A stretch of 64,000 bases of DNA from Anolis carolinensis (Eukaryota), in assembly GCF_035594765.1 (NCBI RefSeq), contig NC_085841.1, forward strand, positions 316,395,402 through 316,459,401, given 5' to 3'. The translations under genes and the position numbers were made by a program. Every line of letters starts with the position of its first letter. Within the stretch, counting starts at the first letter, position 1. Positions 1-64,000 of this stretch are shown here, piece after piece. The notes below the pieces were generated by a model. It saw only the letters and a program-made list of their open reading frames with translations, ran no database searches and had not been told where the DNA came from.

Positions 1-213
1 CATTCCCTTTAAAATGGCCTATGGCGCTTGACCACGGATTGAGATTACTGTCTGTGTTTTAAGTTATTTTAACTTTTGTAAGATGTGTTATTGTGATTTT
101 ATTGTGTTACTGTTTTTATTGATGTAATACTGTTTTGGGCTTGTCTCAGTGTAAGCCACCCCAAGTTCTTCGGGAGATGGAGCGGGGTATAAATAAAGTT
201 ATTATTATTATTA
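1..213 (+). mobile_element. 3' terminal fragment of an L2-like LINE with (TTA)n tail
   Basis: T-rich 3' UTR followed by gtaagccacccc...cttcgggagatggagcggggtataaataaag and ttattattatta; the same terminus recurs at ~5850-5926, ~7560-7625, ~12570-12680 (-) and ~36530-36615 (-). Confidence 0.55.
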
Positions 214-1750
214 ATATCTCAAAGCAGTTTACATACAAAATGTTATAAATCCATTTCTAAAATATAGACCAATACAGTATAAAAGTAGAACAGTAAAACA
301 GCAAGTGGTAGCAATTTTATATATCAAGGAAAGCTTGTGCACGGGTGAGATTCTGGAAAGTGTTGCAATTCTTTAGATTTTTTATACCTTAAATCATAGA
401 CAGAAGGGTATTCCACAGAGTGGATGCTAGTAAAAAACAGTATATCTTCATCATATTATCGCATTTAGAGTCTGGTTTTCATGAAATGACCAATCAGCCT
501 TCCTCTGAGGATTTCAGAGGTCAGCTTAGTGTTGTATTCGGGAGAAAATGGTCTGCTAGCTTTCCTAGTTCTCAGTTACTTAATTGAGAATTGGGAATTT
601 TACACTAAAGAAAAATTAATGTAAAAGCTTGTGTAAAAAGAGGCCAAAAAGCCAATAAATGCAACCCTTGGAGATTGGGACAACACTAACCAGAATTCAA
701 TTTGTGGGAGTACCTACATTGGATGCAATGACAAGAAGTTGGGGACATTTATTTCATTTGTATTCTGATCTGTTTTCAAAGCTCTGAGTAGCATAAATGT
801 GACCATATGATGTCATATAAGCTAAGAAAGTAATCAGCCCGAGGGGTATCCACAGAGGATCATGGCTTTATCCTCATCTCTAGACCAATAGAAGATTTCC
901 TGCTATTATAGCTGCCAACTGTGGGCACCTACTAGATGTTGCTTCTGTTGCCACCACAGGCGTCCACCTTTATTGTATATCCAATAATTATGTAAATAGA
1001 AATTCTCAGAGTTCAAAAATCATATGACAACCAAACACAATACTTTATTAACAGAAATGGAATAAAACAAAGTACCAGTAGATTTGTAATTTAATCCATT
1101 TAAAATAAACATTTCACTCTCACTCATGTTTCTCTACAAAAACTACTAACTTGGACTATTATTTAACTCACATCACACTTTCCACCAATCACTATTCACT
1201 CTCAACATTTCCATTCGTTCATCCCCTCCTGTCAGCTCTATTTTAAAATAATACAATGTTTTACATAATCAAATTATCTCAATATAAAGCAATATGTTCT
1301 ACCAAAAATGGCTATGTGAGAATTTGGCAGCACGGTACTTCAGTTTTCACTTCCAGTCCTTTTGCTTGATAAATTTTACAATTAGATTTGGCTTTTGCAC
1401 TGACACAGCACATTTGTCCCTAGTGAGTTCGTTGTATAACCCCAAACCTCGGAGCTGCTTATGTATTCTTAACTTTATGATATCCTTTCTTTTCGGCTTT
1501 TGTTGTTACTGGCATTGATCTCATATCCTTGTGTCACATCCATTCGCCATATAGATAGATAAATAGACAGACAGACAAACAGACAGAGAGCATGTGTTCT
1601 TCATGCTCTTCTTTGAATGTGAAAATGCTGAATGATTTGTTTGTCAACTGCAAATATTTAAAATATGCTGGCTGTTTCTTAGTTTGTGGATAACATTTAA
1701 GAAAACATATCTGCAAGTATAAGAGATACCGTACTTCTGTTGTACTTTAT

Positions 1751-3498
1751 AGAGTCATAGAGTCATAGAATAGTAGAGTTGGAAGAGACCTCATGGGCCA
1801 TCCAGTCCAACCCCCTGCCAAGAAGCAGGAAATCGCATTCATAGCACCCCTGACAGATGGCCATCCAGCCTCTGTTTAAAAGCCTCCAAAGAAGGAGCCT
1901 CCACCACAGTCCGGGGCAGAGAGTTCCACTGCCGAACAGCCCTCACTGTGAGGAAGTTCTTCCTAATGTTCAGGTGGAATCTCCTTTCCTGTAGTTTGAA
2001 GCCATTGTTCCGTGTCCTAGTCTGCAGGGCAGCAGAAAACAAGCTTGCTCCCTCCTCCCTATGACTTCCCCTCACATATTTGTACATGGCTCTCATGTCT
2101 CCTCTCAGCCTTCTCTTCTGCAGGCTAAACATGCCCAGTTCTTTAAGCCGCTCCTCATAGGGCTTGTTCTCCAGACCTTTGATCATTTTAGTCGCCCTCC
2201 TCTGGACGCTTTCCAGCTTGTCAACATCTCCCTTCAACTGTGGTGCCCAGAATTGGACACAGTATTCCAGGTGTGGTCTGACCAAGGCAGAATAGAGGGG
2301 GAGCATGACTTCCCTGGATCTAGACGCTATTCCCCTCTTGATGCAGGCCAGAATCCCGTTGGCTTTCTTAGCAGCCGCATCACATTGCTGGCTCATGTTT
2401 AACTTGTCGTCCACGAGGACTCCAAGATCTTTTTCACATGTACTGCTGTCTAGCCAGGTGTCCCCCATTCTGTATCTTTGCATTCCATTTTTTCTGCCGA
2501 AGTGAAGTATCTTGCATTTGTCCCTGTTGAACTTCATTTTGTTAGTTTCGGCCCATCTCTCTAGTCTGTCAAGATCGTTTTGAATTCTGCTCCTGTCTTC
2601 TGGAGTGTTGGCTATCCCTCCCAGTTTGGTGTCGTCTGCAAACTTGATGATCGTGCCTTCTAACCCTTCGTCTAAGTCATTAATAAAGATGTTGAACAGA
2701 ACTGGGCCCAGGACGGAGCCCTGCGGCACTCCACTCGTGACTTCTTTCCAAGATGAGGACGACGCATTGGTGAGCACCCTTTGGGTTCGTTCGCTTAGCC
2801 AATTACAGATCCACCTAACTGTAGTTTTGTCTAGCCCACATTTTACTAGTTTGTTTGCCAGAAGGTCGTGGGGGACTTTGTCGAAGGCCTTACTGAAATC
2901 TAGGTATGCTACATCCACGGCATTCCCTATATCGACCCAACTCGTAACTCTGTCGAGAAAAGAGATCAGATTAGTCTGGCATGACTTGTTTTTGGTAAAT
3001 CCGTGTTGACTATTAGCAATGACTGCATCTGTTTCTAAGTGTTTGCAGACCACTTCCTTAATGATCTTTTCCAGAATCTTGCCTGGTATCGATGTGAGAC
3101 TGACCGGACGGTAATTGTTTGGGTCGTTCTTTTTTCCCTTCTTGAAGATAGGGACCACATTCGCCCTCCTCCAATCTGCTGGGACTTCTCCCGTTCTCCA
3201 AGAACTCTCAAATATGATCGCCAGTGGTTCTGAAATAACTTCCGCTAGTTCCTTCAGTACTCTTGGATGTAGTTGATCTGGCCCTGGCGACTTGAATTCA
3301 TTTAGAGCGGCCAGGTGTTCCTGGACAACTTGTTTCCCTATTTGGGGTTGGATTTCCCCAAATCGTTCGTCCATTTCATGTTGCTGAGGTTGAAGATGGC
3401 TTTCTTTTTGTGAGAAGACCGAGGCAAAGAAGGCATTAAGCAGTTCTGCCTTTTCCCTGTCCCCTGTCGCCATCACCCCATCTTCTCCTCGCATCTTC
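1751..3498 (-). mobile_element. 5'-truncated young CR1 LINE
   Basis: Uninterrupted CR1-type RT ORF; CR1 3' UTR with 8-mer microsatellite tail (plus strand agagtcat agagtcat agaatagt); candidate 8-bp TSD TACTTTAT at 1743-1750 and 3499-3506. Confidence 0.95.
1839..3494 (-). CDS. CR1 ORF2 C-terminal part (reverse transcriptase domain; endonuclease lost by 5' truncation)
   Basis: 551 aa with [48 protein letters not shown] and a CR1-type C terminus; no stops; start ATG lies at the truncation junction, so probably not expressed. Confidence 0.9.
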
Positions 3499-4010
3499 TA
3501 CTTTATTTTTTCCCCGGCCATGTGGCTGATAAACCTGACACCAGATTTCCTAGTTTATGTCTTATAAAGCTCTAAGAATTATGCTTTTGATCAGAGGTAC
3601 TATTGTGAAGTGTACATTCCTGGTGATGCATATAGCTGAACACAGCCCATCAATCATACATTCTGTCCTGATTGATACTTGATAACAATGCCATATTTGC
3701 AGTCATAGGCTGACAGCAAAAAAAAGGTTAAGCTTATTGAATCCCTGATAAGGTCCCCTAGAAACTGGACCGTATTTGCTTTGGTGGTAACACATTGAGA
3801 AGGCTTATCAGTAGGGCACACACATGATTAGAGATCTAACCAGCTCACTATTGGTGCCCTACCTATCAGGATTACCAGCGGGTAGTGGGAAACAGTTTCT
3901 AATCTTTGCCAAGCAGGTGTGAGTAATATGTGATTTTGGTTACCCACAATGCCTTTGATAAAGCATTGCTTCAAGGTATTCCTGATAAATAAAATATGGG
4001 GCATCTCCCA

Positions 4011-4225
4011 GGGTACATCTACACTGAAAAATTAATGTAATTTGACATCGCTTTAATTGCCATTACTCAATGCCATGGCATCATGGGAACTGTAGTTTTA
4101 CAAAGTCTTTAGCCTTCTCTGCCAAAGAGTGCTGGTGCCTCACCAAACTAGGATTACATAGTGTTCAGCTATCACAGTTAAAGTGATATCAAACTACGTT
4201 CAATCCACAGTGTAGAGATGCACCC
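4011..4225. mobile_element. PIF/Harbinger-like MITE (palindromic)
   Basis: Termini gggtacatctacactg ... cagtgtagagatgcaccc; related copies near 28520-28710, 41860-42060 and 62234-62435. Confidence 0.55.
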
Positions 4226-5694
4226 CCAGATGCAACCATCACAGGAAAAGGAGACAAGTGGTCATGACCTGCACTAGGCTTTCAGTAGCTGCTAGTACTC
4301 AACTATTTCCAATTGTCTATGCTACACTTTTGATAGTTTGCGATTCATAAATTCCTCAGCTTCCATGGTGGTTATAAAAATAGTTTTACAATGCTTATTT
4401 TTACAAAAATATGTTCTATTTAATACAGGTAAGATAATAATTAAAGCAACAATAACAATAATTCTTTCTCCAAAAGAAGGATTTTCATTATTGACCAAAA
4501 GGAATTTTCATTATGAGCATAAGTAATAACTCCAGTTCACCGAGTATAAAATCTATTGAAATTGAAAGGCTAACACACATTTCTACTTATGCTTTATCTC
4601 TTTTGCTCACTTGATATCTTTTAAGGAACCACCAGCAGGTGGGTAGAAGGTTGCTGTCTGCTGTTATTGACTGTCAAAATGGTGTTTTCTGCGTCTATCT
4701 GGTGTAAGATCCACAGCCATAATTTGTATGAAGGACATACGAGCTCTAAATTATGGAGTTCGAAATTATATCTTAGGAGGTTTACTTGGCAGTAGAGATG
4801 CCAGATAGTCTGGCACATGAGAGGCTTCCAAAATATGTGTAATTCAAGAAGAACAGCAGGAAGAAAATAAAGAAAAACAACCCATGAATTTTCATGCCAA
4901 AACTAGCATGTCATCAAAGGAATAGTTTGAGTCTTGAACAACAAAAAAACCTTTGTAGACTAACACACACTTATTTATATTATTTCCATGAACCTTTCTA
5001 CTGGTTATGTTCACATTGTACTTGGACGTTGTAGTAGCACCACAACTTTTTCATGCCTTGCACTGTTTCCTTTAGAGAATGATAGGGCACATGCATACAA
5101 TCAGAAGAGATATGTGGAAAAACTGAAGCAATGTCTTCCAGCTACCTGGCTTTTCCTTGTCTCAGCCCATATCATTGGAATAAACAGCATTTTTTTTAGA
5201 GATATTGCATAATGCCACCCATGCCCTGGAGTGTAAATCATTTTTTCTTCATGTGCAGTGTACATATATGGTGCTCATGTCCAAAAGTCTATGGTATTCT
5301 GATTCTGTGCCCATCTATCCGTCAGCAGAAGTGCGTGTAATGAAGGATAATTGTTTACTTGTCCCAGTTTTATGTCTCACTACATCCCTCTTTCTCTTTT
5401 TTTTCCTTTGCAGTAAATACCAGCAAAATGCAACAATGCTGAATGCCATGGTTATTTTTCAAATTGAAAAGTTTGATTTGGCATAAGTTTTCATGGACTC
5501 CAGTCCCTTGAAAAGATGCAGCAAGCGGAGTGGAGTTCACAAAAGCTCATCCCAAATCAAATCTGTTAAGATGGCACAAGACACTTTTTTCTGCTGCAGA
5601 CTTATCCCCCCTTAAAATAATTCTTCCCTCAATGTTTATTTTATTTTTATATATACACCAGTTCTAACTTTAATGAGTTCGTTAACCGCCCATT

Positions 5695-5926
5695 ATGTCC
5701 TGGGATTGGACCTCCTAAAGGTTCATGGATGATTGTTAATTTTTTAATGCTATATAGTTATGCTATTTTAACCATGGTTTGTTTAATTTGTTTTTAGTTC
5801 GATACCTGTGTTTTAATTGTATATTTCATGATGTAAATGTGACAGATAGGGCTTGTCCCCATGTAAGCCGCTCCGAGTCCCTTCGGGGAGATGGTGGCAG
5901 CATACAAAAGTAAAGTTATATTATTA
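5695..5926 (+). mobile_element. L2-like LINE 3' end fragment
   Basis: T-rich UTR then gtaagccgctccgagtcccttcggggagatggtggcagcatacaaaagtaaag plus tta repeats. Confidence 0.55.
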
Positions 5927-7150
5927 TTTCTAGGAAATTAACTCTCTTTTCCCTTTGAGAATCTTCTGCAAACTGAAGGAGAATTTCTTTATTAGATGGA
6001 CAACTTTGGAACAAGCCTATAGTACACCAACATAGTTTACAAAAGAAAGCTCATCTTTTTAAATCCACTTCTCTTATATGGATCCAAGTGACATAATCTG
6101 GTGTTTGCATGTGTGTATGTGTGTTTTAAAGGAAAGGTATCATGTTCCTCCCCACATGGGTGGAGACTACATGTCAGGAAAATGTGGTCTGCTTTTAGCT
6201 TGACCTCCTTTGTAACAATGTGTACAAATCTGGGTTGGGAAGAACACGCCCTTTAAAATAATAAAATATTTAAAAATAAGATGTGATAATCACATTATAA
6301 AATAGCAAATGAGAAATAATTGCATGTAACTTCACTTTCTAGACTGAGGTGTTGAAGAAAATAAGTTGTTGGGTGGTGTCTTGTTCTTGTGGGCATCTTT
6401 TGTGCATTTTTTAAAAAGGTTGAAAGCCTTTATAGTTTATGTTCCAGTAGTCTGTATTATCATTCGATACCATCAAGTTGTTTATTGGTTTCCTGATGGT
6501 TTTTCCAGTGATGGTCTTGATTTAGTTCTGTGATACAATTTTTGTCATATAGTGTTCTGATATTTTTTTCCTTTTCCTTTTTCCAGAGATGGAAAGTATC
6601 ATAACTGTGTGGGAACTGTGGCTTTGCGTGCTGGTATTATTATACTTATTTCATTTTTTATCAATTTGTTGGTGTTATAGAAAGGGTTATCCTTTTCCTT
6701 GCACACTTCACTTTCAGTTTTAATATGCAGACTCCAACATATTTTTTGTGAATGATATTAGTCAATATACACCTCATTAGCATATATATGAATGTAAGAT
6801 TTGTCTCCCATTCTTGCAAGACAAGAAGGGAACTGTCCATATATGACAATTCTAGAACCAGGATCTGCTTTAAACAATATGCTGCTGTCAAGTAGGAAGG
6901 GTGTTTCATTCTACTTTTCTTCAAATGAGAAAATAATATGTTTTTTCCCACATTTATGGAAGATTATTTCATGTATGTTCACTACCTGTGAGCAAATCAA
7001 CATTTATGGATTAACCTGGGAGAGATAAATTAGTCTTGCAACAGTGCATGGGATTGCCTCCACTTGTTTCTTTATGACACTATTTCACTTTCTTCACTAA
7101 AGGCCCAATCAGCCACTGTTTTCCCAGTCAACATAGCATTACCTTACTTT

Positions 7151-7236
7151 GTGTTGTTGAAGGCTTTCATGGCTGGAATCACTGGGTTGCTGTGAGTTTT
7201 CCGGGCTGTATGTCCATGTTCCATAAGCATTTTCTC
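7151..7236. mobile_element. Penelope-like element terminal-repeat fragment
   Basis: gaaggctttcatggctggaatcactgggttgctgtgagttttccgggctgtatg resembles the recalled Anolis Penelope repeat; shares tgggtt-ctgtgagttt with 55028-55045. Confidence 0.5.
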
Positions 7237-7629
7237 ATAAATGAAGAATAATGCTGTACTTCACCAAAAAAAGTCTGCTAAGCTCCACAAATAGTTATTT
7301 GTGCTCTGTTTCACCATTTCACATATATTCTGTCCCAATGGGAGACCCTTCTCTTTTCCCCATACAGTAGTGTGCATGTCTACTGACAAATGGAATGGAA
7401 AGGAAATGGATTTGGCAATCTACTTTAACTGGCTTTTAGTGGTTTGAATGATGTTATTTAAGAATAATTATTGAATTTGTTTCAATTCACTGTATAATGT
7501 ATTGTAATGTATTGTGTGGCTTTATATTTTTCTCTTTTGACACTGGCCTTGAATGTTTGTCTTTATTATGTTGGGAGCACCTGAGTCCCCCTGGGGAGAT
7601 AGGACGGAGTACAAATAAAGCATTATTCT

Positions 7630-7850
7630 TCTTGTTGTTGTTGTTACCTGTCCAGTCACCTGATGACTTATGGCTTTATGAATTTGATAGGATTTTCTTA
7701 GGCAAGAAATACTCAGATAGTTTTCCAGTTTTGGTATTTGATTCCTCTGAAATGTAACCTTCCTTGGGTGCTCTCCCATCCAAGTACTAACCAGGCCTAA
7801 ACTTGCTTAGATTCCAAGATCAGATGGGATCTGCTGCCTTAAAGATATTT
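7630..7850 (-). mobile_element. 5S rRNA-derived SINE (5S-Sauria-like), degenerate
   Basis: Reverse complement gives a 5S-like head gatcccatctgatcttggaatctaagcaagtttaggcctggttagtacttggatgggaga followed by a BovB-like tail and (CAA)n. Confidence 0.6.
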
Positions 7851-8251
7851 GGACCTTTCTCTATATCCAGGAAATAGGATTGTGCCTGATACCACTGGCA
7901 TCCTTCACTAAATAGAATATTCATCTACATAAAAGTTTGAGAAAGTTAGATTTTTGGATTGCAACCACCCACCATGATCAGAGCCCTTGCTGGTTTGGAC
8001 TGAAAAATCTGATCAGTTATCAATCCGTTTATTTATATTCCATCTTTATCCAAGGACTAGTACTAAGGGCATCTAATCCAGAAGGCAACTTCGCCAAACT
8101 CTGATCTACTACATGTACCTGTGACAACCTACTCAGTTCTTACAATGAGATTTGGAGTTGGTTCATCAGACAAAATTTGGCTATTATTTCACTACAATTG
8201 CCTATAGGGAAATCTGTACCCATCCCCATCACTCAAGACAACCATAGACAT

Positions 8252-8451
8252 GTTGTTGTTGTTGTTGTTGTTGTTTATTCATTCAGTCGCTTCCGACTCT
8301 TCATGACCTCATGGACCAGCCCATGCCAGAGCTTCCTGTTTGCCATCGCCACCTCCAGCTCCTTCAATGTCAAGCCAGTCACTTCAAGGATACCATCCAT
8401 CCATCCATCTTGCCCTTGGTCGGCCCCTCTTCCTTTTTCCTTCCATTTTCC
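8252..8451 (-). mobile_element. BovB (RTE clade) LINE 3' fragment
   Basis: Encodes WMDGILEVTGLTLKEL...WHGLVHEVMKSRKRLNE (BovB C terminus); (CAA)n tail; 10-bp TSD CCATAGACAT at 8242-8251 and 8452-8461. Confidence 0.85.
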
Positions 8452-8602
8452 CCATAGACATACCACTTTCTTTAGATTTTGACAGTAACATAATGCGGTA
8501 ACTCAACAGCTGTACCACCCTTATTGTCATGCAGTCAGAGATTGCAATTACATCAGTAATGTCTATAATACCGAGCTGACAAATGATTCTATTTTTTTAC
8601 AG

Positions 8603-8664
8603 AGTACCATTCAGCTATTCTGCAATTAAAGAGAGAGCATAAATATGAAGTTGAAAAATTAAAG
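8603..8664 (+). CDS. FMN1: Formin-1 coding exon (coiled coil before FH1): (E)YHSAILQLKREHKYEVEKLK
   Basis: tttttttacag acceptor and AAG/gtaaat donor; 62 nt, phase 1 to 0; matches recalled mammalian FMN1 EYQAAILHLKREHKEEIENLQ and joins in frame to 39702. Confidence 0.9.
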
Positions 8665-10519
8665 GTAAATATTCCTATTCATTTAAATATATTTTTTAAA
8701 ACACTCTTCCTTTCAAAATGGTATAATTCTGTTATGTATTGCATGTTTCCCATCTGGTATATGTATACATTTGTGAGCCACAAAAAAAGCTCATCATTCA
8801 GAATTATGTGTCCAAGGGCATCCAACAGTGATACTGCGTGGAAGAGGTCCAAACAGAAAATGCAGATCCCAAGTGCCATTCTTTTGTTCGTTACTAGCAA
8901 AAAGTGTTCCTTATATGCTTACATTTAGGTTATTCCACATTTTAAGTTAGATGTAGTCTGCAGTTTTTGACCATTTCTTGATTATAATTACATACTTCTA
9001 CTTTAACATCTTTCAAAACTGTATACCTGGACATCTCTCACACCTAGATTTATACACATATTCAACTGTATTCCATGGTGTCAACTCAAGAGTATCTTGT
9101 TGGATGAACGAGTGGATAGTACACTTTAATGTTTCGGTACAAGGCAAAATTTGAAATAGTATTTCAGTGCTATTCTATAAATTAGTGAAGGCAAACAGGA
9201 ATGAGGAACTTGTGACATTACTTGGATATACCTTTTTTGACCACTAGCCATGCTGGTTGAGGTAGATGAGAGTTGAGAGTCCAACAGTCATAAGCTAAAG
9301 GCCCCTTATGACTTATACATCTCATCAATTCTTAGGGAAAGGCATTTTCTACATTATCCACTAGAGGTCAGTTAAGCTTCTTTATTGTACTGTGAAGAAA
9401 ATAATTTAATTGTGTTCCCTACTTGTCAGTATATATGTCTATTAATGGCAAATATATTATATCTTAAAAGTACAGTTTAATAGTGATTGTCTCATCCTAT
9501 ATCTGGCTAGAAATGTTGTGTTGAAGTAACCTAAAGCTACTGTCTGAGATAAAGAATCCCTGCTACAGTACTTAAATGGAAATATTTAAAATTATTCAAT
9601 TATCTTTATTATGTTGAAAAAAGTTAGATATGTAAGTGCCTTTCTGCTCCTAATATCAGTAGGTCTAAATATGTTCAATAGAGTGAACCATCTGAATCAC
9701 TGGCACTTATATAAGTGTTGACTCACCAAGTTTCCATTGATCCAGGAGATTTACTCTGGTTAACAGAAGCAATTGTATATAGCCCTTAGTGAGCAGTTGG
9801 GTAGAATATAGCCTGAATCATTGTCTACATTTTGTTTCCTCAAGTACCAAAGTTACAAGTTAAACTTTTTAAAAGTTTAAATGTGAAAAATCAGATGAGA
9901 TGCCTAGAATATAGCTAAGGAAGTGAGGTTCTCAACATTTCTCTTTCATTTTGTGACCATGATTCTGTTCAGTTTTACGAAGGCAGTAACAATATTCCTG
10001 TTGCCCTTCCAGTCCCTCTATAGCAGGCAAGGACAAACTTTTTTGTCTTGGGGCCCCATTGTGGGCTTGGCCAAGAAGTCCAGGCCAGGATGGAGGGTGG
10101 CCGGTCAAGTGCTGGACGGGATGGGCCCAGAAAGGGAGGACCTGGGAGAGGGCGGGGCTGGAGGGGGGTGGAGCAGGGCTCGGGTCATCCTCGGGTTGTC
10201 CTCCTGGTGGCTCGCCCCATCCATGTGCCGGGAAGAAAACAAGACGTGCAGCGAGTGCCCCCCTGATCTTTAGGCTGTCGTCTCAGCATTATGCTGGGAG
10301 GAGGATGAGACAGGCGATGGCCAAAAGCACTCCGGAGGGCTCTTAGCCACGACATGTTCACACTGTCCTTATGCCAGGAAGAAGGCAAGACATGGGGTGG
10401 CAGAGAGAGCTCCAGAGGGCTCTCAGCTGCTGTGTGCCTTCCTCCCCCATCCTTTCTGCATAACGATGTGGCAGGCCTAGCATGAACCCTATACCCCTGG
10501 ATTTACTGAGCAGCCTCTG

Positions 10520-10520
<1 letters not shown>

Positions 10521-10569
<49 letters not shown>
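10521..10569. repeat. (AC)n microsatellite
   Basis: About 24 AC units. Confidence 0.95.
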
Positions 10570-10570
<1 letters not shown>

Positions 10571-10665
10571 CGTGACCATTCCCTACTTTAAGGGGAGCAG
10601 GCAAGATCACAGATGGATCTGTTCAGATCCCTATAGTCAGGTGTGAAATAATAACAGAAGTGTTG

Positions 10666-10934
10666 TTTTTTTTTCCGTGTCAGGAGCAACCGGAGTTGCT
10701 TCTAGAGTGAGAGAATTGGCCGTCTGCAAGGACGTTGCCCAGGGGGCTCCCGGATGTTTTGATGTTTTTACCATCCTTGTGGGAGGCTTCTCTCATGTCC
10801 CCGCATGGAGCTGGAGCTGATAGAGGGAGCTCATCCGCGCTCTCCCTGGGTGGGATTCAAACCTGGCAGCCTTCAGGTCAGCAACCCAACCTTCAAGTCA
10901 CAAAGCTTTTATCCCCTAGGCCACCGGAGGCTCC
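10666..10934 (-). mobile_element. Sauria SINE (tRNA-derived), full length
   Basis: Minus strand starts GGAGCCTCCGGTGGCCTAGGGG with a B-box-like GGTTTGAATCC and ends in an A-rich tail; 14-bp TSD TAACAGAAGTGTTG at 10652-10665 and 10935-10948. Confidence 0.85.
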
Positions 10935-11088
10935 TAACAGAAGTGTTGAGACCCCCAGAGGAATCTGGTTAATCTCAGTGCTGATGTCATCATTTCATGT
11001 CTGCCTATGGGGATGCCTCTGTGATCCTGCCCATTCCCCACAAAGCAGAGAATGGCTATGTGTGGCTTCTGAAGGAAGAAAGGTAATA

Positions 11089-11411
11089 CAGTAGAGTCTC
11101 ACTTATCCAAGCTAAACAGGCTGGCAGAATCTTGGATAAGCGAATATGTTGGATAATAAGGAGGTATTAAGGAGAAGCCTATTAAACATCAAATTAGGTT
11201 ATGATTTTACAAATTAAGCACCAAAACATCATGTTATACAACAAATTTGACAGAAAAAGTAGTTCAATACGCAGTAATGTTATGTTGTAATTACTGTATT
11301 TACGAATTTAGCACCAAAATATCATGATATTTTGAAAACATTGACTACAAAAATACCTTGGATAATCCAGAACCTTGGATAAGCAAGTCTTGGATAAGTG
11401 AGACTCTACTG
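11089..11411. mobile_element. Tc1/mariner-superfamily MITE, copy 1
   Basis: TIR CAGTAGAGTCTCACTTATCCAAG at both ends, TA TSD. Confidence 0.9.
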
Positions 11412-12571
11412 TACCAACTTATGCATGCTGGCCAACAAGATTGCTCAATGAGTTAAAAGTCAGAACTGTGAAATTCAAAGGAGTCTGTGAAGAAATCCAA
11501 ATAGACTTGGTTATCAGCCACAGAAGTCAGTATGCAAACATATTTTTTAGAATACAAAAAAAATTAGAATACAAAAAATTGTTTCTGCATTACTAATAAT
11601 TGTTCATGTTAATTATCAAGTATCTAAGTGATACAAAAACAATAGTGTTGTGGCATCTTAACAGTGCCAGCAGAAGTAGTGTTTTGTGCTGGATTTATTA
11701 TGGCATGATGTTTTACGTCTGTTCCTCTAGCAGCCTATGAAACATCTTAACAATATGCTCTATGAACTCACTTAAGACTTCATTTTGGGTGGACACACCT
11801 TAAACTGGATTCTAAAATAATTGCGATAATTTTTCTTTCCCACAAGAAATTTCAGCCAGAGTAGTTCAACATGTAGTAGGAAGTTCATGTAGTTTTTCCA
11901 TTGTTATTATTTTTATACATTTGGAATAAAAAGTAAAACCACAGGCCTTTTTCCCCTTTTCTTTTTTCTTCCTTGGAAACATTCTTACCCCTTTATAGAA
12001 AATATTCCAGAAGAAGGGGGGAGGGGGGAAGGAGGGATCATGTAAACTTGCTGTTTAGTGTGACACAGAGAAAATGTACAAACACACTGATGGAAGCTAT
12101 TGGGAAATTGGCATTCTGATCAAAAATAAGTTTACTTGGATGTCTGCCCAGTCAAGCTCAATGGAACTTATTCCTGAGACATAATGCCTGCAGTAATTAA
12201 GTTGAGGGGTTTTTTTTTATCAAAGCAATTGTTAAATAAAATTCCAATTGCCCACCTTATAAAACATAAAGAAAAACTTTTTAAAAATCACATGAAATTC
12301 ACTGGATAATCTTTGTTATAAAAAAGCTTGAAAACCTTTGGCTTTTTTGAGTTTAGAAATTAGGTTTGCAAAGGTTTATGAGCCAGTCCTATTTTTGAGC
12401 TCAGTAGGATTACTTCAGTGTAAACACATTTAGGATGGTACTATAAATAGGCTCTGAATTTGTTCAATGTGTGCATATAACGTGTCAGACTTCCTTTTCA
12501 TTTGTGATTTGTATATAACTATCATGGATATTGAGTGGGGATCTTTTGACTTGAAGTTAATGAGAAGAGAA

Positions 12572-12618
<47 letters not shown>

Positions 12619-12800
12619 CAACAACTTTATTTATATTCCACCCTATCTCCCCGGAGGGACTCAGAGCAGATTCGAAACATAAAAGGCAAATATTCAATGC
12701 CTGAACACAACAACAATACACACATAATAACAAAAATTGACAACCCAAAATATAAAAACAAATTATGACTTAACAACTAAACTTAAATTAAAAACGCAAC
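12572..12800 (-). mobile_element. L2-like LINE 3' end with long (AAT)n/(AAC)n microsatellite tail
   Basis: (aat)n(aac)n at 12572-12624 followed by tttatttatattccaccctatctccccggagggactcagagcag. Confidence 0.6.
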
Positions 12801-14438
12801 CTGTTATATCGGACAAAAAACAAAACATCAGACCATCAAACAGAAGCCTTAGATGTTTGAAGAGAGATAATAAAAGTGAATAAATTGTAACAGTTAATTG
12901 TTAAATTGACCTAGTAAAGTCAGGAAAAAACAGACAGATATTCTGTATCAAACTTATACAAGGCCAGTGTGCTACAGTACAAATGTTTCCCAAATTTTCA
13001 CCTATCCACATCCAGCAAAATATGCCCTCTCTAAGAATTTTCTTGTTCCTCCAAGTGATTTCATGATATGTTTCTGCCAGAAGGTACCACAGAGTCTTGC
13101 TGGGAAACTAGCAAATTCTTAGAGAGACTATCTCTTTAAGATTTGCTAGGTCCGAATTTATGATAATTTGTTCATTTCAGTAGTGTTACTATTCTCCACA
13201 GTTTTCAGTTTCCACAGTAAACTCAAGAATGTGGGGATTGTGCAGTACTTGGATTTTATAGTCTTCTTCACTGTGATGGTCCTTGCTGAAGTTGAAAAGT
13301 CCATAGAACATGGGCATGAATTCTATGATAATAATGAAATAATTTTACAATGTTTTTATTATTTTATTATCCAGATCAGGATGTTTCTTTTAAAAGAATT
13401 AATGTGATATTTTGTAAAAGGAGAGTTTAAAAAATAACAGAAACTCCAATAATTTGTTTTGTATGCTTATTTTGAAAAGTACCCACGCAAATAAATATTT
13501 TACAAGACCATAATGGATGGTTATCTTGGATTTCCCATATTTTTTTTCTGGCGAATCCCAGTTTTCTGGCCAGTTACAGAGTGTTTTAATCATGTTTAAA
13601 GCCGACTTAATATTATATAACAACAGCAAAACTACTTGCCCTTATTAGAAGGACCCTTGTGACTTTATTATTTTATTTTTTAAGTGGCATTATTTTAATC
13701 TTCCAACAAAGGAAGGTAAGGACAAACCATCTCTGCTTAAGAAAACCTAATGAAATTCATGGGGTAAGATACCCTCCAGTATTTCTTAGCTAAAAACTGT
13801 CAAATGACTGGCAAAAATGTAGGATGAGAAAAGGAACCATTTCATTCCATATACCATATCCTCCAACAATATCGCAAATGTAAACCAATATATGTGTGGC
13901 AGACAACATCAGAATATGGTCAATATGGCAAAAAAAAAAAATCTGAATCAGGAAACAACACAACAAGGAAAAGGCTATGGCAATTTGTTTTTCTCTGAGC
14001 GGCAGTTTGCTTTTGTTTTAGTCTGTAGTGAAGGACAAGAGTTCACTCCCTCTTCTCCCCTTCCCCTTTGCACACACAAGTATAGTAAAAGTCAAGTTTG
14101 TGGTGGTAATATTTAATTATATTTACCATGCCACTGTGAATCACAGAAATGTTGGGTGTACATGATATTGATAGTTAGGGGAGAGAACCTGACTTTGTTG
14201 AGTGCAGAAAGAGGTTAAAAGGAGTTTTTTCATAGTGTTTTCTTCAGTCAACATGGTTTTGTGGGTTTTTAGCAATAATCCATTGCTTATTGGTAAGGCT
14301 TGACTTGAACATGATGTTCCATTGTATGGTCACATGTCAATAGGAATGAGCTACTCACATTTGGCTTCTTACATCCACGAATTGTGTACTTAATGTCGAC
14401 TGTATTTAATAGTGCTTACACTAATGCAAATGTACATA

Positions 14439-14782
14439 CAGTAGAGTCTCACTTATCCAACATAAATGGGCCGGCAGAACGTTGGATAAGCGAAAATGTT
14501 GGATAATAAGGAGAGATTAAGGAAAAGTCTATTAAACATCAAATTACGTTATGATTTTACAAATTAAGCACCAAAACATCATGTTTTACAACAACTTGAC
14601 AGAAAAAGCAGTTCAATACACGATAACATTATGCAGTAATTATTCTATTTACGAATTTAGCACCAAAACATTGCAAAGTATTGAAAACATTTACTACAAA
14701 AACATTGACTACTAAAAGGCAGACTGTGCTGGATAATACAGAACGTTGGATAAGTGAAGGTTGGATAAGTGAGACTCTACTG
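14439..14782. mobile_element. Tc1/mariner-superfamily MITE, copy 2
   Basis: Same TIR CAGTAGAGTCTCACTTATCCAA, TA TSD, internal sequence similar to 11089-11411. Confidence 0.9.
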
Positions 14783-14886
14783 TATAGTTTTAGCCTAGGT
14801 TATACCTGGTGTTAATATTATCTTTGAAATCTTTAATACCAGACCAAATCGTCTTGTATATTATTCTCTGGAATATTATCTACTCT

Positions 14887-15379
14887 TACTTAGTACTTAC
14901 TTACTTACTTAGGCAATCCCACGTAGTTCGAGGATGATGGTCTTCCAGTCATGAGGTCTTGAGGGTGAATTCTTAGGTGGCTGAAGAGACCTATTCTTGA
15001 TCTGCATGTTCTACCGCAGTGAGGACATCGGTTTCCAGGTGGAAGGCGGTCCCGGTCAGGGTTGGCTTGACGGACCTTCCTCTTGGCACATTTCTCCCTT
15101 AAGTCCTCCATTCGTGCCTCTTCAAACTCCGCAGCACTGCTGGTCACAGCTGACCTCCAATTAGAGCGCTCAAGGGCCAGGGCTTCTCAGTTCTCAGTGT
15201 CTATGCCACAGTTTTTAAGGTTGGCTTTAAGCCCATCTTTAAATCTCTTTTCCTGCCCACCAACATTACGTTTCCCATTCTTGAGTTCGAAGTAGAGCAA
15301 CTGCTTTGGGAGACGGTGGTCAGGCATTCGGACAATGTGGCCAGTCCAGCGGAGTTGATGGCGTAGGAGCATTGCTTCA
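14887..15379 (-). mobile_element. RTE-1-like LINE 3' fragment
   Basis: QLRWTGHIVRMPDHRLPKQLLY and terminal CPHCGRTC...SHLRIH zinc finger; (TAAG)n tail; 12-bp TSD ATTATCTACTCT at 14875-14886 and 15380-15391; internal stop codon. Confidence 0.9.
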
Positions 15380-15891
15380 ATTATCTACTCTATCCTAATT
15401 TGTCTGCAAAAATATTTTCTTCATCTAAGGGAGCCTCATGGATGTGCATTCCATACTATCCTTTAAAACGGAGGGATATTATTTCACTTCAGTTTGTTTC
15501 ATTTTAAAATTTCACATATACCTTTAAAATCAATCCGTTTGTATGCACAGATGTATTGTTCTATATTGTTGCCCTTGGTAATTTGTTGTGGTGGAGCCAA
15601 TAACAGTAGCTATGTTTTCCGTTTTTTGGAATCAAGACTGCATAGCTTTGTAACCAGATATTCTCTTCTTTGAATGGTAGAGATTTTTATCCAAAGGAGT
15701 CTTCTATGTGCAGATGAGAAGGACCCTGATTTCTGACAGTTTCCATTCACTTTGCAAAGAACCACAATGCAGTTAACTGCATGGGTTACTTCGCTTGCGA
15801 ATAAGGGAAGAATGGAGTTACATTTCATAAATGCAGTGTAATGTATGGGAACAATTGATCATTGTGTTGTAACAAATTATGTTTCTAGTTA

Positions 15892-16309
15892 CTGTGTTTC
15901 CCCGAAAATAAGACAGTGTCTTATATTAATTTTTACTCCCAAAGATGTGCTAGGTCATATTTTCAGGTGATGTCTTATTTTTCCATGAAGAAGAATTCAC
16001 ATTAATTGTTGAACAAAAAATGAACATTTATTTTATACTGTACAGTAGTTGTCATCACAAACCAGCATAACCAAACAAACTGTGAATCTTATCAAGAATT
16101 TCTTGTTACTACCATTATTTCCATGTACAACAATCTATAGTGTGTACATTTACCGATTCTGCAAGCTCCGGTGTTCTGTTCGGCGGGCATGCTTCCAAAC
16201 AAAAACTTTGCTAGGTCTTACTTTCGGGGGAGGCCTTATATTTAGCAATTCAGCAAAACCTCTACTAGGTCTTATTTTCTGGGGATGTCTTATTTTCGGG
16301 GAAACAGTG
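15892..16309. mobile_element. pogo/Tigger-like MITE
   Basis: TIR ctgtgtttccccgaaaataagac / gtcttattttcggggaaacagtg, TA flanks, internal (tag)gtcttatttt repeats. Confidence 0.8.
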
Positions 16310-19229
16310 TACTTTTATAGTTGCATTTAATTATATTTGTATGGATTTTTGGAAACACCTGAAACAGAATCTTTAAACTTTTGCCAGTTCTAGGGCTTTA
16401 TTTAAAAATAGCAAAAGACAACAAGTAATAAAATGAGTTACATGTCACATAATGCAATGTGTGATAATACTAGAGTACGTGTCCAGTACAATAAGTTTTG
16501 GAAATGTATTACTTTTGAAAAGCAACTCTCCAAGCTGTGCCTCCTTTGTGTTCTGTAGAAATCAGTAGGCTGATTGGAGGAAGTAAGACCAGAGACCCAA
16601 GACTGTTTCCATGACTGGTCACAGAACTCTATAGATTTCTATACAGGAGGAGTAAAGGAATCATCATTACTTGCTAATAAACATAGTAAACCTTTTAACA
16701 TCAGTTTCCCTCTCCTTTACTAAATGTTACCGTAAATGAGTACAGCATGACCAAAAATTATGAAGTATAATAAGTAATAACATTTTTAGGAATAAGAACA
16801 TATAATGCAACAAACATTGCACCACATGGTGGGAACGGGACAGGATGCACTGGCACCCTTTCCCTCCCCCATCAGATGTCAGCACGCATTGTCCCACACC
16901 CTTTCTGCCATCACACAGCAAAAGGGGAGGAAAGTGCAGGTAGCTCCGTCAGAACTACCGAAACAACACTTTTCTCCCTGTAGTGGAAGAGGAAGCACCA
17001 AGATTTTTCCCATTCCACTTTGGGAGGAATGTGGGTGGGGTCGTGTGATGACGTACGGCAGTCTTCATCCAAGATGCACACAAAAGCGGCAAAATGGGGC
17101 AAAAATGCCCCACATGAAGAGGTCCAGAGAGAGAATGAGAGATCCAGACTTCAGCTTGGGACTATAGCTTTATTAGGTTTAACAAAATATCACAAAATAG
17201 TGCCCAAGCTTTCTGATTTTCAAGAACAGTCCTTCAGACCAGAAAGTAAATGAAGCAAGAACTGAAGGACAAGGATGGTGAAAGATAGCTGCGGTTGCAT
17301 CCATATAGTCTCCATTTAGTCACAAGATGGTGCCTGAGAACAGGCAACAGATATTCACGTAATGGTTCCAAATTGCACAATTCCTGGCCCTAGGGATGCT
17401 GAGATGAAGAAGCATACAGTGATTGATCCATTTTTTGAAAATTTAAAATCCAATTGCTTCCCAGCTGGCATGCAAGACTTATCAATAGGTACTATTCCTT
17501 AAGACTATATATTATTTCTAATATCAGGAGCCATATGCTTGTAAATACCAGTTCTTGGGAGAACATTGTTGTGTTCATATCCTTCACCGTGGGAACAGAA
17601 TACTGAAGCAAATAGGTATTTAGTTTGATCTGGGAGGGCTCTTCTTATGTAAACTAAAAACTATGGTGTATGCAGAACAGTTTTATTTTATGTAAGTGCT
17701 ATTTATTTACAGGGAATGCAGAGATGAGCTTTGTATGTGAAATTTTCCCATGTTCTTATCTACTGTTTCACATATTCAAACGTAATGGTGGCTTTTATGG
17801 AAATACTGAGGATCTTTATTTAGGACGTTCCATGTTATCCAGTTTTCTTTACTAATCTTTTAGCTATACTGAAAAAATCCAACTAGTTTGCCTACTTGTA
17901 CAAACTACATATAAGGGTATAAGCTTTCTGTTTCCTCTCCTTTACTAAATGGAAGCTTTCTGTTGTGACATGTAAAATGATAATTTCAAATGTTTTTCTA
18001 CCTTCTGTCCATGATTGTACATGTTTTATGGATTTTGATATTGTTTCAATTTTTTTGCTGTCTTTGAGAAACCAATTTCTGCTGGAAATCCTTTTGTGAA
18101 GAAAGCAATAGAATATATGCAAGAGTTCATTTCCTTAGTTCTCATTTATTTAATACGTTGAGACTAACAATTTATTAATGTATCTAGAATATTATCCCTT
18201 TCTCTCTTTTTTGCAGAGATTGTAAATGGATATATAGCAGGGATGGGAAATTTGTGACTCTCCCAATTTTGTAGAATAGCAATTCCTATTAGCCCTAGTC
18301 AACATAGTTGTGAGAGGATTATGAGAATTGCTATCCACTAATTTGTGGAGAAATGCACATTAACCATTTCTGTTCCAGAACTGTGTTGTCTATTCCCTTT
18401 AGTAAGTTGCTCTTTGAAATGACTTACCAATGTGTAAGTCCTTGGACATTGTTAATATGAATTCCAAAGAGAGGACAACTATTTACGTCTTGTATTCATT
18501 TTGTTTCAGTTTTTAATATAAATCTTATAAAACAAATTGTATTTAAATCTTTTACCTAAGCACCATTGATTTTTTTTCAGAAGCATGACTATACGAAAAC
18601 TCTACCATTGAGTAATATCCTGTTTTATAGCATTGAATACATTTATCTGATGGCAGCATGGTTTAATATCACTTGCCCATGTTGAGCATGTTGCTTTTTT
18701 GCCCTTTAACAAAGGGAAATGGAAGACTAAAACTCAGTAGTCACATTACATGTTCCAGGTCAGGTTTCTATTGAACTCAGCATGAACATGTTGAAGAAAA
18801 CCTGTGCCATGTATAGTTACTGGAACACAATTGCTACCTAAAGCTGCAGCTGAGGTCATCAAGGGTTTATTAGTCAATTTTGCCTAATAAGCTGTTCTGC
18901 CTTGTTCAGTGCTTCATGTGTTGTTGCTGGTGAAGGTCTCCCAGCTTGTGGTCAATAATAAATTCAGTTTCTTGTTTAGAAAGTATCAGCCCTATGTACA
19001 CGTTTTCATTTGTTTGTGCACATGACATGTGCTTTGCAGCCAAATGCAAGTAAAATCTCAGCTGAACCTGATGAAATTATTTATGCTACTAACCTTAAAA
19101 CACAAGCAGCATATTTCTGTGAAAAGAAAAGAAAGAAGCCATTTTACAAAAACATTAAAGGTTTGAAGAATGGTTGCAATTGTAACAACTCACCAACATA
19201 AATTAACATGAAGAGTGTGTTGCCAATTA

Positions 19230-19765
19230 CAGTGGAACCGCTACTTAAAAGCACCCCAACTTAAGAGTGTTTTGAGTTAAGAGCTGTAACTCGGTCCTGG
19301 TTTTGCTTTGATATATCAACAGCATTTTGAGTTAAGAGGGAGCACTAGCATGAAAGTACAGGGCTTCAAGGGAGCAGCCCCTGTGCCTCATGCTCTTGTC
19401 TGCTTTGGAAGATTACTATCCATTTTGCCCTCATCTGCTTTGAGGAACTTTGGGTTAGGTGATTTTATGTGTTTTTTTATTCCTGGTATGTTTGGCTTCA
19501 TGAAGGGAGGGGGGAGGGAAGGAGGGAGGCTGGAATAAGTACAGTGTGAAGAAAATTATACTTCTGCCTCTTCACTTTATGCTTTGAGCTTCTTTACCAC
19601 AAGTTAGTGCTTATACCATTTTAAAGTTGACGTTGTGAATGTGCATGTATATATTATTTGTCATTTATAAAGTACATTTTCTTATTTAAAAACGTGGGGG
19701 AGGGGGGAGGTCAGGGGGCCAGAACGGATTAATAGCATTTCAATGCATTTTAGTGGGAAAATTGT
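19230..19765. mobile_element. Tigger-like non-autonomous DNA transposon, right end missing
   Basis: TA-CAGTGGAACCGCTACTTAA start, ttgagttaagag repeats, gaacggattaat...catttcaatgcatttt motif; no matching right TIR seen. Confidence 0.45.
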
Positions 19766-20509
19766 ACAGAAACATCAATTGCATATTGACTTTTGAGAAC
19801 GCTTTGAATTGCATATGGTGGCTGCACAACTCCAGGCATTCTTGGTAGATACTGATTTTCTGGATCCGGCGCAGTCTGGCTTCAGGCCAGGGCATGGTAC
19901 CGAGACAGCCTTGGTCGCCTTAGTCGATGATCTACGCCGGGAACTGGAGAGGGGAAGTGTGTCCCTGCTGGTTCTGCTGGACCTCTCAGCGGCCTTCGAT
20001 ACTGTCGATCACAGTATCCTTCTGGGATGCCTTGCCAGGATGGGGCTCGGGGGTACTGTTCTGCAGTGGCTCCGGTCCTTTCTGGAGGGTTGTTCCCAGA
20101 TGGTGTCATTGGGGGACGCCTGCTCGATCCCACAACTGTTGTCTTGTGGGGTCCCGCAGGGCTCTGTATTGTCTCCCATGTTGTTTAACATCTACATGAA
20201 GCCTTTGGGAGAGATCATCCGGAGTTTTGGGGTGCGGTGTCATCTGTACGCAGATGATGTCCAGCTCTGTCACTCCTTCCCACCTGTCACTAAGGAGGCT
20301 GTTCAAGTCCTGAACCGATGTCTGGCCGCTGTGTCAGACTGGATGAGGGCCAACAAATTGAATCCAGACAAGACAGAGGTCCTCCTGGTCAGTCGTAAGG
20401 CTGAACAGGGAATAGGGTTACAGCCTGCGTTGGACGGGGTCGCACTCCCCCTGAAGACACAGGTTCGCAGTCTGGGGGTTCTCCTGGACTCATCGCTGAG
20501 CCTGGAGCC

Positions 20510-21474
20510 TGTCACGACCCAGGCTGCAGAGCACCAATAACCATACACAGAGGCCAGAATCTATCTAATATCTTTATTAAGGAAATAAGTAAAGGCAATA
20601 AAAATAAGTGTAGAATATAGTTCAGAAGATGTCCTTTCAGGAAAGGTCAAATATAGTCCAGGAAAACAATGTCCAATATGAAATAGTAAGGTCCAAAGTT
20701 GTAATCCAGTAACCGAAACACTCACTTTGCCAAGCAGAGTGAGGGGAGATGACAAGGTCCTTTAATCCATGAAACTTAGGCAAGGCAAGGAAATAGCTTG
20801 ATTCTTGGTACACAAAGCTTGATTCAAGGCAACAAGGAACGAGGAACAGGGACAAGATCCGTGGTAAATACTTGGCAAGGTCCGGGAAGCAAGGCAAGGT
20901 CCTGGAAGGCAAGGCTGAGTCCTAGGAAACAAGGCAAGGTCCGTGAAGCAAACAAGGCTGGGAACGTGAACGTAGGCTTGGAAACAGGAACGAGGCTTGG
21001 AAACTGGAGTAGCGCTGTCCACACACAACCTACTCCAGTAGCTGACGAATTGACTCCGCAAGATTCCTTCGGGGCAAGGAACCTAAATAGGGTCTCGTTT
21101 TCCCACCAAAGAACACTTCTCTGGGGAATCAGAACCGAAAGTCAATCTCTGTGTCCAGATGCATGACTCCCTAGAATTTCTCATGGAAGCAGTCTTAATC
21201 AGCTGAATGCCTGGCTGCGATTCTCAGGCTTCTGCGATTAGCCTGCTGAACTCCTTTTTGTTGTTGATAATAACTACGGCGAGAAAATGGGGGAGATTCT
21301 GACTCAGGGCTTGTTTGGCAGATTTCTGGAAGGCAAACCTCTTGCAGGTGCAAGGGCTCCAATTCAGGCTGGGAAAGTTCCAATTCTGGCTGAAATGGTG
21401 GAAAACCCAAGTTTTCCTCTTCATCTGTCACAACAGCGTTAGGAACGGGACTACATGGCCCATGAGTCATCACA
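20510..21474 (-). mobile_element. Solo LTR of the Gypsy/chromovirus family at 29599-35988 (diverged subfamily)
   Basis: 965 bp, TG...CA ends, 5-bp TSD GAGCC (20505-20509, 21475-21479), colinear with the LTRs of the full element. Confidence 0.95.
21195..21470 (-). other. LTR (U3)-encoded 91-aa reading frame, homolog of the Pol C-terminal tail
   Basis: MTHGPCSP...RRSLRIAARHSAD*; same length and 60/91 identical (manual count) to 30277-30552. Confidence 0.8.
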
Positions 21475-24400
21475 GAGCCCCAGGTCTCGGCGGTGGCCAG
21501 GGGAGCATTTGCACAACTCAGACTTGTGTGCCAGCTGCGCCCGTTCCTTGGGAGGTCTGACTTGGCCACGGTGGTCCACGCTCTGGTTACATCTCGTTTG
21601 GACTACTGCAACGCACTCTACATGGGGTTGCCTTTGAAGACGGCCCGGAAGCTCCAACTAGTACAATGGGCGGCAGCCAGATTAATAACCGGGGCAGCTT
21701 ACAGGGAGTGCACAACCCCCCTGCTAAGCCAGCTCCACTGGCTGCCGATATGCTACCGAGCCCAATTCAAAATGCTGGTCTTGACCTATAAAGCCCTAAA
21801 CGGTTCTGGCCCAATCTACTTGTCCGAACGTATCTCCTCCTATGAACCAGTAAGATCACTAAGATCATCTGGAGAGGCCCTGCTCTCGGTCCCACCTGCC
21901 TCACAGGCGCGGCTGGTGGGAACGAGGGACAGGGAACATTACACGCATACATCCTTACATGTTTAGGTCTCCTGTAGATTGGCATTAATCAGGCATCACA
22001 AAGAGCTTAGGATTCACTGTCCAAGGGACAGTTTGTTCAAACAATTGCATTAGGTGTTGGGCTTTTGTTCAATTTTAGGGTGAAGGTAAGCACATTTAAG
22101 GCTCTGTCTACTATTTTTCTTTCCATCCTCTCTTTATTGGAGTCTTTTTTTTCTTTTTTCTTTGCAAGGAATTACATTTCAGGCTCCCCCCCCCCCCTTT
22201 CTTTCTTCACATTTCCTGAAGTCTTGACAAAAACCCAGCATTCTTCTGCTGGATATGGCAGCTGGAAATTGCAGTCCAGAGATACCTAGAAGACTGTGTG
22301 ATATTTGTGATATATTTGAGCACATCCATGAGGATGCCTGATAGCTGAACTAGAGGGATTAGATTAGGTTTTCTTTGATAGAACAGCTAGTCATCTAATG
22401 GTTTCCTGTACTAATACATTCTTTTGCTGATGTTGCCAGCTACCGTACATGTGAGGGAAGGGGAAGAGAGAAGCAGGCAGGCAGAGAGACAGAAAGAGAG
22501 TGAGAATAGCCATCTTAAATAAAAACTACTGAACCATTGAAAGGCAAAAGTGCTAGGAAGTGACTGAAATGAACTGTTACACAACCTTATTTTTTCAAGA
22601 TGAAATTTTCCTGCATTGTTGCAAGGAATCCATGCATCTCACCTGTTGCCCAACACTGGAAGGCGTTTTATCAATGAGATAACTCTTTCTCCAATTTGAA
22701 TTTTGGGAGAAAAGGTTGTATTTTTGTTTCTCAGCAAGAATTAACATTTGTAGAGCTATACAAAATTATAAGTGCCATTATTGTGCTGAACTATATTAAT
22801 GTTTTCAAAGATGAAACTACAATCTTAAAAAATAAAATGTTGCTTGCCTTTATTCGGTGTAAAAAATAAAATTGCACAGGGCTGATCCAGGTGAACTTGA
22901 GGTAAAGCTTCTTGATGTGGCATTCCCACAGACTAACCCAATTCAGGGGGGAAACTTGAATCCTGAAACTATTCTCCTCCTTTAGGGACAGTTCAGACAG
23001 CTGTAGCCACCTGCAGTTATCTCAACAACCATTCTATGCTCTCTGGGCTCAGCCCAGGGATGCAGGATGGCTTTCCCTTCCCATGTCACAGTTCGCCTCC
23101 TCCTTCCTCTCAGCCTCCTTCACAATTCACAAGATTCACCAGAAGGATTGTGGACACTTGAGAGTACGGTAGATGTCACCCCCCCCCCCGGGGTGGGGGC
23201 GGGGGCGGGGGAAGGGTCAGTGCTAGATCTAGGACCAATGAGACCCTGTGCTAGTTAAGTTCTGAGTCCCCTTGCTTAGTCCCTGAAGCAGGTAAGTCCA
23301 GTAGATCTACACTGCCTGCTTTGTGGCACACTCCCATAGACAGTCTGGAATAGCTCCGAAAAAGAATACCTTCAAATTTAGAATTGCACCACATAAGCAA
23401 AATCCATCATAAAATTTTTTTGACAGGAAGATAAGGCCAATGGGGCCCTGTGCTTAATTACACACACCCACTAAGCACAATGGTAAATCCGGCACTGGCC
23501 CCTACCCAGTGGTGCCAATCTATGTTTGGTGCAGCTGGGCAGCAGGAAGTCCCTGACATCACAGAGGCAGCTCAAGGACTTCCTTTCAAACTCACTTTTA
23601 GGGTCCGTGTAGAACCACATTGAGAAAACAAAGTTGCAGACATATGCTTTTTTTCTACTACAACTATTTCCTCGAATTCATGGAATTGTGTATGCATAGA
23701 CTGTGTGTATGATTAGACATAGAAATGCAAAACCTGTGGGATTTGGTACTGAGGTAAAAAGATTGATTTTAACAATGGTTGTTGGGGCATAAAAACAGGA
23801 AATATGTTTTCTAAAGCCAGGAAGAATAGATAACCAAATGAATGGTGGATGGAGTTATTGGAATGTAGTGTGATGCTGGCTGGGAATCAAAAAAGAGATG
23901 TGATGAACTGTCCAGGAGGACCAGTTCATCATGAGGCTGTGGTGTTATAATATGTGTAGTGTGTCCGGAAACTACTGTCTCTGTTTGACTGTCAACGGAC
24001 TAAAAATGTGTGGATATATCCCAATTCTGCTGTTTTTCTTTCCAATCTTCCCTTGTAGTTATTTAAATTCAAGGACAGCTGTTTTGATGTCATCGATGGA
24101 ATACCCAGGAAAATGAATATGTTATGCAACTGTTGTAAACTGTATTTTACTTTTATAAATATTTTTACAATCTATTTTAAATATTGTTAACAATTTAATT
24201 TGGTTTTAATATTGAATTTTTGTATATTGTAATTGCAATCATTAAATGTACTACCTGCCTTGAACCCCAGTCTTGGAAAGAAGGCAAGATACAAATAAAG
24301 TTAACTAGTACTACAGAAATAGTATTGTGGAGTTCAGTACCTCAGCTTGTACCATTGCTGTATTGGAGAGAATAATAATACTCTGTTAAGTGAGAAAAAT

Positions 24401-27029
24401 GGATTTGCAGGTCAAGATGGATTTGTATGTCAGCACTATGGTGTGGGAATTTAACTGTGATCTTTAGGGTTCATGCAAGATTGTTCTTTAACTTGGAAAT
24501 GAAAAGGGGAGGAATCTTGTGCTAGCTACTCAGGAATATGTCAAGATTCAGCTTTAATTAGATCCAAACCCAATAGAGCAAAATGCAGAACTGAATTTGA
24601 AGAAACATGCATAAAGTTGAACTTGAATTATCATTTCCAGTTACACTTTATTGTTTCATATTTAGTAAAGGTTCACCTTTTTTATGAAGTGTGCCTAGCC
24701 AAGAAATGTAGAGTTGCATCAACAATAGAACTGTCCTTGCTTAACTGCCATTGGCTTTCATTACAATGGCATCATATAACCATGAAGCCACCTTACATTC
24801 AATCAAACCACTGGTCCATCCAGACCATTGAACTATACAGTCATTATAAACCCCATAATAAATTAATGGTTTTGTGTAAGATCACTGCTTGCTTTCTTGT
24901 ATCTATTTAAATTTCTATGCTCATTCAAAGAATAGGTTATTTTTATGAACACACGCAGACACACACATTTGTGCATAATGATTTAAACTATTAAAAGATC
25001 TAATACGTTGGATAGTACAGTATATTCAACTCTAAAATTTCTCACTCAACTATGTAAGTGTTTATAGTTTGTGAGAAATAATCTTTCTTTGCAGAATATT
25101 TTTGAAGCTTGAAATCAAGTTTTGGTAGGGATTTCTTCACTATCAGTAGAAAGCTGCGCTCTTTGCGTGACAAGACCTCTGGTGGTATTTACTTGTCATG
25201 GAAAGGAAATACTAAAACATCTTGAGACTATTAGGAATGGAGGAAGCATAACTGCTTTTATACAAAAAATACTGGCTCTTCTTCTAGTTCATGTTTGACT
25301 AAATGGAAGAAATGTGGTGTGCTCCAAGATGTAGAGGATGGTGTTCAGAAGATTTACATGTTTCTCTAACTCCTTTGATGCTCAGAGGAAATTGTTTCTT
25401 AAAACTTTTGAAACAGAGTCTTAGGTTCCCTGGCACTCCCTCCCATCCCCTCACTGCAGGGGAGAAAGTAGTGTCTGATCTAGGCCGGATTGAGTTTATT
25501 TGAATGCAATAACTCCCTGTCGCCGTTCATCTTCCAAACCTGTATATTTGGTTTTGGCATCAAGGAGACACCACAATCAAGTAAATGGGGAACAGGCTGG
25601 ATTAGACATCTTTTTCCTTACAATTAAAGGGAAGGGCAGGGGTTCATTGGTATCCAAGAGGCTAAAGAACTGAAGATCTGAATAAGCCTCTTGCCTTTGC
25701 AGAAAAGCATAGGCAAAACAAAAACAAACGATGCCAACAAGGCAACAATAGGTTAGCCAAGCTTTCTAAAAAGGCAAGTTGGTAAAATAAACATGAAACC
25801 TCAGTTGCCCTGATTGTTGTACTTTGTTATCTTGTATGATGGAACAAACCTTATATATATCAATATAGTCTTTAAGGAAGTGCTTTAGAAATGTTACTTC
25901 CCTTATTTTTTGCCAGCTTGAATTACAAATACTATAGAATACTAGGGGTGCGCAAAGCTTCGGAGCTCCCTTTCATAATTCGGAGATTTGGACAACTCAG
26001 AAATACAAATCTCTGAATTATTAGTAGGAAATGACCCCATTTACTAATTGAAACACAAGCCTCCAAATCTTTCAGAGAGATTCGTAAAAGATTTGTTGAT
26101 TCGGAGATAGGCCGGCACTGCTGGCAGTGGCTTTCTCTTCCTGAAAATAGCGGAGGGCCTTGCCTCCTCCTCCTCCTCCATCGGCAGTTTCTCCCAGAGC
26201 CAAGACTCCCCTTGGAGATAAAAATGGGCATTCCGAAGCAACACGCGTGAATGGATGGGGCCATGAGGGGAAGTGTTGGTGGGAAGAGGGATGGAGGCCT
26301 AGCAGCCCCCTCCTCCTCACTGTCAGCCCACCCCCCCCCCCCAGCATCTGTGTGTCTAACACCAAAGTTATATTTTCCAAGTTACCACTCCCTCTCCAAA
26401 CTTTACAGGCCTTACCTTCCCCTTAGTTGTCTTCAAACTGCAGCCCTTTCTTCTGGTGCGAGCAGAATTCTGGGAAATGTATTTTGAGAAGGCTAGGACC
26501 TCTGTAGCAGAGTATTCAAAAGGTCCCATCCTAAGCTATATTTCCCAGAATTCTGCTCGTGCCAGAGGAACATGGCTGCCCACGTTAAAGCCCCAGTGTA
26601 GGTTAATCACATGTGCTTCAATTGAAGCAAATCTTAAAAATCAGTGGATAGACTGATTGTTCTGAAACTTGGTAGGCTTGCTGCCCTGCTCATGTTGTCT
26701 CACTGTACCACAATTTGAATGGATATACATCTTGTAGGTATTTGAAATACTTTTAATTGGAAAAAAAATTAAATTCCAAGAAATTAGTAGATGAATGAAG
26801 CTTTCTGACACTTCATAAGATTTATGCCCTTCTTATGTTGCCTCACTGTGCAGAAATTCAAGGGGATACCTTTTAAAAAAGAAGTTGTAGAAACTTAAAA
26901 CTCATGATAGAGGAGAAATCTGTGTAAATAGATTTTCTTCATTTTCAAACTCTTTCCTTCAATAAGTACATTGGCTGTCTATTGCTAGCAACTGATTGAA
27001 GTAATAAGGCTAATTCCATCTTTTTAAGC

Positions 27030-27163
27030 CAGTGGTTTTCAACTTGTGGGTCCCCAGGTGTTTTGGCCTACAACTCCCAGAAATCCCAGCCAGTTTACCA
27101 GCTGATAGGATTTCTGGGAGTTGAAGGCCAAAATATCTAGGGACCACAGGTTGAGATCCACTG
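27030..27163. mobile_element. hAT-superfamily MITE
   Basis: CAGTGG...CCACTG TIRs, 8-bp TSD TTTTAAGC. Confidence 0.9.
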
Positions 27164-29160
27164 TTTTAAGCAAAATAAAAATGTGTATTTTGAACAAATA
27201 CTGGTATTGGGATGATCACTTGGAAAAGAGACACTTTTTCATGGTAAGTGATCACCAGCTGAAATTTTTTCACTCACATAATGTAGGAAGAGTCTTGTCC
27301 TACTGTTGTTTCTTTTTAAAATCCAGACATAATGGTTGTTTGGTGGACAGGAAGATTTTCAGTGTCCATGAACAGAATTAGGCAGCAACTTCAAAACAAA
27401 GGGAATCTTGTATGGATATATTGTAACCAACTTGTTAGTAAACCAGGAAATTGATGGTTGGTCTTAGTTAAGCTGTGCTATGGAATACTTTTTGACCTTA
27501 TCTGGAACCAAATGGAAAACCAAGGTTCGAAACCACATTTTCAACCAAAACCAAACCAGAAGAGAAACAGAAAGGTCACAGTTTGTTTCCTTAATACTCA
27601 GAATTATAGTTGGCATACAAAATAGAATTAAGCTGAATAGAAGGATATTTGTACTGTCCTTTTGGTTAATGTCAACTTTTTAAAATGATGGTTTGATCCA
27701 CAAATCAGTCAGTCATCACAACAATGCAATGATGTGGTTTTATATGTAAACCATGAATGCAAAAAAAAAAAAACTTGAGTGGTGGAATCATGGTTGCCTT
27801 ACAAGTATGGCAGCTCTACAGGTCTGGCATCAGCCACACTAATAAAATCAAATCCAATGCTGTTTTATGACCTTGAATTTATGTGACTACAGAAGATCAA
27901 AGGATTTCTGTCCCACTGGACTACAAGGTCTATAGTTCATGGCAAAAAAAAGAGAGAGGGAAAAAACTCATCAAAAAGAACATTTTAGTTGTGAGGCTTT
28001 TCATTTTAATCAGCTATAGCAATAAAGAGCTGCTAGGTGTCCAAAAACATTCTCCAAGATCACAGACAAAAGCACCTTTTCATACACTCCACATTCTTAT
28101 TTAGATCCATACAATGTTTCTGGTTTGCTCATGCTCTTGAACCTTCTCATGCTATAATTTGTTCTGCACATACCTTTTTTTCCTCCCTTAATTTTCCCCT
28201 CAATTTAAACATGAAAAGTTTCAGAACATGGGAAGATTAATGGTGCAAGAAGCTTTCACTTTAATATTAAGGTGCTACAAGTTCTCAGAATAGAACTTAA
28301 TTGTAATTGCAGCTGAGTATTCCAGGGTGGCCCCACTCCACAGAGTGAAATAGTTATATGCTAGAGGACTGTGGCTTTCTCATTGGCAAGAATAGCAAGA
28401 TATATCTATCTGCTGTGTCTATAAAAAGGGGTTGAAAGCAGCAGCCGTTCTGCTGAAAAAACATTTTGGTGTCATTAAGGTAGTTCATGCTTTCTGCGCC
28501 TCTCACTTGTGTTAAAAACACACTGCAGAATTATAGCAGTTTGACACCACATTAACTGCCATGGCTTGGTATAGAATTCTGGGAATTGCAGTTTTGAGAG
28601 ATATATACTTTTTATCTTTGAGAGCGCTGGTGATGTAACAAACTATATCCTAGGATTCCAAAGAATGGAACTATTATAGCAGTTAAAAGGATTTCAAACT
28701 GTTAGAATTCTGCAATAGGGATTGTCTCTTACTAGACAAAAGGAACCAAAGTTATCAACAATGGAAATTTTGCACAATCCAGTGCCTGGAATAACTGCAC
28801 AGTGCCTGGAATAAATGCTGTTTTAGTTTTCCTGGATCTAGAATTATGTCATATACATTTGACAACACACATGCCTGGTCTGAGCTTGTTAAACATAACT
28901 AAACATTATCTTCCATGCAATTTGCCAAAGCTTGTCTCTCTTCACTGACAGATGCAAGCAGAGAAAACAACAGCCTTGACTCTTGGGAGTTTTAACAAGG
29001 CTTGGTCTGCACAAATAGTAGAATAATGTGATTCCCTGTTGCTCAGAATCATTGTCTGCTGAAGTTGAGTAGTATCCTGAAGCAGAGTGCACTGCACTCC
29101 TTCCAGGGGCAAGGGAAATACCATTTTTGAATGCTCTTGAATATTAAGCAAGTATTGCAA

Positions 29161-29598
29161 TATTGTTGTTGTTGTTGTTGTTGTATGACACAGCAAACAA
29201 GATAGATATGCTGGATTTCATATCACAAAATCACAAGTCGAACACTTCCCAAGTGTCTAGGACTTTGTGATGTATTTTCGGATGATGCGTGCAGATCCCA
29301 GTAGGGTGGCCTTTTGCAGTTGGCAGATCGTAATTTTGTCAATGTCTATTGTTTCCAAATGCCGACTGAGATCTTTTGGCATGGCACCCAATGTGCCCAT
29401 CACCACCGGGACCACCTGCACTGGTTTCTGCCAGAGTCTTTGCAGTTCAATCTTGAGGTCCTGATCGCGGCTGAGTTTTTCCTGTTGTTTTTCATCAATG
29501 CAACTGTCACCTGGGATGGCAACATCAATGAACCAAACCTTTTTCTTTCCCACAACTGTGATGTCTGGTGTGTCGGGTTCCAGAACTTTGTCAGTCTG
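29161..29598 (-). mobile_element. R4/Dong-clade LINE, 3' part (restriction-like endonuclease and 3' UTR)
   Basis: TPDITVV...FIDVAIPGD...EKLS (PD..D motif), QLQKATLLGSARIIRKY*; (CAA)n tail at ~29163-29183. Confidence 0.85.
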
Positions 29599-30556
29599 TG
29601 TCACGACCCAGGCTGCAGAGCACCAATAACCATACACAGAGGCCAGATTCTATCTAATATCTTTATTAAGGAAATATATAAAGTTAATAAAAGCAAGTGT
29701 ATGAAATAGTCCAGAAGTAGACCTTTCAGGGAAGGTCAAAATTAGTCCAAGAAAACAATGTCCAATATGAAATATTAAGGTCCAAAGTTGTAATCCAATA
29801 ACCGAAACACTCACTTTGCCAGGCAAAGTGAGGGGAGATGACAAGGTCCTTTAGTCCATGAACTTGAGCAAGGCTAGGAAATAACTTGAAACAAGGCTTG
29901 ATACAAGGCAACAAGGAACGAGGAGCGAGAACAAGGTCCGTGGAATTACTTGGCAAAACCCGGGAAACAAGGCAAGGCTGAGTCCTGGAAAACAAGGCAA
30001 GGTCCGTGGAGGTAAACAAGGCTGGAAACGGGAGCGAAGGCTTGGAATCAGGAACAAGGCTTGAAACAGGAACGAGGCTTGGAAACGGAGCGCGCTGTCC
30101 ACACACAACTTACTCCAGTAGCTGACGAATTGACTCCGCAAGATCCCTTTGTGGGTAAAACACCTAAATAGGGTCTAGTTTTCCCACCAAAGAACAGTTC
30201 ACTGGGGAACCAGAAACGAAAGCTAATCTCTGAGTCCAGATGCATGACTCCTTAAAGTTTCTCATGGAAAACAGGCTTAATCAGCTAAATTCTTAGCAGC
30301 TATCCTAGCACTCCTGCGAGAGGCCGCTTGAACTCCTCTCTGTTGTTTACAAAACTCGTGGCGAGAAAACACAGGAGATTTAGGCTCAGGGCTTGTTTGA
30401 CAGACTTCTGGAAGACAAATCTCTTGCAGGTGCAAGGTTCCCAGATCTGGCTGGGAAGGTTCCAATTCTGACTGAGACGGTGAAAAACCCAAGTTCTCCT
30501 CTTCATCTGGGACTACAGTGCCATGAATGGGATTACATGGCCCATGACTCATCACA
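29599..30556 (-). repeat. 3' LTR
   Basis: TG...CA ends; same as 35031-35988 except 30479 G vs 35911 A; minus-strand AATAAA at 29662-29667. Confidence 0.95.
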
Positions 30557-33500
30557 CTATCCCCCTCCTCAAGCCCCCTCTCAAACTGGGACTCTCTCCC
30601 CGAGGCGCGAGGCCGCGGCTTGGCGGGATAGGTCTGATGGAAGCGGCGGGTTAGATCAGGAGCATGGACTGTGGAAGCGTCTTCCCAAGAGCGTTCCTCG
30701 GGGCCAAAACCCACCCAGTCAATGAGATATTGTAGGCGGCGGCGGTGAAAGCGAGAATCCAAAATGTCCTGAACCTCAAACTCCTCCTCTCCATCTACCC
30801 AAACAGGAGGGGGGGCCGGCCGGTCTGTATCAGGGCGCGCACCATCCGCCGGAAGGAGTAGGGAACGATGGAACACTGGATGAATGCGCATTGAGCGCGG
30901 AAGTTGGAGTTTGAAAGTCACGGGGTTAAGTTGCGCCACCACTGGATAGGGGCCAATGAAACGGGCATCTAACTTCCGGCAAGGGCGATGGGAGGGCAAA
31001 AAGCGAGTGGACAGAAGAACCCGGTCTCCTACCTTGATTTCGGGGCCCGGCTGGCGATGTTTGTCCGCGTGACGTTTATAGTCCTCCTTGGCTTGGTCTA
31101 GTTGCTGGAGCAAGAGTTGTTGCACCGCTGTGAGTTCCTGCAGCCAGTCCTCTGCTGCGGGAACTTCTGAGGTTTCAATGACAGGAGGAAAGAAACGTGG
31201 ATGGAAGCCGTAGTTTGCAAAGAACGGGGTTTCTTTAGTAGAAGCCTGGACCCCATTGTTGTAGGCAAACTCTGACAACGATAACAGGGAAGCCCAATTG
31301 TCCTGTTGGTAGTTCACATAACAGCGAAGGTATTGTTCCAAAGTGGCATTGGTGCGCTCAGTTTGCCCATCTGTTTGGGGATGATGAGCCGAAGATAAAC
31401 GAGAGTCTATGCCCAATAGTTTTTGTAGTGCTTTCCAGAAACGAGAGGTGAATTGGGACCCACGGTCTGTGACCAAACTCTTGGGCAATCCATGCAATCT
31501 GAAAACATGTTGGAGGAATAGATCTGCAGTCTCTTTGGCCGTGGGAAGGCCTTCACAGGGAATGAAATGGGCTAACTTGGTGAAAAGGTCCACCACCACT
31601 AGGATTGTGGTGAATCCACAGGAAGGTGGTAGATCAGTGATAAAATCCGCAGAGATTATTTCCCATGGGTGGGATGGGGTAGGGAGGGGATGCAGAAGCC
31701 CTGAGGGCTTCTCCCTTCTTGTCTTGGAGCGCTGGCATACTGGGCAGGTGTTGACATATTTTTCCACATCCTTGCGGATCTTGGGCCACCAGAAATCTCT
31801 TAGGATCAAATGCATAGTTTTGAATAGTCCGAAATGCCCTGCTGGCTTGCAGTCATGACACAGACGAAGTGCCTTTTCTCTGCCCGGTCCTGGGGGGATG
31901 TAAACATGATTTCTATAGCAAAGTAGCCCATCCTTAAGCGAAAAGGGAAAATGTAGTCCTTGGCGAAGTTGGTCCTGTGCCCAGGCATCTACTTGCTGGC
32001 TGGCCCTGATTTCCTGAGCACAAAGGGGCCCTGGAGTAGAGGGAGTTGATTCAATGGGAGTGGATTTGGTGTTTCCCACTGTGAGCGTGGCAAAGTTCTC
32101 GGGTTGTAGCAGCTGAGATTCAAAGGTCTCCTTGCGCCCTGCAGCGTATTCCGGTTTTCGTGACAGAGCATCTGCTTGCTTGGTCTGGGCTGGGGTTACA
32201 TAATGAATTTGGAAGTTAAAACGTTCAAAGAATAAAGCCCAGCGTTGTTGCCTCTGATTTAGCTTGCGGGCAGTTCTTAGATGCTCTAGATTCCGATGAT
32301 CAGTATGGACTTCAATGGGAAATTTGGCCCCTTCTAACCAATGTCTCCAAGTTTCAAAGGCTGCCTTTATGGCCAATAGTTCCTTTTCCCAAATGGTGTA
32401 GTTTCTCTCTGGTGCGGTCAATTGACGGGAATAAAAGGCACAAGGATGAAGATGATCTCCCACCGGTTGTAGGAGTACAGCCCCAATTGCCACATCGGAG
32501 GCGTCCGCCTGCACGACAAAAAGGGTTTCAGGATCTGGATGCTGAAGGATTGGCTGGGACGTGAATAATTTCTTTAGTTGCTGGAACCCTTTCTCTGCTT
32601 GATCTGTCCAGCGGAAGGGCTGTTTCCCACGGATGCAGCTGGTGATTGGGTCAGACCAGCGGGCAAAGTCTGGAATGAACTTGCGATAGTAGTTCGCGAA
32701 CCCCAAGAATCGTTGCACCTCTTTCTTGTTGGTGGGCGCCCGCCATTCCAATACTGCTGAAACCTTTGCCGGGTCCATGGAGAGCCCTAGTGGCGAGACG
32801 CGGTACCCCAGGAAATCTACCTCTTGTAGATCAAAAGCACATTTTTCCAGCTTGGCATAAAGTCCATGATCTCGCAATCGTTGTAACACCATTCTGACGT
32901 GGTTCTCATGTTCTGATTGTGATCTAGAAAACACCAAAAAATCGTCCAGGTAGATGATCAAGAACCGATCTAGATAATCCTGAAAGATGTCATTGACAAA
33001 ATGTTGGAACGTTGCGGGAGCTCCACATAATCCATAATTCATAACTCGGGACTCGAATAATCCGAATTTAGTCTGGAAGGCGGTCTTCCACTCGTCCCCT
33101 TCTCTGATGCGAACTAGATTATACGCCCCCCGAAGATCCAGCTTGGTGTAGACCTTGGCTCCTCGAAGTCGGTCTAGTAGGTCCGAGATTAAGGGCAGGG
33201 GATAGCTGTTCCGCTTAGTGATATTGTTCAATGCTCTATAGTCCACCACCAAGCGTAATTCCCCGGATTTCTTTTTCACAAACATCACTGGGGAAGCGGC
33301 TGGGGATTGAGAGGGTCTGATGAATCCCTTGCGAAGGTTTGACTCTATAAACTCCTTGAGAGCTTCTTGCTCCGGTTCAGTCAGGGAGTAGAGATGTCCT
33401 CGCGGGATCGGGGCCCCCTCCACCAAGTCAATGGCACAGTCATAAGGTCTATGTGGGGGTAATCTCTCGGCCTCTTTTTCATTGAATACATCCCAATATT

Positions 33501-34023
33501 CTGAGTACTTCTTGGGCAAGGTGATAATGGGTTCAGTGTCTGTGGCATGGCAGACCTTGGCTACAAGGCAATGGTTTTGGCAATATTTTGAAGCAAACTG
33601 CAGTTCTCTGTTGGACCAGGAGATGCTTGGGTCGTGAAGTGTCAGCCATGGAATTCCCAAAATCACAGGGAAATGGGGAACCTCGGTAACAAAGAAGGAA
33701 ATCTCTTCCATATGTTCCCTTATCCACATTCTGGTGGGTTCCGACCACTGGCTTACGGGACCCGTCTTGAGGGGGCGGCCATCGATGGCTTGCACCACAC
33801 GGGCATTCTTGAAGTCATGGTATTGTAATCCCAGAGAGTCGGCATACTCTCTATCAATGAAATTGTTTGTGGCTCCTGAGTCTATCATGGCATGGACAAT
33901 GACTGGCCCCTTTTTTGCTGACCACAAGGTGACCACTAGAAGAAATAGGACCCCGGTTGGCGGCTCTTGAGTGGGTTTTTTGACCGGGTTGGCGAGCCTC
34001 TCTACGCCCGGTCGCTGGCTTCC
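30277..34023 (-). CDS. pol: Pol polyprotein (protease, RT, RNase H, integrase, GPY/F, chromodomain, LTR-encoded tail), -1 frame relative to gag
   Basis: DSGA protease, YLDD RT, DASD/EKELLAI/TDH/ADALSR RNase H, H-H-C-C zinc finger, D-D-E (ADFI, TDRGSQF, TERTN), GPY, chromodomain FEVQDILDSR...YLIDWVGF; frame open from the TGA at 34048 to the TAA at 30277 (ORF track 30277-33936). Confidence 0.95.
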   Translation of the reverse strand, partial: GSQRPGVERLANPVKKPTQEPPTGVLFLLVVTLWSAKKGPVIVHAMIDSGATNNFIDREYADSLGLQYHDFKNARVVQAIDGRPLKTGPVSQWSEPTRMWIREHMEEISFFVTEVPHFPVILGIPWLTLHDPSISWSNRELQFASKYCQNHCLVAKVCHATDTEPIITLPKKYSEYWDVFNEKEAERLPPHRPYDCAIDLVEGAPIPRGHLYSLTEPEQEALKEFIESNLRKGFIRPSQSPAASPVMFVKKKSGELRLVVDYRALNNITKRNSYPLPLISDLLDRLRGAKVYTKLDLRGAYNLVRIREGDEWKTAFQTKFGLFESRVMNYGLCGAPATFQHFVNDIFQDYLDRFLIIYLDDFLVFSRSQSEHENHVRMVLQRLRDHGLYAKLEKCAFDLQEVDFLGYRVSPLGLSMDPAKVSAVLEWRAPTNKKEVQRFLGFANYYRKFIPDFARWSDPITSCIRGKQPFRWTDQAEKGFQQLKKLFTSQPILQHPDPETLFVVQADASDVAIGAVLLQPVGDHLHPCAFYSRQLTAPERNYTIWEKELLAIKAAFETWRHWLEGAKFPIEVHTDHRNLEHLRTARKLNQRQQRWALFFERFNFQIHYVTPAQTKQADALSRKPEYAAGRKETFESQLLQPENFATLTVGNTKSTPIESTPSTPGPLCAQEIRASQQVDAWAQDQLRQGLHFPFSLKDGLLCYRNHVYIPPGPGREKALRLCHDCKPAGHFGLFKTMHLILRDFWWPKIRKDVEKYVNTCPVCQRSKTRREKPSGLLHPLPTPSHPWEIISADFITDLPPSCGFTTILVVVDLFTKLAHFIPCEGLPTAKETADLFLQHVFRLHGLPKSLVTDRGSQFTSRFWKALQKLLGIDSRLSSAHHPQTDGQTERTNATLEQYLRCYVNYQQDNWASLLSLSEFAYNNGVQASTKETPFFANYGFHPRFFPPVIETSEVPAAEDWLQELTAVQQLLLQQLDQAKEDYKRHADKHRQPGPEIKVGDRVLLSTRFLPSHRPCRKLDARFIGPYPVVAQLNPVTFKLQLPRSMRIHPVFHRSLLLPADGARPDTDRPAPPPVWVDGEEEFEVQDILDSRFHRRRLQYLIDWVGFGPEERSWEDASTVHAPDLTRRFHQTYPAKPRPRASGRESQFERGLEEGDSVMSHGPCNPIHGTVVPDEEENLGFSPSQSELEPSQPDLGTLHLQEICLPEVCQTSPEPKSPVFSRHEFCKQQRGVQAASRRSARIAAKNLAD
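30557..30582 (-). promoter_or_regulatory. Polypurine tract
   Basis: Minus strand GAGAGGGGGCTTGAGGAGGGGGATAG immediately before the 3' LTR. Confidence 0.85.
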
Positions 34024-34026
34024 CCC
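33962..34026 (-). promoter_or_regulatory. Candidate -1 ribosomal frameshift signal (G_GGG_GAA, 6-nt spacer, pseudoknot)
   Basis: Falls in the only ~45-nt gag/pol overlap; stem GACCGGG/CCCGGTC; loop GGCTC complementary to downstream GAGCC. Confidence 0.65.
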
Positions 34027-34988
34027 GCCGGCTGTGCGCCAGCCGCCTCAGATGCCTTCGTCTCCGTGGAGGACGCCGCCGCCAGACGGGCGGCGGGCTT
34101 CCCTTTGGCTGGGCACTCTCTGGCGAAGTGGCCCCCGTTCCCGCAGTACCAACAGAGATTTAGGCGTTGGCGGCGGGCCTTCTCGGCGGCATCTAACCTG
34201 GGACGCACATTGCCCAACTGCATCGGCACCTCCTCGCTCCCCCTGGGGTATGGGGCTGGTGGTGGGGGTCTCCATACTGGACGCGGCTGGACGCTGGTGG
34301 GAGCGGGAGGTTTCACCCCAGCTCTACCGCTCTGGCCTCGGACCCATTGTTTTCTGTTGGCAAGCATGACTTCAGCTCGTAAACATTGATCAATGAGTGC
34401 TTCAAGAGAGTGGGGGGGATCCACCTTGGAAATTTCCTCCAACATCTCGATGTTGAGACCCTCCCGAAATTGTCCTCTGAGGGCTATATCATTCCATCCG
34501 GTGCTGTGGGCCAGCACTCGGAACTCGGCTATGTACTGGGACAAGGGTCTGTCCCCCTGAGAGAGGCGCCGGAGTTTATGGCCGGCTGCCTCCAAATTGT
34601 CTTCGATCCCCCAAGTCGCCTTAATGTGATCCAAGAAGTGTTGCGCTGATCTTAGGTGTGGGGAAACTTGGTCGAACAGTGCCGTCGCCCAGTTGGCCGC
34701 TGGCCCATCTAAAAGGCTGTAGATCCACGCCACTTTGATGTCTTCTTGGGGAAACTCGGCATTGCGGGCCTCTAGATAAGCCTGGCATTGGCGACGGAAA
34801 ACATGAACCTTAGAAGCTTCTCCAGAAAACTTGGTTGGCAACGCCAGGGCCGGGAGACGGATTCCGCGTTCCTTCAATCCCTTTATTTCTCCCTCCTGCG
34901 CATTGAGCTTATCACGGATGCGATCCACTTCCTCCTTGTCGATGGTGTAGCTGAGTGGCTGGCCTCCCGGTCCGGCTCCGGTAGACAT
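34002..34988 (-). CDS. gag: Gag (coiled coil, capsid, CCHC zinc knuckle), PEG10/Sushi-like
   Basis: 328 aa; LPTKFSG...FRRQCQAYL, LSQYIAEFRVLA...GWND, PMQLG...RRQRLNLCWYCGNGGHFARECP. Confidence 0.95.
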   Translation of the reverse strand: MSTGAGPGGQPLSYTIDKEEVDRIRDKLNAQEGEIKGLKERGIRLPALALPTKFSGEASKVHVFRRQCQAYLEARNAEFPQEDIKVAWIYSLLDGPAANWATALFDQVSPHLRSAQHFLDHIKATWGIEDNLEAAGHKLRRLSQGDRPLSQYIAEFRVLAHSTGWNDIALRGQFREGLNIEMLEEISKVDPPHSLEALIDQCLRAEVMLANRKQWVRGQSGRAGVKPPAPTSVQPRPVWRPPPPAPYPRGSEEVPMQLGNVRPRLDAAEKARRQRLNLCWYCGNGGHFARECPAKGKPAARLAAASSTETKASEAAGAQPAGEASDRA

Positions 34989-35018
34989 TCTGGCCTAGGT
35001 TAATTGGTGCTTAGGGTG

Positions 35019-35030
35019 GCGGAGTCAAAC
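35019..35030 (-). promoter_or_regulatory. Non-tRNA (self-priming) primer-binding site
   Basis: GTTTGACTCCGC follows the 5' LTR with no TGG; TTGACTCCGC is complementary to GCGGAGTCAA at 35571-35562 inside the LTR. Confidence 0.75.
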
Positions 35031-35988
35031 TGTCACGACCCAGGCTGCAGAGCACCAATAACCATACACAGAGGCCAGATTCTATCTAATATCTTTATTA
35101 AGGAAATATATAAAGTTAATAAAAGCAAGTGTATGAAATAGTCCAGAAGTAGACCTTTCAGGGAAGGTCAAAATTAGTCCAAGAAAACAATGTCCAATAT
35201 GAAATATTAAGGTCCAAAGTTGTAATCCAATAACCGAAACACTCACTTTGCCAGGCAAAGTGAGGGGAGATGACAAGGTCCTTTAGTCCATGAACTTGAG
35301 CAAGGCTAGGAAATAACTTGAAACAAGGCTTGATACAAGGCAACAAGGAACGAGGAGCGAGAACAAGGTCCGTGGAATTACTTGGCAAAACCCGGGAAAC
35401 AAGGCAAGGCTGAGTCCTGGAAAACAAGGCAAGGTCCGTGGAGGTAAACAAGGCTGGAAACGGGAGCGAAGGCTTGGAATCAGGAACAAGGCTTGAAACA
35501 GGAACGAGGCTTGGAAACGGAGCGCGCTGTCCACACACAACTTACTCCAGTAGCTGACGAATTGACTCCGCAAGATCCCTTTGTGGGTAAAACACCTAAA
35601 TAGGGTCTAGTTTTCCCACCAAAGAACAGTTCACTGGGGAACCAGAAACGAAAGCTAATCTCTGAGTCCAGATGCATGACTCCTTAAAGTTTCTCATGGA
35701 AAACAGGCTTAATCAGCTAAATTCTTAGCAGCTATCCTAGCACTCCTGCGAGAGGCCGCTTGAACTCCTCTCTGTTGTTTACAAAACTCGTGGCGAGAAA
35801 ACACAGGAGATTTAGGCTCAGGGCTTGTTTGACAGACTTCTGGAAGACAAATCTCTTGCAGGTGCAAGGTTCCCAGATCTGGCTGGGAAGGTTCCAATTC
35901 TGACTGAGACAGTGAAAAACCCAAGTTCTCCTCTTCATCTGGGACTACAGTGCCATGAATGGGATTACATGGCCCATGACTCATCACA
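35031..35988 (-). repeat. 5' LTR
   Basis: 958 bp, TG...CA ends, copy of 29599-30556. Confidence 0.95.
35597..35602 (-). promoter_or_regulatory. TATA-like box of the LTR promoter
   Basis: TATTTA starting 31 nt upstream of the predicted +1 (35571); also present in the 3' LTR and the solo LTR. Confidence 0.6.
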
Positions 35989-35993
35989 GTCTG

Positions 35994-49032: not shown

Positions 49033-50195
49033 CAGCCAGTCCCTGGCTTACAAATAAGATTGGTTCTGTATGTTTGTTCTTAAGTTGAATTAGTATATAA
49101 GTCAGAACAGGTACATTTAAGTGTAACTCCAGCCAAGTATGTGTGTGTGTGTGTGTGTGTGTATCAGCTTTGGTTAGCATAAGGAAGGGTTAACACCTAT
49201 GTGGCATTTGTTTTACTGCCTGTGTTCCTGTTCAGAAGATTTTAAGTCACTTTCTGTCCCTGTGACAACTGGATTTAAAAAATGTGGGTTGTTGTGGAAA
49301 CAAGAATTGGTGGTCAAGCTTCAGTAGAGACACCTTGTTCCCATGATAACTCTACATGAATAAATTTCCTTTCTTAGGGATAGATTTCCTCTCAGGGCAC
49401 TTCCACACAGTACTTATAATTTGGGAGAGAACGGATTAAAAAGGGGGCTGGCCAGATGACGTTTGTACTAAATGCGTGCTCAATCGCAGCAATGGAGAAG
49501 AAACACATTTCAAAAAGTTCCTTTCGGTTCCAGGCTAAAATGCGGATTTTCCCATGACTCCGTGGCCCTGCAAGCCACAGAGTCATGGTCGGGATTTCCC
49601 TCTTTACCCCCTGTGGAGACTGTTTCCCGCCCCCCGTGCTGGTTTTAAAAATCCCGAAACAGCTGATCAGCTGTCCAGGCTCCCACGGAGACACAGCTGA
49701 TTTCCAGCTGGTTTCAGGAGAGAAGTGGAGGGCCATTAGAGGTCTCTGAAAGTATTTATTTTAAACTTTATAATATTAAATAAACAATTGGGGACAGAGG
49801 AAAATCTGGTAGCATTTAAAAAAATCCCAATGCACTGATCCATATATGCACACATAGGAATCTCTCCATATTTGTATTTGGATATTTGCATGTGCTCATA
49901 TAAGCATCAGCACATAATTGAGTGATTTTTTTTTAAAAAAAACTTCCAGCAAATGTCCCCCATCCACTGTTCATTTTATCCTGAGACACAGAAGGGCAGT
50001 GAGGATGGCAGGGGAAGAAACCCCGGGACCAGCAGGTCCGTATGGGGACCTGCTCTGAGGTCCCGAGTTTGTTTATCCCACATATTAATCCCATGTTTTT
50101 GCACTGTCTGGAAGTGCCCTCCCTTCCTGTTGTTTCATCCTTGTTCTTAACTAGGTGTTGGATGTGTCGGATGTTTGTAACTCATGTACTGCCTG
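49033..50195. mobile_element. Tigger/MER6-like MITE interrupted by a Harbinger-like element
   Basis: TA-cagccagtccctggcttacaaa start and tttgtaactcatgtactgcctg-TA end; host sequence agatttcctctca|cttcctgttg resumes after the insert. Confidence 0.65.
49395..50119. mobile_element. PIF/Harbinger-like non-autonomous element (nested)
   Basis: TIR gggcacttccacacagt / actgtctggaagtgccc; flanks TCA/TCC. Confidence 0.7.
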
Positions 50196-50489
50196 TATAT
50201 CAGGGATGTCTTGTACAATTCAGGTATTTAGGGGAGTATGGGCAGTGTGTGGAACATTTTCAGGAAAATTAATGTTTTCCAAAATTTGACTGGTGGGTCA
50301 TGAGGGCGGCATGTGGTCCATGAGGCACACTTTGTTCAGTCTTGTCTTATAGAGGTGTAATGTGCCATAGCTCTTTTCTATAATTCTGGGAGAACCTATA
50401 GGCAGAGTTTACTCTCTCCAGCCAAAGAGAATCATGCTTAAAGTTACAGTAATGGGAGAGACTTTGGGAGAGACTTTATAAACTATTTG

Positions 50490-51091
50490 CAGGGCCAGCC
50501 GGAGAAAATTTAAAATATTAAGCGGGGGTGGGGAAAAGCGCCCCCCCGCCGGCGCCGCGGGAGGCATAGCCACGCCTCCCGCGGCGCCGGTGGGCCCCGC
50601 CTCCCACACGCTGGCCCCGCCTCCCGCCCAGCGTCCCCTGGCCCTGCCTCCCACGCAGTGTGGGAGGCGGGGTCAGGGCTAGTAGCACGGGAGGTGGGGC
50701 CAAGGTTGGCCCCGCCTCCCGCGCTACACACCCTCGCCCGTCTGGCCTTTTCCAGCTGGCCAGACTGCAGCGGAGGTCCTGGAGGGCAAGGCCAGCCAGG
50801 CCACAAGGTCAGCTAGACCAGGGCACACTGGGCGGAAGGCGGGGCACCGTTAGGGCGGTGCCCCGCCTCACGCCCAGCTCAGATCGGCCATGTTGCCCTA
50901 AGTTGCTGGACGCAGGCGCAGATCGGCCAGCTGATCAGCGCCTGTGTCCAGCAACTTCAGCGCTTTGCAGTTTGGCATGGTGCGGCGGCAGCGGCGGTGC
51001 TACGGGGCGCTGTCGAGGCGTCGACAGTGCCCCCTAGCGGCGTGCGCCCGAGGCGGCAGCTTAACTGGCCTTATAGGTTAAACCGGCCCTG
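50490..51091. mobile_element. GC-rich hAT (Tip100-like) non-autonomous element
   Basis: TIR CAGGGCCAG / CCGGCCCTG, perfect 8-bp TSD ACTATTTG (50482-50489, 51092-51099), CpG-rich interior. Confidence 0.9.
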
Positions 51092-53322
51092 ACTATTTGT
51101 ATTTATAAATCTGGGAATAGACAGAAGACTATTCCACATTGTGGGTGCCATCAATACGCTAAGCAGCATGCTCAAAAATGACTGTGAGGTGGATTTCAGG
51201 AACATGTGTCAAGACTAAAACAACCTCTCCAGCTGATCTTAATAACCACTAGATGGGAGAAGCCAATCTCCCAGATAATCAGGTTCTAATTGGTTCAGGA
51301 TAAACCTAATCCATAATTAATCAGTTGAAAACATCAAGTGCCTACTTTGGGACCAAACTACAATCTATAATAAACATGATTTTGTTATGTAAGGGACACC
51401 ATTTGACTATGCCATTTGTATATAATGGGACTTGAGCATTCATGGATTTTAGAATCTTGGTCTTGGAGCCACAGAACCACTGTAGTAACTCAGATTGTAC
51501 CCACATTTTCTTCTGATACTGTTCTTTACGAATATGAAATTATAATGCCACATGCCATGGGAAATTCTTTCTCTATGTTGATATACAAGAGTTTCTATTG
51601 CTAAATTAATCCCGAGTATATAATGTAGGGCAAGAAAATGTGTGAAGTTTTAGCTATTGTTACACTACAAGTTCAGTCAACATACTAGACAGGATATTGT
51701 TTTAAACTGTATAGTTTTAATAACTCTTTAATATCTCTGTACTGTACTAGAGATCTGAAGTGTGTTCATAGTATAACTTGTTTAATTCTATTTTAATCTT
51801 CATTTTTTTAATCTTTTCTAACTGTTTTGCTGTTTTAAACTTGAGTTCCAATTCTGGGAGGCAAAGGAGATAAAATTAATATAATTATAATACTGATAGT
51901 GATAGGAGCTAGAGTCCAACAATGTCTGGAAGCTACAGATTCTTCACAAATGGCATAATAGTGCACCATACACACACACACACCCATTAGGATGTAAAAT
52001 TTTGATACAAGAGGGACATAGTTTAAGAAAGTTTAAGACAATGAACTCTTTTCTCTGCCTGGCCATTCTGTCTTTGTTCTAGTAAATTCCTATGTGGACC
52101 TTGAATCTGACTACTCACAACTCTTCTGGTATTCAGTGAGAAAAATACCAGTCATGCAGGAATTTTGTTCAAGCGGTTTCAGGTAGCCTGAGCTACCTAG
52201 TTTGATAACCTGTAATTCTGACCATATGTACTTCTTCTCATAAAAGGTAATAAATATAAGACTTGCTTTGTTCTGAAGTGAACCTCTATTATTCTTAAAT
52301 TATGGAATATTAAGGGTATTTTCAGTTTAAAATAAGATACTAGAGGGGGAAAGTTGTGCGACTTAACCTTGGTCCTAACTTTGGAGCATACCTACAATTT
52401 GTAGAGGCATCTCAGTGTAGTAGTTTCAAATGTCATATTGCCTGGTAGGAGGTATAGTCTGGAAAGATTTTGCCTCAAACTAGGCATGCCTAATGCGGTT
52501 TATGACAGCCTATGAATTTTCCTCCGAAAAGGGTCAGTCTGCAGGTCAGTGAATGCTATACAAATTGCACTCTACTTAAGCCTATAATTACCCCTATTAG
52601 ATGTTAATCTGCTGCCAAGTTAATCAAATAATGTATACTTTTAGAAATGTCTACGATAAGCTTGCTGTTTCACTGAAACTTAGACCCTGAATTTCTCCTA
52701 ACCTTTATTTTTTTTTTAAAAAGGAGGACCAAAAAAAATCCAAACTGCTCCACTTATTCTAATAATATCTAAGAATATCAGTTATGCTTTTATTTTAAGA
52801 ATTAAAATTAGAATTGGACACATTATAGTTGTAAATAAACTGATTGAAATTCTATTAATTTCACTGAGTAAATGAAACCCATGATTACCCTTTTCCTACT
52901 GAAATTACTGGAAGGTAAAGGTGTTTTACTTTGGGTAAACAATAGGCATAGATATTACTTCCTATCTTGCAAGATCATTTGCCCCCCCTCCCCTCCAAAG
53001 TATTCTGAAAATCATGGCTGTTTAGATTTATTTGCTTGAGTACTATTCCTAATGCCACGTGTAAATATATTCAAGTCCTTGTTTTCCACATATTGGATTC
53101 ATTGACATGTGGATAGGATTTTCTCTTATTACAGTGATGTGACTTTATGTAATAATTCAGGTTTATTCCAATATTATTAGAAACACAGAAAAAATAAATG
53201 AAAAGAAAGTTGATACAGTTGCAATTTAATTTGCAAATTTTGTCCTCCCCGCCCTCCCACCTTAACTTTACATTTTACATTTACATGGGCATTTAAGACT
53301 GACCCAATATTTTTATTTGCAG

Positions 53323-53410
53323 CTTATCAAATTGTTGGATGGAAAGAGATCACAAGCTGTTGGGATTTTGATATCCAGTTTACATTTGGAGATGAAGGAC
53401 ATACAACAAG
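53323..53410 (+). CDS. FMN1: Formin-1 FH2 exon: [29 protein letters not shown]
   Basis: ttttatttgcag acceptor, AAG/gtgaat donor; 88 nt, phase 0 to 1. Confidence 0.96.
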
Positions 53411-55027
53411 GTGAATGTTGTTTGCATTTTGATCACAGCATTATATATGGATATGCTTTTACAACATAGTCTCTCTTCCTTACATTAACTACATTGAAAA
53501 TGTTCTGATTCAAATTTTAAATGACACTGTGGCAGAGCCTGACAATCCACCAATGCAGTTCTTTAGCCCTCTACGCCCATGAAAGGCGACTTCCTGGTAT
53601 CTATGCCCAGCTCTGCAGATATATAGTGACCATAGTAACCAGTGGAAGGTTGGAGTGGCCAAGTGGATGCATGGGTGGGGGTGCTTGGACAGCATATGGC
53701 TTCTATTTTGCAGCTGGAAGGAAAGAACGGGTATTAGCATCCTAGTAATTACTCTTTTCTCCTGACCACATAACTGCTAGATGCTGCTTCAGTGCCCTCT
53801 GCCTTTCCTTAGTCATTAAGAGTCCATCCAAACTGAAAAAAATATTATATTCTGATTTCAATTTATCTACTATGTTTGCAGCCTATGGAATCCTGGGGCT
53901 TGTAGTTTGATGGGGTTCTAAATTCTGATTGAGAATTCCTAATTGCTTTCATAAAATGCCAAACCCAGGATTCCATTATATTTAATTGATGGAATGACAG
54001 CACTATCATTATATAGTGTGAAAGGACCCCTAAATAGCACTGGGAGCCTACATTGTTCTTATGAAGCTGCCTTCCGTGCTTTGTGTCATAAATCTGTAGA
54101 GTGATGAGATGTAACCGAAATAAATAATCTTGTGTGAGAGGCATTGCACAAGGGAGCATTGCATATCTCCATGCACAAGAATCTAAAAGCACATGACATC
54201 ATATTTAGAGCTTAGAAATTTTACTTACTGCAACTCTCAGAATATTTTCTTCTTCATATAAGAGGAATCCAGCAGGACTAGACCAAATAAGTTTCACTTG
54301 CTACATCTTATTTTCCCCAGCGCCTACTTCCAGAAAACTTGGAGCATAATGGCATTCAGTCTCTTGCACTGTCCCCTTTCACTACATCTCCATTGGCTCT
54401 AAACAGGAGGGTCCATTTAGCCGTCCCTACTCATACAGTAGCTTCTGCTTTCATACCTTCCTCATATCCATTTTAAAGCCTGCTAAGATCACTCGCTTAG
54501 GTAGCCTTTTACATGTATTAGAGAAAATAATGTTCATCACCACACAGTGTAGCAATGGATTTCATACCTAATTGTGCAGTGTATGGAGTCACATCTTTTG
54601 CTTGTCTGAACATCTGGGCCCAACTAATTTCCTTGTAAGATCCTGTTTTAGGGATCAGTTCTACTTCATTCTAAGAAAGCACCCTTGAACAGTTTTCCAT
54701 TTCTGTACATCTTTCCACAATCTTTACCATGATAAAACAGGCAGCTTCTGGGCAAAAAAAAAAATCCAATCCATGTCAGCCCACCACCACAACTATAAGA
54801 TGTCCTGCCAATGGTTATTGGTGTACTGGGGCTGAGAGCGATAATACTTCCAAAAAGTAAATATGTTAGCTCTGTTTGTGTGCTGTCTGTATGTGTAATT
54901 TAGCATCAGTCTCATATATGTTCCCTCAGATTACATTACTATAAAGGAAGATAGTTGGACTGAAAGATGAAGAACATATGTGTATCAGCGGCCTTTTACC
55001 AGGGCTGTCAACCAAACTAGCTCAGTA

Positions 55028-55101
55028 TTGGGTTACTGTGAGTTTATTATCTCCTGACGTTTCGCCCACATCTATGGCAGGCATCCTCAAAGGTTGTGAG
55101 G
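55028..55101 (-). mobile_element. Penelope-like terminal-repeat fragment with a minimal hammerhead ribozyme motif
   Basis: Minus strand CCT-TTGAGGA-T-GCCTGC-catagat-GTGGGC-GAAA-CGT-C-AGG. Confidence 0.65.
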
Positions 55102-58100
55102 TAGCCCAATATTTTTATGTATTGCTTGACAGCCACTCAAATAGTAATAGTCCCCAATCCCACATAGAGATTTCACTTGGGACTGAGCCCAGGACCTTTT
55201 GCCTACAAAAAACATGCTCTGTTGCTGAGCCATAGCAAACCTTTGTTCCCTGACACATACACAATAGATAAGCTGCTACCCGAAAGCAAACTGTGCCCAG
55301 GTTGGTGACTAAAAATAAAATAGTGTGAGGAAATTATTTTACAATGACCTTTGTGGTTATATTAATGTTTTGGAGCTTTTATACGTTATTATTTTCTTGA
55401 AGGCTGTCATATCTCCAGATATACAGGAATAAAAAGATCATGAAAGCAAACAGTAATAAAAATGTAGTGGTTCTTAAGGGTGCTGCAGGGTTTTCCCCCT
55501 GAGAGTGCTCTACCTTCAGGTATCTTTACAGACTTGACATGCTTCACAGTTTTCATATTGTCAAGTAGTGGTAGTGTATATAACTCTCTACATCTGGCAC
55601 ACAGATGTCTCAGTTTGCATTTGATTACTAGCCAACAAATTGAAGACTGCCACTTTGGTGGGAGGAATCATCCACAGATGTTTTAGATGATGGCAATATT
55701 TTCTGTTACAGAAAAAGGTAGTCTTTGCTGCCTAAAAGGCAGCAATATTAAGTAAGCAAAATATTCCTGGGAAGTTGACATGTAAAATTCCTGTTTGATG
55801 TGTCATATTGATAGGAAAACGTGTTAAAAATGTTTCTGTGTCTGATTAATATAGAAGTTGTATCTCATGAAATGTAATACAAAGAAATTTGTCTGAAGTT
55901 GCTTGGATTGCTGATTTCTATTAAGATTTAAACAAAACAAAAGATACAGTAGTGGCACCTAGTGTTCTTACTCTGCATTAACCAATATTTGGGGTAGTTG
56001 GAATTCTGGGCCAGAATTCAAAGTATCCCCTGACTTTGGACCCATCCGAACAGTTGGTCTGGTTGTGGAACAAGCCACAACTGTTCTCACTGCCACCATG
56101 TGTCTCCTGTGCTCTGTCAACCCAGGGACATGAGATGGCACTTCACGTCTCTTCCCATCATCCATGTCGCAACAGTATCTGGCCGCAACATGGGTCCCAC
56201 CTGTCAGCCATTGTTTGCAGTGATGTCCTCCTCTCCCCCTCCCTCATTTGATGGTTGACCTATGTCATGGCCAGAGACCACTGCAACATGGAGGACTGGA
56301 GGGGATGGTAAGGGTGGCCATCCAGCAGAAAGAAGCAATGTTTGCTGCTACTGTGCAGTTGTGGCTAAGGGAGTTCCTGTCAGACCCATCCTAGGGCCGA
56401 TCCAGTGTTTTCTAAAAAAAAAAAAAAAAAAAAAAGGTGTGTGTGCTTTGCTGTCCCACAAGTTGTAATATACCTCTTAGTCATGCTGTTAGTTGCTATT
56501 GTAGAAATTCTAAAAGACAACTCAGAATTTGGGAAACAATTTCATTTAAAAGTTATTTCATTTGATAATGGTCATTTGCTCATGACTTCATGTGGCATTT
56601 GAGCTTATCTAACTTTTTTGAGCCCATGTTACATATACCTAGGCTGGTTTTCTGCCTCATAAATCTTACACCATTTTTGCACAACAGTTGAATGGAAGGA
56701 GTTTGGACACTAGGTATCTAAAATAAACACTCTCGATCTGTTAAAAGTTTTTGCCAACAGAGAATTTATCTTTGATGAGCAGAACTTGCCACTGGATTTT
56801 GTGGTGTAGTCTTTTAAAAAACAAATTGGCAATGTGCTCCTTCAATACCAAATAGCACGGTTGTCCTAGTTTGTAAATAGGGAAAAATACCTTTCATAAT
56901 TCTTCTAGAATGACTGCTTAGTTTATTTGTCATATACTTAGAAGCTGAGAGTGTATATATGTCCTAGCAGCTAATGCTTTTAGAAACAATATGTTATTTT
57001 TAAATTGTTAGAATTTATGCTAATTAAAAATCTATCTTATGTTAGATTTTTGGCGTCAGATCTTTTAAAACTGCAAAGTCCTACAGTTTTATTTATTTTC
57101 AAACCATTCCTCAAATCTTGTTAAGTTCTTCCTTTTTTTTCCACTGTTTTCATGAGAAAGTAGCAAGTTAAGAATAAATAATCTTTTTATTGTATATTAA
57201 CCAGTTTTTAAAGTAAAATAAGAAACCATTTATTCACATACTGTTGCCGCCTTCTATAATGGAGTTGGCAAGTATTTTTTATGTATGTTACTTAGTTTCA
57301 ACGCGTGATGTAGATCTGTTTTTTGTCCCTGTTGACGGTTATTATATCCTAATGGGTGCAACACTGTGCTAATTATCCTTATGTATATAAATTCTTCTTG
57401 TTGTGAGCAGACACCATAGGGTCACATAAAAATGTTTGCCTCAATTTCCCTACAAAAAAGGAGTTCAGAAACCAGACTTGTCCCAGTAACAGATTTTTAA
57501 AGGTAGAGGAACCCAATAAAATTACCAGCTTCGCACAGCATGTGTCTATTTCCTTTTGACATATTGAGAGGTGTAGCTGAGATATTCTAAGCAAATTGAC
57601 AGTGTGTGGAGGACAGCTCACTAAGATTAAATGTAAAAAAAATGAGATTTCAAGAGCTGTTCCAGAATCCAGTATCCAAATGCCCTAAACCTCAAACAAT
57701 AATTCCACCTTAGTGAATTCTGGCATACAGGTATATAATACAGAAGCTTTATTACAAATTCCTATCAAAGTTATGATTTTTATTTGACACCAAACAGCTG
57801 TACATCACTTTCTATTTTGAAAAAGGGCACTAAAATGACTCCTTAAGATACTTAGTGGGCAATTGCCTCAGGACTTGATCACATCCCACTGAAGGTATGA
57901 TGGCACTAACTTATTCCTACTGATACTACAATCCAAAAGAGTAATTCTATGAATCATTATGTTAGTTATAGGATCACTCTATTTGAGTCTTAAAATATGA
58001 ATCTTTCATTAATGCATATTCCCTGTTAGTAAATGGATTAACTGTATAATGTGAATGCTTAAAAAGTGGTCAAAAAGAGTGAAATTGCTCAAAAAGATGA

Positions 58101-58548
58101 GACTGAATACTTAAGGTTTCTTACTTACCTTTTTGGCAGTTTAGAGATTACATTTTAAACTCTTATTCCTTTTTATTTTAATACCATTATTATACATGTT
58201 TATATCTCTAATAGGATTACAAATTTTAGCCTCTTGCAAGTGTGAATGAAATGCCTTATCCTGGATGTGATGCATCCACAATAACACATAGGCAGGGTGG
58301 CCTAAGTACACCCAGGGAAGGTGAATACCCCCATAATAACCAGATACAGCTGTGTCTTTTATTGTTGTGCACCACCATGGGAACTCATAACTCATGGGAA
58401 CCGTATCACATGGTTTTCTTTGCAAGGTTTGCATTTGTCTATTCTGAGGCTGAGAGAATGTGACCTGCTCAAGCTCACCCAGTGGGTTTCTGTAGCTGAA
58501 GAAAGATTTGGTCTCCAAGGTCATAATTTAATATCCAAACTACTATAT

Positions 58549-58683
58549 CAGTGTTTCTCAAACTGTGTTCCTACAGGTGTTTTGGACTTCAATTCCCATA
58601 AATCCTAACACCTGGGAAACTGGCTGGGATTTCTGGGAGCTGAAGTCCAAAACAACTGGAGGAGCACAGTTTGAGAACCTCTG
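58549..58683. mobile_element. hAT-superfamily MITE
   Basis: cagtgtttctcaaactgtg...cacagtttgagaacctctg; core similar to 27030-27163; TSD degenerate. Confidence 0.75.
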
Positions 58684-58710
58684 CACAATACCATACTTGC
58701 TTCCAGTACA

Positions 58711-59405
58711 CAGAATCATATAATTGGGAGAGACCACATAGGCCATCTAGTCCATGCAAGAAAAGCACAACCAAAGGACCCCTGACAGATGACCATCCAG
58801 CCTCTGTTTAAAAGTTTCCAAAGAAGGAGCTTCCACCAGACTCCGAGACAGAGAATTCCTCTGCTGAACAGCTCTTACAGTCAGGAAGTTTTTCCTAATG
58901 TTCAGGTGGAATTTCCTTTCCTGTAATTTAAACCCATTACTTCAAGTCTTGGTTTCCAGGGCAGCAGAAAACAACCCTGCTTCCTCTTTCTTATGAAATC
59001 CTTTCACATATTTATTCATGGCTATCATGTCTCCTTTCAGCCTTCTCTTCTGCAGGCTAAACATACCCAGCTCTTTAAGAGGCTCCTCCTAGGGCATGGT
59101 CTCTTCTGGACATCTTTCATATTGTCAATATCTCTTTAAAACTGGACACACCAAAGCTGAATAGAGAGGCACCATGACTTCTCTTGATCTAGACACTATC
59201 CCCTTTTTGATGCAGCTCAAAATCCCATTGGGTTTTTTAGCTTCTGCATCACACTGTTGGCTCATGTTCAACTGATTGTCCACAAAGACTCCAAGATTTT
59301 TTTTCACATGGATTGTTATCAAGCCAGGCATCACTCATTCTGTATCGTTGCATTTCATTTTTTCTGCCTAAGTGCAGTATCTTACACTTATCCATGTTGA
59401 AATGC
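58711..59405 (-). mobile_element. Older degenerate CR1 3' fragment
   Basis: Colinear with ~1770-2540 but with deletions and frameshifts ([32 protein letters not shown]). Confidence 0.9.
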
Positions 59406-62400
59406 AATTGTATCCTTGTATCTTTGGAAGTCTCTAAATACACAGTGTTACTCAAAATATTTTAAATAGTTTTTTTTAAAAAAAAACAACTGTTGAGTGC
59501 TCCAGTGTAACTGGCAATTACTTACTCAGTTTCTCTTCACTGTACAGTGTTTAGATTTCTTTTTGAACCAACTAACCATTGAATACACAATAATCTGACA
59601 GAATAAAGAACAATGTTTTTAATATATGCCAGAATGCCTTCACATTACAAAGCTAACACTTAAAATCAGAACAATTCAAGGTACTGGTGTTTTTTAGGAA
59701 GGGCGCATTGTATTCATGAAAGGGAACAGAATAAAACTAATTTCTTACCCCTCATCTCCCCAGCATCCCCATGAGCTTTCCCTAAATATTCACCCAAGAT
59801 TTGGGGAAGTCAGCTGAATGAGATGTGCTGTAGTAATAAGTAATAAAGAAAGATAAAAGAAAATCAGGTGAGGCATTTGCCCCAGCAGGACATACTAAAT
59901 CATCAATTAAATATACAGAGAGCTTCGTAACAGAATGTACAGCCAGTGTGGGTAAAGAGGAAGATGCATGTAACATTTGATTTTTCAATATATAAAGATA
60001 GCATAATGTTGTTTGTGTGTTGGGCTAATAGTCCAAGAGAACAGGGTTCAGATCCCCCCTCAGCAGCGGAAACCTGCTAATGTTGGATACCATCCCAGCC
60101 ACAGATGATGGCAACAAAACCCTCCTCTGAAAGAAAACCTGTCAAGAAAACCCCGTAATACAGTTCTCCATAACTCAGAAACAACTTGAAGGCACACCAT
60201 CACAGCAAGGACATATCCAGTATTCTGTTAGGCAAACATACAGTATACATTGTATAGTTGCTAATGTCAGGGGGTTTGATTAGCTTTATTCGTCTGACAC
60301 ATTACAAAACACAATACTACACTATATTTATGAAAACTGATCAAAGGCAACTGGAGCAGCAGGAAGTCCACACCCACCCCTGTTTGATAGTGCGTCTGTA
60401 TATAGCATTACCCTAGACCGCCGTTTATGAGTAATAAGAGTTTTCACTCAATTTCCAAATACTACAAAAGAGAATTCAGGAGGAGAGGAAGACTCCCATG
60501 AACACAATTCAATGCACTACATGTAATATGCTTACCCATTTTCTATAAAAAGTGATGCAGTAGTCCTCCATAGTTTCATATTGTAAGGAACCATCTTTGA
60601 ATGCTTTTGCCTCACTACTTCTACTCAAGCATACGAAATCTGATACGTGCATCCTCCTAGCCCAAGGTCTTCTATACTCATGACAATATGAAGGCAGTTT
60701 CTTATGTAAAAAAAAAGTTTGCACAAGGAAAGGTGAACTGAAATATATGAGAAGTTTTCTTCAAATAGGAACTACGGTTTCACCTTGAAGCATTCAGGGA
60801 ATTCTGCATTTGACAGTAATGCACATTATTACTAAGTGACATGATCAAATATATTTTCTTAGTTGGTAAGAAAACATAGGTAACTTAAATGTGTCATTCA
60901 TAACATTTACTTCTTCTCGATTTCTTACTATTGCTTTCAAATCACAAGCAGAATCATAACTGACAGACAAAATTTTAAAGCATTCTAAATGTCACTGGAC
61001 CTTTTAATAGAATTAATTAGCCTGCCACAGAGAAAATTTACTGCCCTGCTGGTTAATTTCACCAAGTAAAATCATGGGGTTAGAGGTAGAAGGAGAGAAA
61101 CCTTATTACTTTTAAATAATTATTTAAAGATGTGTGTCTTGCCTATTTCAAACTTCATAGGCAGGGGAGGGATAACTCAGCAAGAGCCTTTAAAATCTTA
61201 AATTGTGACTGGTCACATCTCCTTTTATAGGTAAGGAAGTCTACACTGCTGAAATTAAAAGATATCATATACCAGCTATTAAACATTCATGGACACACAA
61301 GAATCAGTGGGGCCCTAAGAGTTAATATTCTTACTATGACTTTAACTGAAATAAATAATTAACATTTAGGATACAAAGGTGAACTGAAATTATATGCCTG
61401 GCAATAGGTCTTGATAAAATAGCATCCCCCTCCCCGAAGAAATTAAACCCCCTCAGACATTCTACTGTATTACATACAAAATCTTAAAATTTTTTGGTAG
61501 TTATTCATTTTGGAAATACCCTAAGATTTTAATTCCAAATTAACATTTTAAAATAATACAAATACATCACCTAAAATTCAAATGGAAAATGCTTTAATAG
61601 TTATTTTATACTGTGATATTATGATTATAGTGTTATCTCATCAATCTCTGGCAATTCGAAGAAGAGTAAACGAGTGATGGATAAAATACTAGCTGTATGG
61701 CATACTGAAACAGATTCTCACAGTTTCTTGGGTTCCCTTGCCCCATATATTTCTGAATATCTTTGTTGTGGGAGGTGATATATGTAGGAATTATCACTTA
61801 AATTAGAAATAGCTGGTCTACCTCCATATAATACTAAAGCTGAAGTCCTAAGCATTCTTTCAAGGGCAAAGCTTCCTTGTGACTCCATAGCACACACTTC
61901 CATATATTTATTTCCAGTTTATAAATCTAACAAACCCAGTAAGTACAGTCATAAAGACAGAGGATGGACATTCAGAAAGATGCCAGTAATTTAAAAATGT
62001 AATGTTGAAGGCACCTACTCTCTCTCATATATACTTACTGTACTGTCCTCTAAATATCTTCCTCCAAAGCGTTTACTTCAAGTTCTCTCTTTGTCTACAT
62101 TGGTGATAGTTATCTGTTACAGAGTCTTGTATAGCAGTGGAACCACATTTCTGGAAATCCCTCTAAGAGAAAAATTAGGCTCCAGTTGAAGATGGTTCTT
62201 TTTCAGGTGGCCTTGTGACCTCTGACTTTTCAGTGGCATCTCCATCGTAGAATTAATGCAGTTTGACACCACTTTAACTACCATGACACAATGTTATAGA
62301 ATCCTAGGAGTTGTAGTTTTACAGTCCTCAGTCTTCTCTACCAAAGAGTGCTACTTTCTCACCAAACTACAAATCCCACGATTCCATTAGCATTGAACCA

Positions 62401-62674
62401 TTGCAGGTAAAGTGGTGTCAAGCTGCATTCAAGTGCAAATTTTGGTTGTATACATCTGCATTAATTATTCTCTGTCTTGATGTTGAAAACTGTGGCTGGC
62501 CCAATATATTGTTTGCACTCCAGTAGTTTTATGCCTGACTGTGTTTCACGTCAGATGTAGATGAAATATTCAAGTAAAAGGGAGAATGCTTCCTCTATTC
62601 TTATTGTTGTTTTTTCTATTCATGGCAACAGCAAACCAAGTTAACATTAGCATGTTATTCTGTCTTTTCTACAG

Positions 62675-62736
62675 CTGTACTAAATGTGGATGATTCAATA
62701 GTTGACCTAGAAATACTGGAAGCATTGTATGAGAAT
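62675..62736 (+). CDS. FMN1: Formin-1 FH2 exon: (A)VLNVDDSIVDLEILEALYEN
   Basis: tcttttctacag acceptor, AAT/gtaagt donor; 62 nt, phase 1 to 0. Confidence 0.95.
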
Positions 62737-62835
62737 GTAAGTATCAAAGGATCACTGCTATTCTTAGTTCACAGATAAAAGTGTCATGTAAAAACGCATT
62801 CCATATTCAGTGTCCTTTATTCTCTTTATCTAAAG

Positions 62836-62970
62836 CAGTGGTTCTCAACCTGTGGGTCCCCAGATGTTTTGGACTTCAGCTCCCAAAAATCCTAACAGCT
62901 GGTAAACTGGCTGGGATTTCTGGGAGTTCTGGGCCAAAACACCTGGAGACTCACAGTTTGAGAACCACTG
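62836..62970. mobile_element. hAT-superfamily MITE
   Basis: CAGTGGTTCTCAA TIRs, 8-bp TSD ATCTAAAG. Confidence 0.9.
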
Positions 62971-64000
62971 ATCTAAAGCATGTTATTTTACAACAGACAT
63001 GCTGGTTTGTTGTTGTCATCGTAATCCATCTCCCACTCTTGCCTCCCTTCTTAATTTCCTTTTGAGTTTTTTAATAGTGTTCTTGTATGGTTAGGATTGG
63101 ACTAGATGGCTATTTTTAATCTTTCCTACCCTAGGATTATACTATCTTCTTCGTTGTGCCTTACATCCCAATGGTATTCCAGAGGCCACATTCATGTCTG
63201 TGTGTTCATGAAGCTCAGGGGCCTCATGTTGCCTGTTCCTTCCATGGACCTCATCAAATCTGTGGCCCCGTTGTGTTTTTCATCAAAATGTATCAGAATG
63301 CTTAATAACTATTGCTAAACAGGTCTAAGAACAACATTTGTTGTGCTTTACTGTATATCATTGGACATCGTAGTCATGGTAGGACTAACTATATTAAATT
63401 AAATAGAAACCAATCAGTCACTTTATTTATATCCTGTCCTTCCTCAGGGTAAGACATTACTTCTATATTTAAAAAAATAATTAGAAAAAGACAAATGTCA
63501 GTCAATGTTTAGGAAGAAAGAAAAAAGAGAACATTTTGGAATAATGTTTTCAGACTAATGTCTTGGCAAGAAATGTGTGAATTATGTTTGGCAAGAAGTG
63601 CATGAATTTTAACTCTTTAGCATAACCACACAAGTTTTGTCTTGGTACAATTTTACAACAAGCTGATCAGAACATAAATAATTACAGTGTGTTCAGGTAT
63701 ACATTTACATATTTATGGTCATGAATTAGAGGTAGTTGTAACAAAGAAGAATGTGATTTTTTTGTCACTTGATGTCGGGTATGAAGACTGCTGTATATTT
63801 TTAGTACTATGTGTAACAGCTTTTTAAAACAGAAGAGCTGTCTTAGTGAACATATTGCCTGAAAGCAAATTTTCTCTTCTGGTTCTGTTGGTGGATGAAG
63901 ACCACATGTGCTGACCAACATATTTTGGTGCTTTCAGTTTTGACTACATCACTCCTGTGACATGAAACTGAATCATTACATCAAGTACTCTCCCCATTCC

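What the first reader, a model, noticed from the sequence alone, without database searches (positions are those of the whole stretch)
30277..30556. Integrase tail encoded inside the LTR, under protein-level selection, ending in an HMGN-like RRSARIAAK motif
Seen: pol has no stop after the chromodomain; it reads through the PPT and about 92 codons into the U3 of the 3' LTR, giving an acidic, Pro/Ser-rich linker followed by SRRSARIAAKNLAD*. The diverged solo LTR keeps the same frame (21470-21195): same ATG at LTR position 5, same 91-aa length, no indels or stops, 60/91 identical, while the rest of the LTR has indels (965 vs 958 bp). Within R-R-S-x-R-I-A-A, six of the seven conserved codons differ synonymously (CGC AGG AGT GCT AGG ATA GCT GCT vs CGC AGA AGC CTG AGA ATC GCA GCC). 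That pattern is expected from selection on the peptide, not on the DNA. Established: RRSARLSAK is the core by which HMGN proteins bind the nucleosome H2A-H2B acidic patch, and arginine-anchor motifs tether foamy virus Gag and KSHV LANA to chromatin. Inference: this integrase has a two-part chromatin reader (chromodomain plus an LTR-encoded acidic-patch anchor on a flexible linker), so U3 acts as both promoter region and coding sequence. I do not know of a description of this for vertebrate chromoviruses, but cannot search.
Basis: partly seen in the sequence, partly recalled or inferred. Interest (0 to 1): 0.9.

Follow-up and report, generated by a model that had tools for sequence, protein, structure and literature searches.

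The report
LTR-encoded integrase tail, HMGN-like motif
A young lizard (green anole) Gypsy-type retrotransposon makes an integrase whose last 92 amino acids are encoded inside its own LTR, and this selected tail ends in the same short arginine peptide that HMGN, Dsup and yeast Dot5 use to grip nucleosomes; whether it binds nucleosomes is untested.

Summary
An apparently intact chromovirus lies on the minus strand (29599-35988; 958-bp LTRs, 1 mismatch; TSD CAGAC). Its pol frame (30277-33936) has no stop after the chromodomain. It crosses the polypurine tract and runs 92 codons into the 3' LTR, ending SRRSARIAAKNLAD*.

The solo LTR (20510-21474) keeps the frame. So do three other Anolis carolinensis copies I fetched and 17 database proteins. 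Across five lineages ML dN/dS is 0.36 (omega=1 rejected, 2ΔlnL 33), against 0.03-0.13 for core pol. In R-R-S-x-R-I-A-A the seven fixed residues carry at least 10 synonymous and no replacement changes. Lineage-level indels are all in-frame.

The tail coding sequence sits in U3, upstream of a TATA-like box and a Tf1/sushi-type self-primer.

Reading pol into the LTR is not new. Plant CRM chromoviruses encode their CR motif there, and a carp relative here reads 27 codons in. The long tail with this motif appeared only in anole proteins.

The motif matches Dot5 RRSARIAT (7/8) and HMGN RRSARLSA (6/8), both shown to bind the acidic patch. Binding by this tail is inferred, and there is no HMGN family homology.

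This scan has flagged the same feature many times elsewhere in this genome. I class it as a new variant of a known kind.

The parts
29599..35988 (-). Complete chromovirus (Ty3/gypsy) copy, 6390 bp, flanked by the 5-bp target-site duplication CAGAC (35989-35993 and 29594-29598)
   Evidence: two 958-bp direct repeats, TG...CA ends, TSD read from the alignment flanks
35031..35988 (-). 5' LTR. Positions 35709-35988 are a silent copy of the tail ORF, with one difference from the 3' copy (P to L)
34002..34988 (-). gag, 328 aa, with capsid and CCHC knuckle
   Evidence: PF03732, PF16297, PF00098
30277..33936 (-). pol ORF, 1219 aa: PR, RT, RNase H, integrase (H2C2, core, SH3), chromodomain, tail
30634..30780 (-). 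Chromodomain (pol residues 1053-1101), with aromatic residues F/W/F at the cage positions
   Evidence: PF00385, E 1.2e-8; confident fold. The cage residues were read by eye against the HP1 pattern, which I recalled from memory
30557..30582 (-). Polypurine tract, translated as part of pol (...ERGLEEGD-S)
   Evidence: The same junction GGGGGATAG|TGTGATG is present in L002, L003 and L004
29599..30556 (-). 3' LTR
30277..30556 (-). LTR-encoded integrase tail: 92 codons plus TAA, acidic and Pro/Ser/Gln-rich (linker pI 4.8) with a basic end (pI 11.7)
30292..30318 (-). RRSARIAAK, the HMGN-like motif
   Evidence: R, S, R, I, A, A are invariant and the second R nearly so in 19 proteins. The five DNA lineages show only synonymous changes here
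30484..30507 (-). DEEENLGF, a second conserved peptide in the tail, function unknown
30535..30555 (-). First seven tail codons (VMSHGPC), almost invariant at the nucleotide level as well, probably because of a DNA constraint at the LTR end (att)
   Evidence: no synonymous variation in 5 of 7 codons
30165..30170 (-). TATTTA, a TATA-like box at LTR position 387 (also at 35597-35602 in the 5' LTR)
35562..35571 (-). GCGGAGTCAA at LTR positions 418-427, the putative 5' end of the transcript and self-primer
   Evidence: complementary to the PBS, 31 nt from the first base of the TATA-like box (25 nt past its end), conserved in L003 and L004
35019..35028 (-). Primer-binding site TTGACTCCGC, starting 3 nt after the 5' LTR
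29662..29667 (-). AATAAA polyadenylation signal (LTR position 890)
20510..21474 (-). Diverged solo LTR (82% identical, TSD GGCTC). Tail ORF copy at 21195-21474, motif RRSLRIAAR at 21210-21236

Best explanation
The stretch is the 3' end of pol in an apparently intact, very young chromovirus of Anolis carolinensis.

Shown: the genomic RNA carries U3 at its 3' end, and pol has no stop before it. Translation therefore crosses the polypurine tract and adds a 92-residue tail to the integrase behind its chromodomain. The tail evolves about ten times faster than core pol but is under purifying selection. It behaves like a disordered acidic linker carrying short conserved peptides. The strongest of these is R-R-S-x-R-I-A-A-[KR], four residues from the C-terminus. 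The copies of this frame in 5' LTRs and solo LTRs are silent by-products, because reverse transcription copies U3 to both ends.

Inferred: the motif acts as an arginine anchor in the H2A-H2B acidic patch, as the near-identical motifs of HMGN, Dsup and Dot5 do. The integrase would then hold a nucleosome at two points: the chromodomain on methylated H3K9 and the tail on the disc face. This would tether the intasome to chromatin and bias where it inserts.

My odds: the tail is translated and selected, 0.95; the motif binds the acidic patch, about 0.5.
For: Anatomy.

Frame kept in every copy that reaches it: 17 of 17 database proteins and 4 of 4 genomic elements read from pol through the PPT.

Selection: ML omega 0.36, lnL -1045.70 against -1062.33 with omega fixed at 1. 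Pairwise omega is 0.12-0.55 for the tail and 0.03-0.13 for PR, RT, RH, IN and chromodomain. Changes by codon position are 50/39/73.

Motif: at least 10 synonymous and 0 replacement changes in the 7 fixed codons. Roughly 0.28 of random changes there would be synonymous, so the chance of 10 out of 10 is about 3e-6, and still under about 3e-3 after allowing for window choice and transition bias.

Indels: the three lineage-level indels (21-nt deletion, 6-nt and 15-nt insertions) are in-frame. Copy-specific damage is not: a 20-nt deletion, a 1-nt deletion and a stop.

U3 location: TATA-like box at LTR 387 and self-primer at 418, against the ORF at 2-280.

Disorder: pLDDT under 50 for residues 153-228 of the 260-residue model.

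Motif function elsewhere: HMGN2 RRSAR and Dsup RRSSRLTS seen on the acidic patch by cryo-EM (PMC12487698). Dot5 RRSARIAT needs R6, R7 and R10 and an intact acidic patch (PMC13347269). Position 4 varies both here (A/L) and among the known binders (A/S).

Local chance check: in the six-frame translation of the window the pattern occurs only in the three LTR copies.
Against: No binding test of any kind was possible. The resemblance covers 8-9 residues. Pfam HMG14_17 and a PDB sequence search gave nothing.

AlphaFold2 puts the last 27 residues in a helix at pLDDT 64-71, whereas HMGN and Dsup bind in an extended form.

The motif was found by readers looking for such patterns in a very large scan, so its mere presence is weak evidence. 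Only its conservation counts.

A basic C-terminal peptide could serve nuclear import, nucleic-acid binding or another partner. The acidic linker could mask it.

The tail was found only in A. carolinensis proteins, so its age and breadth are unknown.

Expression of this copy is not shown. All runs laid were contigs.
Confidence: 0.5

Rival explanations
1. The tail is a genuine, selected part of the integrase, but the basic end does something other than bind the acidic patch. Possibilities are a nuclear-import signal, cDNA or RNA binding, a phospho-regulated site, or docking on another host chromatin factor, as the MLV integrase tail docks on BET proteins or the Ty1 tail on Pol III.
For: Selection is shown, but the partner is not. 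The motif has 4 basic residues in 9. AlphaFold2 predicts a helix rather than an extended peptide. Integrase C-terminal tails that bind quite different partners are well documented (papers listed).
Against: The exact conservation pattern (R1, R2, S3, R5, I6 fixed, position 4 free) matches the functional residues of HMGN, Dsup and Dot5. It does not fit a classical K-K/R-x-K/R import signal. The conserved Ser, Ile, Ala, Ala are not explained by a need for charge alone.
Confidence: 0.35
2. The open frame is an independent LTR-encoded small protein, translated from the ATG at LTR position 5 in solo or 5' LTRs or in read-through transcripts.
For: An ATG is present at position 5 in all anole LTR copies. 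Gene models such as P0092 splice the LTR frame as a terminal exon.
Against: The frame is continuous with pol, with no stop, in every element examined. The ATG is part of the nucleotide-invariant LTR terminus TGTGATG. The carp relative reads into an LTR that starts TGTCAGG with no ATG. U3 of a 5' LTR lies upstream of the inferred start of transcription. Older copies decay by frameshifts and stops.
Confidence: 0.05
3. The frame is kept by chance or by DNA-level constraint on U3 (enhancer or integrase-binding end), not by selection on a peptide.
For: For the single pair in the window the signal is weak: differences by position are 19/18/24 and the chance of no stop is 0.145. The first seven codons really are constrained at the DNA level.
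Against: Omega=1 is rejected across five lineages. There is a third-position excess, indels are in-frame, and the motif varies at the DNA level while staying fixed at the protein level. This LTR segment is in fact the most diverged part of the LTR at the DNA level (78% against 85-94%).
Confidence: 0.03

Closest known systems
Plant CRM-clade chromoviruses, group A (centromeric retrotransposons; Neumann et al. 2011, PMC3059260; Weber et al. 2013, PMC3605345)
   Same: The gag-pol frame runs through the PPT into the 3' LTR, and the LTR-coded end of the integrase is the putative targeting part. U3 therefore both codes and regulates.
   Different: In CRM the LTR-coded CR motif replaces the chromodomain. 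Here a typical chromodomain lies upstream of the PPT and the LTR adds a further disordered tail. The hosts differ (plants against a lizard). The partner of the CR motif is unknown and no HMGN-like motif is reported for it.
HMGN nucleosome-binding motif and its look-alikes (HMGN RRSARLSA; tardigrade Dsup RRSSRLTS; yeast Dot5 RRSARIAT; PMC12487698, PMC13347269, PMC6773438)
   Same: RRSARIAA shares 6/8 residues with HMGN and 7/8 with Dot5. The three arginines and the serine that contact the acidic patch are invariant here, and the one variable position (4) also varies among the known binders.
   Different: There is no family homology outside the motif (Pfam negative). It sits at the C-terminus of a retrotransposon integrase. 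Binding is untested.
Viral acidic-patch tethers: KSHV LANA and prototype foamy virus Gag chromatin-binding sequence (review PMC9040877)
   Same: A short arginine-anchor peptide in a mobile or viral protein, used to hold a genome or pre-integration complex on chromatin. In PFV it shapes the choice of integration site.
   Different: Those peptides have different sequences and sit in Gag or an episome-maintenance protein, not in integrase, and none is LTR-encoded.
Integrase C-terminal tethering peptides (MLV IN tail with BET ET domain, PMC4027182; Ty1 IN C-terminus with Pol III AC40, PMC10050235 and PMC7459421)
   Same: A disordered C-terminal integrase extension carrying a short motif that decides targeting.
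   Different: The partners are specific host proteins rather than the nucleosome surface, and the tails are not encoded in the LTR.
Fish chromoviruses of the Tf1/sushi group (for example the Cirrhinus mrigala copy L001)
   Same: Same domain order, a homologous PPT/LTR junction (GGGGGTAG|TGT, read as G-S-V), and pol reading into the LTR.
   Different: Only about 27 LTR codons. The tail ends in SPEF/Y, with a PRGRGRPRRR stretch before the PPT, and has no RRSxRIAA.

Membership tests
Chromovirus (Ty3/gypsy, Metaviridae) | LTRs with TG...CA ends and a target-site duplication; gag, then PR-RT-RH-IN order | tested here: met
Chromovirus (Ty3/gypsy, Metaviridae) | Chromodomain at the integrase C-terminus | tested here: met
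   PF00385, E 1.2e-8, residues 1053-1101; confident fold
Tf1/sushi group | Self-priming: PBS complementary to the 5' end of the element's own transcript instead of a tRNA | tested here: met
   A 10-nt complement lies 31 nt from the first base of a TATA-like box (25 nt past its end) and is conserved in three subfamilies. The transcription start itself is inferred.
HMGN-like nucleosome-binding motif (functional class) | Core R-R-S-x-R-[LI]-x-x with the three arginines | tested here: met
   RRSARIAA and RRSLRIAA, compared with the motif strings quoted
HMGN-like nucleosome-binding motif (functional class) | Lies in an intrinsically disordered region | tested here: inconclusive
   The linker has pLDDT under 50, but the motif itself lies in a predicted helix at pLDDT 64-71
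HMGN-like nucleosome-binding motif (functional class) | Arginine-dependent binding to the H2A-H2B acidic patch | not testable with these tools
   No histone sequences could be supplied to the complex predictor under its rules; a biochemical test is needed
HMGN protein family (Pfam HMG14_17) | Profile-level homology to the HMGN nucleosome-binding domain | tested here: not met
   No Pfam hit at E up to 10 for three tail queries; no PDB hit
CRM-type LTR-encoded integrase targeting domain | The pol frame crosses the PPT and ends inside the 3' LTR | tested here: met
   definition
CRM-type LTR-encoded integrase targeting domain | The LTR-coded part is the CR motif and takes the place of the chromodomain | tested here: not met
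   The chromodomain lies upstream of the PPT. Similarity to the CR motif sequence was not tested, as no CR sequence was at hand.
LEDGF/HRP2 TND-interacting motif | Acidic linker followed by FxGF with both phenylalanines (PMC9987994) | tested here: not met
   The tail has DEEENLGF. The first Phe position is Asn in all 19 sequences.
Classical monopartite NLS | K-K/R-x-K/R | tested here: inconclusive
   By eye, RRSAR does not fit strictly. No NLS predictor was available.

The most novel reading that the evidence does not exclude
A vertebrate retrotransposon integrase is a bivalent nucleosome reader. Its chromodomain reads methylated H3K9, and a U3-encoded HMGN-type arginine anchor binds the H2A-H2B acidic patch. 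Together they tether the intasome to heterochromatic nucleosomes. Because the anchor is written in U3, targeting peptide and promoter are inherited, swapped by recombination and evolve as one module. Related elements carry other short peptides in the same position (SPEF/Y in fish), so LTR-encoded integrase tails may be a general, exchangeable slot for targeting peptides in chromoviruses.
Probability: 0.4. Interest if true: 0.8.

Novelty: new variant of a known kind. Interest (0 to 1): 0.6.

Why it matters
How LTR retrotransposons of vertebrates choose insertion sites is largely unknown. The known tethers come from yeast elements and retroviruses. If the tail binds the acidic patch, it would be the first HMGN-type anchor found on an integrase, and an example of two-point nucleosome recognition by a mobile element.

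It would also give a short, easily tested peptide from a family that is abundant and apparently recently active in the green anole. It adds a natural member to the small set of proven HMGN-like motifs (HMGN, Dsup, Dot5), whose authors predicted further undiscovered members.

Independently of the mechanism, the case shows that many "ORFs under selection in solo LTRs" in this genome are silent copies of an integrase tail. It also shows that several NCBI and Ensembl gene models absorb them.

Tried and rejected
- Pfam on three tail pieces at E up to 10: nothing, so no HMGN family claim.
- phmmer of the last 26 residues against PDB chains: nothing, as the query is too short.
- Profile search of the tail against 1.84 billion representatives: only A. 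carolinensis fragments and low-complexity noise. This gives no evidence for or against other species, because transposon proteins are usually masked in annotations.
- The look-up of encoding contigs for UniRef-only proteins (P0001, P0006, P0093, P0096): not on record. P0092 was on record, but its gene range was too long to return DNA. DNA for other lineages came from NCBI chimeric gene models instead.
- Read laying on four runs: thousands of contig pieces, showing an abundant family. The variant table was cut to the 40 best. The listed tail variants fall 0/6/5 by codon position, against 3/4/12 in the integrase and chromodomain part. This is consistent with a weakly constrained linker but too truncated to use, and all runs were contigs, so nothing can be said on expression.
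- DEEENLGF as a LEDGF/TND motif: rejected, because the first Phe of FxGF is missing.
- AT_hook Pfam on fish tails: no hit.
- Complex prediction was not run. It accepts only session sequences or prokaryotic and phage references, so H2A and H2B could not be supplied without typing them.
- Capture of the motif from a host HMGN gene: not testable here. The flanks look unrelated to the HMGN2 fragment quoted.
The stop in L002 was masked as a gap in the codon analyses.

Full report
**1. What is there**

The finding lies on the minus strand. Two 958-bp direct repeats (35031-35988 and 29599-30556) differ at one base. They start TGTGATGA, end GTGACA, and are flanked by the duplication CAGAC. Between them lie gag (34002-34988, capsid plus CCHC) and a 1219-codon pol frame (30277-33936). 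Pol carries protease, RT, RNase H, integrase zinc finger, integrase core, SH3 and a chromodomain at residues 1053-1101.

After the chromodomain there is no stop. The frame is read across the polypurine tract (30557-82, GAGAGGGGGCTTGAGGAGGGGGATAG). It enters the LTR at 30556 and continues for 92 codons to TAA at 30277-30279, ending ...QQRGVQAASRRSARIAAKNLAD.

A third LTR, 82% identical and 965 bp long with its own duplication GGCTC, is a solo LTR at 20510-21474. It keeps the frame, the length and the stop. The other two frames of all three copies are full of stops.

**2. Host and family**

The tail finds only Anolis carolinensis proteins, named "Gypsy retrotransposon integrase-like protein 1", in 90% clusters of 94 and 366 members. 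Contigs of public runs lay on the stretch by the thousand, so the family is abundant.

**3. Is the frame selected?**

For the pair in the window the evidence is only modest:
- dN/dS is 0.39-0.76 depending on the method.
- Differences fall 19/18/24 by codon position.
- Random substitution would leave the frame open 14.5% of the time.
- Random substitution would reach the observed 61 identical residues 1.6% of the time.

I therefore fetched DNA for three more anole copies through chimeric NCBI gene models: L002, L003 and L004. With the window's two types this gives five lineages:
- Pairwise NG86 omega is 0.12-0.55 in every comparison.
- A codon model gives omega 0.36 and kappa 2.06 (lnL -1045.70). 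Fixing omega at 1 gives -1062.33 at best. 2ΔlnL is 33.3 with one degree of freedom.
- Minimum changes by codon position are 50/39/73.
- The same elements give omega 0.03-0.13 in protease-RT, RNase H, integrase core and SH3-chromodomain.

So the tail evolves about ten times faster in protein sequence than core pol but is clearly not neutral. That is the pattern of a disordered linker carrying short functional peptides.

Indels tell the same story. The three indels that separate lineages are 21, 6 and 15 nt, all in-frame. Damage private to single old copies consists of a 20-nt deletion, a 1-nt deletion and a stop. All 17 database proteins that reach the junction read on into the tail.

**4. Where the constraint sits**

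The first seven codons (VMxHGPC) are nearly invariant at the nucleotide level. This is as expected for the LTR end that integrase must recognise.

The motif behaves in the opposite way. The residues R, R, S, R, I, A, A are fixed, while their codons are CGC; AGG/AGA/CGA; AGT/AGC; AGG/AGA/CGG; ATA/ATC/ATT; GCT/GCA; GCT/GCC/GCA. That is at least 10 synonymous and no replacement changes. Only position 4 varies (A or L), and the following residue is K or R. About 28% of random changes in these codons would be synonymous, so 10 out of 10 has a chance near 3e-6. It stays small after allowing for the choice of window and for transition bias.

In 19 protein tails R83, S85, R87, I88, A89 and A90 are invariant and R84 nearly so. 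A second conserved peptide is DEEEN[LM]GF.

**5. U3**

The sequence TTGACTCCGC, starting three bases after the 5' LTR, is complementary to GCGGAGTCAA at LTR positions 418-427. That site starts 31 nt from the first base of a TATTTA at 387. The arrangement is kept in L003 and L004. This is the self-priming layout of the Tf1/sushi group and places the start of transcription near position 415. AATAAA is at 890. The tail frame (LTR 2-280) therefore lies wholly in U3. The start site is inferred, not measured.

**6. Structure**

AlphaFold2 on the last 260 residues, with 21 aligned sequences, gives confident SH3 and chromodomain folds. It gives pLDDT under 50 for residues 153-228, and a helix at pLDDT 64-71 over the last 27 residues. 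The linker has pI 4.8 and the last 16 residues pI 11.7.

**7. Comparison with what is known**

[quoted passage not shown] It is also established for some Bingo elements (PMC3059260, PMC3605345).

Among relatives found with the SH3-chromodomain-tail region, fish chromoviruses show ...PRGRGRPRRR...GGGGSV...SPEF ends. In the Cirrhinus mrigala copy L001 the LTR starts at 9618, after GGAGGAGGGGGTAG, and pol stops at 9699, which is 27 codons inside the LTR. The overlap is thus shared by fish and lizard members. The long tail with RRSxRIAA was seen only in the anole.

The motif strings come from papers, not memory:
- HMGN: RRSARLSA.
- Dsup: RRSSRLTS. Cryo-EM shows R363 and R367 buried in the acidic patch, with HMGN2 R26 as the arginine anchor (PMC12487698).
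- Yeast Dot5: RRSARIAT. [quoted passage not shown]
- Arg-to-Glu changes in Dsup were made to test binding (PMC6773438).

The anole motif equals Dot5 at 7 of 8 positions. It conserves exactly the residues that matter and varies where the known binders vary.

My literature searches found no report of such a motif on a retrotransposon integrase. The known viral acidic-patch tethers are LANA and foamy virus Gag (PMC9040877).

**8. Verdict**

The acidic-patch mechanism is the best available explanation but remains an inference. I put it near 0.5. The main rival is another role for the basic end.

It is not a member of the HMGN family (Pfam negative). It is a new variant of two known things: LTR-encoded integrase targeting tails, and HMGN-like arginine-anchor motifs.

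**9. Earlier notes of this scan**

After reaching the reading above I searched the scan's notes. The same feature has been flagged many times on other pieces of this genome, and follow-up agents came to the same conclusion. These are not independent evidence.

One note on a different anole Gypsy family, with an LTR-encoded tail carrying a LEDGF-type motif, led me to test DEEENLGF against the FxGF rule. It fails that rule.

**10. Limits**

- Five DNA lineages are few.
- All reads data were contigs, so expression is not shown.
- No complex prediction was possible.
- A test that needs an engineered copy of the element is referred.

Noticed in passing
L001:9540-9699; proteins P0039, P0040, P0050, P0052, P0055, P0059, P0085: Fish chromovirus integrases carry a PRGRGRPRRR stretch after the chromodomain that resembles an AT-hook (Pfam AT_hook did not hit). 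Next comes poly-Gly, which is the translated PPT, and then an LTR-encoded tail that very often ends in S-P/E-E-F/Y. This may be another lineage-specific C-terminal peptide in the same slot.
   Followed up: partly
window 35019-35028 and 35562-35571 (also L003, L004): There is no tRNA-type TGG primer-binding site. Instead a 10-nt complement links the PBS to a site 31 nt from the start of a TATA-like box (25 nt past its end) in the LTR, which is the Tf1/sushi-type self-priming layout.
   Followed up: partly
window 19809-20540 (+) and 20510-21474 (-); proteins P0093, P0101: The solo LTR abuts and overlaps the end of a non-LTR reverse-transcriptase ORF. Two Ensembl/UniProt models likewise fuse a LINE RT or an L1 ORF1 to the start of such an LTR. 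That makes three cases of this LTR nested in LINEs, which may hint at insertion into repeats or may reflect ascertainment bias.
   Followed up: no
L003:2930-9270 compared with window 29599-35988: Internal pol is close to the window's element (dS 0.14-0.27), but its LTR and tail are of the solo-LTR type (tail dS 0.62, LTR 82% identical). LTR plus tail seem to be exchanged between subfamilies by recombination.
   Followed up: partly
L002:1227-9624: An element is followed by an LTR and then directly by a second internal region. The two elements share the middle LTR, in a tandem LTR-internal-LTR-internal arrangement. This copy is decayed (deletion in the chromodomain, stop in the tail).
   Followed up: no
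window 30484-30507 (-): DEEEN[LM]GF is conserved in all 19 tails, with synonymous variation at D, E and G. It resembles an acidic linker plus xGF but lacks the first Phe of the LEDGF-type FxGF. Its function is unknown.
   Followed up: partly
proteins P0004, P0005, P0092: Several NCBI gene models are chimeras that absorb ORFs of this retrotransposon or its LTR frame. Examples are those named pterin-4-alpha-carbinolamine dehydratase 2 isoform X1, KCNQ5 isoform X3 and LOC107983085 isoform X2. These look like annotation artefacts.
   Followed up: no
window 30015-30086 (-) and the matching part of the solo LTR: An 18-19-nt tandem repeat (AACAAGGCTTGGAAACAGG, about 3.8 copies) lies in the LTR downstream of the inferred transcription start. 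Most LTR length differences between copies fall in this CCTTG-rich region.
   Followed up: no
window 1839-3494 (-): A 551-aa ORF with an RVT_1 domain, which is another (non-LTR type) retroelement in the window.
   Followed up: no
window 33936-34004 (-): gag and pol are in different frames (offset 2) and the pol frame is closed just upstream of 33936. How pol is reached (frameshift or other) was not worked out.
   Followed up: no

What the first reader, a model, noticed from the sequence alone, without database searches (positions are those of the whole stretch)
35019..35602. tRNA-independent self-priming architecture in a lizard LTR retrotransposon
Seen: the 5' LTR is followed by GT-TTGACTCCGC (35030-35019), with no TGG and so no tRNA-CCA complement. 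The exact 10-nt complement GCGGAGTCAA lies inside the LTR (35571-35562), starting 31 nt downstream of the first base of a TATTTA box (35602-35597), where +1 is expected. Pairing can extend past a 3x3 internal loop (GTCA with the TGAC at the LTR end). The TATA-like box and the 10-mer are both conserved in the diverged solo LTR. Established: fission yeast Tf1 primes reverse transcription with its own first 11 nt, and this was proposed for the Tf1/Sushi group. Inference: the same mechanism operates here across a ~530-nt loop, in an apparently transposition-competent amniote element.
Basis: partly seen in the sequence, partly recalled or inferred. Interest (0 to 1): 0.7.

Follow-up and report, generated by a model that had tools for sequence, protein, structure and literature searches.

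The report
Self-priming lizard chromovirus retrotransposon
A young jumping gene in the green anole genome has no tRNA docking site; the ten bases there pair with the predicted start of its own RNA, and six related lineages in the same genome keep this pairing with different letters, so it likely primes its own copying as yeast Tf1 does, a mechanism already proposed in print for this vertebrate group.

Summary
The element (35988-29599, minus strand) is a recently inserted Ty3/gypsy chromovirus of Anolis (LTRs differ at 1 of 958 nt; open gag and pol frames with chromodomain). Two bases after the 5' LTR lies TTGACTCCGC, exactly complementary to 35571-35562, 31 nt after a TATA-like box (chance 10 of 5000 shuffles). 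The covariation test asked for passes: seven lineages in this genome (RT identity 46-100%) carry seven different primer-site words, each matched only in its own LTR, about 30 nt after an AT-rich box; two tRNA-primed families show no such match (0 of 8). I also found the third duplex of the Tf1 'pretzel' (U5 with leader), with compensatory changes. The transcription start is not mapped (no raw RNA reads); priming itself is untested. Self-priming is described in print as a common feature of the Tf1/sushi group, vertebrates included, so this is a new member of a known kind; this scan noted the same on other vertebrate DNA. Side lead: the Pol frame runs 280 nt into the 3' LTR and ends in an HMGN-like RRSARI motif.

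The parts
35031..35988 (-). 5' LTR, 958 nt (TGT...ACA); predicted U3 35988-35572, R from 35571 to about 35080, short U5
   Evidence: 1 mismatch to the 3' LTR; U3/R/U5 borders predicted from TATA-like box and AATAAA
35597..35602 (-). TATA-like box TATTTA
   Evidence: TATATA, TATTTA or AATATA at the same place across family copies
35562..35571 (-). predicted self-primer GCGGAGTCAA at the predicted RNA 5' end
   Evidence: pairs perfectly with the PBS in 68 of 75 family copies examined
35555..35558 (-). GTCA, pairs with TGAC at the LTR end (second duplex, short)
   Evidence: length varies between subfamilies
35094..35099 (-). polyadenylation signal AATAAA, 69 nt before the LTR end
35052..35079 (-). 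U5 arm of the U5-leader stem (35079-35072 and 35063-35052)
35019..35028 (-). primer-binding site TTGACTCCGC, 2 nt after the LTR, no TGG
34989..35010 (-). leader arm of the U5-leader stem, ending at the gag start codon (third duplex; crosses the primer duplex)
   Evidence: 24 compensatory cells versus 5.1 in shuffles, 0 of 500
34002..34988 (-). gag ORF (Retrotrans_gag, DUF4939, CCHC knuckle)
30277..34047 (-). pol frame (-1 to gag): protease, RT, RNase H, integrase, SH3_Tf2-1, chromodomain, and a tail that runs 280 nt into the 3' LTR
30560..30582 (-). polypurine tract
29599..30556 (-). 3' LTR, 958 nt
   Evidence: target-site duplication CAGAC on both sides of the element
30301..30318 (-). codons for RRSARI, HMGN-like motif near the Pol C-terminus, inside U3 of the 3' LTR
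   Evidence: motif text from PMC12487698; function untested
20510..21474 (-). solo LTR of a sister subfamily (TSD GGCTC), keeps box and primer word

Best explanation
This is a recently inserted Ty3/gypsy chromovirus whose primer-binding site is complementary to a 10-mer in its own LTR instead of a tRNA, and it likely primes minus-strand DNA synthesis with the first 10 or 11 bases of its own RNA, as Tf1 does. Steps: (1, inferred) transcription starts at or within a base or two of 35571, about 30 nt after the TATA-like box; (2, pairing shown in sequence, folding predicted) the 5' end folds back over a 533-nt loop onto the PBS, flanked by a short duplex with the LTR end and a 20-bp U5-leader stem that crosses the primer duplex (the 'pretzel'); (3, inferred from Tf1) the element's RT/RNase H cuts after the primer to free a 3' OH; (4, inferred) the primer is extended through U5 and R, and the PBS of the daughter copy is re-written from the primer, which would keep both words matched as they drift.
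For: Exact 10-nt complement, 10 of 5000 shuffles. Seven lineage words (A TTGACTCCGC, B1 TTGCCACACGC, B2 TTGCCCAACGC, C TTGTACTGAAT, D TTGTTACCA, E AAGTCGAGAAT, F ATAACACTACT) each find 9-12 nt in their own LTR and at most 8 nt in another lineage's LTR (13x13 matrix). Counts of distinct 5' ends with a 10-nt or longer self-match: B 29 of 35, C 4 of 5, E 10 of 10, F 3 of 3; tRNA-primed controls 0 of 4 and 0 of 4; family A 68 of 75 perfect pairs, 4 further ends without a site found. The match begins 2 nt after the LTR end in A, B, C, E and F, and 28-34 nt after an AT-rich word in 11 of 12 representatives (word list chosen after looking). Single-copy compensatory changes in both LTRs and the PBS: L084 and L117. 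U5-leader stem: 95.5% of cells paired, 24 cells with two-sided changes versus 5.1 shuffled, 0 of 500; fold z -3.5; compatible with a free PBS (-30.8 kcal/mol). No tRNA 3' end fits (best 2 nt) while controls fit 12 nt (Leu) and 9 nt. All self-matching lineages fall in one fungal/vertebrate chromovirus clade, controls outside. Literature.
Against: No start site mapped and no priming assay. The folded isolated U5-leader region prefers a hairpin that covers 5-6 PBS bases (-36.3 versus -30.8 kcal/mol), and the whole 592-nt 5' region, folded without pseudoknots, does not form the primer duplex and is no more stable than shuffles (z +0.5). 7 of 75 family-A copies have a mismatch between primer and PBS and 7 of 53 ends of B, C, E, F lack a 10-nt match (in 6 of these 7 no primer-like site within 2 mismatches was found upstream). 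Pairs-with-change and pair-type measures of the stem did not beat shuffles (121 and 113 of 500). The tRNA set is incomplete (66 sequences, 30 anticodon types). Many subfamilies have only a weak box (CAATATAGG). The search anchors allowed at most 2-3 substitutions, which favours conserved copies.
Confidence: 0.85

Rival explanations
1. [quoted passage not shown]
For: The start is unmapped; the loop is long (533 nt here, up to about 770 nt in lineage B); solo LTRs keep box and primer word; Tf2 is known to use alternative start sites (PMC5341516, passages).
Against: The word sits at a near-constant 28-34 nt from an AT-rich box in unrelated LTR sequences, the spacing of a polymerase II start; lineages C, E, F have loops of only 90-99 nt with the same layout.
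Confidence: 0.1
2. The pairing has another role (packaging, dimer formation, translation control, protection of the PBS region) and priming uses a tRNA fragment or other host RNA.
For: The U5-leader stem ends at the gag start codon, so a translation switch is plausible; the tRNA set tested is incomplete.
Against: No TGG; best internal tRNA match 5-8 nt for the seven words; seven unrelated words would need seven unrelated host primers; the pairing always starts 2 nt after the LTR end, where a primer must end; L084 shows primer and PBS changed together in both LTRs.
Confidence: 0.04
3. Chance complementarity in a 958-nt LTR.
For: None beyond the general frequency of short matches (6-7 nt are usual).
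Against: 10 of 5000 for this copy; repeated with different letters in six further lineages and absent in two tRNA-primed families.
Confidence: 0.01

Closest known systems
[quoted passage not shown] 2001 (not held; known here only through citing passages in PMC6317226, bioRxiv 2022.12.06.519325, PMC4600332)
   Same: gag with CCHC, pol in the -1 frame, chromodomain integrase, no tRNA PBS, self-complement in the LTR, three-duplex 'pretzel', AATAAA close to the LTR end (PMC3601003 passage on Sushi LTRs); V-clade is stated to occur in amniotes (PMC2774666 passages).
   Different: Long LTR (958 nt) with a 533-nt loop; Pol frame runs into U3 with an HMGN-like motif. Whether Butler 2001 or Repbase entries already show the Anolis primer pairing I could not see.
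Tf1 and Tf2 (Schizosaccharomyces pombe), Tj1, Tosmo1-3
   Same: Self-primer at the RNA 5' end, PBS just after the CA of the 5' LTR, two flanking duplexes; start-site choice decides whether the primer is present.
   Different: Experimentally shown only in yeast; Tf1/Tf2 have one ORF and no CCHC; PBS letters differ; this element has a frameshift-type gag-pol junction.
Plant Tcn1-clade chromoviruses (PMC6317226, passages)
   Same: Self-priming predicted by the same criterion: 10 nt or more in the 5' LTR complementary to a stretch starting 0-5 nt after the LTR.
   Different: Moss and club-moss hosts.
HMGN/Dsup nucleosome-binding motif RRSARLSA (PMC12487698, passages) - for the side lead only
   Same: RRSARI/RRSLRI near the Pol C-terminus; RRSARL in a Podarcis relative.
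   Different: Six-residue resemblance only; no Pfam match; binding untested.

Membership tests
Ty3/gypsy chromovirus | pol order PR-RT-RH-IN between LTRs with TSD | tested here: met
   best solved relative Ty3 Gag-Pol, E 5e-144
Ty3/gypsy chromovirus | chromodomain at the integrase C-terminus | tested here: met
   PF00385 at residues 1090-1138, E 1.3e-8, above cut-off
Tf1/sushi group (fungi/vertebrates cluster) | RT phylogeny within the fungal/vertebrate chromovirus clade, apart from plant tRNA-primed chromoviruses | tested here: met
   39-row clade with SH-aLRT 100 holding fungal, fish, amphibian and reptile relatives; Solanum, Tanacetum and the tRNA-PBS families outside (quick tree, midpoint root)
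V-clade (Sushi/Amn) | grouping with the named references Sushi-ichi and Amn-ichi/ni/san | tested here: inconclusive
   No named reference sequence was obtainable; the vertebrate rows group with SH-aLRT 88 only
Tf1-type self-priming elements | no tRNA-complementary PBS | tested here: met
   no TGG; best 3' match 2 nt against 66 host tRNA sequences, set incomplete
Tf1-type self-priming elements | 10 nt or more in the 5' LTR complementary to a site 0-5 nt after the LTR | tested here: met
Tf1-type self-priming elements | two further duplexes of PBS-adjacent sequence with LTR sequence (pretzel) | tested here: met
   U5-leader stem with compensatory changes; short LTR-end duplex, 4 bp in this copy. 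Tested for family A; not formally for the other lineages
Tf1-type self-priming elements | the complementary word is the 5' end of the RNA | not testable with these tools
   only assembled contigs were offered; position 31 nt after a TATA-like box is indirect
Tf1-type self-priming elements | RNase H-dependent cleavage releases the primer, which is extended by RT | not testable with these tools
   needs biochemistry

The most novel reading that the evidence does not exclude
Besides self-priming across the longest loops seen here (530-770 nt), this lizard lineage uses U3 of its 3' LTR as coding sequence for an integrase tail that ends in an HMGN-like arginine anchor (RRSARI; RRSARL in a Podarcis relative), so integrase would read chromatin twice, by chromodomain and by the H2A-H2B acidic patch: a nucleosome-docking motif of vertebrate HMGN type on a retrotransposon integrase, which my two paper searches (listings only) did not show described.
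Probability: 0.3. Interest if true: 0.6.

Novelty: new member of a known kind. Interest (0 to 1): 0.3.

Why it matters
Self-priming has been shown by experiment only in fission yeast and inferred elsewhere from sequence. One amniote genome here holds seven recently active lineages that re-wrote primer and PBS together, plus compensatory changes in the third duplex, which is unusually clean comparative support and gives exact predicted start sites for a cheap CAGE/RACE test in a vertebrate. It does not open a new mechanism. The U3-encoded integrase tail with an HMGN-like motif is the part most likely to be new.

Tried and rejected
RNA evidence: no holder on record as RNA and no raw reads were listed. 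Contigs of three runs guessed to be RNA (two studies) stop at 35572/35571, one base from the predicted start; rejected as start-site evidence because a variant at 35542 (A in this copy and in 32 of 32 matches in the fetched loci; G in the window's solo LTR; seen as one other letter in the contigs) forces a 31-mer graph branch exactly there. Depth ratios of contigs were not used. Rfam: no match in 29000-36500 at E<=1. Whole-region folding without pseudoknots cannot represent the pretzel. Complex prediction of the 40-residue Pol tail with host H2A and H2B gave no verdict (score 0.02); it is no evidence either way. Pfam on the tail: nothing at E<=10. The careful RT tree did not finish; the quick tree is reported. 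Five primary papers were not held. Paper searches: (self-priming, Anolis, chromovirus) listed no paper on Anolis self-priming in the held library; most subscription papers and Repbase are outside it, so absence from print is not shown. No supplements were opened. Of the 100 long regions fetched for full elements, those with no RT hit or no LTR pair were dropped from the LTR-pair analyses (listed); the anchored counts scanned all loci held at the time.

Full report
1. The element. The finding lies at the 5' end of a full-length LTR retrotransposon on the minus strand, 35988-29599. The two 958-nt LTRs differ at one base and are flanked by the duplication CAGAC. gag (34988-34002) has a CCHC knuckle; the pol frame (34047-30277, -1 to gag) is open for 1256 codons and carries protease, RT, RNase H, integrase, SH3_Tf2-1 and a chromodomain. 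Its RT-RNase H is 99% identical to UniRef proteins of Anolis carolinensis. An 801-nt probe found six places at 100% identity (the window among them) and 40 scored matches of 95% or more among 6364 candidates, so the family is large and recently active. Whether this copy can move is untested.

2. The observation. After the LTR end (...GTGACA) come GT and TTGACTCCGC; its exact complement starts at 35571, 31 nt after TATTTA; AATAAA lies 69 nt before the LTR end, which predicts a long R (about 490 nt) and a short U5. Ten of 5000 dinucleotide shuffles of the LTR held a complement of 10 nt or more. The solo LTR at 21474-20510 keeps both words.

3. tRNA test. ARAGORN on 50 loci around Rfam tRNA hits gave 66 distinct host tRNA sequences of 30 anticodon types, an incomplete set. 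The best match of the leader to a 3' end with CCA was 2 nt, the best internal match 6 nt. The same test gave 12 nt (tRNA-Leu) for a non-chromovirus gypsy family and 9 nt for a retrovirus-like family in this genome. Because every mature tRNA ends in CCA and the leader has no TGG, a whole-tRNA primer is excluded regardless of the set; tRNA fragments are excluded only for the set tested.

4. Covariation across lineages. I fetched 100 long regions around gag, chromodomain and integrase profile hits, found LTR pairs by self-BLAST and searched each LTR for the complement of its own leader. Seven lineages, 46-100% RT identity to this element, carry seven different words (A, B1, B2, C, D, E, F). In a 13x13 matrix each word finds 9-12 nt in its own lineage's LTR and at most 8 nt in another's. 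Distinct 5' ends with a self-match of 10 nt or more: B 29 of 35, C 4 of 5, E 10 of 10, F 3 of 3; tRNA-primed controls 0 of 8. D rests on one degraded copy with 9 nt. Of the seven misses in B and C, six have no primer-like site within two mismatches upstream (one is a visibly shortened LTR) and one has a point change in the PBS. In family A, 79 PBS-bearing ends were found, 75 with a primer site; 68 pair perfectly and 7 have one or two mismatches, while the spacer between box and primer varies freely. Two copies show primer and PBS changed together, in both LTRs: L084 (family A, a CpG site, so independent decay is possible but needs three events) and L117 (family C). B1 to B2 is a two-position compensatory change. 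The match starts 2 nt after the LTR end in A, B, C, E, F, and 28-34 nt after an AT-rich word in 11 of 12 representatives; such positions make up 1-7% of each LTR, but the word list was drawn up after looking. Loops are 90-99 nt in C, E, F, 205 in D, 450-534 in A and 631-723 in the B representatives, so this element's long loop is not special within the group.

5. The third duplex. The S. osmophilus preprint (passages) describes the Tf1 structure as a central primer/PBS duplex plus two duplexes between PBS-adjacent and LTR sequence, the 'pretzel' of Butler et al. 2001. Here U5 (35079-35052) pairs with the leader (35010-34989) over 20 bp (-36.3 kcal/mol for the region, z -3.5). In 51 distinct family-A sequences 95.5% of cells pair, with 24 two-sided changes at 4 pairs against 5.1 in shuffles (0 of 500), and slid controls reach at most 53% paired; the two measures that count pairs or types did not beat shuffles (121 and 113 of 500), and relatedness inflates cell counts. 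The stem crosses the primer duplex, so ordinary folding cannot show both; with the PBS held free the stem persists at -30.8 kcal/mol and the primer duplex adds -16.7 to -21.2. The second duplex, with the LTR end, is only 4 bp in this copy and longer in some others.

6. Phylogeny. A quick ML tree of 47 RT-RNase H segments places all seven lineages in one clade (SH-aLRT 100) with fungal, fish, amphibian and reptile relatives, with plant sequences and both tRNA-primed families outside. No named Tf1, Sushi-ichi or Amn sequence was available, so the V-clade label is by description, not by direct test.

7. What was not shown. The start site. Only assembled contigs were offered, none on record as RNA, and their stops at 35572 are explained by a variant 30 bases away. 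Cleavage and priming are inferred from Tf1.

8. Comparison with what is known. Neumann et al. 2019 state that self-primers were described for the Tf1/Sushi group from yeast and vertebrates and use the same 10-nt criterion (passages); Guo et al. 2015 say the mechanism is implicated 'from fungi to vertebrates' (passages); Persson et al. 2016 tie Tf2 primer presence to start-site choice (passages). Also read as passages: PMC3601003, PMC5006619, PMC11042837, PMC2774666, PMC12487698. The primary papers of Levin and Butler were not held, so I cannot say whether reptile elements were among Butler's examples. Six paper searches listed nothing on Anolis self-priming. Earlier notes of this scan report the same layout in shark-, ray- and other animal genomes (unchecked AI notes); none for this genome's LTR elements among the 8 shown. 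It works like Tf1, meets every testable feature of the Tf1/sushi group, and is a new member of a known kind.

9. Side lead. The pol frame continues 280 nt into U3 of the 3' LTR and ends RRSARIAAKNLAD; the frame and motif are kept across subfamilies (94 of 124 distinct LTR starts) and a Podarcis relative has RRSARL near its C-terminus. The HMGN nucleosome anchor is RRSARLSA. This is a six-residue resemblance with conservation, not a demonstrated interaction.

10. Verdict. Observation confirmed; interpretation supported (0.85); novelty low because the mechanism is already assigned to this group in print; interest 0.3, for the quality of the comparative evidence and the testable start sites.

Noticed in passing
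window 30556-30277 (-); L071, L084, L106, L108 and others; P0031: The pol frame runs 250-295 nt into the 3' LTR in family A and ends in RRSARIAA or RRSLRIAA; 94 of 124 distinct family-A LTR starts keep R[RWQ]S[AL]RIA in that frame, the window's solo LTR too. A Podarcis relative (64% RT identity) has APRRSARLKA 22 residues before its end. HMGN's nucleosome anchor is RRSARLSA. Lineages B, C, E do not show it in the copies printed.
   Followed up: partly
G000:C1:52843504 and 52848936 (L006, L005); C1:133561593, 133567018, 133572443: Head-to-tail tandem elements about 5.43 kb apart; for L005 the shared LTR is preceded by a polypurine tract. Resembles the tandem Tf1/Tf2 structures of PMC11042837 (passages); unequal recombination is the plain alternative.
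   Followed up: partly
window 34030-33980 (-): The gag-pol overlap is in the -1 frame but the conserved run is G-GGG-GAA, not a standard XXXYYYZ slippery heptamer (canonical form recalled); a GACCGGG/CCCGGTC stem follows. Conserved in most family-A copies printed. How the shift happens is unexplained.
   Followed up: no
window 35041-35021 (-): A competing hairpin (GGGUCG with UGACUC, -5.9 kcal/mol) can cover part of the PBS when the primer is absent; possible switch for RNAs that start downstream.
   Followed up: no
L121-L135 (lineage E), L133, L137, L208, L209 (lineage B2): These lineages keep the self-priming layout but show no chromodomain hit to this element's chromodomain (tblastn E 1e-3).
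   Followed up: no
window 36400-35989 and 29598-29400 (-): The element is inserted in the coding region of a high-copy non-LTR retrotransposon that looks R4/Dong-like by eye (label recalled, not tested).
   Followed up: no
L132, L195, L196, L201; L191-L194: A non-chromovirus gypsy family with a 12-nt tRNA-Leu PBS and a retrovirus-like family with a TGG PBS five bases after the LTR; used as controls.
   Followed up: partly
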